A stretch of DNA of 63,787 nt, counting the filler, from Basidiobolus ranarum (lineage: Eukaryota): the NCBI GenBank assembly GCA_040143965.1. It is 32 parts of 32 records of this genome, joined end to end, with 100 filler letters (N's around TTAATTAATTAA, not from the genome) between each part and the next. Parts side by side here need not be neighbours in the genome. Positions count along the whole stretch, not along the records: positions 55,928 to 57,817 come from JASJQH010011020.1; 31 more parts are not named here. One strand, 5' to 3'. Positions 1 through 63,787 of the stretch are shown here, in pieces. Numbering within the stretch: position 1 is the stretch's first letter; the number at the start of each line of letters is the position of its first letter. Made by a program: the position numbers and the translations under genes. Under the pieces are notes generated by a model. That model worked only from the letters and a program-made list of their open reading frames with translations. It made no database searches and had not been told where the DNA came from.

Positions 1-192
1 TTAGGAGTGGGATTACATGATTGGTTAGGTTTCATGGAATGTTCCAAAGAACATGACTTTTGTATAAGGTAATCTGGATGATCTAACACAAGATTGCCAA
101 GAAGGGATGGCATAGCAGATATGATGTCATAATCTAATAATAGAAGTGTTCCATTTGCAGTGGATCTGTATGCCAAGATCAGAATCATGACA
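1..192 (-). mobile_element. Ty3/Gypsy LTR 5' portion (TGTCATGATTCTGATCTTGGCATAC family)
   Basis: Reverse complement matches LTR copies starting at 5568, 21250 and 41375. Confidence 0.8.
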
Positions 193-1846
193 GTTGCCAA
201 TCATCTATGGTAAAAATGTAGGAAAACTAATAAACATCTACTTGCTGAGATTTGATTCTACTCTCCACTTGTCAATAATCAAAGCCACTTCCTTTACTGT
301 AAATATTATGAGTGGACTAATGCTTGCCAATAACAAAGAGCTTGTAACAGAACCATTGTCTTCTTCTTAATCATGATAGAACACCTTGAGAATACTGTAC
401 TTGAGCTACAGTTACATGCTACTCCCTCCCTTCATTCTCATATGGTATTTCAATCAATCCCAGACCATACATATGAATGTCACTGCAACAATTTAGCAGA
501 GCAGAATATGTGTTGGACCATTAAGCCTGCACAATGACCATAAATTGCTTGGGTACATAAAAGTAGAAATCTTGTTGGAAAACTGGCCAACCAAAAGACT
601 GTGAATGTCAGAGCTGTCATCACTTGCTCTGGTGATCAGTGTTTTAACATATGGGAAACTGTGTAGAATCTTGCCCAAAATCATCTGGATTTAGCTAATT
701 GTGGAAAAACCAGAAACCAGGTGTTACTCTAAAACTTCTGGACTTATTTCATTAGGCTTATCCTGGGTTTTTGCAAGCAAATGGCAATAGGGCTAGTGTA
801 GGACTATTCTTGAAACATCTCAAAATTGTACATAATTATCAACTTGGAAAAGAAAGAAAAGCAGCTAATGCAGTACTCAAGGCACAGGAAATTAGTATAC
901 CCCAGGAAAAGCAAAGGAGCCTGTGAGATTAGGCTCTACTGTCCCACTTACTGAATTCTTCAAACATTTACAAAGATCTGCATTTCCAGAGTTAGATATA
1001 CTGGCAAAAAGCTTAATTTCACCATGGAACCAGGTACACCAGATGGAAGAGTGCTAAACTTGGAAGTTTATACAACACTTGATTTTCTCAACAGCCAAAA
1101 CATCAGCAAATAAAACTCACAACTCTCTAACCTCAACTGGTACTTTTCAAAGTGTTGAAATTAGCCCCAGACTTAAAGGCAAGAAAATAGCCATACAAAC
1201 ACCACAAAGTACCCTCATTAGTATAATACTAACAGTACATACAAAAATAGTCAATGCGCTTGAGGAGTATTTTCAAAAGTACAAAGGGAAAAACAAAGTG
1301 CAAGTATTTGCAAAAGTGGCTTCAGAAGAAGATCATTCAACTTGACATTCAGTCTGGGGTTGACCATGCAGATATCTGGAAAAAACTTAACATAGAATGG
1401 CACAGTAGCACAGGATATCTGCCAAATAGCTGGAAGAATATTAATTCAGCAACATTATTACAATAGTGGGCTTTGATGGAGATATTGATACAAACTCATG
1501 TTGGATATGAGCTAAACCTTGGGTATGAAGAACTCTATAAGAATATTCAGGAGAATATAATGGAGAAACTAGGGATTTTGAAGGTGATAAATTAGCATAC
1601 AAGTTGCAAATGTGAAAAATTTGAGTTACATCTTTCACACATGTGTTGATCCATAGTTCTCTGAAACTGTAGCCAATCATGCACTACTATTTTGCACAAT
1701 CTTAAAATTTCACTCTTGAAACTGAAAATTTTGATTAAAATCAAATCTAACTTGATGGTTTTATGATAGTAAGTAAAAGTCAATCCCAAATGGATTAAAA
1801 TTGTGACAGTTGTCCTATGATGATAATCCTCACATTTCTGTTAAGG
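193..1846 (+). mobile_element. Degenerate copy of CCCTAAC-terminus DNA transposon (CMC/EnSpm-like) with disrupted ORF
   Basis: Homologous to 55928-57153 and 33019-33902; ends in CATTTCTGTTAAGG, a degenerate form of the ...TTTCTGTTAGGG terminus. Confidence 0.8.
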
Positions 1847-1904
1847 TTCCAGAGTCAGATATGCTGGCAAAAAAGCTTAATTTCACCATGGAACCAGGTA
1901 CACC

Positions 1905-2004
1905 NNNNNNNNNNNNNNNNNNNNNNNNNNNNNNNNNNNNNNNNNNNNTTAATTAATTAANNNNNNNNNNNNNNNNNNNNNNNNNNNNNNNNNNNNNNNN
2001 NNNN
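1905..2004. other. Artificial contig linker N44-TTAATTAATTAA-N44; first of 31 such linkers spaced about 2 kb apart
   Basis: Identical 100-bp spacer with stops in all frames recurs through the window; contig lengths shrink steadily. Confidence 0.99.
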
Positions 2005-2292
2005 ATAGGACTTGTGAGCCCATAAGCGATGGTAACCTAATAGAATAGCAATTGTTCAGTAAAGTAATGTAAAATGAAGATAAAGTGAAAGAAACACACC
2101 GCCAGTGATACCAAATGCTGAGATGTAGTAGTAAAATAAAGTCCAAAGAAGGGTTTTAGTGGGCATTGGAGTATTCGTGAAACCATAAAGTGCAATAAGA
2201 GGAGTTGAGATCAACAAGACACAATGAATCTTGTGAAGACGGTCCCATAGTGGGCGTTTCTCCCACGGAATACTCTCGACTTTCGCTGCCAT
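2005..2292 (-). CDS. OLE1: Acyl-CoA delta-9 fatty acid desaturase, 5' part (intron 2037-2099)
   Basis: Splicing gives ...AFGITGGYHRLWAHKSY, the first histidine box; GT-AG intron. Confidence 0.9.
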
Positions 2293-3676
2293 GGCTCGTT
2301 AAGATTGTTTGAAGAAGCTGCAAGTATTGCTTGACTTTCAACGGGATATCTACACATCATTATATAGGATATGGCCATCTCTTTGAGTCCAATCAAGTTC
2401 GAGATATGACAAGACATTCCAGGCCATCAATTAAGACCATGGAATCAAATCTAAAGTGAATAAAATAGCAATTCCCCAGTGTAGTGTAGTGTAATCGTAC
2501 TTGGAACCGTGCACCTTAAATTGAATCTAGAATCCAAGACCCCACTACGATAACTTGCTGGAAAGAAGTATACAATTCCCATTGTACAGATTAGATAATG
2601 CAATTTAAATGGTGAAAAACAACATCCACCACTCCACACGATTAAACCTCAGATCTTCAAGAACCGATGAAGCAATAGAGCGCTCTAGCTACTACTGAGA
2701 TTCTGATCTAAACGTGGCATCATTTCCTCCACTCTACGTGTTAAAGAATCCTTTCGTATGATGAATCCAGGCCTCTACATTTAAGGCAGGGACAGAGTCT
2801 GTTAATAAGTATCCAATAGAATAGAAACTATTCCGATGACTTTGATTTCAATTGGCTAAGTAGTCGGTGTGAGCACTTATAACCCCTAGTATTGGTGGGT
2901 AGATATCACGCGAACTTCAAATCTGCCCAATCATGATCCAACTAGTTGTCAACAATGGATTTTCCAGTCAGTTTAAGTATTCTCTTAACTAACCATACAA
3001 ATTACTCAAGTGTGATATTTTTGGTTTATCTCCGCATCTTTACGGCATATCCAACAGTGAGGTAAGGATATAGCATAGTGAGAGCACTTATGAACATTGG
3101 GCCTTTCTTTGGTAACTTCATTGGTGGCAGACTCAAGAAAAGAAAATTTGTGAGATCCAGCACTTCCCCTCCATATAGGTGCGCAAACTCTTAGATGTGT
3201 TAATGATGTACATCATAGGAAACTTAATCTGTTTCACTTAAAATCACAAATATTGTTGAAGTTTATTATCTTTATCATGTTTATTATGCCTATCCTTATA
3301 CATCTAACTATTCCTTATATCACATCTAAGTTAGTTAACAGTATTTAGTCAAATATCACTTAGCTGAAAATCGGAACATATTTTCAGTATATATATATGA
3401 ATTATCCAAGAATTGGCAATGTCATACTTACAGTCTCAGCGTCATCCATATTGGCTCAAAATGGTTCATTTCACTCTGAGCACAATTGCATTGTTTTTTT
3501 CTGTATTTCCACCAAATATAAATACTTAATTTCCGGTCAATTATTAAGTATCTCACAAGTTAATCATCCACCCAAAAGCCTAACTTTTCCCAATAGTACA
3601 TTCACTAAGAATTCTCTACATTCTCAACAGTGCACTTCAGTTGAGCTATATTTCTAAATACCGAGGAACTAGTAGC

Positions 3677-3793
3677 TGTTGCAAAAGACATAGTTTAAGC
3701 ATATATATAGGCATATAGTTAGCTACCTAAATTTCACTGTTATTATTTAATATCTTAAAGAGGAATTTACGCTCAATATTGAGACCAACTTAG
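3677..3793 (+). mobile_element. Copia-type LTR fragment (subfamily B), interrupted by a subfamily A LTR
   Basis: Starts TGTTG; reverse complement similar to 28615-28730. Confidence 0.65.
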
Positions 3794-3907
3794 TGTTAAA
3801 GTATTTGGGAGTCTGTTGGAAGTGGTTTGGAGAATTAGAGGAATTGGTGGTTTTCACTTATTGATTTATTGAGTAGAAAGTTGACATTTATAGTTTTGTC
3901 AAGATGT
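3794..3907 (-). mobile_element. Copia LTR fragment (subfamily A)
   Basis: TGTTAAAGTATTTGGGAG...GGAAGTGGTTTGGAGAATTAGAGG shared with 6685, 19062, 27248, 54359. Confidence 0.85.
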
Positions 3908-4007
3908 NNNNNNNNNNNNNNNNNNNNNNNNNNNNNNNNNNNNNNNNNNNNTTAATTAATTAANNNNNNNNNNNNNNNNNNNNNNNNNNNNNNNNNNNNN
4001 NNNNNNN

Positions 4008-5537
4008 CTTTTGCCAACAAATACTTTCCTAATGAAGCCCCACCAACTTCAAATTAATGCAACTGCTCTTTCTCTGCCTAGTTCAAGCACATTCCATGAA
4101 AAGTCCACAAACTTGAATCAGAAGACCTACTGGTAAAATTGAGCAAGAAAGTTCAGGATATACCCAAAGGCCCCTCAAGCTTGAACATGTGCCACCATTT
4201 CTCCATGATCAACCATCTTTTGTTTTACAAGTAGTGTCTTTGCATTCCAGACCACATTTTCAGACTCATAGTCATGCAGGAAAGACAAGACTCACCACTT
4301 GAAGGACATTTTGGAATTACCAAATCATATATGTTGGCATCCAGGGATTTTTGGTAGCCTAAAAAGCTTGCATTTGTCAAGACACATGTTTCCATCTGTG
4401 ATACCTGTGCTCAAGCAAAGACTCAAGATATCAGCCCTATGACCTCCTACAACCGCTTCCAGTCCTTGATCAGAAGTGGAAATTCATACTCCTGGATTTC
4501 ATCACTAATATACCCTTGTCTGCCACATATGTTTCAATTCTATTAATTGTTGACTGTCTAACAAAGATGGCCCACTTGGTGCCCTGCAACAGGTAAATTG
4601 ACACAAGACAAACAGCAGAATTGGTAACTTGAATATCTTCTGCCTACATGGACTCCCTGAAACTATCATCTCTGACTGAGGCCCTTGTTTGCTTCCAATT
4701 TCTGGAAAATTCTTCTAGAAACCTTGCATATCTCTGCCAATTTCTCTACTGCCTTCCATCCCCAATTGTATTGCTAAGCGGGAAGAGTCAACCAAATTTT
4801 GGAGCAATATTTGCAATGCACTATAAACTATAAGCACAATAATTGAATACCACTCTTGCCTCTTCCTGATTTTGCTTACAACAACTCTGACCATACCTCA
4901 CAAAACAGATTCCTTTCTTTGCAAATAATACATTGCATCCTTGTTTCACAATTCACCCACCATCCAATCTACCTTGGCCTGCTGCCTCAAACCATGCCTC
5001 TTTTCTTAAGAAAATCCATAAATAATTATTCACCAAGTTGGAGCATGCTGAATCCCAATACAAGAACTTTGCTGATAAGAAAAGAAAGCAAACCCCAGAT
5101 CTCAAGTCAGGGGATTATGTATTTTCATTCAGTAAAAATATTAAGACCATTAGATCTTGTGATAAATTTGACCATAAATGCAAGGGCCTGTTAAGACTAT
5201 TAAGCAAAGCAGTTCAGTAGCCTTCTGCCTTGAACTCACAGACCATTCCAAAGTCCACAATGTATTCCATATGTCTCTCCTAGAGCTAAATTTTAGAAAC
5301 ACCTTCCATAGCAACTCCATTGACCCACCTACAGCAATCCAAGTTGAAGAACACTCTTAATATGAAGTAAGCAAATTCTAGAGTCCCAAATTTATCAATG
5401 TAAATAGCAATATTAAGTGGACTGGAAGGGATACACAACAATTTATCAATCTCAGAAGCCAGCTACAAATCTTTTCAGCTCTAAGGAACTTTGCTAGGAG
5501 TTTCATGAAGCCTACCCCAAAAAACCGGGCCCTATGA
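4008..5537 (+). mobile_element. Degenerate Ty3/Gypsy chromovirus integrase plus chromodomain
   Basis: Remnant motifs LDFIT..LP, VDCLTKMAH, LPLPDFAYNNSDH, KVHNVFHMSLL, VDWKGY...EFHEAYPKKPGP; many stops and frameshifts. Confidence 0.85.
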
Positions 5538-5567
5538 TGTGGAAACCATCACTAAAGAAGTGTATAC

Positions 5568-5826
5568 TGTCATGATTCTGATATTGGCATACTCATCCAC
5601 TGCAAGTGAAATTCTTCTATTATTAGAGTATGACATCATTTCTGCAGTGCCATCCTTTCTTGGCAACATTGTGCTGGTTCATCCATGTTTCCTTGTATGG
5701 AAGTCATACACTTTGGAATATTCCACAAAACTCAACCAATCACATCATTCCACAAATAGTAGATTTCCACCCAGACCTTCCATGGAAGGTCACCGGATCA
5801 TCCTTCCATCATCCCCCTTTGTATTG
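5568..5826 (+). mobile_element. Gypsy 3' LTR (truncated by CCCTAAC insertion)
   Basis: Starts TGTCATG after purine-rich AAAGAAG tract downstream of chromodomain; repeated at 21250 and 41375. Confidence 0.8.
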
Positions 5827-5910
5827 CCCTAACAGAAATTTGAGGATTGACATTGTAGGAAAATCATCACAATTTTAATCCATTTGCAATTGACTGTTTA
5901 CTTACCATTA
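5827..5910 (-). mobile_element. CCCTAAC element terminus
   Basis: CCCTAACAGAAATTTGAGGATTG... Confidence 0.85.
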
Positions 5911-6010
5911 NNNNNNNNNNNNNNNNNNNNNNNNNNNNNNNNNNNNNNNNNNNNTTAATTAATTAANNNNNNNNNNNNNNNNNNNNNNNNNNNNNNNNNN
6001 NNNNNNNNNN

Positions 6011-6684
6011 TGATTAGATATAACTCAACAACATCAATATGCTCTACCAGCAAACTACCCATGGAAAAAATGCTAAACATCTGACATTTTGAATAGCACT
6101 GCCCCTTGGCAAATTGCTGACGCATGTTACTGTTCACAATGAGAATAAGCTCTTGGATTTTGGCATTTCCTTAAAGAATTCAGCCAATATATCCCCAACT
6201 TGCTGACAAAAAATGTCCTGCCACAGTAGATGTGTCATTGCTTTAATAAATTACCCCATGGCTAAAACAATAATACTGCATATCTTGATCTATCTCACCA
6301 AGAAGTCTGTCTTGCTGCTTTCCCAAAAATAATGTCATATAATCACACAAGCAAATTAATCTGATTATAGAGGTACTTACTCCATGTCCATGGATTGGGT
6401 TTTGTTGCTGTTATTGTGCTCAAACAATGCAAAAACCTGTGAGCACATTGAATAGAGCCCTTTGTTAGAAGGCTAATATACTCTCAAGTCTCCTTCACCC
6501 ATTGCATTACATCCATCACTGATTTTGCTGATACATTGTTAATAAAATTAGCATATGGTAATACTGACAATTTCACATGGAGCACCATTTCCCACAGATG
6601 CACTCTATTGGGAACTCCCAGAATGTATAGCAAGGGCCTATAATCTGTAAGCATTGTGAAAGATGCAGCAGGGAGTGTATTGAA
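6011..6684 (-). mobile_element. Degenerate CACTA/EnSpm transposase C-terminal region
   Basis: Overlaps by homology with the end of the transposase at 49655-49735 (HSLLHLSQCL.DY.P...FWEFP) and with 54800-55545. Confidence 0.75.
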
Positions 6685-7026
6685 TGTTGAAGTATTCGGA
6701 AGCCTGTTGGAAGTGGTTCGGAGAATTAGAGGAATTGGTGGTTTTCACACATAAATTTATTGAGTAGAAAGTTGACATTTACAATTTGTCAAGATGTGAA
6801 CAAACAGGCATGTAGAATGTGCTAAGGAAGGTCCCAGGAATATGTGTGTAAAATTTGGGGTCTCTAGCACAAGTTTGAAAAATCTATATATCAGGGAACC
6901 TCTAAGTTGTAAAAATATTCTAAGTTCCAGTTGAAAATAATGAATAATATCTTAGAGAATTATAGAATAACTCAATACTAAGCTATATATGACTATATAG
7001 GTGCTTAGGCAAAGCTAATTTCAACA
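6685..7026 (-). mobile_element. Copia 3' LTR (TG...CA) preceded by polypurine tract at 7027-7038
   Basis: Minus strand reads GTTGAAGGAGAG then TGTTGAAATTAGC, directly after the RNase H end. Confidence 0.9.
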
Positions 7027-7039
7027 CTCTCCTTCAACT

Positions 7040-7913
7040 AAATAATCTTATAATCTAATCCTAATAAAGGTCTAAATTTCTCAAATATCTGTGTAGATAA
7101 TGGTTTGGTTAATGTACCAGCAATCATATCTTCCATAGAACAATAAGTTAAATCAAAAACTTTTTCTCTATAGACTCTCTAATGAAGTGATGCTTAATAT
7201 CTATGAATTTGCTTCTATTATGAAACATAGGATATTTAGCTAATTTGATACAACTTTGCTTATCTTGAAATATAGTAGTTGGTAAATTTTGAGAATAACC
7301 CAAATCTGGTGAGAGTTTTCTTAACCATATTACTTCTTTTGTTACCTCACAGGTGGCCATGTATTCAGCTTCTGTGGTTGAAGGTGCTGCAGTAGGTTAT
7401 TTCTTTGAATTCCAAGAAATAACTCCATTAAAGCAAAGAAATAAGTATCTTGTTGTAGATCTCCTGTCTTCTATATCTCTTCCCCAATTTGCATCTGAAT
7501 ATCCCATCAGATCAAAGTTTGATCCAGAATATGTGTATTCTAAGCATAGATCCACAGTATGTATCAAATATCTGAAAATCTGCTTAAATACTGCAATTTG
7601 AACAGATCCATAATTTTTTAGATATTGACACATGACTCTTACAGAATATGCAACATCTGGCTGTTTTCCTACCATGATATACATCAAAATTCCAACCATT
7701 TATTCATAAGGAAATTTCTGGCTTTCATTTGAATCCAAAAACATCTGATTTGAGACATTTTTGGTCAAGTTAACATTTGTCTACATTGAGGTAGATATTG
7801 GATTACATTCTTCCATTTTAAACTTCTTTAGTATATCTAGGATATATTTAGACTGGTTTAAAGCTATTGTCTTGATATTTCTATTTATCTTAATTTCGAT
7901 TCCAAGATAGTAT
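7040..7913 (-). mobile_element. Copia RT C-terminus and RNase H, degenerate
   Basis: GYSDANWG..EDRRSTT, ISWNSKK, STTEAEYMA, HNRSKFIDIKHHFIRE, MIAGTLTKPL. Confidence 0.92.
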
Positions 7914-8013
7914 NNNNNNNNNNNNNNNNNNNNNNNNNNNNNNNNNNNNNNNNNNNNTTAATTAATTAANNNNNNNNNNNNNNNNNNNNNNNNNNNNNNN
8001 NNNNNNNNNNNNN

Positions 8014-8293
8014 CTAGGGATTTCAAAGGTGACAAATTAGCATTCAAGTGGTAATTGTGTAAAAATTTGAGTTACATTTTTTGCACCTGTGTTGATCCAT
8101 AGTTCTTTGAGATTTTAGCCAATCATTTGCAACTATTTTGTGAGATCTTGAAATTTCACTCCTGAAACTGAAAAAATTGATTAAAATCAAATCTAACTTG
8201 ACAGTTTTCTGATGGTAAGTAAACGGTCATTCTCAAATGGATTAAAATTGTGATGGCTTTCCTATGATAACAATCCTCAAATTTCTGTTAGGG
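8014..8293 (+). mobile_element. CCCTAAC element right end
   Basis: Ends ...CAATCCTCAAATTTCTGTTAGGG. Confidence 0.85.
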
Positions 8294-8604
8294 TATGGCT
8301 GGAATACAAAGCCTAATATATCTGAATAAAGGCATGCATATTAAATCAAATTCCTAAAGCAGTAAACGCAGTAATTTGCCATTTGAAAATTACATTTTTT
8401 CAAAAATTGATTGAAATTAAATAACGCATGCCAAATTTGAGGATCAATATTTTAACATGTATGAATACTGTCAAGAAACTGCCATCACACCATCAAATTC
8501 CCTGGCAGAATCCAAACCACCAATATTGTGATGGTTTTCTGATAGTTTTGCTATTTTGGAGGGTGGATCTGATCCAGATCAAATTGATTTTATTTTTGTT
8601 AGGG
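8294..8604. mobile_element. Second, distinct CCCTAAC-type terminus (opposite end or sister family)
   Basis: Ends ...ATTTTTGTTAGGG; contains AAATTTGAGGAT and TTGTGATGGTTTTC motifs also present in the common end. Confidence 0.55.
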
Positions 8605-9847
8605 CATTGAACATGCCTTCTCTATTAAAGTCTTATTCATCCTTTCTGCTACTCCATTTTGTTCTGCACTATATGGAATTTTAAATTGCTGCGGAATTCC
8701 TTTTTTTGACAAAAGCTAGTCATGGCTTCATTGCTAAATTCTGTTCCATTATCACTGAGTAGGTATTTGATTTTTCTTCCTGTCATGGTTGTGACCACTG
8801 CTTCATATATCTGGAAATATTGAAACACTTCTCCTTTGCTCTACAGAAGATAAGAAAATGTGAAGTGTGATTCATTGTCATCAAAGATGAGTCAATATTG
8901 TTACTTACTTGGTATCAGAGTTTGCATTGGGCCACATAAGGCTCTATGAATATGATCCAAGAAATCTTTGGCTTTGCTAGCTCCTTCATTTGGAAATGGT
9001 TTTCTGGTGATTTTCCCTTGAATACAGCTTTCATATTAATTAATATCTGAGGGCTTAAGATCCATTCCAGTACATAGGCTACTTTTATATAATAGTTTCA
9101 CACTATTATAGTTGAGATGACCCAAGCACTGATGCCAAGTCATCAAGTTTCCAGAAGTAATTGTTGCAAAGTTAGAAACAGTCTTAGTTTTTGGTGTAAT
9201 ATTTAGGTGATATATATTCCCAAATCTTGTTCCAGATGCTTCCATCAAGTCCTTTGATTTGTATATGGTTGCTTTTTATTTGCTGAATTTGACATCATAA
9301 TGTTTCTTTTCAATTGCTCAAATTGAAAATAGATTTGTTCTAAATGATGAAATTGTTAAGACATCTTCCCAGATTACTGTTACACTTTTGGCTTTATTTA
9401 TTTGTAAGTCAAGTGCAACCTTTCCCATTCCATATGCAACCAGTTTGTTTCTTCCAGCCACTGTGATGTCCAGAGGTTCTATTTTCTTATAGTCCAGCAT
9501 TATGTTTCTATTGTGACACATATGATCACTTGCACCAGAATCCAGAATCCATACATAAGCAGAGTCATTTCCGGATGTAGAGGTTGCCATAAGTACATAG
9601 TGTTCATTTCCTCTTTTAGTGGTGTTATATGATCCCTTTTTCTTTGAAACCCATTTCTTCTTGGATCTGCAATAACATGCTATGTGTCCCAGTCTTCCAC
9701 TTTTGAAACATTTCACAGTGCTCCTTTCTGATTGTCTATGTTAAGAATAAGATGCTTGTGTTGTTTTTATTTCATCTACAAGCTGACTTTTGTTTATCCT
9801 TTTCAATTCTTCTTGACAATGACAAGTAATCAGATAATGCTGAGTAA
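8605..9847 (-). mobile_element. Copia gag zinc knuckle, protease, GAG-pre-integrase and integrase core, degenerate
   Basis: CFKSGRLGHIACYC, WILDSGASDHMC, WHQCLGHLN, LCGPMQT, LLSDNGTEF, NGVAER. Confidence 0.9.
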
Positions 9848-9914
9848 CCCTAACAGAAATTTGAGGATTGTTATCGTAGGAAAACCGTCACAATTTTAAT
9901 CCATTTGGGATTGA
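9848..9914 (-). mobile_element. CCCTAAC element terminus (CpG intact)
   Basis: CCCTAACAGAAATTTGAGGATTGTTATCGTAGGAAAACCGTCAC. Confidence 0.85.
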
Positions 9915-10014
9915 NNNNNNNNNNNNNNNNNNNNNNNNNNNNNNNNNNNNNNNNNNNNTTAATTAATTAANNNNNNNNNNNNNNNNNNNNNNNNNNNNNN
10001 NNNNNNNNNNNNNN

Positions 10015-10648
10015 TTGATCGAGTAGTAAATTTTCCGGTTTCAAGTCACGATAGATAACATTTTTGGAATGGAGATATTCAATCGCCTGAACTATTTCTG
10101 CAGCATAGAAACGAGTCATATCGTTTGTAAAACGGCCTGCACGTCTTAGATGTGAGAACAACTCACCACCAATGATATACTCAAGTAACATGTACAAATT
10201 TTTGCCATCTTGAAAGGAGCAAAAGCTAGGCCGAGAATTCAATGACATATACATACAATACATAGGAGTGACTTCTACTTACAGATTAACAATGAAGGGA
10301 AATTGTATCTGAGCCAGTATGTTCTTTTCCGAATTTATATGTTCCACTTGTTTCAACCGAACGACGTCCACTTTTTTTAACACTTTCATGGCGTAATAAT
10401 CGTCTGTACCCTTATATTTGGTTAAGAATACTCTTCCAAAGGTACCCGTACCTAAATAGGAGATTAGCACGGAGAAGAAAAATCTATACATTCCTCATTT
10501 TACCTAGAGTTTGCAACAGCTCAAAATCTTCTAAAGAATATTGCTTTTGAGATGGTTGAGTCATCTTTTCTCTCCTTGAATTACTCAGAGGCTGTTCCCT
10601 ATCTCGTTCGGAAACCTCTGACTGAGTTGAATAGGCATTAGCAGCCAT
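10015..10648 (-). CDS. cAMP-dependent protein kinase catalytic subunit-like (PKA/PRKX) kinase, 5' part; introns 10452-10503 and 10226-10282
   Basis: [58 protein letters not shown]; splice sites restore frame. Confidence 0.95.
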
Positions 10649-11370
10649 TCTCAACCGCGTTTTACAGTAATTTAGGTTTTACACCTGAAAGCTATCCTGT
10701 CTTAAAAAGGGAACCCAAAGTTTTAAAAGAGTGGAGGAAAGAAAAGGTGATGTTTCGCAGATTCTCGAAAAAAAAAAGAGGAGAGAGCAGGTGCAAGGAA
10801 AGATAGAGTAATTCAAGCACCAATATTAGTACTAGAATAAAGTATTCAAGGAGCAGAATAGTATAAAGAGGAAAAAGATCTGGATTGCCCTCACCTTAGC
10901 AAGAAATGAATATACCAGTTATATCCTACCTTACCCTCAATACCAAGCCACATTGAATCATATATGTTTGATTTGCACTTATTATCGTTATCATAGGATA
11001 CATTAAAATCCCTTGTTTCTGTATCTGGCCATTTGACAATACGTAGGGACTGCGTTCTCCTTACTACGTCCTGGAACCGCTATATTTGCCTATCTTCGGT
11101 ATTATCATCAATTTATCACAAATACGATGAAACTTCCCTCTGTTTCATGTGGAATTATGACGGTATTCAGTGATCAACTTTTAGATAAGAAACTCCATTT
11201 ATTTCTCTAAGGCTTTGTCTGAGACGATTATACAATGGGTTTTTAATTGATGCTGAGTTGAAATAGCTGGTGTTAGTAATATACAAGGAATGTTTCATTT
11301 GGGAACTTGGGAATTTTACAACTATGGTTAGTATTGCGATATAGTAAGTAAAGCGAGATTCACAAGGAAA

Positions 11371-11742
11371 TCAAGCTGAGTTTGTGGCCGATTGAGCATT
11401 AGACAGTACAATGATTAATTTGGATAATCTTTGATTTAATACACTAACAGGTACAGGGGGTCTATAGTAACATTTCCAACTATCGTTATGGATGGACATG
11501 GCCACCTCTCCATCTTCAAGTTTAGGCAAAAGCTCCTTCAACGATTCGATTGAGTTTCGAAGTTCATTCTTTAACGCACGTAAACCCAGCATCTGCCACT
11601 GTCGAGAAATGTTCATGGTTTTTTGTAACGTTGCAAAGTCTAGGTATTTGAACATTCTATCCAATATTTCAATCGGTAGAATAAACGATTTCGTTACAAA
11701 TACTGGTGTTCTTTCCACGAGTTTTCCTAATCTATCCAGCAT
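11371..11742 (-). CDS. F-box domain protein (partial)
   Basis: LPIEILDRMFKYLDFATLQKTMNISRQW matches the F-box pattern. Confidence 0.7.
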   Translation of the reverse strand: MLDRLGKLVERTPVFVTKSFILPIEILDRMFKYLDFATLQKTMNISRQWQMLGLRALKNELRNSIESLKELLPKLEDGEVAMSIHNDSWKCYYRPPVPVSVLNQRLSKLIIVLSNAQSATNSA

Positions 11743-12129
11743 TTTGTCAGCATGATAAATGGTACGTAGCGAGCGTACTTCCGCTTCAAATCGGGTTGCG
11801 CTAAGGAAAGAGATCAGTGAGTGGTGTCCATAAAAACCCGCGTCTCTACCATATTTGATTGGCGATTTCTTCAGCGTGTAAGGCTGAATATGAAGTATCG
11901 CTGGGCAAATATTTGNNNNNNNNNNNNNNNNNNNNNNNNNNNNNNNNNNNNNNNNNNNNTTAATTAATTAANNNNNNNNNNNNNNNNNNNNNNNNNNNNN
12001 NNNNNNNNNNNNNNNAACTGTGAGTCTCTGAGGATTTGTGAATATTATTAGACTCAGGTATTTGCAATTAATTAATGTTGCAAATACCTGAGAACTTGCT
12101 AGGATCGCGAGTTACTGATGACTTGAGAG

Positions 12130-12780
12130 CTACATAAAACTCTGGACAGCCTTCACATCCTTGTACAACAAGACAAAGTTTTGTATCCTGGTTTCTCTGA
12201 TACTCCTGCTTGGATTGTCAGTGCTGCAAATACCTATGGTCGTGTTCATGGTAAGACACCATTCAGCATTTATCATGGAATGTCATGAGAAGGGACTTTG
12301 AGCGCGAGATTATCCCCATGGCATGTCACTTTGGCATGACTCTGGCACCTTGGGACGTTCTTGGTGGTGGCAAATTCAAGACAAAAGCAGAAATTGCTGA
12401 ACATAAGAAGAAGGGAGAAGGCTTTCGAAGCACATTCGGCGAAGAGCAGAGCAAAGAAGAGGCATGAATTAGTGGGGCACTAGAAGAAGTGGCATTAGAA
12501 CAAAGAGTCAAGCCGATAACTGCCATTGCTATTGCGTACGTTATGGCCAAAGCACCACACGTGTTCCCCCTAGTTGGTGAGAGAAGAGTAGAGCAACTTG
12601 AGGGCAAGATTGAGGCATTGAATATCAAGCTGACAAGTTAACAAATTGAGTATTTGGAGAGCATCAATTCATTTGACGTAGGCTTTCCTAATGATCTCAT
12701 TGGGCCAGATCCAAAGATAACTGGCAAGTTTACTGGACCTACAGCAGCTTTAGCAATTGGACAAGTAGACAGATTAGAGT
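12130..12780 (+). pseudogene. Aryl-alcohol dehydrogenase / aldo-keto reductase pseudogene fragment
   Basis: [62 protein letters not shown]; in-frame stops and frameshifts. Confidence 0.85.
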
Positions 12781-12884
12781 TAGGACAAAATGTCATGTAA
12801 GAAATAATAAACCATAATCCATTACCTTTATTTTAGATTATTGCCTAAATACAATGTTAAGAAAAGTAGACCAAGAGCTTTACA

Positions 12885-13271
12885 TTAGCAATGACCATGT
12901 CTGCAGCGTCTTCGATGACAACTACTATACTTAGACCCTTCAGAGTCTGGAGATTCTGGTGTCTCTTCCGGTTCCAATTCGTGCGGAGGCTGGGATGGCT
13001 GATACAAGGTTTGATCAATACGCTGGACTTGATCGAATTGATTTGAATTAGCGAGAGTGTGGCCTGCTTGTCCCGAGTTCCCTTGAACTTGATCTAACAA
13101 AGCTTGTTGCGGTAGGGATCCGACTAGATTGTTCACCAACTGTGAAGGATTTTCTGCAAAATTTGTTATCGTATTTGCGCCATTATCTTCCGAAGCCTGT
13201 GGAGAATAATTTTCTGACCCTATATCTTCAGTGGGTTGTGTTTGGGTGTCCCCTTCGGAATTTGGTGGCAT
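12885..13271 (-). CDS. Low-complexity Q/S/E/P-rich protein, probable last exon
   Basis: 128-aa ORF with CpG retained; no recognisable domain. Confidence 0.45.
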   Translation of the reverse strand: MPPNSEGDTQTQPTEDIGSENYSPQASEDNGANTITNFAENPSQLVNNLVGSLPQQALLDQVQGNSGQAGHTLANSNQFDQVQRIDQTLYQPSQPPHELEPEETPESPDSEGSKYSSCHRRRCRHGHC

Positions 13272-14185
13272 AGCATCCTGTTCCGTTGGGATATTACTCT
13301 CCTCATCTGTCCCTGAATCTGAGCATTGTTTGACAGATTTTACTTCGTTGCCTTTGACCTCAAAGCTAGGACCAGACTAATATTTGACATTGGAATTCGT
13401 TTGTCCCTGGGTGTTAGCGTCATTTAAAGTATCATGTTTTCTGGTTGTACACCTGTTTAAGTAGGGGGAAGAGTTCAGGCTTACTTTCGGACGCTTCTAG
13501 CTGCTCAACAGGCAATACTTGGTCTTGGCCATACCCATTGGATTGATGTGTTTGCATTAACGATTCAAAGGAACACTTTCAACAGCTCCAGTTAGGTTAA
13601 CAAGTACGACTGATGCAAAGAGAGGGTTGAATACATGACTGTATATGGAGATAAAGTGTCATGTCTATTTACTCCAGCTGTTGTCTTTATATCTAATTTA
13701 GCCGTCAAGTAATGATCACTAATTCAACTTGTATTTAACTAGTTAATTAATCAGACTCTATCAATACTATTAATATTAGATATAAGCAAGGCTCTATTAA
13801 TAGGTTTACTAGTAATAAATACAAATTCGAGAGTATGACCCAACTGAACTGTTCACGTAGTGTTTATCTTCATTAGGATTCAATACACAAGGCAATAAAG
13901 TATTTGTCACGCTTTANNNNNNNNNNNNNNNNNNNNNNNNNNNNNNNNNNNNNNNNNNNNTTAATTAATTAANNNNNNNNNNNNNNNNNNNNNNNNNNNN
14001 NNNNNNNNNNNNNNNNCTAAAATGGGGGGGCCAAGAATAAAAAAAGGAAAGTTAATTAACGAAAGTTGCCCCGCAACCAAACCCACTGTGTTGGTTGCCA
14101 TTAGTGTGTCTCAGGTAGATATTTTCGGGGTATATTTCCATTAATCTCGATTTACTAAAAATCTTGACTTGTCACTTTATTATAG

Positions 14186-15124
14186 ATTGGATTTGTTTGT
14201 GGATCCAGCATCTTCATTGCGGAAAATTTGCAACAGGTTGTGCAAGATATTTCTCATAATCTGTTAACTCTCTCGACACCACAGATATTATTCTTCACCG
14301 GGATCTTTTTGTCTCCACTGATTCTTATTCGTAACATCGCTCGGCTTTCTTTCGTTGCAGTCATTTCAAGTGTACTATTTCTCACTGGATTGGTAGCGCT
14401 GATTTATTTCGACGTGAAATCATTGTTTTACAGCTCACCTTCAGAAGGAATCAATTTTACGCCGGGGCCTAATATTACTTACTATTTCAATCCCGTTTCC
14501 TATTCGGTGTTTATCGGAACGGCAGTATATTCATTTGAGGGAATAGGGTTGATTATTCCTATATATGACGCTATGGCAAAACCTCAGTACTTCCCGCATG
14601 TTCTCACTGCAGTAATGGCGGTAGTAGCTTTAGTGTTCTCGTTAGTGGGAGGTCTGGGGTATTTTGCTTTTGGGTCCAAAGTTCAAACTGTGGCACTACT
14701 TAATCTTCCTAATGGGCCAGTCGTTCATACCATCCGTATGGCCTATACTATAGCAGCGGCACTCTCCAACGCGCTTACCATATTCCCGGCGGTTAGGATT
14801 ATTGAGAATGCAGTTTTCAAGCAGAAAACCGGAAAACTCAACCTTGCAATCAAATGGCAAAAGAATCTTCTAAGAGTGGGTATCGTTGTATTAACCATGT
14901 TTATAGCGATGTTTGGTGCCAACGATTTAGACAAATTCATTAGTCTAATAGGGTCTATATGTTGTACTCCCCTTTCGTTAATTTTTCCTTCCTTATTTCA
15001 CTATCGTGCGATCGCCACTACTAAGCGACAGAAAATGATTGATATAAGTTTGGCTTGCTTTGGTACATTTATTATGTTGTTTACTGTATGGACCACTGCT
15101 AGCCAATGGGGTACACCTACTTAG
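14186..15124 (+). CDS. Amino acid transporter (Aa_trans; AVT3/AVT4-like), 3' part
   Basis: SQ/IGF splice junction, FIGTAVYSFEGIGLIIPI, FISLIGSICCTPLSLIFPSLFHY; multiple TM segments. Confidence 0.92.
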   Translation: MGFVCGSSIFIAENLQQVVQDISHNLLTLSTPQILFFTGIFLSPLILIRNIARLSFVAVISSVLFLTGLVALIYFDVKSLFYSSPSEGINFTPGPNITYYFNPVSYSVFIGTAVYSFEGIGLIIPIYDAMAKPQYFPHVLTAVMAVVALVFSLVGGLGYFAFGSKVQTVALLNLPNGPVVHTIRMAYTIAAALSNALTIFPAVRIIENAVFKQKTGKLNLAIKWQKNLLRVGIVVLTMFIAMFGANDLDKFISLIGSICCTPLSLIFPSLFHYRAIATTKRQKMIDISLACFGTFIMLFTVWTTASQWGTPT

Positions 15125-16284
15125 AGATAATGCAGTATTGAAGTTGGTTCACACTACGGTTTGGCATTTTTGTTATCAAGTTTTGCGAATAAAAATGGAC
15201 ATTTTATACAAAAAATATCTACATCCAAGTGATCTTCTTTTTCGCTGGAAAGAAGCAAGTACGCTGGGCATAAAATCTCTATTGCACTAATCGAATTTCT
15301 AAACAGCTTCTCGTAAGTTCACATTACCAAGTAGAAACGGACTTGTGTCTCAGACACTAGTAGATTGGATCAGATAGTCCGGGAACATTTAGATCCGAAA
15401 TATATATATCAGATCGCTTTCCACCAATAATCCAGCTCTAATAGATATATTCCAAATAACCTGGCATTAAATATTCTAGTATAAATCTGGAATCCGAATC
15501 TGACCGAATGATATATTACTGATGACAGAAGATAGATAATCTCCAAGTCAGTTCAATCCCGTTTCAGATCAACCTTAATACAGGATCATCTCCAGTAATA
15601 GTTAGCATACTCCTATCCAGATCAGAGTTTTACTTAGAATCATTTATCAACTTACTGAATGTAATACAGAGCTTAAAGTTGCTGCATTGTTTATCTCCAT
15701 TTTGAGGTGGATAATCGGTAGATTTGTCATATTATTATTCTTTTTTGTTGTCAATATTAGGGATTGTATTCGGGATTTCAATGATTTAAGAGTGAAGCAA
15801 TACTCTTTCCCATTGATTCTCGCGCACATTATATCGGGTATCTCCATCTAAATCAAACCAGTTGTTTCTAGGTTTAGCAACTGGCCTACATATCACTTCG
15901 TTCTCATACGCCCATTNNNNNNNNNNNNNNNNNNNNNNNNNNNNNNNNNNNNNNNNNNNNTTAATTAATTAANNNNNNNNNNNNNNNNNNNNNNNNNNNN
16001 NNNNNNNNNNNNNNNNGTGAGTAACCAATCACAAATTGGGAATGATTGAAACACAGGGTTAGCGTTTTCCATCATCCGAAACAGTGATTTCTAATCTATG
16101 GGTGAAGGAACTATCCCTTGAACGGAAAACTGCACATAAATCTACAAGTCTGGCAGAAGATGGCATATAGAGGACAATCTTCTCTTGGGAGAACATAATT
16201 CTCGCAGGTGGATCTCCATGAGATTTAGATAAATATACGAGGGACATCTCTTGGATGACGTATCATTTACTTGACTTCCATAGC

Positions 16285-16734
16285 ATGAGATATTCCTACA
16301 TTCCTATTTGTATCCTGGCTTTGATCGCGCTATTCTTCCATGGGGTTGGAGCGGCTTGTAATGCCCAAGTGACATTTGATGCTTGCATAGAGCGTGGCAA
16401 ACAATATACCGCTTTGTGTTCAGACAACGATTGGCCATGTAAATGTCAACGACAGAAGGATATTTTGAATTGTTATAATTTATGTCCAGAAGATAAAGCG
16501 GTACAGGCACAAGGGGAGATTCAAAAGACGGTGGTGAATGCCGATTGTATTAGGATCACTACCTCTACCAATGGACCAACTGCCACTCTAAATCCTACTG
16601 CATCGTTGACTTCTACCCACCAACCAACTCAGTCTGGTGTTAATGATCCTTCTCGTCCCAACGATGCCCAACAAATTCCGATCATCACTGGTTACTCCGT
16701 GCTGTTCATAGTTGGATTAAACTACTTATTATAG
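16285..16734 (+). CDS. Secreted Cys-rich, Ser/Thr-rich, probably GPI-anchored cell-surface protein
   Basis: N-terminal signal peptide, 8-Cys domain, Thr-rich linker, hydrophobic C-terminus. Confidence 0.8.
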   Translation: MRYSYIPICILALIALFFHGVGAACNAQVTFDACIERGKQYTALCSDNDWPCKCQRQKDILNCYNLCPEDKAVQAQGEIQKTVVNADCIRITTSTNGPTATLNPTASLTSTHQPTQSGVNDPSRPNDAQQIPIITGYSVLFIVGLNYLL

Positions 16735-17088
16735 CAAGTCATTGCACCATAAACCAATCCATAATAAAACATTCCATAATAGAAAATCCTTTCATTCAAC
16801 TTGGAAACCAGGGGGATTCATTTGGTGGTATAAGTGGCATTTTCAATATCTAAGACAAGTAACAACTTTCAAGTTAATCACACGAGTCCAATATGAACTC
16901 GAAGCTAAATACCCTAATTCAAGACAAGATTGTCCAATTTGAAAATATTTCAACTATAGATGCAGACGAGGAAAGAGTTCTAGGTACTTACTCAGTTTTA
17001 GTAACCTATTTGAAGTGAGAAGGGTGTCAAGGAGAACGTTGACCACAACCATCTATATTCTCTATCCTTACTGTACTTTATTTTTTAG

Positions 17089-17916
17089 CTAAAGAGATAA
17101 AAAAGGTGGCTAAAGAGGTGGAGGATATGTTTCAACCTGGCCTAGAGAAAGGGGAGCCGGTGGCCTTGTTAAAAGAAAAATATTTTACTTTGGTATGAAT
17201 ACGAGATTTCTTTCAATATCCAACTTGGTGTGAAGAATCGCAAACTTTATCTCTCCCTCCAATGAAACTCGAACTAAATACCTCCACACATCCTTACCTA
17301 TATTCTTTCCCTCTTTAAATTTTAGTTTCAAGAAAAATCTCGGTTAGAACTTAGTACAGCTAAACTTCAGCGTAAAACGGATCAACTCTTACGTGAACAC
17401 GAAATCTGTAAGTTAAAGGGCAAGGAACTGATGCTATCTCTCAAACTAAGTTAAGAAAACTATGTTTAACCTGGGATATTTTTTTCTCAACCAACTATTT
17501 TAGTGAAAACCGAAACCAAAAAAGCGAACGAAATGAAAAGTAAACTTGAAAATTTATGTAGAGAATTACAACGAGAGAATAAACGAGTCAAAGTAGAGTG
17601 AAAATCCCTTATTTGAATTGTACTACTTCGAGTTTATTAAACTTCTTCTTTTCAAAAGGAAGAGAGTTTACGTATCGCCCATGAAGAGCAGAAAAAACGA
17701 GAGGAAATTTCGGGGAAATTCGAAAAGGCAATTGAGGATATCAGAGTAAAGATGGATTTGGATTCGGAAGAGAATAACAAGCGTGCGGAGGATAATGATA
17801 TGTAGGTATTGAAATGCTTCAGCACTTTATTGTCCACTAAAATTCCATCATTTAACAGTTTGAATGAGCAGTGCAAAATTTTCTTGGAGCAGTATGAGCT
17901 TAGTGAACAACAGCAC
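17089..17916 (+). CDS. Taxilin-family coiled-coil protein (multi-exon, partial)
   Basis: Spliced exons give KSKLENLCRELQRENKRVK / EEQKKREEISGKFEKAIEDI / FLEQYELSEQQH. Confidence 0.8.
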
Positions 17917-18016
17917 NNNNNNNNNNNNNNNNNNNNNNNNNNNNNNNNNNNNNNNNNNNNTTAATTAATTAANNNNNNNNNNNNNNNNNNNNNNNNNNNN
18001 NNNNNNNNNNNNNNNN

Positions 18017-19061
18017 CAGACATGGTATATTGATTCTGGAGCTTCCCAACATTTCACAAATGAAAAACATAGGTTTGTGGAATATGAAGAAATTCCAATT
18101 AGAAAGGTTTTCATGGGAGATGACTGCACATTGGATGCTATTGAAATGGGAACAATTCAAGTCTATTCAACTGGAGCTTCTGAAGAGAAAGTATTTACTT
18201 TTAAGGATATACTACATGTTCCAGATATTGCCAAGAATTCAATATCTATATGCAAAAGGCCACCTCAGAAGTGCTAAAATTCAATCTTCATAAGTGAGGA
18301 TGCATCATCACCAAACAAAATGGAAATTACTGAACTTTGGGGGAAAAGGATCAGAACTAATACAAGATTACACATAATCCAAGAGGTTTATGTGTAAATA
18401 TCTGTTATTCAAATCAAGAAACTATTTAATTATGGCATAAGAGATTTGACCATATTGGAATTGATCATTTGAGCAAAATGAATAAAAATTGCCCAATTTC
18501 TGGAATTCAAATTAACCCCCCAACCAAACTGGAAATTTGTGAGGGTTGTATATATAGAAAACAAGCCAGGCAACTGTTCAAGAGCTTTGGTTTAATCAAA
18601 TCTGTCAAAAAAATGAATCTAATTCATTCAGATTTGTGTGGACCTATGCAAAGTTTATCATGAGGCAGAACAAGATATTTAATCACATTTATTGATGCTT
18701 ATACAAGATACACCTGGGTCTACTTTATGGAAAGAGAAGAAGAACTCTCTCTATAATTAGATATTTTAAAACTCTTGAGGAGACTGACACTGGACCTAAA
18801 ACCAACAAAATATATACTGATAATGGTGGAGAATATACTTCAACACTATTTAAGCACTTTTGCAAAGTTCATGGAATTAAGGAAGAAACTACTGCCCCCT
18901 ATTCATCACAACAAAATTTAGTTGCAGAAAGAGCTAACAGGACTATGACTGAAATGGCAAGATCTATCATCAATGCACAAATTTTATTTTGTAACTGTTG
19001 GGCAGAATTTGTTGCTACAGCTGTATATCTGAAGAATAGGAGCTTTAGTAGAAGTCTGTCT
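18017..19061 (+). mobile_element. Copia protease-integrase, degenerate
   Basis: WYIDSGASQH, LWHKR, CEGC, LIHSDLCGPMQ, FIDAYTRYTWVY, TDNGGEY, VAERANRT. Confidence 0.9.
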
Positions 19062-19386
19062 TGTTAAAATATTTGGGGGCCTGTTGGAAGTAGTTTGGAA
19101 AATTAGAGGAATTAGTTGTTTTCACTTGTTGATTTATAGTCTTTTCAAGATGTAAGCAAACACATGTGTAGAATGTGTTAAGGAAGGTCACAGGAACATG
19201 TGTGCAAAGTTTGGGTTTCTAGCACAAGTTTGAAAAATCTATATATCTGAGAACCTCTAAGTTGGTGTTAATATTATAAGTAAATTCTAATTGAGAATAA
19301 TTGATAAAATCTTGGTGAATTATAAGATAAATAAGTACTAAGTTATATATGACTATATAGATGTTTAGGCAATGTTAATTTCAGCA
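19062..19386 (-). mobile_element. Copia 3' LTR with PPT (19387-19398), inserted antisense into another Copia integrase
   Basis: Homologous to 6685-7026; GTTGAGAGAGAG PPT on minus strand. Confidence 0.88.
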
Positions 19387-19399
19387 CTCTCTCTCAACT

Positions 19400-19916
19400 A
19401 AATAGTCATATAAACTAATCCTAATAAAGGTCTAAATTTCTCAAATTTCTGTTTAGCTAATGGTTTGGTTAATTTATCAGCAATCATGTCTTCTATAGAA
19501 CAATAAGTTAAGTCAATAAGCTTATTCTCCATAGTCTCTCTAATGAAGTGATGCTTGATATCAATATGTTTGCTTCTATTGTGAAATGTGGGATTTTTAG
19601 CTAATTTGATATGACTTTGATTCTCTTAAAATATGGTAGTTGGTGAATTTTGAGAATAACCTAAATCTGCAAAGAGTTTTCTGAACCATATTGCTTCTTT
19701 GGTTGCTTCACAGGCAGCCATGTATTCAGCTTTTGTTGTTGGAAGTGCTATGGTAGGTTGTTTCTTTGAATTCCAAGAAATAGCTCCATTGCAGCTACAA
19801 AAAAAGTATCCAGTTGTAGATCTCCTGTCTCCAATATATCTTCCCCAATTTGCATATGAATATCCCATCAGATCAAAGTTTGATCCAGATCATGTGTATT
19901 TTAAGCACAGCTCTAT
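19400..19916 (-). mobile_element. Copia RNase H, degenerate
   Basis: GDRRSTTGY, ISWNSKKQPTIAL.TTKAEYMAACEA, SKHIDIKHHFIRE. Confidence 0.92.
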
Positions 19917-20016
19917 NNNNNNNNNNNNNNNNNNNNNNNNNNNNNNNNNNNNNNNNNNNNTTAATTAATTAANNNNNNNNNNNNNNNNNNNNNNNNNNNN
20001 NNNNNNNNNNNNNNNN

Positions 20017-20154
20017 TCACTCCTGAAACTGAAAAAATTGATTAAAATCAAATCTAACTTGACGATTTTATGACGGTAAGTAAACGGTCAATCCCAAATG
20101 GATTAAAATTGTGACGGTTTTCCTACGATAACAATCCTCAAATTTCTGTTAGGG
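20017..20154 (+). mobile_element. CCCTAAC element right end, least mutated copy
   Basis: Retains CpGs (GACGATTTTATGACGGTAAGTAAACGG...GTGACGG...CTACGAT) and ends TTTCTGTTAGGG. Confidence 0.88.
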
Positions 20155-21249
20155 AGATACAATGATATTAGCTTTAATAAATTATTCATACATCTGAACC
20201 CCATTAGATAACCATTCAAATACCACAATCAAATGCTCCAAGAAGCTGTCTATAAGCACTGGTCATTTAGGTCCAGATATAAAGGAGAGTATCAAAATAT
20301 TATGACTCTGATACCATTCAGAAGGAGGAGTCTTGTCCTGTGTCATGGTCAGCACCTAAGTGCTATCCTGCTTTCTAGCCTCTTGTCATTTCTTTGGTCC
20401 TTGTCCAGTTCCTTATTGTTACACTCATCCAATTAGATGCTTATACAATTGAGTACATCATTGGTTAATCTGATAATGATACATTGAGTGATCCTGATCA
20501 AGACTATCCTACTATTGATCAATCCATTGCTGAGTGCTCTGATTTGCCAAGGGTGGGCTAAAACTACTGGTGTTCTGTAATGCAGAACCATTGGACTCAA
20601 TTGTAGATCAGTATATTTTAGGAGTGAGAGATACATGATCAGCCTATAAACATGCAAATGCCTTGATTTTACTTTTGATTGGGTAAGTTACAGTATAAAT
20701 TATTTATGGCTACTTATTCAATAATTAGCAAGTTAGAAACTGGGGGATAAACTTCCATTATCAATTACCAAAATCTCAGTTTGGCAATATTAAATTGGTT
20801 AACTTGGTATGGGCTGGCACAATATTTCCAAAAAAACACTGTGTCCAATGGTAGTGGGATAGTGTCATATTGTTCAATAAAATTTCTGATTGTGTCATAT
20901 AGGGCCTGGCCATTGTAACACACAGATTGTGCCATATAGTGTCTCAGCATGCTGGATTGAGCAATCCAATCTGAGCAGGTTCCCTGGAACAAGCCTAATC
21001 CATTGGGTTAAGAAGACTCTGGAGTATATCAACCTTCCAATACAGGGCTCTTTTTGGTGTACTCATTGATTTTGGTATTGTTTAAGCACAACAATGGCAA
21101 TAAAACCCACTTGATGGACACAGAGTAAGTTTCTCTTTAATTCTGTTTATTTTGTTCATGTGATAATGTAATGGTATTTCTTGGAAAGCTGCATGTCTGA
21201 CTTCTTAGTGAGATAGATGGAGATATGCAGTATTATTGTTTTAGCCATG

Positions 21250-21675
21250 TGTCATGATTCTGATCTTGAAATACTGATCCGCTACAAATAGAACTTCTCT
21301 ATTATTGGATTATGACATCATATCTGCTGTGCCATCCCTTCTTGGCAATCTGGTGTCAGTTCATCCAGATTACCTTATGTGGAAATCAGGTTCTTTGGAA
21401 CATTCCATGAAGCCTAACCAATCATGTTATCTCACACATGGTGTATTTCCACCAAGACCTTCCATGGAAGGTCACCTGATCATCCTTACATCATCCCTCT
21501 TTGTATTAGTCCTTGTAGTCCCTAACACCCCAACTCTCAAACTTGCCACAGTATATTCCCTATTCAGTATATTATGTTTCATCTTGCAATATCTATATAA
21601 GCCCCATATATTCCTTGATCAGACTGAGGTCTGATCAACACCAGTTATCAATAAAGATTCTTGCCAAAGTATCTT
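21250..21675 (+). mobile_element. Gypsy LTR (3' end deleted)
   Basis: TGTCATGATTCTGATCTTG start; aligns with 41375-41810. Confidence 0.85.
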
Positions 21676-21689
21676 TGCAGTCATACAAA

Positions 21690-21915
21690 TCATTAAAGCT
21701 GCCCATTACACTCCTGCTTCCAAACTACAAGTCAATAAAAACAACTGCACTTCTTGATTCAGGTGCTTCCTCCGGTTTTATTGACTCTGCCTTTGTAAAA
21801 TCGCACTCTATCCCAACAATCAAGAAATCTAGTCCAGTCCTTGTAGAAGTAATTGATGGAAGGCTGCTATCATCAGGTGCTGTGACACATGAGACAACCT
21901 TTATGACACTCATGT
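21690..21915 (+). mobile_element. Gypsy aspartic protease
   Basis: TTALLDSGASSGFIDSAFV...VEVIDGRLL. Confidence 0.88.
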
Positions 21916-22015
21916 NNNNNNNNNNNNNNNNNNNNNNNNNNNNNNNNNNNNNNNNNNNNTTAATTAATTAANNNNNNNNNNNNNNNNNNNNNNNNNNNNN
22001 NNNNNNNNNNNNNNN

Positions 22016-22612
22016 TTCATGTTTGCATACTGGTAGTAAGTTTACAGATGAGGATAAAAAAGGGGTTGTTGAGGGTGAAGAGCTTGACTTCATGGCATCA
22101 TCTACCTGAAGGTGTGAAGATTTGATTCTTGTATGGCGACTCGACGTACGTTGAATGAGATGAAGAGAATTCAGTTCACCTCGGTTGAAATGTTGATGAG
22201 AATAGATTACTGCTGAAGTACCCTGACTCCGCTTAGCTCGTCGCCAATCAGAAACGCGATAGAAGCCATATATCTATTCGAAAGGTTAACAACTTGTATT
22301 ATTATCAACAACCTAAATCACCTCGTTCTACATTTAATTGGCGAGAAAATGAAGTAAACTTATTGGTTTCGTAGTATTGAGGAAGCACAATTGAGGCAAA
22401 ATTGATGGGATCTTTAATGACAAATCTGGTCCCTGACTGCTCCCAAGCTATCATATCAGAATAGCTTTGCTCTGAAAGTATCCTAGACAAAGAAGCCAAT
22501 TAGTCAGCAAACAGCATAGAAAAGAAGAAACATGGCAAGAGAGCTACTTGTAAAGGTTTAGCACAAATGGGGGTATGCGAATATTAAGTTTGCCTGTATA
22601 TCTCTCCAACAT
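22016..22612 (-). CDS. HSF-type DNA-binding domain transcription factor, 5' part (2 introns)
   Basis: PPFVLNLY/KIL...IAWEQSGTRFVI...VLPQYYETNKFTSFSRQLN/IYGFYRV...YSHQHFNRG. Confidence 0.88.
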
Positions 22613-24309
22613 ATTGTTTAATGCTATATGTCACATATGCCCGGTCCTTATATAGACTGATGGAAAGGGTGGAAATAATCATATTCTATAGTACCATTGC
22701 ATTATGGCATGTGCTTTAGTTCTGGATCGTTCGGTTGTGACTGCATCAACCATATAATGATTAGGATATAGTTGAAGATTATTTTGGCTGGTGACCAATC
22801 ATGACCGAACCGATCGGCATAATGCCGGAACAAATTTTGCTTCACTGGTAGGATTATTGATCTCTTGCCTATTCATCCTAATCTTCACAATGTTATTTGA
22901 TGTGGAAACGGCATTAGGGCTATACCACTCAAAGTATTTGGTAAGCCAATACCACAGATCTATAGCAGTCCACTGATGGTCATCATCTTCAGCAAAGGTA
23001 CGGCCTGAGCTTTGATACATTGAGCTACGGGGAATTTGGTGGATCACAAGACACATTACTCTTGTCAAGAAGTTGGTAAACACGGACGTAGTCGCTACTC
23101 ATGATACTTTTAAGAGTAACTTTTAAATGTCAGATTCGAATACTTTTAAGGGAACTTTTCAAGGTTTGATTCGAATCTCGAAATCTAACTAGCTTACATA
23201 CTGAAATTCATAAACGATAAGTCTTTGAGCAGTTTTGGAGAGTGAATCAGGTCCAATAATTGCAGCATATATTCTTAAGATAATGTATCCTTCAGCTCCA
23301 GGTACATATTCTAATGAGTATGTTTGGTAGCCCCTTCGTTTATAAGCATTTGGAGGAGTGGATGTTACACAAAAAGGCATTATAATATATATCTAAGATA
23401 TGGATTACCATCAATGAATCGCTACTTTTTACCCTAATCCAATAATTTTACATTCAGGCAAATTGAAACAATTGACCGAAATTTTACCCGACTTCTTAAT
23501 GTTGCTATTATGACCTCAATCTTAAATATATCTAGATATTTTTCTAACTAGAGATTGAATTTATAAGAATTTTGTTATAGTTTTGTCTGCATAATAGTTT
23601 GTATAATTATAACACATCACTAGAAATAGTACCAAATTGATTGGTGATCAATCGCTATATAACAATCGGTTTGGTAGAGATTCTAAATGCGAAATCAATC
23701 ATGACACTGATATCGAAATCACATGCCACTTTAATTATGTAAAACTAAGGTAGTATTATTTTGGAAGCGCAATAGATGGGATGTTTAATGATAAACAGAA
23801 CTGTCCGAATAACAGTCAAACTTCATTTGCTAGAAATAAACATGAAGGTTGGAGAAATAGAGGTTGTTAAGGGATTTACATTCAGTGTTGTGAAAGGTGT
23901 GCTAAACTCAACATNNNNNNNNNNNNNNNNNNNNNNNNNNNNNNNNNNNNNNNNNNNNTTAATTAATTAANNNNNNNNNNNNNNNNNNNNNNNNNNNNNN
24001 NNNNNNNNNNNNNNAAGTTATTAAAGAAGTAAACACTTTATTCTCTGATCGGGTATTATTTAAACGTAAGAATGTATGACGCTTCATGATAATTTGGTGA
24101 TATTTTCATCAATACATTCCAAAGTTAACTAAATATTATTCTCTCATTCAAATATGATTGTTCTTTTTCAATGAAGAGTAGTCTATTTTATATTGATAGG
24201 CCGTTACTTTAGGATAAGCTTTCTGATTGTGTTGAAACATGATATTTATTATTGATATCCAAGATATACTTGGTATTATTTAGAATTGAGTGTTCTTTTG
24301 TAAATATTG

Positions 24310-25150
24310 TACAAGAACAATCTCGTGAACGTTAGCTTTGTCAATCTTAGAATCACGAAGAACCTTTTCAACATGATCCATAGTAGAACGGAATAAGTCT
24401 TGGCAAAGTTCCTCAATCTGACAAGGGCCAAGGAGGTGTATAAATCAACACCTTCGAATAGGGAGTCAATTTCGATGGAAGTTTGAGCGGCAGATCAGAG
24501 AGTTCTCTTGGCACGTTTGCAAGCAGTTCTGAGAGCACGGAGAGCACGAGGATTGCTAGATAAATCCTTCTTGTTCTTACGTTTAAGCTCTTGTGCAAAG
24601 TGGTTAACAAGACGGTTGTCGAAATCTTCTCCACCCAAGTGAGTATAATCAGCAGTGGCTTTGAATTAGAGAATACCATCCTCAACGGTCAAGAGAAAGA
24701 CATCAAAGGTGCCACCACCAAGGTCGAAGATGAGAACATTTTTCTCTCCACTGGATTTTTGATCAAGGCCATAAGCAATGGTAGCGGCGGTGGGCTCATT
24801 AATGATACGGAGAACATTCATACCAGCGATAGCACCAGCATCCTTAGTGGCTTGACTTTGAGAGTCATTATGGTAGGCTGGAATAGTAACAATAGCGTTC
24901 TTGACTTCAGTGCCGAGATAAACTTCGGCAGTATCTTTCATCTTTAACAAAATCATGGAGGAGGTTTCTTCAGGGGCGAAAGTTTTAGTTTCCCCGTTGT
25001 ACTCGACTTGGATTAAAGGTTTGGTATCTTTGTCGACAACCTTGAAAGACCAGTGCTTCATATCGGATTGGACTTCTGAATCGTTTGGCATCGAAGACAC
25101 TGTTGGTGGGGTTCATAGCGACTTGATTTTTGGCAGCATCACCAATGAGA
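24310..25150 (-). pseudogene. Cytosolic HSP70 pseudogene fragment (ATPase domain)
   Basis: [49 protein letters not shown]; premature stop at about 24666, deletion, frameshift, truncated both ends. Confidence 0.92.
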
Positions 25151-25652
25151 CGCTTAGACTTCGAGTCAATTTCGTACTAGCCAATCAATGACCGATATTT
25201 ACTCTATTACACTAAAACCAATCACAAGATATGAAGTTAGTAGCTATTTCTCATTATTGTTATTCATTGAAGCATGTAGTGCCGAGCACACTCTCACCCA
25301 TAAATCTACCGAACTACAAACTAACCATTATTAATTCGTACTTTGCTTCTTCTCTTTCATACGCAAAATGAGTCAGTCACATGCAGTGGCTGCTTACCTA
25401 AACGACGATATAAAGTAAGAACATGGAATACAGCAGTGATTAATAAAATAGTTGGAGTTATCTGGAGCTTATCAGCGCTTGTAATGTCTGTTTATCCGAG
25501 GATTTGGTGACGGAGTAATGTGTCTAAAATTAGAGACTGATAAATGGCCTTAATTGGGGAGTTTTTCCGTGATTGGAAGTATATAAAAGGTATTGGATGG
25601 AATAAGTTTCGTCAATTGAATTTGTCGATTTCTATACATCCATTGATACATT

Positions 25653-25912
25653 ATGACACTCGAAAGATATGTTACGAGCAAAGTTGAAGCTATTGCTCAA
25701 TCTGAAGGAGACGGGGCACGAGTTAGGAGAAGCATTGGGACTAGTGCACTCAAAAATTTTGATCCTTTCCTAATGCTCGACGAATTTATGGTCGAGCCTC
25801 CTGCTGGATTTCCGGATCACCCACATCGTGGCTTCGAGACTGTTACGTATATGCTCGACGGAATAGTTGCTCATGAAGATTTTGCTGGTCATCAAGGTCA
25901 AATTGGACCCGG
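25653..25912 (+). CDS. Pirin family cupin, 5' part
   Basis: EGDGARVRRSIG, DPFLMLDEF, GFPDHPHRGFETVTYML; TATAAAAG about 70 bp upstream. Confidence 0.95.
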
Positions 25913-27247
25913 NNNNNNNNNNNNNNNNNNNNNNNNNNNNNNNNNNNNNNNNNNNNTTAATTAATTAANNNNNNNNNNNNNNNNNNNNNNNNNNNNNNNN
26001 NNNNNNNNNNNNGTAGGGATTATGAGCCGATGGAGATGAGGGAATCTGCGATCGTACGCTGAGATTGAAGCATAGTAAATGGAAAATGCTGCGGAGAAAG
26101 GGTCTCTAATCGAGATCTTTCATGATAACCGTCAGCTCGCGTTATGGACAGCTAGAGGCTAGAGGTGGTTAGGGCACTTAGAGAGACGATTTTTATTTTT
26201 CTGGTACGGAACAAATGATCACTAGGTAGCATCGGAAGGATGTGTCAGGTATAGGATGGGAGTTTATCTACTTCTAATATAAATGTTGAATTCCGGCTTC
26301 AAACATCCTTTTTCTCCGATAAAGTTGAATAAACTTATTCTTATTAACTTAGGAACACTTTGGTGTTTAAGTGGATGGCTTCATCATCGGTTACTTGGGG
26401 TTAGATTCATTAAATTTGAATACATATTCAAAACAACAATGAATCACTGTAATGAGTTTTAATGTCCATTTATTGAATCACTATAATGAGCATGCTAGCA
26501 TTCGTATTTTTATACTGCTATTCGAGATTACGAGTTTCAGCCAGTGTTAATATGTAAAGTTGGATTACTGTCTGCAGTTACTCTCTTTAAAGTATTGTTG
26601 GTTGGACTATGTTTGATGATAAAATGACAAGGGGAGACCAGTGTTGTTAATTATGTTTAGAAATGTAAATAAGTAACCAACATTGATTGTATAGTGTCGC
26701 AGTGGCTTCAGGAATGGTGAGAAAACTAAAATATGTAAGAATATGCTTACTCTACTACTTGGGTGGAGATGCTTAATTTTAGACTTTTCTGATGATAATG
26801 CTTCTTTCAAAGGGATACTGGATGGTTTAGATTTTACTTGATTCATATCCACGGATGTACGTTGCTTACTATATAAATAGAGGACTACTATATACTGGGA
26901 TTTATGGCTAGAAATAACAGACCTTTGAATTTAAGTTAAGCAACAAAATGAGAGTTTGTGGCTTCACTAAGTGCCCAAGAAACTTTGTAATCAATCAATA
27001 GTTGGTGGACTTGATGATTCTCATCAATGTATGGGTTTTCTTTTGATGACAATGTATTCAAATGCATCACTCTTCAAGATCTTTTTTAGGATTACACATA
27101 GAGAAGTACAGCTCTAAATGATTAATTCACAGTACTCGGACATACATTGTTAGCTTTACAACTTGGGTTAGGTTTAACTTCTTAATATACAATCAGTGAG
27201 GAGGGGTAAAGTTTTCATACTATTTTAAAAAAAATCACATCCTTCAG

Positions 27248-27595
27248 TGTTAAAGTATTTGGGAGCCTGTTGGAAATGGTTTGGAGATTTAGTGAAATTG
27301 GTGGTTTTCACTTGTTGATTTATTGAGTATTCAGTTGACATTTATAGTTTTGTCAATATGAAAACAAACTAATGTGTAGAATATGTTAAGGAAGGTCCCA
27401 GAAACATGTGTTCAATGTTTTGGGCTTCTAGCACAAGTTTGAAAAATCTATATATCTGAGAACTTCTTAGTTGGTAAGAATATTCTAAGTAAATGCCAAT
27501 TAAGAATAATTGATAATATGTTAGTGAATTATAAGATAACAAAGAACTAAGCTATATATTACTATATAGGTATTTAGGAAATGCTAATTTCAACA
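27248..27595 (-). mobile_element. Copia solo LTR with perfect 5-bp target-site duplication TTCAG
   Basis: TTCAG at 27243-27247 and 27596-27600 flank TG...CA. Confidence 0.92.
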
Positions 27596-27800
27596 TTCAG
27601 CTCTACAATGGTAATGCTGCCTACAAATTTGATACTACTGCAGTTTTCTAGGATGAAATTGATACCTATAAAGCAAATATTTGATTTACACTTTCAATAG
27701 TATCATGCCATTTCAAGGTATATAAACTTATGAGAATTAAACACAATGCTGAGGTGATAAATAGTGTACCTTTGGTTGAAGTATTTTGGGAGTTTGTTGG

Positions 27801-27910
27801 TATTGAAATTATTTAGGGAGAAATATTGGTCTGGCCAGGATTTGAACCTGGGACCTCCTTCACTCTAGCAAGGTGCTCTAACCACTGAGCTACCAGTCCT
27901 TGTATGCTAT
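27801..27910 (-). mobile_element. End of tRNA-bearing LTR-like element (copy 1)
   Basis: Near-identical to 57615-57724; interrupts a Copia LTR fragment at about 27775-27800. Confidence 0.75.
27827..27899 (-). ncRNA. tRNA-like sequence (73 nt, nominal anticodon AGA) inside a repeat element; probably not a functional tRNA
   Basis: GGACTGG TA GCTC AGTGGTTA GAGC A CCTTG CTAGAGT GAAGG AGGTC CCAGG TTCAAAT CCTGG CCAGACC A; A and B boxes intact, A3:A70 and G31:G39 mismatches. Confidence 0.85.
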
Positions 27911-28010
27911 NNNNNNNNNNNNNNNNNNNNNNNNNNNNNNNNNNNNNNNNNNNNTTAATTAATTAANNNNNNNNNNNNNNNNNNNNNNNNNNNNNNNNNN
28001 NNNNNNNNNN

Positions 28011-28308
28011 TATATAGTCATATATAGCTTAGTACTTATCTTATAATTCACTAAGATATTATCCATTATTCTCATAAGGAATTTACTTAGAAGTTCTCAG
28101 ATATATAGATTTTTCAAACTCGTGCTAGAAGCCCCAAACTTTGCACACAGGTTCCTGGGACCTTTCTTAACACATTCTACACATTAAATTGTTTACATCT
28201 TCACAAAACTATAAATGTCAACTTTCTACTCAATAAATCAATAAGTGAAAACCACCAATTTCTCTAATTCTCCAAACCACTTCCAACAGGCTCCCAAACA
28301 CTTTAACA
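28011..28308 (+). mobile_element. Copia LTR (subfamily A), 3' part
   Basis: Reverse complement of 27248 copy; ends CTTTAACA. Confidence 0.88.
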
Positions 28309-28434
28309 CCAACATCTTGATTCACAACAATGATCGTAGGTACATTATTCATGTTTTTCAGGATGCTCTACCGTTGAAGTTTCAACTGCAATTACTCACT
28401 AACATAGTACTAAGAAAGTTGGTAATGTGAATTC

Positions 28435-28730
28435 TGTTAGTATTCTGGGAGTTGGAAGTGATTCGGAGAACTAGAAGAATTGGTGGTTTTTAACTTAATG
28501 AGTGTAAGATGACATTTATACTTTTGTCAAGAAGTAGACAAACTAACGTGGAGAGTACAAAGTTTGGGGTCTCTTGGACAAGTTTGAGAAATTCATATAA
28601 TCTCAGAACTTCTAGGTTGGTCTCAATATTGAGCGTAAATTCCTTCCGAAGATATTGGATAATATCGTAATGGATTTTAGATAGCTAACTATATAACTAT
28701 ATAGATGCTTAAGCTGTGTCATTTTCAACA
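28435..28730 (-). mobile_element. Copia solo LTR (subfamily B) with near-perfect TSD AATTC/GATTC
   Basis: TGTTAG...TTTCAACA; related to subfamily A. Confidence 0.75.
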
Positions 28731-30008
28731 GATTCATCCCAATAAGATAACTCAATACCATAACTATGCCAGTTTCACATTCATTTATTAAATGTATCTT
28801 TGTTTAATACGATTAGGCTATTAAGGTTACTTTATACTAGAGGTAAACCTACAAGTGCAAACACTGACAACCTTTAGAGACTAATCTAGATGGAGGTCCC
28901 TCCCTAGTCAAACCATCTAAGACCCAGGGATGAGCTAGTAGCGATAATGCTTATACTAGAACGGAGAATACTTCAGAGGATGTTTAACCATCAAATACCT
29001 CTGATGCTGAGCATTCTTCACACACCTACTCCTCATAATGATGCAATCAAAAACATTTGGGGAGAAACAACTGATCTTAAAATTCACAACCAAAGTGGAT
29101 CCAGCATGTGAAAATAAGGGGACATTCGGACTATACGCCCACAATGAAATTCTCATATGGCATTGGTTCTCTCGATACTCCAAATCTTGACCATGTGTGA
29201 TCCAGTATACTCTAAGGTTAAACCATATCCAATATCGAATCGTGTTCATAGGTGTTTGGTTAGATCGAGGTCGATGATGCTTGCAGATGTAACGTTGATA
29301 CTAGTTCGAAATATTCACAGGCATCACCCGCTTGTAAAATTCTATCGATAGAATGGCTCTGGATACCTGTGCTGGCATCCATGTGTTAACTCCTGGCTAC
29401 ATATGGACTCTAGCGATTGATAAGGATATACTGGCAAAAGAGTGGAACGTGAAACAAAATTAACATTCTTATTGGGAAAGTTCACCAACGTAACACGCAT
29501 GGGGGTTAATAAGTTGACTATTTAATTGGAATAGGTGTAGTGGCTGCCTAGAGAAGCACAACTGGAATTGGCCAGTCAAGTGAAGTAGAGGATTAGAAAT
29601 TGTCTGTCAAAATGCTCACTGTTTAGAGCTAATCCCTGGCATATCCAAAATGTTTGTATAGATTAAATTAAAATTCCGATATCCATTGGGCGGGAATACG
29701 ACTGGAGGGAGGCGGAGAATTGGACTTTCCAGTGCAATCATAGCGACCAATAAACCACCGATTTTGAAGAAACCTTGAAGATACTGAATTCGAACAGAAA
29801 GAAAATTTGTAATAATGTGGGAACATGAAGTGAATAAAAATCATGAGCAAGAATAAAAAGTACGACTAAGTTTTTACAAGAGGGATATAATTAAGTTATG
29901 TATGGTGTNNNNNNNNNNNNNNNNNNNNNNNNNNNNNNNNNNNNNNNNNNNNTTAATTAATTAANNNNNNNNNNNNNNNNNNNNNNNNNNNNNNNNNNNN
30001 NNNNNNNN

Positions 30009-30170
30009 GTTTCTGGTACAAGTTGGAAGATGTATATATCTGAAAACTTCAGAGTTGGTTGCAACTCTATTCCACTTGAGAAGAGTGAGTTATATCTTAG
30101 TGAATATGGAACAACTAAATAGTAAGTTATATATGACTTTATAGATGTTTAGGCTCTGCCAATTTCAACA
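30009..30170 (-). mobile_element. Copia-type LTR fragment
   Basis: Ends AATTTCAACA; similar to the same part of 6685-7026. Confidence 0.7.
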
Positions 30171-31590
30171 GCTATTGGTATAAAAGTCAAAAGATCCCTG
30201 TTTATTATGTCCAGAGTGCAGTTTCAACTTAGCTATGGGGCTACAGAAGAGAGGAGGATGTGAATTTGCATTTTAAGTAGGGCTTTGTAAAGCACTAGTT
30301 GCCCTGTTCTTGTAATGATTAGCATACCACTCACATTGTATGCATGGGTTATCTCTGTAAACTTCAACTTCAACTTCTTTTATATCCAGGTGTACAGTTT
30401 CATTCATGTGTGATGCTTACAAAATGAATGCAACTAGTTAATGAAATATATCTAAGCAGCGCACAGTATATATATATAGTAGTCACATGTTTGCCAAAGT
30501 TCCTATATGACAAAATCATTAATAGCCAAGGAATAGCCACGATCTCCGTATATACACAGGGGCTTGGTATGATTTTTACGTTTTATGCACTGCAGGAGGG
30601 TTCTTGTTCTACTGAACATTTACTGTGTGTTAACATAAGAGAGTCACGTGAATCTTCGAATTTGAAGAAATTCATATTGAGGTCATGTGTTGTATTTATA
30701 TAGTGTTTATCAGCCTGAACCCTGTTACACTCCGGATTGTTGAGTTTCATTTGCAATTCTTACGGAGAGATTGCTGCATACACTTACACCTCCACTTTCA
30801 CTTACCGCATTGCTTGTTTAGTCAAACCAAGCACTCAGCTTAATTTTTCATATCATATACCCGTCATTTGCCCTTCTCATCAATAGAAACAGTACCGTAG
30901 AAATACCATTATAGAAATGATCCTTACCCTTACAATTCACACACCTCTTGCCATTACTTGAACCCTTCTGGTTTCTACTTTATAACAAACAAGTATCGAA
31001 ATCCAATATGATGTGAGAATTATTTCATGCGAAGATGTAGTCAGCCTGTTCCACCAGCATTCTGATTGAGACTTTATTGGTTATTTGGTGTGACCATGTA
31101 GATTAAGGGAGTGGATTTAGTATGGAATTAGTGAGAAAAAAGAGTGAATTAAGGTCGTTTAACATTATTTAATTCCCATCTGTATTCTGTTACCAAGGTC
31201 TGTTTCTTCCAAAAACCCGGCCAAGTATTCCATGATTATCCAGCTGTGTGGTAATTTACACCTCATTTACCAAACAAGGAAACTGTAACCTTACCATTGT
31301 GTTGAGTCAACTGCTGGTTAGGTCGGCAGTTCTTTGTAAAGGAACAATACCCGTTTTTCTGATTGTGGAATGGTAGCATCAGCTCAGCAATCCCTGCTTG
31401 TGATCAGGTTTAGTGCGTAGGGATTCAGAATATAGATCATGTGTACAATATCCAGTGAATAATACTAATCTGGAAAAGTGGGATTAAGTCAGAGCAAATG
31501 GCTCTTGAATGGCCATGTATGTGCATCAGTGTATGTACGATATATGCGAATATAGGTGGCGAGATAGAAGAGATTCTAAACCTTATTTTC

Positions 31591-31677
31591 CCTATACGCG
31601 ATGAATATCCTATACCCAATGAATATCCTATACGCGATGAATATCCTATACCCAATGAATATCCTATACGCAATGAA
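31591..31677 (+). repeat. 18-bp minisatellite, about 4.8 units, alternating variants
   Basis: CCTATACGCGATGAATAT alternating with CCTATACCCAATGAATAT. Confidence 0.95.
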
Positions 31678-32005
31678 ACGAAAGCTACACAGAGCAATTT
31701 GCACCGGAATACTTATTATTATGAAGAATGGAATCTTTGCATCTAGTCGTATTATTTAACGTGCATGCCATTTGATTTTCATATTATTTAGCGCTATCAG
31801 TACATGCTATTCATCAGTCATTTATCCGCCATTTATCCGCCATTTATCAGTACATACCATGAATAATATCTGGCGTTATCTATCCACCATGTATCTATCC
31901 ACCATNNNNNNNNNNNNNNNNNNNNNNNNNNNNNNNNNNNNNNNNNNNNTTAATTAATTAANNNNNNNNNNNNNNNNNNNNNNNNNNNNNNNNNNNNNNN
32001 NNNNN

Positions 32006-32129
32006 TTGCCAAAGTATCTTCCTTGTCCAGTCTTGTCTTGTCTTGTCTTGTGGTCTACACCCAAGTACTCTCCTGCTTTCTAGCCTCTTGTCATTGTTCC
32101 CAGTCCTTGTCCAGTTCCTTATTGTGACA
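32006..32129 (+). mobile_element. Gypsy LTR 3' end (...CCTTATTGTGACA)
   Basis: Overlaps by homology with 41795-41883; similar fragment at about 20330-20423. Confidence 0.8.
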
Positions 32130-32179
32130 TAACCATTGACAGTGTTGCTGAAGAGCTGAAACAAACAAACCTATGTTTA

Positions 32180-33018
32180 ACAAGCTCCCACCCAAATACT
32201 TAGCCTTTGCTGATGTCTTTGACAAGAAGAAATCCAATATACTCCCAGCTTGCCACCCATATGATTACTCTATAGATCTACAACAAGGAAATCAACAACC
32301 ATTTGGGCCTATCTATGGGCTGACACAGCCATAACTTAACATTCTGAAAGAGTACATTGCAGAATATCTAGCAAAGGGATATATCCAACATTCAAGGTCC
32401 CCAGCAGGCTCTCTAAACTTGTTTGTCAAGAAAAAGGATGAATCCCTCCATCTTTGTGTTAATTCTTGAGGCCTAAATAGCATTACAGTGAAAAATTGGT
32501 TCCACTTGCCATTAATCAACTGACTCTTGGAGTAGCTTGCTTTGGCAAAGTTGCTTACAAAGATTGATTGAAGAGGTGCTTACAATCTTGTAAGAGTCAA
32601 ACCAGGAGACCAATGGAAAACTGCCTTTCAAACTTGCTATGGACACTTTGAATACAATGTCACGCCATTTGGACTTACCAATGCCCCTGCAGTCTTTCAA
32701 CACATAATGAATGCTATCTTCAGTGAGTATCTTGACCAATTTGTGGTAATCCATCTTGAAAATATCTTGGTCTTCTCAAGCTCTCAAGAAGAACATAATA
32801 TTCATGTTTCCCAAGTCCTATGAAAGGTGAAAACCTCTGGTCTCTATGCTAACTTGAGAAATGTTAATTTGATCAAGCTCAAGTTGAATTCCTTAGATAT
32901 AACATCAGCCCATCAGGCATCTCCATTGACCCTATGAAGGTCAAAACTATTCTGTCTTGGGATATTCCCTAGAATGTGAAGGATATCCAATCTTTCCTTG
33001 CATTTGCAAGCTTTTAGC
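32180..33018 (+). mobile_element. Gypsy reverse transcriptase, degenerate
   Basis: [66 protein letters not shown] (decayed YLDD). Confidence 0.9.
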
Positions 33019-33902
33019 CTCTAACAGAAACTTGAGGATTGTTATTATAGGAAAACCATCACAATTTGAATCCATTTGGGATTGACCATTTACATACCGT
33101 CATAAAATTGTCAAGTCAGGCTTGATTTTAAGCAATCTTTTCAGTTTCAGAAGTGAAATTTCAAGATCTTGCAAAATAGTTGTGCATGATTGGCTACAAT
33201 CTCAGAGAACTATGGATCAACACATGTGCAAAAAATGTAACTCAAATTTTACACAGTTACCACTTGAATGCTAATTTGTCACCTTTGAAATCTGCAGTCT
33301 CTTTGATATATTCTCCTGAATATTTTTATAGAGTTCCTCATACCCAACACAAGCTTGTATCAATATCTCTATCAAAGCCCACCAATGTATTAATGTTGCA
33401 GAATCAACGTTCTTCCAGCTATCTGGCAGATACCCTGCAATCTTGAGCCACTCTGTATTAAGTTCTTCCCAGATATCTGTACAGTCAACACCAGACTGAA
33501 TATCAAGTTGAATGTTCTTCTTCTGAAGCCACTCTCTGCATACTTGCACTGTGTTTCTTGCTTCATACTTTTGAAAATACTCCTCAAGCACTTTGACTAT
33601 TTTTGTACGTCCTTGTATTGTGACACTACTGAGGGTGCGTTGTGGTGTTTGTGTGGCTTTTTGTTTGCCCTAACCTCTGGGGCCAATTTCAACACTTTGA
33701 AAAGTACCAGTTGATGTTGGAGAGCCAGGGGTTTTACTTGCTTGTGCTCTGGCTTGTTGAGAGGTGCCAGGTGTTGGATAAACTTCCAAATTTAGCACTC
33801 TTCCAACTGGTGTACCAAGTTCCATGGTGAAATTGAGCTTTTTTGCCAGCATATCTGACTCTGGTTATGGAGATCTTTGTAATGGTGGGAAGAATTTGTT
33901 CA
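33019..33902 (-). mobile_element. CCCTAAC element right end plus ORF remnant, inserted in Gypsy pol
   Basis: CTCTAACAGAAACTTGAGG start; ORF EEYFQKYE..NTVQVCREWLQKK..GYLPDSWKNVDSATLI. Confidence 0.85.
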
Positions 33903-34797
33903 NNNNNNNNNNNNNNNNNNNNNNNNNNNNNNNNNNNNNNNNNNNNTTAATTAATTAANNNNNNNNNNNNNNNNNNNNNNNNNNNNNNNNNNNNNNNNNN
34001 NNCTCTATATTTATACCATTTTCTCTATATTTGTCAAAAATTTTAACCGCTTCTCGAAAGGTTTATTCATGATTTTCATAGAAATTTATCATGAAATTCA
34101 TGCCACTCTCGATGACAATAATCCTTTTCCCGATGATATTTATACCCGGTTGACGATGTTTGATAACAGACAGAGCAAATTCTTATCGATAGCTGTCTCC
34201 GGCCTATCCCTCCTATACCCAATGCCTAATCAGTTATTGATCAAATAATGTTGAGTTGCATATATTATTTGAATATTACCACAATGATGGAGATTGCTAT
34301 TAGTGGAATACCACAGTGATTGCTGATTATTATCTAAATAATGGTAACGATTCTCAAGCTTTGCTTTTGAGACTATTTGTATGATGATTTTGGTTGGTGT
34401 AAATTAACTTCCCAATTTAATCAATTTAGCAGGGGCGCAAATAATGACTTGTGTCACAATCGTCAGTGAGTATGAAAAACCAGATAAAATATAGGTACTG
34501 AGGTTACAGGAAATGCGTAAACCAAGATTTAACCAAAAATAGACATGAGAAAAGCAGATGGCAGTCGGTTTAAGGATGAGTTGTGTAACAAGAATGGTTT
34601 CAAGGAAATATAAAACATATAATGTTCAAGTGGAGTAATACAACAAAACGATTCAGTAAATCCTTGCGAATGACAATAGAGACAATATGCTATGAAACTA
34701 TCATTGTGATATAAATACTTGTTGAGGAACTTCCTTTACTCACACTTCTAGTCAATTTGAGTAGCTTCATTTTCCAATTGAGAATATTCATCGCCAA

Positions 34798-35898
34798 ATG
34801 GTTGCAACAGGAGCTGATGCACACCTGCCAATAGCTCGCTCTTTGACAGTTGAGTATCGAACTCTTTCAGTTCGTCTTGAAGAAGCTCGTACACGAACGA
34901 GGGAGGTTCCGAGAGAAAAAGATCTTGAAGAAGAACTAGCGATAGACTATCACAAGTTAAACTTGCATGAATTGACTCTTCGCTTTAATACCTCACTTGA
35001 AAATGGCCTGGATGTGACAAACGCTCAAACTCGCCTGGCTAAGAACGGTAAAAATCAGATCTCTCCACCACCATCAAAATTACTAGCCAAGATCTTTGAC
35101 TATGGTTTCGGCGGCTTCTGCGGTCTTTTATGGTTCGCTGCTGTAATCTGTTTCCTGGCCTGGAAGCCCCTTGGTAATCCACCAGATCCTGTGAACTTGG
35201 GTCTAGGTATTCTACTCTTAATTGTAATTTTTTTACAAGCTGGATTCAACGCTTATCAGGATTGGAGTTCATCCAAGGTGATGAATTCTATCAATGGTAT
35301 GTTGCCAGCAAATGCCTTGGTCAATCGTGGTGGTCAAAAGGTCAGAATCCCGGTGAGTGACTTGGTTGTAGGAGACGTAGTGTACTTGTCATATGGTAAC
35401 AAAGTACCAGCTGATGCACGTGTGATTAGTTGCTCAGATCTCAAATTCGATAAATCTGTACTTACTGGTGAAAGTGACCCAATCACTGCCACAGTCGACA
35501 TGACTGACGAGAATTATCTTGAGTCCAAGAATGTTGCACTTATGGGTACCTTGATTACAAACGGTGAAGGTGTTGGTGTTGTCGTTTCTACTGGTGACAG
35601 AACAGTCATGGGAAAGATCGCCAAGCTATCTAGTAATGCCGGTACCTCTAGGACTTTGTTGCAAATTGAAATCAGTCGATTTGTAAAAATTATCGCTACT
35701 TTATCTATTTCCACCGCAGCTTTTGTGATGATTCTCTGGGCCGCTTGGTTACGTACTGCATATCCTGGTTTCTTGAACCTCTCCACCGCCTTGGTAAATG
35801 CCATTGCAGTTCTTGTTGCTTTCGTTCCCGAAGGTCTTCCAGTGGCTGTCACTTTAACCCTTACTCTGATCGCTCGTCGTATGCAACAACAGAAGGTA
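34798..35898 (+). CDS. P-type cation ATPase of Na+/K+ (type IIC / fungal ACU-like) class, 5' part
   Basis: VEYRTLS, KNGKNQISPPP, GNKVPAD, LTGESDP, VAFVPEGLPVAVTLTL; uninterrupted ORF. Confidence 0.9.
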
Positions 35899-36532
35899 NN
35901 NNNNNNNNNNNNNNNNNNNNNNNNNNNNNNNNNNNNNNNNNNTTAATTAATTAANNNNNNNNNNNNNNNNNNNNNNNNNNNNNNNNNNNNNNNNNNNNGA
36001 TACTAGGCTTGGATAGAAATGAGAGGGGAATATTGAATTTGTTGAGGAACACTGAGAAGTGTTGAGATCCTATATTTGTTGAGACACACACTAAACCAAA
36101 AGGTTCAGTCAGCTTTATTTATACTTTTTGATAGCAAAGTGAATTAGTCAGCACCAAGATATTAGATGACTAATTCTGATAAAAGATAATGTGATTGGAG
36201 AGATAGATAGATAAGTGAGTCATGCATCAGCTGGAGTCTTGGCAGTGTAAGATCATTGGTTATGAATCTTGTGACTTATATTGACTTGTGTCTAGGCAAA
36301 TGACTCAGTGGTTAATGCTGATTGGATAATGATCATGTGCTTGGTCATATGATCTGATAGAAGGGATAAGATAATAGATAGTTAGTCATGTGATAAGTTA
36401 CATGATAGGTTCACTAGATAAGGTCAGGTGACAAGTTAGTGTTGATGATAAGCTAAACAGATATTCAAGCAAGTTGTATAGATATGGTGTAAGTTAAACA
36501 ACTTTGTATGTTGATGCACAACAGATATGCTC

Positions 36533-36634
36533 CAGTATTGTCACAATATCTCAAAAGATTGATGTCATGATTGTCACTTTGTTTAGATTACATATAAACT
36601 AGTCCACACCATCTGGTGCTTTCCATCCCCCCTA
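36533..36634 (+). repeat. Probable LTR 3' end plus TGG-starting PBS-like motif, shared with 63617-63726
   Basis: Reverse complement of 63617-63726, where it precedes a Gypsy-type integrase remnant; ...CACCA TC TGGTGCTTT. Confidence 0.55.
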
Positions 36635-37051
36635 AGCTCTTGGAATCAGATTTGGCCTGTTCTATGCCAAATCACTTGCTTCCAATCCTTTCAGAGTAGC
36701 TGCAAATGCTTTTTTCTATGAATAAGTTGTTGCTGCTGCTTCTTCCTTGATCAAGAGGAAAATCCACAAACTGGCAGGATACATTCAATATCTGGCCACC
36801 AATAGTAGCAACTCTCCTGGTGATAAGTTGATGTTGTCACTAGATATGCTACAGAGAAAAGTAAGAAACCTGTCCAAAATCAAGACAAAATTTAAAGATT
36901 AAATATTTTATTGAAATGACGAAATTAATTAGGCACTAAATTAGTATTTAGTTAGAATGAATGAGTGACTGCTGTAGTTAGCATTTGTCCATCGTCACCA
37001 CTCTATTGAATGGTTGTATAATTAAATGGCTGCAGTATTCCCTAATACCGC

Positions 37052-37894
37052 TTATTCAGAGTGTTGAAGATGTTTGCCGGCATAAGAGTTTGAGTGTACA
37101 GGACTATTGGTATGGACATCAGCTGTGTAATGCGCTTGCTCCACGGTTGCATTTTGTTCCTGAACATGTGCCAAGGAATTTGAAAAGTTGGGTAGGTTTG
37201 GACAAAGTAACCCATCGTCATTCCTTGGTAGCACGACTTCGTAATCTCCGTCACGCACGCCTGCTATTGACCCAGCATCTGTCACGAATCGCAAACTCGC
37301 AACGCCTGCTCTCACTAGAGAAACTGTGTAAGGTGTCTGATTGTGATCTACCAGTCGGTCCAGGCAGTACAAGTTATTTGGATTCTCTTGATCCCAGTTG
37401 GTTAGCCACATCTCTGGATTGGTCGCTGATTCAGCAATCCATTGCAGAGTCTGCAAACCCGGTTGTAAAATAGAACCAGCTGTTTTACCGGATATCAAAT
37501 AATGCCTTGCCTTGAATTTTTCGATCATTGCTAGTGTATTTGTAACTTGACTACCGTGATGGGCTACTTTTACAATATCAAAAGACTGCGCAGCTAATTT
37601 TTCGAAACTCTCATTGGTTGCATCACCTAACAATACACATTAGTAAGTGGCAAAGATACGGCAATAGTTAAGAGACTCGAACCTGTAAACAGCATTCCTC
37701 CGCTTGCTCCTGCATTTACAGTAAATATGACTGAGATGGCATTTCTAGCCTTTGCTCTATCACGATAATAGTCGCCTCCTCCTCCACACATATCTGGTGA
37801 TCGCAGTGCTCTACCAAACACTATTGAACTTGGTCCTAGGAATGAAATATCTAAACCACTGGGTCCCGACCAATCGGGGTGGTTCAAGGAACCT
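37052..37894 (-). CDS. Metallo-beta-lactamase-fold protein, ComEC/Rec2 C-terminal-like, 3' part (intron 37627-37682)
   Basis: Splicing joins two ORFs into NAISV...MLFTGDA...FDIVKVAHHGS...HYLISG. Confidence 0.75.
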
Positions 37895-37994
37895 NNNNNN
37901 NNNNNNNNNNNNNNNNNNNNNNNNNNNNNNNNNNNNNNTTAATTAATTAANNNNNNNNNNNNNNNNNNNNNNNNNNNNNNNNNNNNNNNNNNNN

Positions 37995-38223
37995 AGACAT
38001 CACTTCGGCATGGATCGGAGGTACCTCAGCTAGCAAGAAGATCTCCGGTACCAGTATGGCCAGTCCTCATGTTGCTGGTGTTGCCGCATTGTACTTATCC
38101 CAAGGCGGCTTGAGCACACCTGCCCAGGTATACGCTGCGCTTGTCTCCAAGGCCACCAAGAATGTGATTACAGGATTGAAGGGCACTACTCCCAATCTTT
38201 TGGTTTTCAATTCTAATCAATAA
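37995..38223 (+). CDS. Subtilisin S8A (proteinase K-like) C-terminal part
   Basis: DITSAWIGG...ISGTSMASPHVAGVAALYL...TPNLLVFN stop. Confidence 0.95.
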
Positions 38224-39131
38224 GGTGTGGTAATACTCATGAAACTGTTGTGAATAAATAAGTAAGTTAAATAAATCCAAACAAGCAATATAATCTAGTT
38301 GGAAAGACGTGCTAATATTTGTGATGATGCCGATAAATCGATTGAGTCTATCAATAAAGCTCTGTAATTTTAACTTGCAGAGAGCACTAGCTCATTATCG
38401 GAGAGTTTGTCTGTATCATGTAGTAAATTCCTTGACGTTAGTAGCTTATTGCTCGTACTTCTAACCTGCTTATCAGATAGATCTTAGTAAAAGTGCGCAC
38501 AAAAGCATCAAAAATAATACATGGTTCAGGATATGATCAGACAAATTATATTGGATCTTCCCAAGTGATATTTTTACTTGCCAATAAGTAAACATAAAAG
38601 TCGATCCCGACGCTGCAAGGTGTAATCTCTGTTGGGTTTGATTTGTGGATTTACTACCTAGATCTAACGAAGAAGTGATCGTCAGCAACATCTCAATTTT
38701 TGCTTTACCATCGTGACCAGAGGTTTAACCAACCACCGGGATTTGTTAATATATCCGATTTCAGCCTACTATTCCGATTCATGTGATTCACATTTACATC
38801 CGCCACATCCTGAAACATGGAAGGGATCAACCAGGCAATCAGATATATCAATCACATCATGTTAAGTCTAAATGTTCTTGATCTTTTAAGGCATAAACCC
38901 GAATATCAGGGTTCTAAATACCAGGATTCCGAATTTTCTACTTGTAGCTATAGGAACTAAATGCTAAGGTGATTTCCAAAATAATCGTAATTTCAACATC
39001 TAATTCACCCGCTACTATTTACCAACGATGATCTAAATTGGATATTGCAATCTACAGAAACGTCTTACAGAGCTCAACCGGTTGGTACCGCACTATGAGA
39101 AAAGTAGTCACTGAATGTTGCGATGAAGACA

Positions 39132-39138
39132 TATAAAA
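39132..39138 (+). promoter_or_regulatory. TATA box of subtilisin gene
   Basis: TATAAAA about 75 bp upstream of ATG 39210. Confidence 0.55.
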
Positions 39139-39209
39139 GGGACAAGCCTAGAGAAGTATTACTCAACATTCAAATAATCTGAGTTTCGGATTAGCTTACT
39201 ACTTCTTCC

Positions 39210-39889
39210 ATGGTCAACGTTCGCATCTTCGCCTTAGGATCTCTTCTTGCTATCGTTTTAGCTGTGCCAATCACTGAGGGCCAGAGTGTTGACGTTTCTA
39301 ACCGCTATATCGTCAAGATCAAAGAAGGAGCTGACTCTAACAAAGGTAAAAGTGTGTTTTTATTTCGACAGATGTATGAGACACAGTGTTAACATGTACA
39401 TCTTCTGATCTTAGTCGACCAATTCTTAAAGACAAAACTTGACCAATATAACCGTGGCCGTAGTGGTAACAACTCCCTTAAAAATGAGCTAAAGAACAAG
39501 TTCGCCTTGGAGAACTTCAATGCTTATGCTGGTACACTCAGCCAAGCCCTTGTCAGTGAACTCAAGACCAATGGTGATGTCGAGTATGTTGAGGCTGAGC
39601 AAGTGTTCACCGTCTCTGGAGTTCAAAACAGCCCACCAAGCTGGGGTCTCCCTAGAGTCTCTCAGCGTGCATTGAATGCCAATGCGCCATACAACTATCC
39701 CGACTCAGCTGGTGAAGGAGTTGATGTGTACATCATCGACACCGGAATCAATGTCAAGCACTCTGATTTTGGAGGCAGAGCCACTCTTCCTGTCAGTTTC
39801 ATCAGTGGTGAGGCCACCGAGGATCTCAATGGTCACGGAACTCACGTCTCTGGAACAGTTGGAGGGGCCAGCTATGGTGTAGCCAAGAA
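39210..39889 (+). CDS. Secreted subtilisin S8A with I9 prodomain, 5' part (intron 39346-39414)
   Basis: Signal peptide, RYIVKIK, PSWGLPRVSQR, VYIIDTGI (Asp), NGHGTHVSGT (His). Confidence 0.95.
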
Positions 39890-40754
39890 NNNNNNNNNNN
39901 NNNNNNNNNNNNNNNNNNNNNNNNNNNNNNNNNTTAATTAATTAANNNNNNNNNNNNNNNNNNNNNNNNNNNNNNNNNNNNNNNNNNNNTAAAGGATTCA
40001 TACCACACTCATAAGGTGATAATTTTTGAGCATCTGGTTTATTTATACCTAAAATAAGATTAAGAGCTAAAAGTACTGTAACTAAAATTGGAGTAAAAAC
40101 AAGAAACACTGTAAAGGATAGTGTCTGCAGTTTGGTAATATTGATCAGGATTTTCTTGATTCATCATTTTTTGATCAGTAAATTATTCATTCAATCATGT
40201 AAGCTTCTAATTGGGTGAGAATGTCAACAGAGTGAGCCTTATTGAGCCTATACACCTGCACAAACTTTTTCTTGACAGACCATTTTCATTTACTTGTAGT
40301 GAAATAGCTTGTATTAATAGACTATCATTGATTTTTTCATATATGACAGTTTCACACTATCAGTGTTTCCTCAAGACATAAGCAATTGTGATCCAACTGA
40401 AGCAATTTATGCTTTTACAACTGAAATCCATTTTGCATGATGCACTAAACAGTAAAGACAGGATAATGTAAGTATTAACATAAACATTCAGCATTTCCCA
40501 GCTTTAGAGTGATACTTGCTGATCTTCTTGTGTTATTTTGGTTGTCTACTTGATATTTCCATGGAGAAAACTTTGCTTGAACTTCTGTGATGCGGTGCTC
40601 AGTTTGATCCTGCTGAAGTTCCTCTGCCTTCGACAACATGAGTTGTGACTTGAGATTATTGTGCTGTAGTATGTGTTTACTTGTCTAGTCTCATCTGCAG
40701 TTGATTCTCTCTACAGTCTCTTCTTCAGATGTGAAGCCTTCACTTATTGGGTCA

Positions 40755-41290
40755 ACCTGCCATTGCTGCTAGCATGCAGTACTATGCATTGCCCCAGAAT
40801 GTCTCATTTGAGGTTTGTACTTGATAGTTATTGATTATTCAACCACAATCAAGCCTTTATCTCTTTAGACTGGCCATGGCAACAGTTGCATGGCTGTATG
40901 TGTTGAAGTAGGATATCTACCTTGAGGTTTGGGTAAGGCAGCTCTTGCCACTTCAGCCACTGTAGAAGCTTCACCTCATTTGACTGGCCATGGCCATGGT
41001 CACATGGCAGTATGTTCTGAAGTCAGTTGTCTACCTTGAGGTTTGTGTTTGGTAGTATTGCTTCCTCAGCCACAGTGAAAGTTTCATCCCTTTCAACTGG
41101 GCATTGCTATGTTTGCATTGCAGTACCTGTTGGGGCAAGTTGTCCTCCTTGGGGTTCATGTTTGGCAGTTCTTGCCCCTTCAACCAAAGTAGAAGTTTCA
41201 TTTTCTTAAACTGGCCATGATCTCTGTAGCATGGCTCAGCACATTGGAATATATTGTCTACCTTGAGGTTTTTGTTTAACTGTGGTGGCT
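40755..41290. repeat. Degenerate tandem repeat, period about 114 bp
   Basis: TCTACCTTGAGGTTT-like motif near 40803, 40916, 41030, 41257; CTGGCCATG-like motif near 40870, 40985, 41097, 41211. Confidence 0.65.
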
Positions 41291-41374
41291 TCTTCAAGCT
41301 TGGCAAGTGCTTCACTATATCTCTCAAACACCCATTGTCTTGCTCTCATCAGGTTATGCATTGTAATGGATTGT

Positions 41375-41883
41375 TGTCATGGTTCTGATCTTGGCATACT
41401 CATCCACTTCAAATAGAACTCTTCTATAATTAGCTTATGACATCATATCTGCTGCGCCATCCCTTCTTGGCAATCTTGTTTTGGTTCATCCAGGTTACCT
41501 TAAAGGGGAGTTGTGTTCTTTGGAACATTCCATGAAACCTAACCAATAATGTCATCCCACACATAGTGTATTTCCACCAAGACCTTCCATGGAAGGTCAC
41601 CTGATTATCCTACATCATCCTTACATCATTCCTCTTTGTATTGGTCCTTGTAGCCCCTAACACCCCATCACTTGAACTTGCCACAGTACATTCTCTATTC
41701 AGTATATTATGTTTCACATTGCAATATCAATATAAGCCCCATGTATTCCTTGATCAGATCTCAGTCTGATCAATGCCAGTTATCAATAAAAGTTCTTGCC
41801 AAAGTATCTTCCTTGTCCAGTCTTGTCTTGTCTTGTGGTCTACACCCAAGTACTCTCCTGCCTTCTAGCCTCTTGTTGTTGTT
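41375..41883 (+). mobile_element. Gypsy LTR, nearly complete
   Basis: TGTCATGGTTCTGATCTTGGCATAC start; aligns with 21250, 5568 and 32006 copies. Confidence 0.85.
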
Positions 41884-42849
41884 NNNNNNNNNNNNNNNNN
41901 NNNNNNNNNNNNNNNNNNNNNNNNNNNTTAATTAATTAANNNNNNNNNNNNNNNNNNNNNNNNNNNNNNNNNNNNNNNNNNNNAGGATCCTGATAATCAG
42001 ATGAATTCCAATTTTATGAAAATACCAAGATTGAATTAGCACTAATTGATAACTTCAGTTTCATGATCATCAGATATGCTGCCAACTTGCTGCAATGCTT
42101 AGGAATGTATAGATTACAAATACTATAGACTCAGTCATTGCTTTTGCAGTGGGTCATTCTATGGTGTTAGCATGACTTTGGTCTGGAGAATGTTAAATTG
42201 ATTGATAGCAATGAGCTATCATTTAATAAAGTCATCATAAATATATCATAAACAAAATAGTAGTAGCATGTAAAGACTGAAATCAATTGCCACATATAAC
42301 TATTTGATTATTACCAGAGTTAAGCCAAGTCCTTTCCCAAGTTGTATTAACTGGAAGATGAGTATTTTGATGACATTACCTGTTCATTGGCCTCTGTTAG
42401 GGTGGTATAGTAATTAAAGTGAAATGACAATATGAAGTGTATTTTTTAGCTTATGTGAGGAAGTGACATAGCATGCAAGCAACACCTGATGGCAAATTCT
42501 AGTCAAGAGCTGTTGGAAAGACAAAAGCATAGAAGAGACAACACCTTACCTTCAGATATTGTGTGCTTGAATAACACATATCTATTATGGCAAAGCAAAA
42601 CACACAAAATTAGAATTAATGTCCTGCAATCTAGCTGCTGCAAAGGCAGGTATCCTGCATTGCAAGGAAATATATCTAAAAGTGGCATATCACCCCTGTC
42701 TCTAAACACTTCTAACTCTTTCACTTATAAGCTAGCATTGAAGCAATGCTACTTGTACCTTGTTTCTAATTCTTCTTGTATTTTTCATTCATTGTGCAAT
42801 TTCCCTTTCCTGTTAATATAAGTCAGGGCACTAAACAGACTATGCTCAT

Positions 42850-43877
42850 ATCATTGATTTGAACTCCCTGTGCAGCACTCAGTCCTATAGAAGTTACATA
42901 GTTGCCACCGGTTAGTATTACTTTACCTTTCTTTTTTCTTCATTGTCCCTTGATAAAATGAGACCTATTTATGAACAATATATTGCAGCTTAGGAGAATT
43001 AGAATGTCACATTATATGATAAAACTTGAACCTTGTTTATTTTGTATCTCTCATTTCTTATCACTGCAGTTTTTGTTGGTAGATCTTAATATGATAAATG
43101 TTATTAAATGTTAGTTCTGAAAGAGTTATATAAGCTTAACATGTAGCAAATTCTATATCTCCTGTGTCTTGAGACTCTACTTCAAGCCATTTTTTGGTAT
43201 TTTGAGTAACACATGTTTATAACATATACAGAGTTCAATTGCTGGAACTTCTCAAAACCAAACCCCTTCTTAATCATATATAGCCTTAAATCAATCATCA
43301 GTCTTAGATTTTGGAAACCCTGCATCTGGATTTTTGCATGTTTCTCATATATTTGCATCCAATGTATGGGTAATTCACATTACTTTAGAAGCAATGGGTT
43401 GGCCCTCCCATTTTTCTCACTTCTTGGTAAATGTATTTATGGCTTAGGCTTATTCTGGAATTAGCCTGACATTATATGATATGCTTATTTATATGTTGGA
43501 ACACTTAGCATTCTATGGTTGCAGCTTCTGGCCATTTCAAATAAGTGGAGTCTATGCTTCATAACTTGTGTCAAACTGGTAAGACTAAATCCTATACTAA
43601 GAGAGCTTCTAGCTTCTTTAGTTTCCCCACATGGTTGAATTATACACTTATCAAGCTTTGGTAGTAACTAGACTGAGCTATTGCTTATTTCATATCTCCC
43701 CTGTGAAGATAGTGTGCCTCCTCTAAACTTGAATCCTGGATAGCTCTTGTTATATGTATATGATTTTTTGGTAGTAAGATTCTAGCACAATATAAAGGTG
43801 TGGCACTACAATCAGCTGATACACATTGGGGTAGCACAGTTAATAGGTTTGTGTATCTGATAGAAGCAAAGGGGTTG
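42850..43877 (-). mobile_element. Highly degenerate Gypsy-type integrase region
   Basis: Remnant YLKWPEAATI; CpG-free and stop-ridden. Confidence 0.55.
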
Positions 43878-44574
43878 NNNNNNNNNNNNNNNNNNNNNNN
43901 NNNNNNNNNNNNNNNNNNNNNTTAATTAATTAANNNNNNNNNNNNNNNNNNNNNNNNNNNNNNNNNNNNNNNNNNNNAGAGGGTTGTTCAACAGTGGGCA
44001 AAGTAGCCATTTTGGAAGTTGATGGTCTTGACAGTGTGTTGGTTGAGCTTTGCTCAACTATTGATTTACTATGTATTTGGGGTATTACTATCTATTCACT
44101 AGCACTATCACTGGAGAGCAACACATCTGGCAAATTGATTAATGATTCATTGTTACTATAGTAAGTTTCTGGCATGTAAATGCCTTCCAAAGAAGATAAT
44201 GGATTGCTGGACTGATCATCAATTAAATCCTCTGTTATTGCTGTTTTTTTATATTTGTGCCAGCAGGCTGTTGCTTGGAAGCTGATTTAGATTTAGATTT
44301 TGAATGTGTTTGAATGGCATCAAAATTTTCAGGTGGTAAACTTGGTGTAATGAAATTACTTAGAGCAGCTTATAACAAACCAAAATTGCCATCTATTACC
44401 AGAAATATCTTGCAAATCCCCTGATGACTCATCTTTGACATTGTCTCAGAGTCAGCTGATGATATTAATGGGCTATACCTAAAATAAACCCCTTATGTAG
44501 GAAATGTTCTTTTTTCCACAATATCCTTCTCATGCCCAAAATTGACTTTGGTTTTACCCACTGAGTCTGCTGAC

Positions 44575-45623
44575 TGTACTTTGCCTCAAAGTTTTGGTAA
44601 CATTGCCAAGAGTAAAGATACCATGGAGTGACCACAGTTATATGACCAAAATGAAGTAGATAGAAATGCAACTTTGGTCAAACTAGTATGTCTAGGTAAA
44701 TTTGAGGACATGCTTCTGGCTGTTGATCTTTGTTATTCCAGTACAGATGGTAGTATATCAGAATTTGAAGATGAAGATGACAACTTTGTTGTGGACTCTT
44801 TATTACTGGCAAGCATCAGTCCACTCATAACTCTGGCAATAAAGGAAGCAGCTCTGAATATTGAGGAGTGAAGAGTTCAATCCAGTCTTAGCAACAAGGA
44901 GTTTATTGGTTTTCTTACACTTTTACCATATTTTATTGACAACTATTGCTTGCCACAGACCTGGTACAAGTGAAAAACACTTGGCAATTGTATGACTTAT
45001 AATCCTTCAGTAGTTGAACTACCTTCCTATCCAAATGGTTGCTTGTCTTTCACCAGTGATCTGAAAAACCTGAAGTCATATATTGCTTGCACACAACTGG
45101 TAATCACTGAATCAGGTTAATATTGGTCATATTTGGCATACATACCAATGATTCCCCATCTTAAAGTTTTGATGAAATCGCTCAAATATAGATCATTGAT
45201 CCAAAACTAAAGTACTCACCATTTAAGCTGATGTTATTACCAATATACCTGATGGATATCACAAAAATAATCTGAAAAGTCAAGGTTTCTTTGAGAACAC
45301 ATATGATCATGAATTTGCATTGCCTCTAGTTATCTAATGGAGCTGAAAAGGGTGAATATTTATTAAGGCTATTATCAATAAACATAGTGGTGACACTCCT
45401 GCCATCAATAAACTTAGTAGTTTTTGCTGGCAAAATGCACTATCTTGGTATAGATTTTGTCAAATCATTGGAGTTTACTCTATCAGGCATACACATTACT
45501 AATTTCCAAATACAAAACTAAACCCCATGATTTTACAGTCAAGAGCCCAGTCAGACTCCAACATGATCACTAATATCAATTCCTCACATAATCAATTTTA
45601 CATCAAATTTTGTATTTAGCATA
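44575..45623 (+). mobile_element. Degenerate CACTA/EnSpm transposase copy
   Basis: Collinear with 47964-49170 apart from an internal deletion. Confidence 0.8.
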
Positions 45624-45870
45624 CCCTAACAGAAATTTGAGGATTGTTATCGTAGGAAACCCATCACAATTTTAATCCATTTGGGATTGACCGTTTACTT
45701 ACCATCATAAAATTATCAAGTTAGATTTGATTTTAATCAATTTTTTCAGTTTCAGGACTGAAATTTCAAGATCTCGCAAAATAGTTGCAAATGATTGGCT
45801 AAAATCTCAGAGAACTATGGATCAACACATGTGCAAAAAATGTAACTCAAATTTTACACAATTACCACTT
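45624..45870 (-). mobile_element. CCCTAAC element right end inserted into CACTA transposase
   Basis: CCCTAACAGAAATTTGAGG after ...GCATA; empty-site homolog at about 49146-49175. Confidence 0.88.
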
Positions 45871-45970
45871 NNNNNNNNNNNNNNNNNNNNNNNNNNNNNN
45901 NNNNNNNNNNNNNNTTAATTAATTAANNNNNNNNNNNNNNNNNNNNNNNNNNNNNNNNNNNNNNNNNNNN

Positions 45971-46346
45971 TCCTCGTGGCTTCGATGACAAGTCAGCTGG
46001 CTATGCCACGATTGCTTTGATCTACTTGTTTGTTGCATTCTTCGCCTGTACCTGGGGACCTATTGGTTGGATTTACCCATCAGAAATTTACTCTACTCGT
46101 GTCCGTGCCAAGTGCATGAGTATTACCACTGCTTCTAACTGGGCCTTCAACTTCATCATTGCTCTTGTCGTTCCACCTTTGATCAACTCCATTAGCTGGG
46201 GATTGTATATCATCTTTGGAGCATGCGGTGTCCTTATGTTCATCTTTGTGTACTTTTTTGTACCTGAGACTAAAGGAAAGAGTTTGGAACAAATTGACCA
46301 CATGTTTGGAGGTCGTAGTAATATTGAAGAGAAGACCAAAGTTTAG
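45971..46346 (+). CDS. MFS sugar porter (hexose transporter) C-terminal part
   Basis: FACTWGPIGWIYPSEIY..RVRAK, SNWAFNF, FFVPETKGKSLEQID. Confidence 0.95.
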
Positions 46347-47779
46347 AATGACTAGACTATTTGGCTAACATTTATAACAACTCTTGTAACTACAAATGTA
46401 TATATTTACTTATTCCAATATTAATAAATCATATCTTATCGAAATATTCAAGCTGTTGACTTTCAGATTTACCAAGGTCATTGTTGCCTAAATGTATCAG
46501 ATAATATTTATTACATAATGTGAACCTGAATAACAATCGACAAAATTCCTTGTGCCCCTTATAGTTGAGATCCCTTCAATCCAGACAAATCAATAAAGTC
46601 CTAAAATAATTTAAAATCTGGACCAACATGTTACAACTCAAGCTATTACCAGCATAATGTTAAGTACAAAACTTATGATAAATGTCCAGTTTCAAAAAGT
46701 TAGTTAATAGTTAGATAATGGTCTAGTGATATCGACGATAAACCACGATACACACTTGGTTGCGAAAATAAGTATCTCTTAAAAAAATAGTACCTTTGAA
46801 AATTCAAGGTATCAGTTTGTTAATGGTTACCATATTTTTAAATACTATAGTTTTCTCGAAGACAAATCTCAAGGAATATTTTGTATTAATGCCTACTAAA
46901 TCCAGAAACCTCTTTAGGTGCCAAGAGTATCCTTTATAGAGTAATTTGTGCCAAATTGGATCAATTAAAGCATCCAGAACTGTACAAATCAATACATATA
47001 CTGAGTTTATTTGCGTTAAAATGGAATAATTGTCGCGAACCAATCTATTGGTACGAGCTGTGTCGTTTGCCATACTGTTGTCGATTACAAATTCTAGTTG
47101 GCGAGAAACTAAAATCACTCAACCGAATACAATGGAGATGTGTCTTGCATATCATTTGAAATTAAGAACTACTGGTCCATTTGCAGTCACTTACTTAAGT
47201 TGGACTCAATGTTGATATTTACATACAAATTATACGCACATTGGAATCGTCTATATATCAAACACGTACATAAACTTGGGAATAATGTGTTGGAGAGTGT
47301 AACGCCACGTTAATCGTTGACTATTAGTGTGGGTATTAAGTCCCAGATTGGTAACAGTGTAAGAGCCTGCGATGGAGTTTCATAAAGCCATGTCCCAAAA
47401 GACAATGCGGGGTAGCTTGACTTCGCGCGTGGCTGGTCTGAGTGATACCAACGGAGTTATTACCATTATGGGTTGGTCGGTGCATCCATCTATGTACTAC
47501 GGTTGATATTCCTTATTTGATCCGGATTATTTCCATTTTAATTAAACGAATATTCTTAACCATTGAAAAAATGGAAATTTCCAATTCTAGACCAACAAAA
47601 TCATATTGGATTGGAATTGTGTCGAAATACCAAACCAGGCAAGTCATCTGAGAGGGATTGTGCACATTACATAAACAATATTAAGCCTCAGGCCACTGTC
47701 TAGCCCTCTCAAAAATATGTAATAAAAGAACGCGGTGAATGCCTGATGATGTTCATAAAACATTTACAATTATCATACT

Positions 47780-47863
47780 ATGGGTGTATTAGTATATCTT
47801 GCTGCTTCAGCTGCTGCTATCGGAGGTTTCCTCTTTGGTTACGATGTGGGAGTTATCAGTGGT
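47780..47863 (+). CDS. MFS sugar porter N-terminal part
   Basis: MGVLVYLAASAAAIGGFLFGYDVGVISG. Confidence 0.9.
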
Positions 47864-47963
47864 NNNNNNNNNNNNNNNNNNNNNNNNNNNNNNNNNNNNN
47901 NNNNNNNTTAATTAATTAANNNNNNNNNNNNNNNNNNNNNNNNNNNNNNNNNNNNNNNNNNNN

Positions 47964-49741
47964 GCCAAAAGTCAAGATACCGTGGAGTTACCACAGTTAT
48001 ATGACCAGAATGATGTAGGTTAAAATGCAACTCTGGTCAAACCAGTAAGTCCAGACAACTTTGAAGACTTGCTGCTAGATGTTGACATTGGTTATTCCAG
48101 TACCAATGGTAATATCAGAAGTTGAAGAAGAAGACAATGGTTTTGTTATGGACTCTTTGTTATTGGCAAATATTAGTCCACTCATGACACTTACTGTAAA
48201 GGAAGCAGCTTTGATTATTGAGAAGTGGAGAGTTCAATCCAATCTTAGCCACTGGGTGTTTATTGGTTTTCTTACACTTTTACCACAGTTAATTGCCAAC
48301 TGTTGCTTGTCACAGACCTGGTACAAGTGGAAAACACTTGTCAATTGTATGACTTACAATCCTTCAGTAATTAAACTACCTTCATGTCCAAATGGTTGCT
48401 TGGCTTTCACCAGGGATCTGAAAAACCTGAAGTCATGTACTGTTTGCTCACAATTGGCAATCACTGAATCAGGTAAATATCAATCATATTTGGCTTACAT
48501 ACCATTGATTCCTCATCTTAAAGTTTTGATGAAATCACCCAAATATAGATCATTGATCCGATACCAAAGTACTCACTGTAAAGCTGAGGGTATTACTAAT
48601 ATACTTGATGGATATCACTACCAGAATCTGAAAAGTCAAGGTTTTGTTGAGAACACATATGATCATGCATTTGCATTGGCTCTGGATGGTTTCTCACTAA
48701 ACAAATATACCATTGGAAAGGCTTGCTGGCCAATAATTTGAATGAACTTAAATCTTCCTTCTTCTGAGTGGTATAAGAGTCATAAAGTTTTGATATTATC
48801 CATCATATCTGGACCTAAATCACCAGTGCTTATAGTTAGCATCTTGTAGCCTTTGATTGTGGAATTTAAATGGTTATCTAATGGGGTTCAGATGGGTGAA
48901 TATTTTTTTAAAGCCAATATCATTTTATGTATTGGTGACTCTCCTGCCATCAGTAAACTTGGAGGTTTTTGTGGGCACAATGCACTATCTTGCTGTAGAT
49001 TTTGTCCAATCCATGAAGTTTACTCTAGCAGGCATATGCATTACTACTATTCAAATACAACATTAAACTTCATGATTTTACCATCAAGAACCCGGTCAGA
49101 TTTCAACATGATCACTGATATCAATTCATGAAATAGTTGATCAAACATCAAACTTAGTATTAGCCATAAGCCTAAGATTATATTGCTAAAGGGGAGCAGC
49201 TGGGGCTAGAGCTTCCCATTAGGCACTATACACTTACTGTTCAACAACGTTCTGATACTATTTACTCATATATATAGTGGAAAATTCAATATGAATGAGC
49301 CATTTGAGATAGAATCAAAGTTTGAATTGATTGGGAAAATGCTCGAAGGTGTCAAGACATCATCATATTTTACCAGGACTCCCATCAATATCCACTTATC
49401 TAAGCGTTTATTCAAATGCAAAGACTGGAAGTATTGGATTTGTATATATTCAAGTGGAATATTGAACAGATTTCTGCTTGATATATATTGGCAACATTGG
49501 GAGTTGTTTGTGGATATTGTTAATATATTCTTTTGGCATCAACTCACATTGGCAGATCTCAGCTAGATACAGCAACTGTGTGAAGATTTTGTAATTGGAT
49601 ATGAAACACTTTATTACAGGTTTAAAGAAGATAGACAGAATCTTTGCCAGTATTCAATACATTCCCTGCTGCATCTTTCACAATGCTTAGAGATTATAGG
49701 CCCTTGCTAACATTCTGGGAGTTCCCAATGGAGCTCACCTG
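47964..49741 (+). mobile_element. CACTA/EnSpm (Tnp2 / Transposase_21-like) transposase, few stops
   Basis: CPNGCLAF...C..C, YIPLIPHLK, LALDGF, WPI...NLNLP, GPKSP, GDSPAISKLGGFCGHNALSCCRFC, FKCKDWKYW, HSLLHL. Confidence 0.88.
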
Positions 49742-49955
49742 CAGAGATGCTAAAACGACCATTTCTAAAAGTTCTGAATCCAAAATACCTAGCAGGGTGT
49801 GATGATTATCATGTTTAGCACCGGTTAGTTAACTTTTGTTTTGGGGCGGTTGAAANNNNNNNNNNNNNNNNNNNNNNNNNNNNNNNNNNNNNNNNNNNNT
49901 TAATTAATTAANNNNNNNNNNNNNNNNNNNNNNNNNNNNNNNNNNNNNNNNNNNN

Positions 49956-50253
49956 CAACACCTTCATCTTCGTCAATTAGAAGATTTTCTAGAGTTTGAA
50001 CTATTTGAGCTACATCCATATTTTCATCAACCTCTTCACCCAAAGCACGGGCGAGATCTAACAAGATTGCTTTGTCAACTTCGTCGATTTCCTCATTGTC
50101 TCTGACGAGATTTAAAAGTTCGCTCGGACTGACAAATTTGTCTAGTTTTTCGTTTTCTTGCTCCTCGTAACTTTCGTTGTTGTCCTGGACGTAATCAAGA
50201 TCATCCTGTTCGTCATAGCTAGAATCTAAAATGTCTAAGGTGCTTGAAGCCAT
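49956..50253 (-). CDS. Acidic N-terminus of unknown protein, divergent from IDH
   Basis: Open frame from ATG to contig edge, CpG retained, D/E-rich. Confidence 0.6.
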
Positions 50254-51042
50254 TTTGTTGGGACACAAGGAATATTTGGGTAGAGTTATGTTTGGTGAGA
50301 ATAATATTTTCAGTAGGGTTTGAATGTTTACCATCTGAAAATCGAGTAAACAAATCACTCAGCAATTTTTTGGGATTTTTGCATGTTTCACGATTCTGGA
50401 AAGTTAACCAGATCTGAGTTTACTTGCTTAGTAATATGCGCAGGAAAAGGAAGATGATTTAAGCACCGATTTGATTTGCGTCGCCAGAAGAAGCGGACCA
50501 AGCCCCATCTTACCGTAACATCTTTACCTTCAACAGCACCTACGCATCCCATGATAAGATTCATAACCAGTTAATCTCGCCATCTGTCCATCTCGTATCG
50601 ATATCACAATATCTATCTGAAAGGTGTGTTTAGCGGCCTAAGCACGAACATAATAGGTTCAAATCTGATGACTCTTAATCTCTTTGTTACTCAGATAACC
50701 TGCCAACTTTTGCATAAAGATGACTCACGTTTTCGTTTACCATAAGTGACCAAATGATGGAAAATCTACCTAGTCATCTGACACTATACTCGATTTCGAT
50801 ATTAATGAAGTGTTAACCGCTTATTCTACGTAAAATTACAGGGAAAGAAGGCAGATTGATGCTATTCAGGGTTTTTTAAAAGGGGAAACTGGAAGTTAAA
50901 CACTTCCATATTTGGTGTTGTCTTCGGTTGAATCAGGTTTAGCATCATTATATAAGATGGCGTATAACCGTAGTTCGGTGATAATTTAAGCTTGCTTGTT
51001 CCTCTTGGTTTGATATCCTAGACCAAGTTTATTTATTTTACT

Positions 51043-51846
51043 ATGTCCTCTCTTGCTCGCTCAGTATCTTCGCTCGGCCTTCTACGTGCCAGTTCCAAGA
51101 AAGCCGTTCCAGCTTTGTATGCTCTTGGGACCAGGTCTTTCTTGTCTAAGCGCGATTGTATGTATAGCTTTCTTCCTATGCTCGTGTTGGTAGCTACGTT
51201 GCTAATCTTTGACTTGTTAAATTTATAGACTCTCAGGACTCCCGTATTATTGTTGACAACCCCGTTGTCGACCTTGATGGTGACGAGATGACTCGTATTA
51301 TCTGGAAAATGATCAAAGAGAAGGTAGGCTTATTAACATGAAGTGTACATCGACATAAATTGCTAATATTTCATATATATATATATAGTTGATTTTTCCT
51401 TACGTCAAACTCGATATCAAGTATTATGATCTCGGTATGGAGCATAGAAACGATGTATGCTCTTAGAACTTTAAATTTACTACAATGGAGGTATTTTCCA
51501 GAATATTTATCCTTATATATATGTAGACCGACGATAGAGTTACCGTTGAAGCAGCTGAAGCTATCAAGAAATACAACGTTGGCATTAAGTGTGCGACTAT
51601 AACCCCAGACGAAGCCAGAGTCAAGGGTAGCTTTACATCTTGTACTATTATATATTTGAATTTTTAGCTGACGGCGCATTATTTGTTACTTAGAATTCAA
51701 CTTGAAGGAAATGTACAAATCCCCTAATGGCACAATCCGTAATATTCTTGGCGGAACTGTCTTCCGTGAGCCTATTCTCCTCCAAAATGTTCCCAAGATT
51801 ATCCCTGGTTGGGAGACGCCAATCGTCATTGCAAGACATGCTTTAG
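51043..51846 (+). CDS. IDP1: NADP-dependent isocitrate dehydrogenase, mitochondrial-type, 5' part (4 introns)
   Basis: Arg/Ser-rich presequence; [49 protein letters not shown]. Confidence 0.95.
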
Positions 51847-52324
51847 NNNNNNNNNNNNNNNNNNNNNNNNNNNNNNNNNNNNNNNNNNNNTTAATTAATT
51901 AANNNNNNNNNNNNNNNNNNNNNNNNNNNNNNNNNNNNNNNNNNNNATTTTGGATCCATGATAACCACTTTTGGTTGGTTAAAACTGGAAATAAGATTAT
52001 TTGTAAATATAATTGCGCTATTGTGGTATACAAATAAATCAAGACATAATATCGCAGATTCATCTGACTATAATGGCCTTCTTGCTATAACATCCGTTTT
52101 AAATATGAAGATTAAATCTTCTAAATTAAACATAATAGAACTAGTTTTATCTACATTTGATATAATTATAATTATATTAATGTGGGTAAACGGTATGAAT
52201 AGATTTGCCGTTTTGTGTTCTGGAGTTATATCTGTCCTTATGTTAATTTCGACGACCTGTTTGTTCCAATTTATAAAATTTTTGTCCAAAGAATAATTTT
52301 GGGTGAACAAAAAAATTTAGATAA

Positions 52325-52432
52325 AAAATATTTAGAAAAAGGTTTTGTTGAAGAGGATTTGTTAACTAGAAAAGAAATATTTAGAAAAAGGTTTTGTTGA
52401 AGAGGATTTGTTAATTAGAAAAAAAATATTCA
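52325..52432 (+). repeat. Direct tandem duplication (about 49 bp)
   Basis: AAATATTTAGAAAAAGGTTTTGTTGAAGAGGATTTGTTAA(C/T)TAGAAAA twice. Confidence 0.9.
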
Positions 52433-52617
52433 GAAAAAGTTTGGTATAAATTTGTTAACTAGAAAAGAAATCATATAATTACTAACTAGATAAAAAGTTT
52501 TGTTGTAAAAAAGGATCTTAAAAAAATGTTAGAAGAAAATGTCAAAAATAAAATTTTCTCATATACCCATTTATTATATTTAAATTATTTTTTAAAAATA
52601 CAGATTTTATATTTTTA

Positions 52618-53110
52618 TAAGTTGTTGAACTAGAATAAACCAAATTATTTTTTTCGGATGGATAAAAATATATTTTAAACGTTTTAGTTTTGGACCCTAA
52701 GTTGTTAAACTGGGATAAGCCAATTTAAAATCTTAAATGCACGAAATAATTTTTTAAAAACTTTTCTTCTTAGATGCAAATTTGGATTCGAAATTTTTGG
52801 GTTGTTGAATTAGAATAAACCAAATTATTTTTTTTCGGATAGATAAAAATATATTTTAAACGTTTTGGTTTATCCAAATCTTAATCCTAAGTTGTTGAAA
52901 TAAAACATATTAAATTATTTTTTCTCGGATAGAAGAAAATATATTTTAAACTTTTGGATTCAGAACTCTAAAATGTTAAACTGGAATAAACTAAATTATT
53001 TTTTCGGATGGATAAAAATATATTTTAAACGTTTTGGTTTTGGACCCTAAGTTGTTGAACTAGAATATAATAAAATTATTTTTTAGATGCACGAAAAAAG
53101 TTGTTAAAAA
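52618..53110 (+). repeat. AT-rich degenerate tandem array, about 80-90 bp unit
   Basis: GTTGTTGAA.TAGAATAAACCAAATTATTTTTTTCGGAT.GATAAAAATATATTTTAAACGTTTT recurs about 5 times. Confidence 0.85.
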
Positions 53111-53937
53111 GTTTTAAAATGTGGTTTTGAAAACCTTAGGTCGTTTAATTAGAACAAACATAACTTTAAAGTTTTGGTTTCGGATGGAAGAAAATATTTT
53201 TTTAAGTTGGCACGAACAATCCAAGAAGATATCTAAATGTGATAATAGCGACTGCATGTTTTAATTTAACGATGCAAAAATATTTTTTTAAAAACTTTTT
53301 TTCGCCCAAGATAAAAAATTTGTCAACGATTTGGGTTTTTAAATTGCCAAAGGTGTGTCGTCCAACTCTAATAACTATAATAACAAAAGTCTCATATCCG
53401 ATTTATTAAAATATTTCTTTAATTTCGAAGATAATATTTTTATTTCATAGTTTACATATTAAACATATACATAATTTACATATTGTGCTTACACGTAGTC
53501 TACAGATTAAGTATATACATAGCTTATTTTTAGATTGTCTTAAACTTTTTTCACCCAAGATAAAAATTTTCTGTCAACAATTCTAATTTCTAAATCTTAA
53601 TCCGGACTTTACGAAAGATATTTTTAAATTATTTGCAAAATTTAATTTTTCAAACCCTAATTCGGATTTAACGAATGTTATTTTAAATTATTTGCGAAAT
53701 TATTTTTCAAATCCAGATTCTTATTTAACGATAATTTATTTTAAATTATTACAAAATTATTTTTTTCAAATCTTAATTCAAACTTTACGGAATATTAATT
53801 TGGATCTTTTACGAAATTATTTTTAAATCTAGATTCGNNNNNNNNNNNNNNNNNNNNNNNNNNNNNNNNNNNNNNNNNNNNTTAATTAATTAANNNNNNN
53901 NNNNNNNNNNNNNNNNNNNNNNNNNNNNNNNNNNNNN

Positions 53938-54327
53938 CTCTATTAATTAGTGATTTAATGTCTTCTCCTGGCTTCATCTTTAAGTTAAAGAATTGTCTTC
54001 TTAGAAACATCTTGTTGGCAGCAGAACTAGTCTGATAGGTGTCTTCAAATGCTTTCCATATCTTCTTGGCAGTTTTACTCTTGAACATAGAGTTAGCAAC
54101 TTGTCTTTGACATTCAGTTATATGGTGTTAAAGGCACTTTGTTCTTTTTTAACCTGAAGTAAAACTTTGATTTCAGATAGTTTTAAATTGTTTTCTTCTC
54201 CTACAACAGTGTCCCAAAGTCCTTTTTCTTGCAACAGCATTTTCATTTTTAATTTCCAAACTTGATAATTGGTTCCATCCAATTTTGCAGAATAGGGTAA
54301 AGTTCCATAAAATTGAGAAGTAGACAT
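53938..54327 (-). mobile_element. Copia gag N-terminus, degenerate
   Basis: KLDGTNYQVWKLKMKMLLQEKGLW; TAKKIWKAFEDTYQTSSAANKMFLRRQFFNLKM. Confidence 0.9.
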
Positions 54328-54349
54328 TACAGAAAGTACAAGCTTGGTT

Positions 54350-54358
54350 CTCATAACC
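54350..54358 (-). promoter_or_regulatory. Primer-binding site GGTTATGAG (tRNA-Met anticodon-arm type)
   Basis: Immediately follows the 5' LTR and precedes gag. Confidence 0.75.
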
Positions 54359-54726
54359 AGTTAAAGTATTGGGGAGCCTGTTGGAAGTGGATTGGAGAAT
54401 TAGGAAAATTAGTGGCTTTTGTGAGAGTTCTCTGACAGGTTTGCATTCCAGAATGGTGGATTGAATCCAAATCAAGTCAATTTTGTTTCTTAGGGAAAGT
54501 AACATGTAGAATGTGTTTAGGAAGGTTCCAGGAGCATGTGTGCAAAGTTTGGGGCTTTTAGCACAAGTTTGAACAATCTACATATCTGAAAATGTCTGAG
54601 TTAGTAAATGTATTTTGAGTAAGTTCCTATTTGAAAATAATGGATGACATCTTAGTGAATCATAATGTAACTAAGAACTAAGCTTTATATGAATACATAG
54701 GTGTTTAGGCAATGCTAACATCAACA
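54359..54726 (-). mobile_element. Copia 5' LTR
   Basis: Homologous to 6685-7026; adjacent to PBS and gag. Confidence 0.85.
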
Positions 54727-54799
54727 GATACTTAGTTTACTGCTAAAGGAATTTGTATCCATATGCATTCCTTTTTTTACATATTAGGCTTTGTATTTC

Positions 54800-55545
54800 A
54801 GCCATGATGCAAATCAGAAAATACTAGAATCTTGATGTATTTGATCTCTACCCATACACATACTTCACTGCTCAGATATATCAACAACATCTCTATGCTT
54901 TGCCAACAAGTTAATAGTGGAAAAATTGCTGAACATCTGAAATTTGGAATTGCAATGACACTTTGCATGTGACTGACTATTGTTACCATTGATCTTGAGA
55001 ATTGATTCCTTGATTTGGCAAATATCTGTAAAGAATTCTGCAAACATATCCTAGACCCACAGTCAACAAACATCCTGCCACAAGTAGATGTGTTGTTTCT
55101 TGAATTCATTACCCCATGGCTAATACAATAATATTGATTATCTTGATTGATCTCACAAAGAGGTCTCTCTTACAGCTTTCCAAGAAATGTCATCAGCTAT
55201 CACAAGAACATAATAGTTGAAAATATAGATATACTTGCTTTGAGTCCATAGATTGAGTTTTGTTGCACTTATTGTGCTCAAAAATGCAAAAGCCCATCAG
55301 CACATTGAAAAGAGCCTTATTTTGCAAGGTCAATATTGTCTGGGGTTTCCTTAACCCATTTCAATGCATCCATCACTGCTTTTGCTGACATATTGTTAAC
55401 CAGATTAGCATATGGTTGTACTGATGATTTTACACCAAGCATCATTTCACCACTGGTATGCTCCATTGATAACTCCCAGAATGTATACCAAGGGCATATG
55501 ATCTTTAAGCATTGTGAAAGATGCAAGAGGGAATGTATTGAAAAC
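54800..55545 (-). mobile_element. Degenerate CACTA transposase C-terminal region
   Basis: HLSQCLK..PWYTFWELSME...VKSSVQPYANLVN; homologous to 6011-6684. Confidence 0.75.
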
Positions 55546-55603
55546 TAGCATAGATTCACTCTAGTATTCAGATAGTGGTAGCAATTATGCCTGTTAGAGT
55601 ATA

Positions 55604-55827
55604 CTCTATCAGAATTTGGAGGATTATTATATAAAGAAAACTGTCACAATTTTGATCCATTTTGGATTGACCATTTACTTCCCAGCATAAAATTATCAAG
55701 TTAGATTTGATTTTAATATTTTTTTTCAGTTTCAGGAGTGAAATTTCAAGATCTTGCAAAACAAGTTGAACAAGATTAGTCACAATCTCAGAAAACAATG
55801 GATCAATAAATGTGCAAAAAATGTAAC
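55604..55827 (-). mobile_element. Older CCCTAAC element right end
   Basis: CTCTATCAGAATTTGGAGGATT...; aligns with 45624-45850. Confidence 0.8.
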
Positions 55828-55927
55828 NNNNNNNNNNNNNNNNNNNNNNNNNNNNNNNNNNNNNNNNNNNNTTAATTAATTAANNNNNNNNNNNNNNNNN
55901 NNNNNNNNNNNNNNNNNNNNNNNNNNN

Positions 55928-57153
55928 ATCACTTGCTCTGATGATGAGTGGTTTAACATTTTGGAAACTATTTGGATTCTTGCCAAAATCACCTTGATTT
56001 GAGCTCATTGTGGAAAACCAAAAACCAGGTGTTACTTTGAAGATTCTTGACTTATTTCATATGGCTTATCCTGGGTTTTTGCAAGCAAATGGCAGTTGGG
56101 CTAGTAAAGGCCTATTCATGAAACATCTCAAAAATGTATGCAATTATGGACTTGGAAAAGAAAGAAAAGCAGCCAAAGAAGTGCTGAAGGAGCAGGAAGT
56201 TAGCAAACCCAAGGGAAAGGCACAGGAGCCAGGGAGTGTAGGCTCTACTGTCCCACTTACCAGATTTTTCACACCATTACAAAGATCTGCAACTCCAGAG
56301 TCAGATATACTGTCAAATAAGCTTAATTTCACCAAGGAACCAGGTACACCAGTTGGAAGAGTGCTAAATTTGGAAGTTTATCCTACACCTGGCATCTCTC
56401 AACAAGCCAAAACACCAGCAAATAAAACACATGGCTCTCCAACCCCAACTGGTACTTTTCAAAGTGTTGAAATTAGCCCCAAAGTTAAAGACAAGTAAAA
56501 AGTCACACAAACACCTCAAAGCACCCTCAGTAGTGTCACACTACAAGGACTTACAAAAATAGTCAAAGTGCTTGAGGAGTATTTTGAAATGTATGAAGGG
56601 AAAAACACAGTGCAAATATGCTGGAAGTGGCTTCAGAAGAAGTACTTTCAACTTGGCATTCAGTCTGGTGTTGACCATGCAGATATCTGGGAAGAACTTA
56701 ATACAGAGTGGCACAATATTGCAGGGTATCTGCCAGATAGCTGGAAAAATGTTGATTCAGCAACATTGATACAATGGTGAGCTTTGATGGAGATATTGAT
56801 ACAAACTTGTGTTGGGTATGAGCTAAACCTTGGGTATGAAGAACTGTATAAGAATATTCAGGATAATATATCAAAGAGACTAGGGATTTCAAAGGTGACA
56901 ATTAGTGTTCAAGTGGTAATTGTGTAAAATTTGAGTTATATTTGCACATGTGTTGATCCATAATTCTCTGAGATTGTAGCCAATCATGCGCAACTATTTT
57001 GCAAGATCTTGAAATTTCACTCCTTTAAAAGAAAAATTGATTAACATCAAATCTAACTTGATGATTTTTTGACAGTAAGTAAATGGTGAATCCTAAATGG
57101 ATTAAAATTGTGATGGCTTTCCTACAATAATAATCCTCAAATTTCTGTTAGGA
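55928..57153 (+). mobile_element. CCCTAAC element with best-preserved ORF remnant and right terminus
   Basis: ORFs 56010-56498 and 56568-56780 collinear with 700-1590; ends AAATTTCTGTTAGGA. Confidence 0.88.
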
Positions 57154-57614
57154 TATAGTAACCAATGACTTGAAGACTTTGAAGAAAACCAAATCCAGCT
57201 TATCTGCCAAATATAAATTGACTGATCTTGGTAAACTGACATACTATCTTGGAATCCAAATAAAGATAGATAGAACTACCAAAACAATAACTTTAAACCA
57301 GTCTAAGTGTATGCTAGATATACTAAAGAATTTAAAATGGAAGAATGCAATTCTGTGTCTATTTCAATGAAGACAAACCTTTACTTGACCAAAAATGGCA
57401 CAAATTGGACATTCTTTGACTCAAATGCCAGCCAGAAATTTCCTTATTGACCTATGATTGGTAGTTTGATATATATCTTGGTTGGAACATGGCCAGATAT
57501 TGCATATTCTGTGGGAGTTATACGCCAATATCTTTAAAATTTGGATCTGATCAAATCATAGCAGTTAAGTGGATTTTCAGCAACTTGAAATGTACTGTAG
57601 ATCTATGCTTATAA
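57154..57614 (+). mobile_element. Copia reverse transcriptase fragment
   Basis: KYKLTDLGKLTYYLGIQI, LNQSK, MIGSLIYILVGTWPDIAYSV. Confidence 0.9.
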
Positions 57615-57818
57615 TGTTGAAATTATTTGGTGAGAAATATTGGTCTGGCCAGGATTTGAACCTGGGGCCTCCTTCACTCTAGCAAGGTGCTCTAACCACT
57701 GAGCTGCCAGTCCTTGTATGCTATGCCTATATTGCTAGGGAACCTTAACCTAGTCTGTCAATGTATGGTACTTGGGCATTTCAGTTATACAAGCAACTGA
57801 TTGGCCTTAGACTTTGTN
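57615..57818 (-). mobile_element. tRNA-bearing LTR-like element (copy 2) inserted in Copia RT
   Basis: Terminus TGTTGAAATTA at 57615 abruptly interrupts RT homology; runs to contig end. Confidence 0.78.
57641..57713 (-). ncRNA. tRNA-like sequence (copy 2)
   Basis: Differs from 27827-27899 at two positions; same cloverleaf spacing and B box GGTTCAAATCC. Confidence 0.85.
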
Positions 57819-57917
57819 NNNNNNNNNNNNNNNNNNNNNNNNNNNNNNNNNNNNNNNNNNNTTAATTAATTAANNNNNNNNNNNNNNNNNNNNNNNNNNN
57901 NNNNNNNNNNNNNNNNN

Positions 57918-59335
57918 ATGGCCAATCAAATAAAACAGAACAAAACTATTCTCATCTGCTCTCATCCATTGGAGCATCACTAAATGAAGATGACTTAGTC
58001 ATGGCATTGCTTGGGAGCCTGCCAGATGAGTTTGGAAACCTTATAATTACCCTAGAATCAAGCTCAGACCCATTCATAATGAATATGTTGGTCCTAGGCT
58101 TTTGAATGAGGAATTAATGGGATATATTTGTCAGCAGAATAGTGCAATTCACTCATTTTTTAGAGCTGTAAAACATCAAACTGGCTGCTATAATGGTGCC
58201 TCTAATAGAATATCAATCATCTGTAAGTATTGCAACAAACTAGACTATGTCATCAAAGATTGCAATAAAAAGTAACTTTGCCAAAAAACCAAAATCAGAA
58301 CAAGCAAATCAATCAAGCACTGATTGGGATCTTCTGTTTGTGTCTGCCCTATCAGTAACCACTAAGGAAGACTCAAAAATGTGCCATATTGATTCAGGAG
58401 CTTCCCAACATGTGTCAACAAGAAAGATTGGTTTTCCAGCTTAAAAACCATCCAAAAAATAAAGTCTACTTTGGTGATGACAATGCACTAGATGTAGTTG
58501 GTTAGCACACAGTTGTGCTCAATACAGACCAACATTCAGCTATACCATCTTCAAAATTGGATGATGTACTCTATGTACTAAATATAGCCCTGAATCTATT
58601 CTCAGTAAGCCAAGCAACAGCTCAAGGATCAAGGTTTTTGCTCAGCAAGGCTGGATGCACTATCACAGATTGGAGTATTATGAAATTAGCTACTGGAATC
58701 AAAACTCAAAACTTGTACAAGCCAGATATCAAAGATTGCATTCTGAGCATTTTAAACTTGGCCAAAACTCATGGAATAAGCTGTCAAATGGGGCATTCAA
58801 GATTAGACCCCATTGGGGAACAATAACAGACCTCAACAATTTAAAATAAGCTTGTTTTGCGCTTACAAGTTGCATATGTCCCCAAATTGGATACGTATGA
58901 AGCTTTCATATATTGAAAACATCACAGACAGCTGTTTTTAAGCTCTGGAGACATCAAATCAGCTTAAAATCTTGCTCTGATTCATTCTGACCAATGTAGG
59001 CCAATGAAAAACATCTGACCAGGTGGCAAAAGATACATTATGACCTTTATTGATTACAAAACAAGATATGCTTGGGTATTCTTTGTCAAATCAAGTCTGA
59101 AGCCTTAGTAACATTCAAGTACTACACAGCAATGGTGCTGAAAGAATCAGCACAAAAAATGAGTGTAGCAAGGAGTCAAAATGATGGAGAATACTGCTCC
59201 AAAGACTCTACTAGTTCTTATTCTAAACATGCAATTAAGCAACAAGCTACAGTACCTTATACTCCACAGCAAAATGAGTTGTGGAATGTGCTAATAGAAC
59301 TATGGTAGAGTGCAGATATGTGATGATTGATGAAA
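57918..59335 (+). mobile_element. Copia gag-protease-integrase, heavily degenerate
   Basis: LLGSLPDEFGNLIITLE, CKYCNK, IDSGASQH, NLFSVSQAT, IHSD, VPYTPQQN. Confidence 0.85.
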
Positions 59336-62300
59336 AGGCAAATTTTTCACCTCTAATCACAGCTGTTGATCATGATGCCACAATCAGAACTATCTAGAAA
59401 GTGTCTCACAAGATTCCAGCTTCATATGGGCCCAATTTAACCGACATTCCAGCCCCAATTACATCAGAGTATGATTCATGACCAGAAGATCACTAGAAGG
59501 AGAAATTAGCCAGGCAACTGGCAGTTTACTTTCAATGATGTTATGTTTGCTTATGCTGCATTCTATGACAAGCCACACACTCTGGATCAACCTCTGGAGT
59601 GTCTTATATGGATACTTTAATGCAAAAAATGCATATTCCTTGGTTACTGTTATGGATCTAATGCCTACAAACTGCTGGATACCAAAAGTCAGAAAATAAT
59701 AATGGGCAGATATTCAATTTTGCTGAAAAAGCATATTTTATCACCTAAATTCACATTTCTGGTTCCAGAAAACACAATCAGCACAATTTAGGAAGTGTCT
59801 GAGAAGANNNNNNNNNNNNNNNNNNNNNNNNNNNNNNNNNNNNNNNNNNNNTTAATTAATTAANNNNNNNNNNNNNNNNNNNNNNNNNNNNNNNNNNNNN
59901 NNNNNNNTCGAGAAACGGTAAAGCCAATAGCAGCTATATATAGCCCACATGGTCCAAGGCCCGAGTTCAATAACCAAATGTTCATATGCACTTTTTCATG
60001 ATATATGGGTAACCAACAGAGCACAATGTGACCACGCAACAGCCACAAAATCAGCCCCAAGCCTGACCAACGTGGATAGTAAAGCAGAAATATCTAGTTT
60101 ACAGCTTACTCTAATACAACCTGATTAAAAGTGTGGAGTCGGATATCTATCGTGATAGGCAATTGGCTCGAGTTTGATCTTCAATTGAGTATAAAAATAT
60201 GACCGAACAGGCTCAGTATTATACATGAAAAATGTTGCAGCTAAAGTCAATAAAGCTTTTATCACTCAAAATAGAGTAAACATCTCACTGTTCTTTGAGA
60301 CAATCATGGTTATTGCAGCATAGACATATATCAAGCAAGTATCGTAATGAGAAGGTAACATCCGGCGTAATTATCCCCCATGTAAGGTGACTATCACCTT
60401 AGGAGCAAATAGGGTTATTATAAAGGTCAAAACATGCATGATCAGGATATTTGGGTAAGACCGTCGGAGTATCCGAACGCTGATACCTAAAATGGTAATG
60501 CAGATAGGAATTGGTGACTGTAGCCCCATTTACGATAGATCGCACTCTTCATTATGATTTTACTGTATCAATACTATACAAGAGTTCACGAAATGAATCA
60601 GCGCGAAGGAAAACAGCGGAAAGGAGCCAAAAATGTATCCATTTAGAAGAAGAATATGAATTGCATTTTTTTCTTGGTTGATACAAATATATATAGCCAT
60701 ATCTGGCATTGTAAACATACCAAATGTTATCATGATAGTATCAAATTCACATCAATACCAGTACTATCGTAATCCATCCATCTGGTCAGGCTATCTGGTC
60801 AGGCTGAAAATGGTGTAGAGTAAAACCGGAGGAGAGAATAAGTAATATCAAAACACTCAACAAAATCAGATAGGTGATTCAAATGTATTAATCATAGTAA
60901 TGACATGATGCAATTGAAACATGCTTCTTAAGACATTGTCCAGTTCTATATAAATGTCTCATTGGTGACTGTAACTCCTATGAAGTCAATGCGCAATAGG
61001 TTAATATTACTGATCATACAAGCCTTAAAAGGGTAGTGTATCTGTAAATTGATAGAGCAATTTACTTGTTTAATCAAGGTTAATATCAATGATAGCCTGT
61101 CATGTATCCAAGTGCTTAGTAAGTCATTATAGATCAGAAATACTAGCACTAAGATCCCTTATCTTCCAATGACTCATGTTCTGCCATATCTTGACACTCT
61201 TGAGCGGATCTGCACGCACCAACTATCTATGCACTAACTATATATGCTACATACCCACTATACAACACATGCCCACTGTACGACACACGCAGGTTGGTTG
61301 AGCATGTAAAATCGGCACATCAGCGACAATATTACAACATGGCCATAGAATCAAGCACCATATTCAACCCTGGAGGAGGTAACTGGCATCCAACCAGCCC
61401 AAATATTACTTAATCAGACATTATACTGGACAGGTCATCAACCTAATGTAGTTTGAAGCAATCAAAACCATTCATAATTTGTTCATAAATTTTGAACTTC
61501 TCATCATCATCTATTATCTCAGCTCAGCTTATCCGATCCAACAAGTGTGCTGGTTTATATATCATCAGAAATGCCATAAGTAGTAATAGATCTGCACTGT
61601 CAATCATGCCGTATCGGTACAACACAGCAGACATTCAACAACATATTATTAATAAATTGTCTTGAATAGATTTACCGATTTGAAACAGTTTCTGACTGGC
61701 GAAGGACAAGGCAGAGTGTTACTTCATCGGTATTCAATTCACATCAATATTTCAAGCGAGATAAACCAGATTCTCTTCATCTTATTCAACACATATCNNN
61801 NNNNNNNNNNNNNNNNNNNNNNNNNNNNNNNNNNNNNNNNNTTAATTAATTAANNNNNNNNNNNNNNNNNNNNNNNNNNNNNNNNNNNNNNNNNNNNGTG
61901 CTGCTTTGTACGTGTTACCATTCAAGATCGCTTATTCCCGGCTGTTCCAGGGCAAATAATTCGTTTTCGAGCATTTGGCAAGATCGTGCGCCTTGTCAAA
62001 GGAGAAAATGGGATGAGATTCGAAAAATGCAGCAAAGAACAGGAACATGCCGAATGGACACAATTCTTGAATCAACGATCTTCTTAAGATATAACCCTTA
62101 AATAATTTGTATTTATCTCAGTTCTATACAGCTTCACATCAGTCCTATCTATTAACTAGTAACCTCATTTCACATATCCTCTTTAACTCTTTTAAGAATT
62201 TGATGCTAACGGAAATGCCTTTTTCTGCCAAGTCCAAAAGATAGAATGGAGAGGGTAGGGTCAAGCACAAGAAAGTCATTATACTCAAAAATCATTAAAA

Positions 62301-63046
62301 AGGAGAGAAATGCTGGTTTGAGTTCGAGTTGCTGTGCTGTTGTATAATAAATCAAAATCCGTTCTAAACATCCACTGCTTGATCTACGCTAAATCCGAGA
62401 TTCTGGTCACGTCCTCAATTTATATGTCTAGGTAGTTTTTTTGTCATCTAGACAACCAATTATTCACAGCCAAAGTATATATTTATTTACCATGAAAAAT
62501 AGAGAGAAGGTAATAGATACCTTTGTTTTAGGGGATATTGCAAAGGTGTCCAATAATCATCGTGATGTCTATCCACGCACATGGGAAAACCAAAATTCGA
62601 CTCCAATTCATTACTGTTTAGATAGAAATTCAATATATCATACTCAAGTTAACGTTATGTAACTCTAAATAATTTGGGACATTAGTTCAGGTTTGGATGC
62701 GCATTTTGCCTCGTTACAAAGACAATCGTTCACAAACACATCAGGAAATCTACACGAATTGGAGAGGAAAAGAAAGGAGAATGCAGGGATCTGGTTAATG
62801 TTTATCACAAGAACTATTCCCTGTATTAGAATATTATTGTTCTAAATGTCACTTTGTGCCTATTAATAATCAAACTAAATAAAGCTCACATCGCTTCATG
62901 CTTTTCTTTGCCATTTACCATCTTTCACACTGAATACTATCTTTACACCTTCAGAACTTGAATATATTGGTAAGCATGTTAGGTATGGGTAGAGCACTCA
63001 TACTGTTGCAATATGGTGAGAAGTTATTTTCCTAATTATCACATAT

Positions 63047-63616
63047 TTATATAATTATTAGAACTAAATAAAGTTTCCACCACTTGGTGCTTTTGATCCC
63101 CCTAAGTGACAGAATGTTGTCCAAGTCTAAGGGTACAGATAAAAAGAGGGAGTCTGTGTTGAGGTATTTTATTACTTGGTTAACCATGGTAATCCTAAAT
63201 TTAATACATGCTAAGAACCCCAACTTAGTTTTGATAGCATATTCAACCATTGGGATTGAATTATCCCAATTCTTCTTGACTCCTTTGATGGATTTACAGA
63301 TTATATTCACAGAGGTTTGTATATGTTTCTGCGCAAGTCCATTGGCTTCAGGATGATAGGGAGTGATGAGCATATGATCAATTGCAGAGTTACAGCAGAG
63401 TTCTTAGATGACTTGGTCATCAAACTGAGTCCCATTATTTGATTGAATGATTTTTGGAAATCCAAACAGGCAGAATAGCTTGAACAGGGCATGGGCAATG
63501 GTAGTAGCAAATTTGTTTGGTAGAGCATTGAGAAAAACAAAACAAGTACAAATACCTCTATCACAAAGAGGTAGTGATGGCCCTCATCACTGGTTGTGAA
63601 AGGTCTAGCTGGAACA
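63047..63616 (-). mobile_element. Gypsy-type integrase core remnant
   Basis: PFTTSDEGHHYLFVI; ITPYHPEANGLAQKHIQT; WDNSIPMVEYAI. Confidence 0.75.
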
Positions 63617-63787
63617 TTAGGGGGGATGAAAAGCACCAGATGGTGTAGACTTTATTTAGCTTAAATACTAATCTATACAAAGTGACAATCAAGACATCAA
63701 TCTTTTGAGATATTGTGACAATACTGAATCATATCCATACTTAACTTGATGACCAATGTAATCAAGCTCAGAGGATGTAAATATAGT

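Follow-up and report, generated by a model that had tools for sequence, protein, structure and literature searches.

A mobile repeat with a tRNA-derived module and a Copia-like terminus in Basidiobolus, possibly of Helenus type

Introduction

In retroposons of the SINE2 type, the tRNA-derived head comes first, at the 5′ end; next comes a body, and last an A-rich, simple-repeat or LINE-derived tail. tRNA-like sequence is also found in Helenus (TRIMp3), a group of TRIMs that carry it within the LTR (Kojima 2024, PMC10886601). As described in the parts of that study drawn on here, Helenus elements possess two LTRs, TG...CA termini, a PBS, a PPT and a TSD, and are non-coding, with a total length of 311-1263 bp (PMC10886601). 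Their tRNA-like parts are mostly non-functional, retain conserved box A (TRGCY...YGG) and box B (GGTTC) motifs and are often called as Thr-AGT or Ser-AGA, with class-I 'Ser-AGA' among the rust Helenus; in rust genomes, Helenus accounts for hundreds of false tRNA-Thr and tRNA-Ser calls (same parts of PMC10886601). Fungal Helenus elements show 5-bp TSDs, an apparent dependence on Copia, and PBSs directed mostly against the anticodon loop of iMet. Priming from this loop is cited in those passages for Ty5 and Drosophila copia, and is given likewise for rust Copia and Helenus (PMC10886601). Repbase LTR entries and relatives of these were the starting point of the underlying screen. Within the same portions of the text, fungal Helenus are reported only from Pucciniales and a few Agaricomycetes, and no LTR similarity between Helenus and Copia was found, the rust Helenus included (PMC10886601).

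A second group of TRIMs, Cassandra, bears 5S sequence and occurs in plants, and its autonomous partner is given as unknown in the sections of the same study used here (Kojima 2024, PMC10886601). The repeat described below resembles Cassandra in that the Pol III promoter of a small-RNA gene would lie inside the LTR of a non-autonomous element. It differs from it in kind of module, a tRNA here as opposed to the 5S rRNA module of Cassandra, and in host, Cassandra being confined to plants in that account.

Sequence analysed

The window, that is, the whole stretch of DNA that was analysed, is 63,787 bases long and consists of 32 separate contigs of 1890-1904 bp in descending order of length, joined by N44-TTAATTAATTAA-N44 linkers (1905-2004, 3908-4007 and so on). 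Because the window is an artificial chain of contigs, findings that lean on neighbourhood across a linker are invalid. A first-pass annotation of this DNA had referred to a 'local' or 'resident' Copia; with 32 independent contigs joined by linkers, these words can mean only that the sequences belong to the same assembly. Copy A had also been given as running to 57818, which is in fact the first N of a linker, contig 29 ending at 57817.

Two copies of a tRNA-bearing repeat

The repeat is present as copy A in contig 29 and copy B in contig 14, with the following parts:

57615..57640, minus strand: tail of copy A, 26 nt, element terminus, ending ...TTTCAACA on the tRNA strand
57641..57713, minus strand: pseudo-tRNA of copy A (ARAGORN; Rfam RF00005, 52.4 bits; fold)
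57714..57817, minus strand: upstream part of copy A, 104 nt, the first 11 nt common to copy B; cut by the contig end
27801..27826, minus strand: tail of copy B, 26 nt, ending ...TTTCAATA, with 3 differences from copy A
27827..27899, minus strand: pseudo-tRNA of copy B (ARAGORN; Rfam RF00005, 58.6 bits)
27900..27910, minus strand: leader of copy B, 11 nt, identical to copy A; the contig ends here

The block common to both copies (57615-57724 in copy A, 27801-27910 in copy B) spans 110 nt, at 105 of which the two are identical, and blastn aligns them at 96.3% over 108 nt. On the tRNA strand, the block reads as an 11-nt leader, the 73-nt pseudo-tRNA and the 26-nt tail. The first-pass annotation had proposed that the copies share sequence beyond the tRNA on both sides and that the repeat is mobile. 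Both proposals are borne out, the former by the 11 nt upstream together with the 26-nt tail, the latter by two copies with differing flanks and the same sharp terminus. The tail had been said to end in TAATTTCAACA, which is correct for the copy at 57615; the copy at 27801 reads TAATTTCAATA instead. No third copy, whole or partial, is present in the window.

Both copies are cut off by contig ends, copy B 11 nt and copy A 104 nt upstream of the tRNA. Consequently, one terminus per copy lies within the contigs, and the visible element amounts to at least 203 nt in copy A. The position of both copies at contig ends is expected, since repeats break short-read assemblies. A chimeric assembly join was set aside on the reasoning that the shared 11-mer is far below any usual assembly k-mer. 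The visible 203 nt contain no inverted or direct repeats of note, and the remaining 93 nt of the upstream part of copy A showed no match to Copia pol or to other repeats in the window.

Exact patterns taken from the element gave 0 matches in the metagenome, genome and viral contig collections scanned. A 41-aa frame across the element served as a protein-search query aimed at spurious ORFs over further copies. This frame returned no candidate among proteins of near length and 3 candidates among longer proteins, 0 of them at E<=1. Against a representative protein library it gave 12 matches at E<=0.001, all of them tRNA-like translations of 38-57% identity, with no close copy.

Four of the five differences between the copies are transitions in the same direction, with G in copy A and A in copy B on the plus strand (57616, 57629, 57667 and 57706 against 27802, 27815, 27853 and 27892). 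The shared direction may reflect a deamination-type bias, at what are few sites (n=4).

The tRNA-derived module

ARAGORN predicts one tRNA-like gene of 73 nt per copy (27827-27899 and 57641-57713, minus strand), both with anticodon AGA, and the RF00005 scores of 58.6 bits (copy B) and 52.4 bits (copy A) exceed the gathering score, which is 29. The A and B boxes are both good, box A reading CAGCTCAGTGG in copy A and TAGCTCAGTGG in copy B, and box B reading GGTTCAAATCC in both. The 73-nt cloverleaf with A and B boxes, previously recognised from the sequence alone, is thus confirmed by ARAGORN as well as by Rfam.

Serine tRNAs are class II, with a long variable arm. The module has the class I shape with a 5-nt variable loop, and carries the stem mismatches A3.A70 and G31.G39 in both copies; the two substitutions that separate the copies within it fall at the unpaired positions 8 and 47. 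A functional tRNA-Ser gene was rejected on account of the 73-nt length, the missing long variable arm and the A3.A70 and G31.G39 mismatches common to both copies. The tRNA is a pseudogene, because the AGA (serine) anticodon occurs without a long arm and in combination with two mismatched stem pairs.

No TTTT occurs on the tRNA strand of either copy (203 nt known; T frequency 0.32), and past the terminus the first T4 on this strand comes after 76 nt in contig 29 and after 355 nt in contig 14. This agrees with the first-pass observation that no T4+ terminator follows the tRNA within the element.

Terminus and insertion sites

Directly beside the two termini lie the following features:

57241..57614, plus strand: decayed Copia pol fragment, end of RT towards RNase H (blastn to contig 4, 80.6% over 377 nt; translations; junction alignment)
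27774..27800, minus strand: fragment similar to the 3′-terminal 27 nt of the Copia LTR, directly adjoining the copy B terminus in tRNA orientation

Contigs 4 and 10 contain uninterrupted Copia pol homologues, and the homology of contig 29 stops exactly at (T)GTTGAAATTA. Judged from this alignment, copy A interrupts or truncates the Copia pol fragment at 57241..57614. Copy B displays the same terminus, give or take one nucleotide, and adjoins different DNA than copy A. On the strength of the two junction sequences, we take the end of the tail to be a true transposition boundary of a mobile element.

When compared with the 3′ end of the Copia LTR, the 27 nt at 27774-27800 reach a score of 17, and 0 of 40,000 random 27-mers from LTR-free contigs scored above 11, but nhmmer gave this match an E-value of only 1.8. 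This fragment is either the insertion target or a part of the element. The earlier claim that both copies interrupt Copia sequence accordingly holds for contig 29, where the pol homology breaks; in contig 14, the copy adjoins only the 27-nt fragment of an LTR 3′ end. The full Copia LTR present in contig 14 is a separate solo LTR, about 200 bp from copy B.

In copy A, the terminus is TG on one strand and ...CA on that of the tRNA; the corresponding ends in copy B are TA and ..TA. The 5 nt beside the terminus on the tRNA strand, which are the 5-mers expected to be duplicated, are TTATA (copy A) and CCAAC (copy B). No PBS is found after the visible termini, contig 29 reading TTATAAGC and contig 14 reading CCAACAAAC at this point. 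As LTRs, both copies must therefore be 3′ or solo LTRs.

Like SINE2 retroposons, the element is non-coding and interspersed, and its tRNA-derived module contains A and B boxes. It could be a SINE-like retroposon of ~110 nt, composed of a Pol III leader, a tRNA body and the 26-nt tail and copied by a LINE or other RT, with the further 93 nt of contig 29 unrelated to it. A Pol III 5′ leader is about 11 nt long, which is the length of the shared leader, and contig 14 stops exactly at the leader start, as an assembler would where copies diverge. However, the tail ends ...AATAATTTCAACA directly against Copia sequence, with no A-rich, simple-repeat or LINE-like tail. The first-pass annotation had named a poly-A or simple-repeat end as the mark of a SINE; neither is present, and there is no tandem repeat at the 26-nt tail. 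Moreover, contig 29 does not resume Copia pol beyond the 110-nt block, which a simple 110-nt insertion would require, and the Copia-LTR-like end is left unexplained. We consider a SINE-like origin improbable. The layout also appears unlike that of SINE2, as only 26 nt separate the tRNA from the 3′ terminus and at least 104 nt precede it in copy A, copy B being cut off after 11 nt. This placement, with upstream sequence that does not resume Copia pol, fits a position of the tRNA inside an LTR.

The junctions bear likewise on a DNA transposon, be it a MITE or of Helitron type, that has captured a tRNA pseudogene and whose one inverted-repeat end is the terminus seen here. With one terminus visible, there is room for an inverted repeat at the far end. 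Still, the two junctions have no superfamily end motif and no TA, TTA or TTAA target in common, the 203 nt contain no inverted repeat, and the end looks LTR-like. A DNA transposon is in our view very unlikely.

Similarity to Copia LTR ends

Among the Copia LTRs of the window are the following:

6685..7026, minus strand: reference Copia 3′ LTR in contig 4, 5′-TGTTGAAATTAGC...CTTCAACA-3′, preceded by the purine tract GTTGAAGGAGAG
54350..54726, minus strand: Copia 5′ LTR in contig 28, followed by the PBS (T)GGTTATGAG and the gag start at 54327
27248-27595, minus strand: solo Copia LTR, with a perfect 5-bp CTGAA duplication around it (27243-27600)

The LTRs of this family are ~345 bp long with TG...CA ends (5′-TGTTGAAATTAGC...CCCAAATACTTTAACA-3′), and the 5′ LTR of contig 28 is followed by TGGTTATGAG and the start of gag. 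The gag start itself (ATG at 54327-54325, MSTSQFYGTLPYSAKLDGTNYQVWK...) runs into a stop after ~51 codons. The single occurrence of GGTTATGAG in the window is the one behind the Copia 5′ LTR, and this sequence presumably complements the anticodon loop of the initiator tRNA (iMet), the priming mode of Ty5 and copia. With its TG...CA LTRs, 5-bp TSD and PBS TGGTTATGAG, the family resembles Ty5/copia-type elements, which are unlike the tRNA-bearing repeat in being autonomous and Pol II-driven, with no tRNA-like sequence in the LTR. The Copia family of 6685..7026 is the putative autonomous partner of the repeat. Two other relations between them were considered and rejected. The tRNA of the element is neither the Copia primer nor a read-through copy of it: the Copia PBS (TGGTTATGAG) is not complementary to this tRNA, and neither is anything else in the window.

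The first-pass annotation had equated TGTTGAAATTA, at 57615-57625, with the first 11 nt of the Copia LTR at 7026-7016. The identity is real and extends to the solo LTR at 27595-27585. In total, TGTTGAAATTA has 6 exact matches in the window against 0.15 expected. Away from LTR ends, two matches lie in an unrelated repeat (1153 and 56465) and one in unique DNA (38998); the latter was rejected as an LTR start, the surrounding DNA being unique and not LTR-like.

Scoring the terminal 20 nt of the element against the reverse complement of the Copia LTR 3′ end, only 5 of 40,000 random 20-mers drawn from LTR-free contigs score as well for copy A, and 34 of 40,000 for copy B. For the comparison with the Copia LTR 5′ start, the corresponding numbers are 181 of 20,000 (copy A) and 811 of 20,000 (copy B). 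The reported match to Copia is therefore correct in that the terminus resembles LTR ends, but it is the 3′ end, in tRNA sense, that fits better than the 5′ start originally named. The better 3′-end match implies that the tRNA strand is LTR-sense. Beyond the last ~20 nt, likeness to the Copia LTR is no longer detectable, as local alignments were not above shuffles and nhmmer gave no significant match; the upstream 104 nt of copy A scored 13 against the Copia LTR, with a null mean of 14.

These numbers also address the possibility that the repeat is not a transposon, and that dispersed tRNA pseudogenes or a segmental duplication happen to lie beside Copia debris, the end likeness being chance in AT-rich DNA. 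There are only two copies, TGTTGAAATTA occurs at three sites unrelated to LTR ends, and nhmmer detects no significant LTR likeness, all of which would suit such an explanation. Conversely, two independent junctions fall at the same nucleotide (+/- one), the empirical p for the end likeness is ~1e-4 to 1e-3, and the tRNA cannot be a working tRNA-Ser. We regard a non-transposon origin as highly improbable.

Comparison with Helenus

An LTR fits these observations best, because a TG/CA, Copia-U5-like terminus is combined with an internal Pol III promoter and the lack of a T4 run. More specifically, the copies would be 3′ LTR portions (solo or 3′ LTRs) of a Copia-dependent, non-autonomous element of Helenus/TRIMp3 type in Basidiobolus or a near relative, an assignment that we make tentatively and rate at just short of an even chance.

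Several features are shared with Helenus. The element has a pseudo-tRNA with box A of the form TRGCY...YGG and a GGTTC box B, an LTR-like end and a fungal host. The prediction of 'Ser-AGA' in a class-I shape has its counterpart among the rust Helenus, as presented in the parts of the survey cited above (PMC10886601). Similarly, the genome holds a Copia with 5-bp TSDs and a putative PBS for the iMet anticodon loop, as those parts describe for the likely partners of fungal Helenus. Conversely, Helenus is known from a full two-LTR structure, and is likened here by description only. What is seen in the window is a mobile repeat of which one defined terminus and at least 203 nt are visible, with pseudo-tRNA promoter boxes, no T4, a Copia-like end and an insertion into Copia sequence that is dead. 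Its host is a Basidiobolus-like fungus (Zoopagomycota), as opposed to the Pucciniales and Agaricomycetes named in the portions of Kojima 2024 consulted here. Finally, the end of the element resembles the Copia LTR end, a likeness between Helenus and Copia of which none was found in the same portions of that work.

Some observations count against an assignment to Helenus. Neither copy shows a second terminus, a paired LTR, an internal domain, a PBS, a PPT or a TSD, both contigs stopping within the element. Only two copies are present, the second covering just 110 nt; the likeness to the Copia LTR is confined to about 20 nt, and the copy B terminus reads TA/..TA. In addition, the end of contig 14, 11 nt upstream of the tRNA, could mark the end of a much shorter repeat.

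For an element of Helenus type, propagation could proceed as follows. A decayed class-I tRNA gene would sit near the 3′ end of the LTR, and its A and B boxes would recruit TFIIIC, TFIIIB and RNA polymerase III. Transcription would start near the tRNA 5′ end and, with no T4 in the known 203 nt, could read through the LTR into the internal domain. The element RNA would then be packaged and reverse-transcribed by the Copia machinery, the Copia of this genome probably priming from the anticodon loop of the initiator tRNA (PBS TGGTTATGAG). The TG...CA ends would be recognised by the Copia integrase, with the last ~20 nt mimicking the Copia U5 end. That the Copia integrase mobilises the element is deduced solely from the ~20 nt over which the ends are alike. 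We likewise infer that the element is an LTR element of miniature size, that Pol III transcribes it and that it depends on Copia.

The same terminus evidence would serve equally if the copies were LTRs of some larger element (Copia or Gypsy if autonomous, or else a long derivative that is non-autonomous) in which the tRNA insert is a passenger and transcription is driven by Pol II from the LTR. The element is at least 203 nt long with no end in sight, and 'not a few' Repbase LTRs are said to hold tRNA-like pieces, only some of these belonging to TRIMs (Kojima 2024, PMC10886601, in the parts used here). Nevertheless, A and B boxes that are intact and a tRNA strand entirely free of T4 are consistent with selection for Pol III read-through, and no coding sequence in the window is linked to the tRNA-bearing LTR. 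A larger element with a passenger tRNA appears unlikely.

Novelty and implications

The first-pass annotation had suggested that the element may represent a new lineage. This was overstated, as tRNA-bearing fungal TRIMs that look Copia-dependent have already been described as Helenus, according to the passages cited above (PMC10886601). In full-text literature searches, no listed paper dealt with Helenus, TRIMp3 or SINEs of Basidiobolus, papers on transposable elements being judged by title and abstract, and for TRIMp3 Kojima 2024 alone was relevant. What would be new is the host lineage; the kind of element is already known, and for now the finding amounts to an incomplete sighting of it. The full claim, namely a Helenus/TRIMp3 element with a Pol III promoter in Zoopagomycota (Basidiobolus), the first outside Dikarya, with a U5 end that copies a co-resident Copia primed from the iMet anticodon loop, is possible, although we hold it with somewhat more doubt than confidence.

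If correct, tRNA-bearing LTR elements would extend to an early-diverging fungal lineage, and Helenus-type elements would either be ancient in fungi or have arisen repeatedly via a tRNA-SINE landing in an LTR. The mimicry of the LTR end would further allow the autonomous Copia partner to be named, pairing it with a non-autonomous element. There would also be a practical consequence for annotation, as Helenus-like elements inflate tRNA gene counts, and tRNA predictions in Basidiobolus would need the same filter as those in rusts.

Other features of the window

A second abundant repeat occupies 55928-57156 together with matching parts of contigs 1, 5, 11, 17, 23 and 28, and contains TGTTGAAATTAGC at 1153 and 56465. 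It has a sharp boundary near 57152-57157 (contig 29, ~1225-1230), common to contig 29 and six other contigs, which is probably where another retroelement family, nested beside the Copia fragment, ends.

Of the 32 contigs, 31 have a GC content of 33-42%, and the remaining one of 23%. The latter, contig 27 (51947-53837), is rich in AT-rich tandem repeats with periods of 49, 57-59, 79-90 and 117 nt, and may represent satellite DNA or an organellar spacer. Long fragments of host genes, all intron-free, are found at 14186-15124, 24666-25112, 34765-35898, 39393-39887 and 45972-46346; they comprise an amino-acid transporter, an HSP70, a P-type ATPase, a subtilase with an I9 propeptide and a sugar transporter. 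As a single marker, the P-type ATPase puts the assembly within or close to Basidiobolus, its fragment showing 89% identity to a Basidiobolus meristosporus protein and 83% to a B. ranarum protein.
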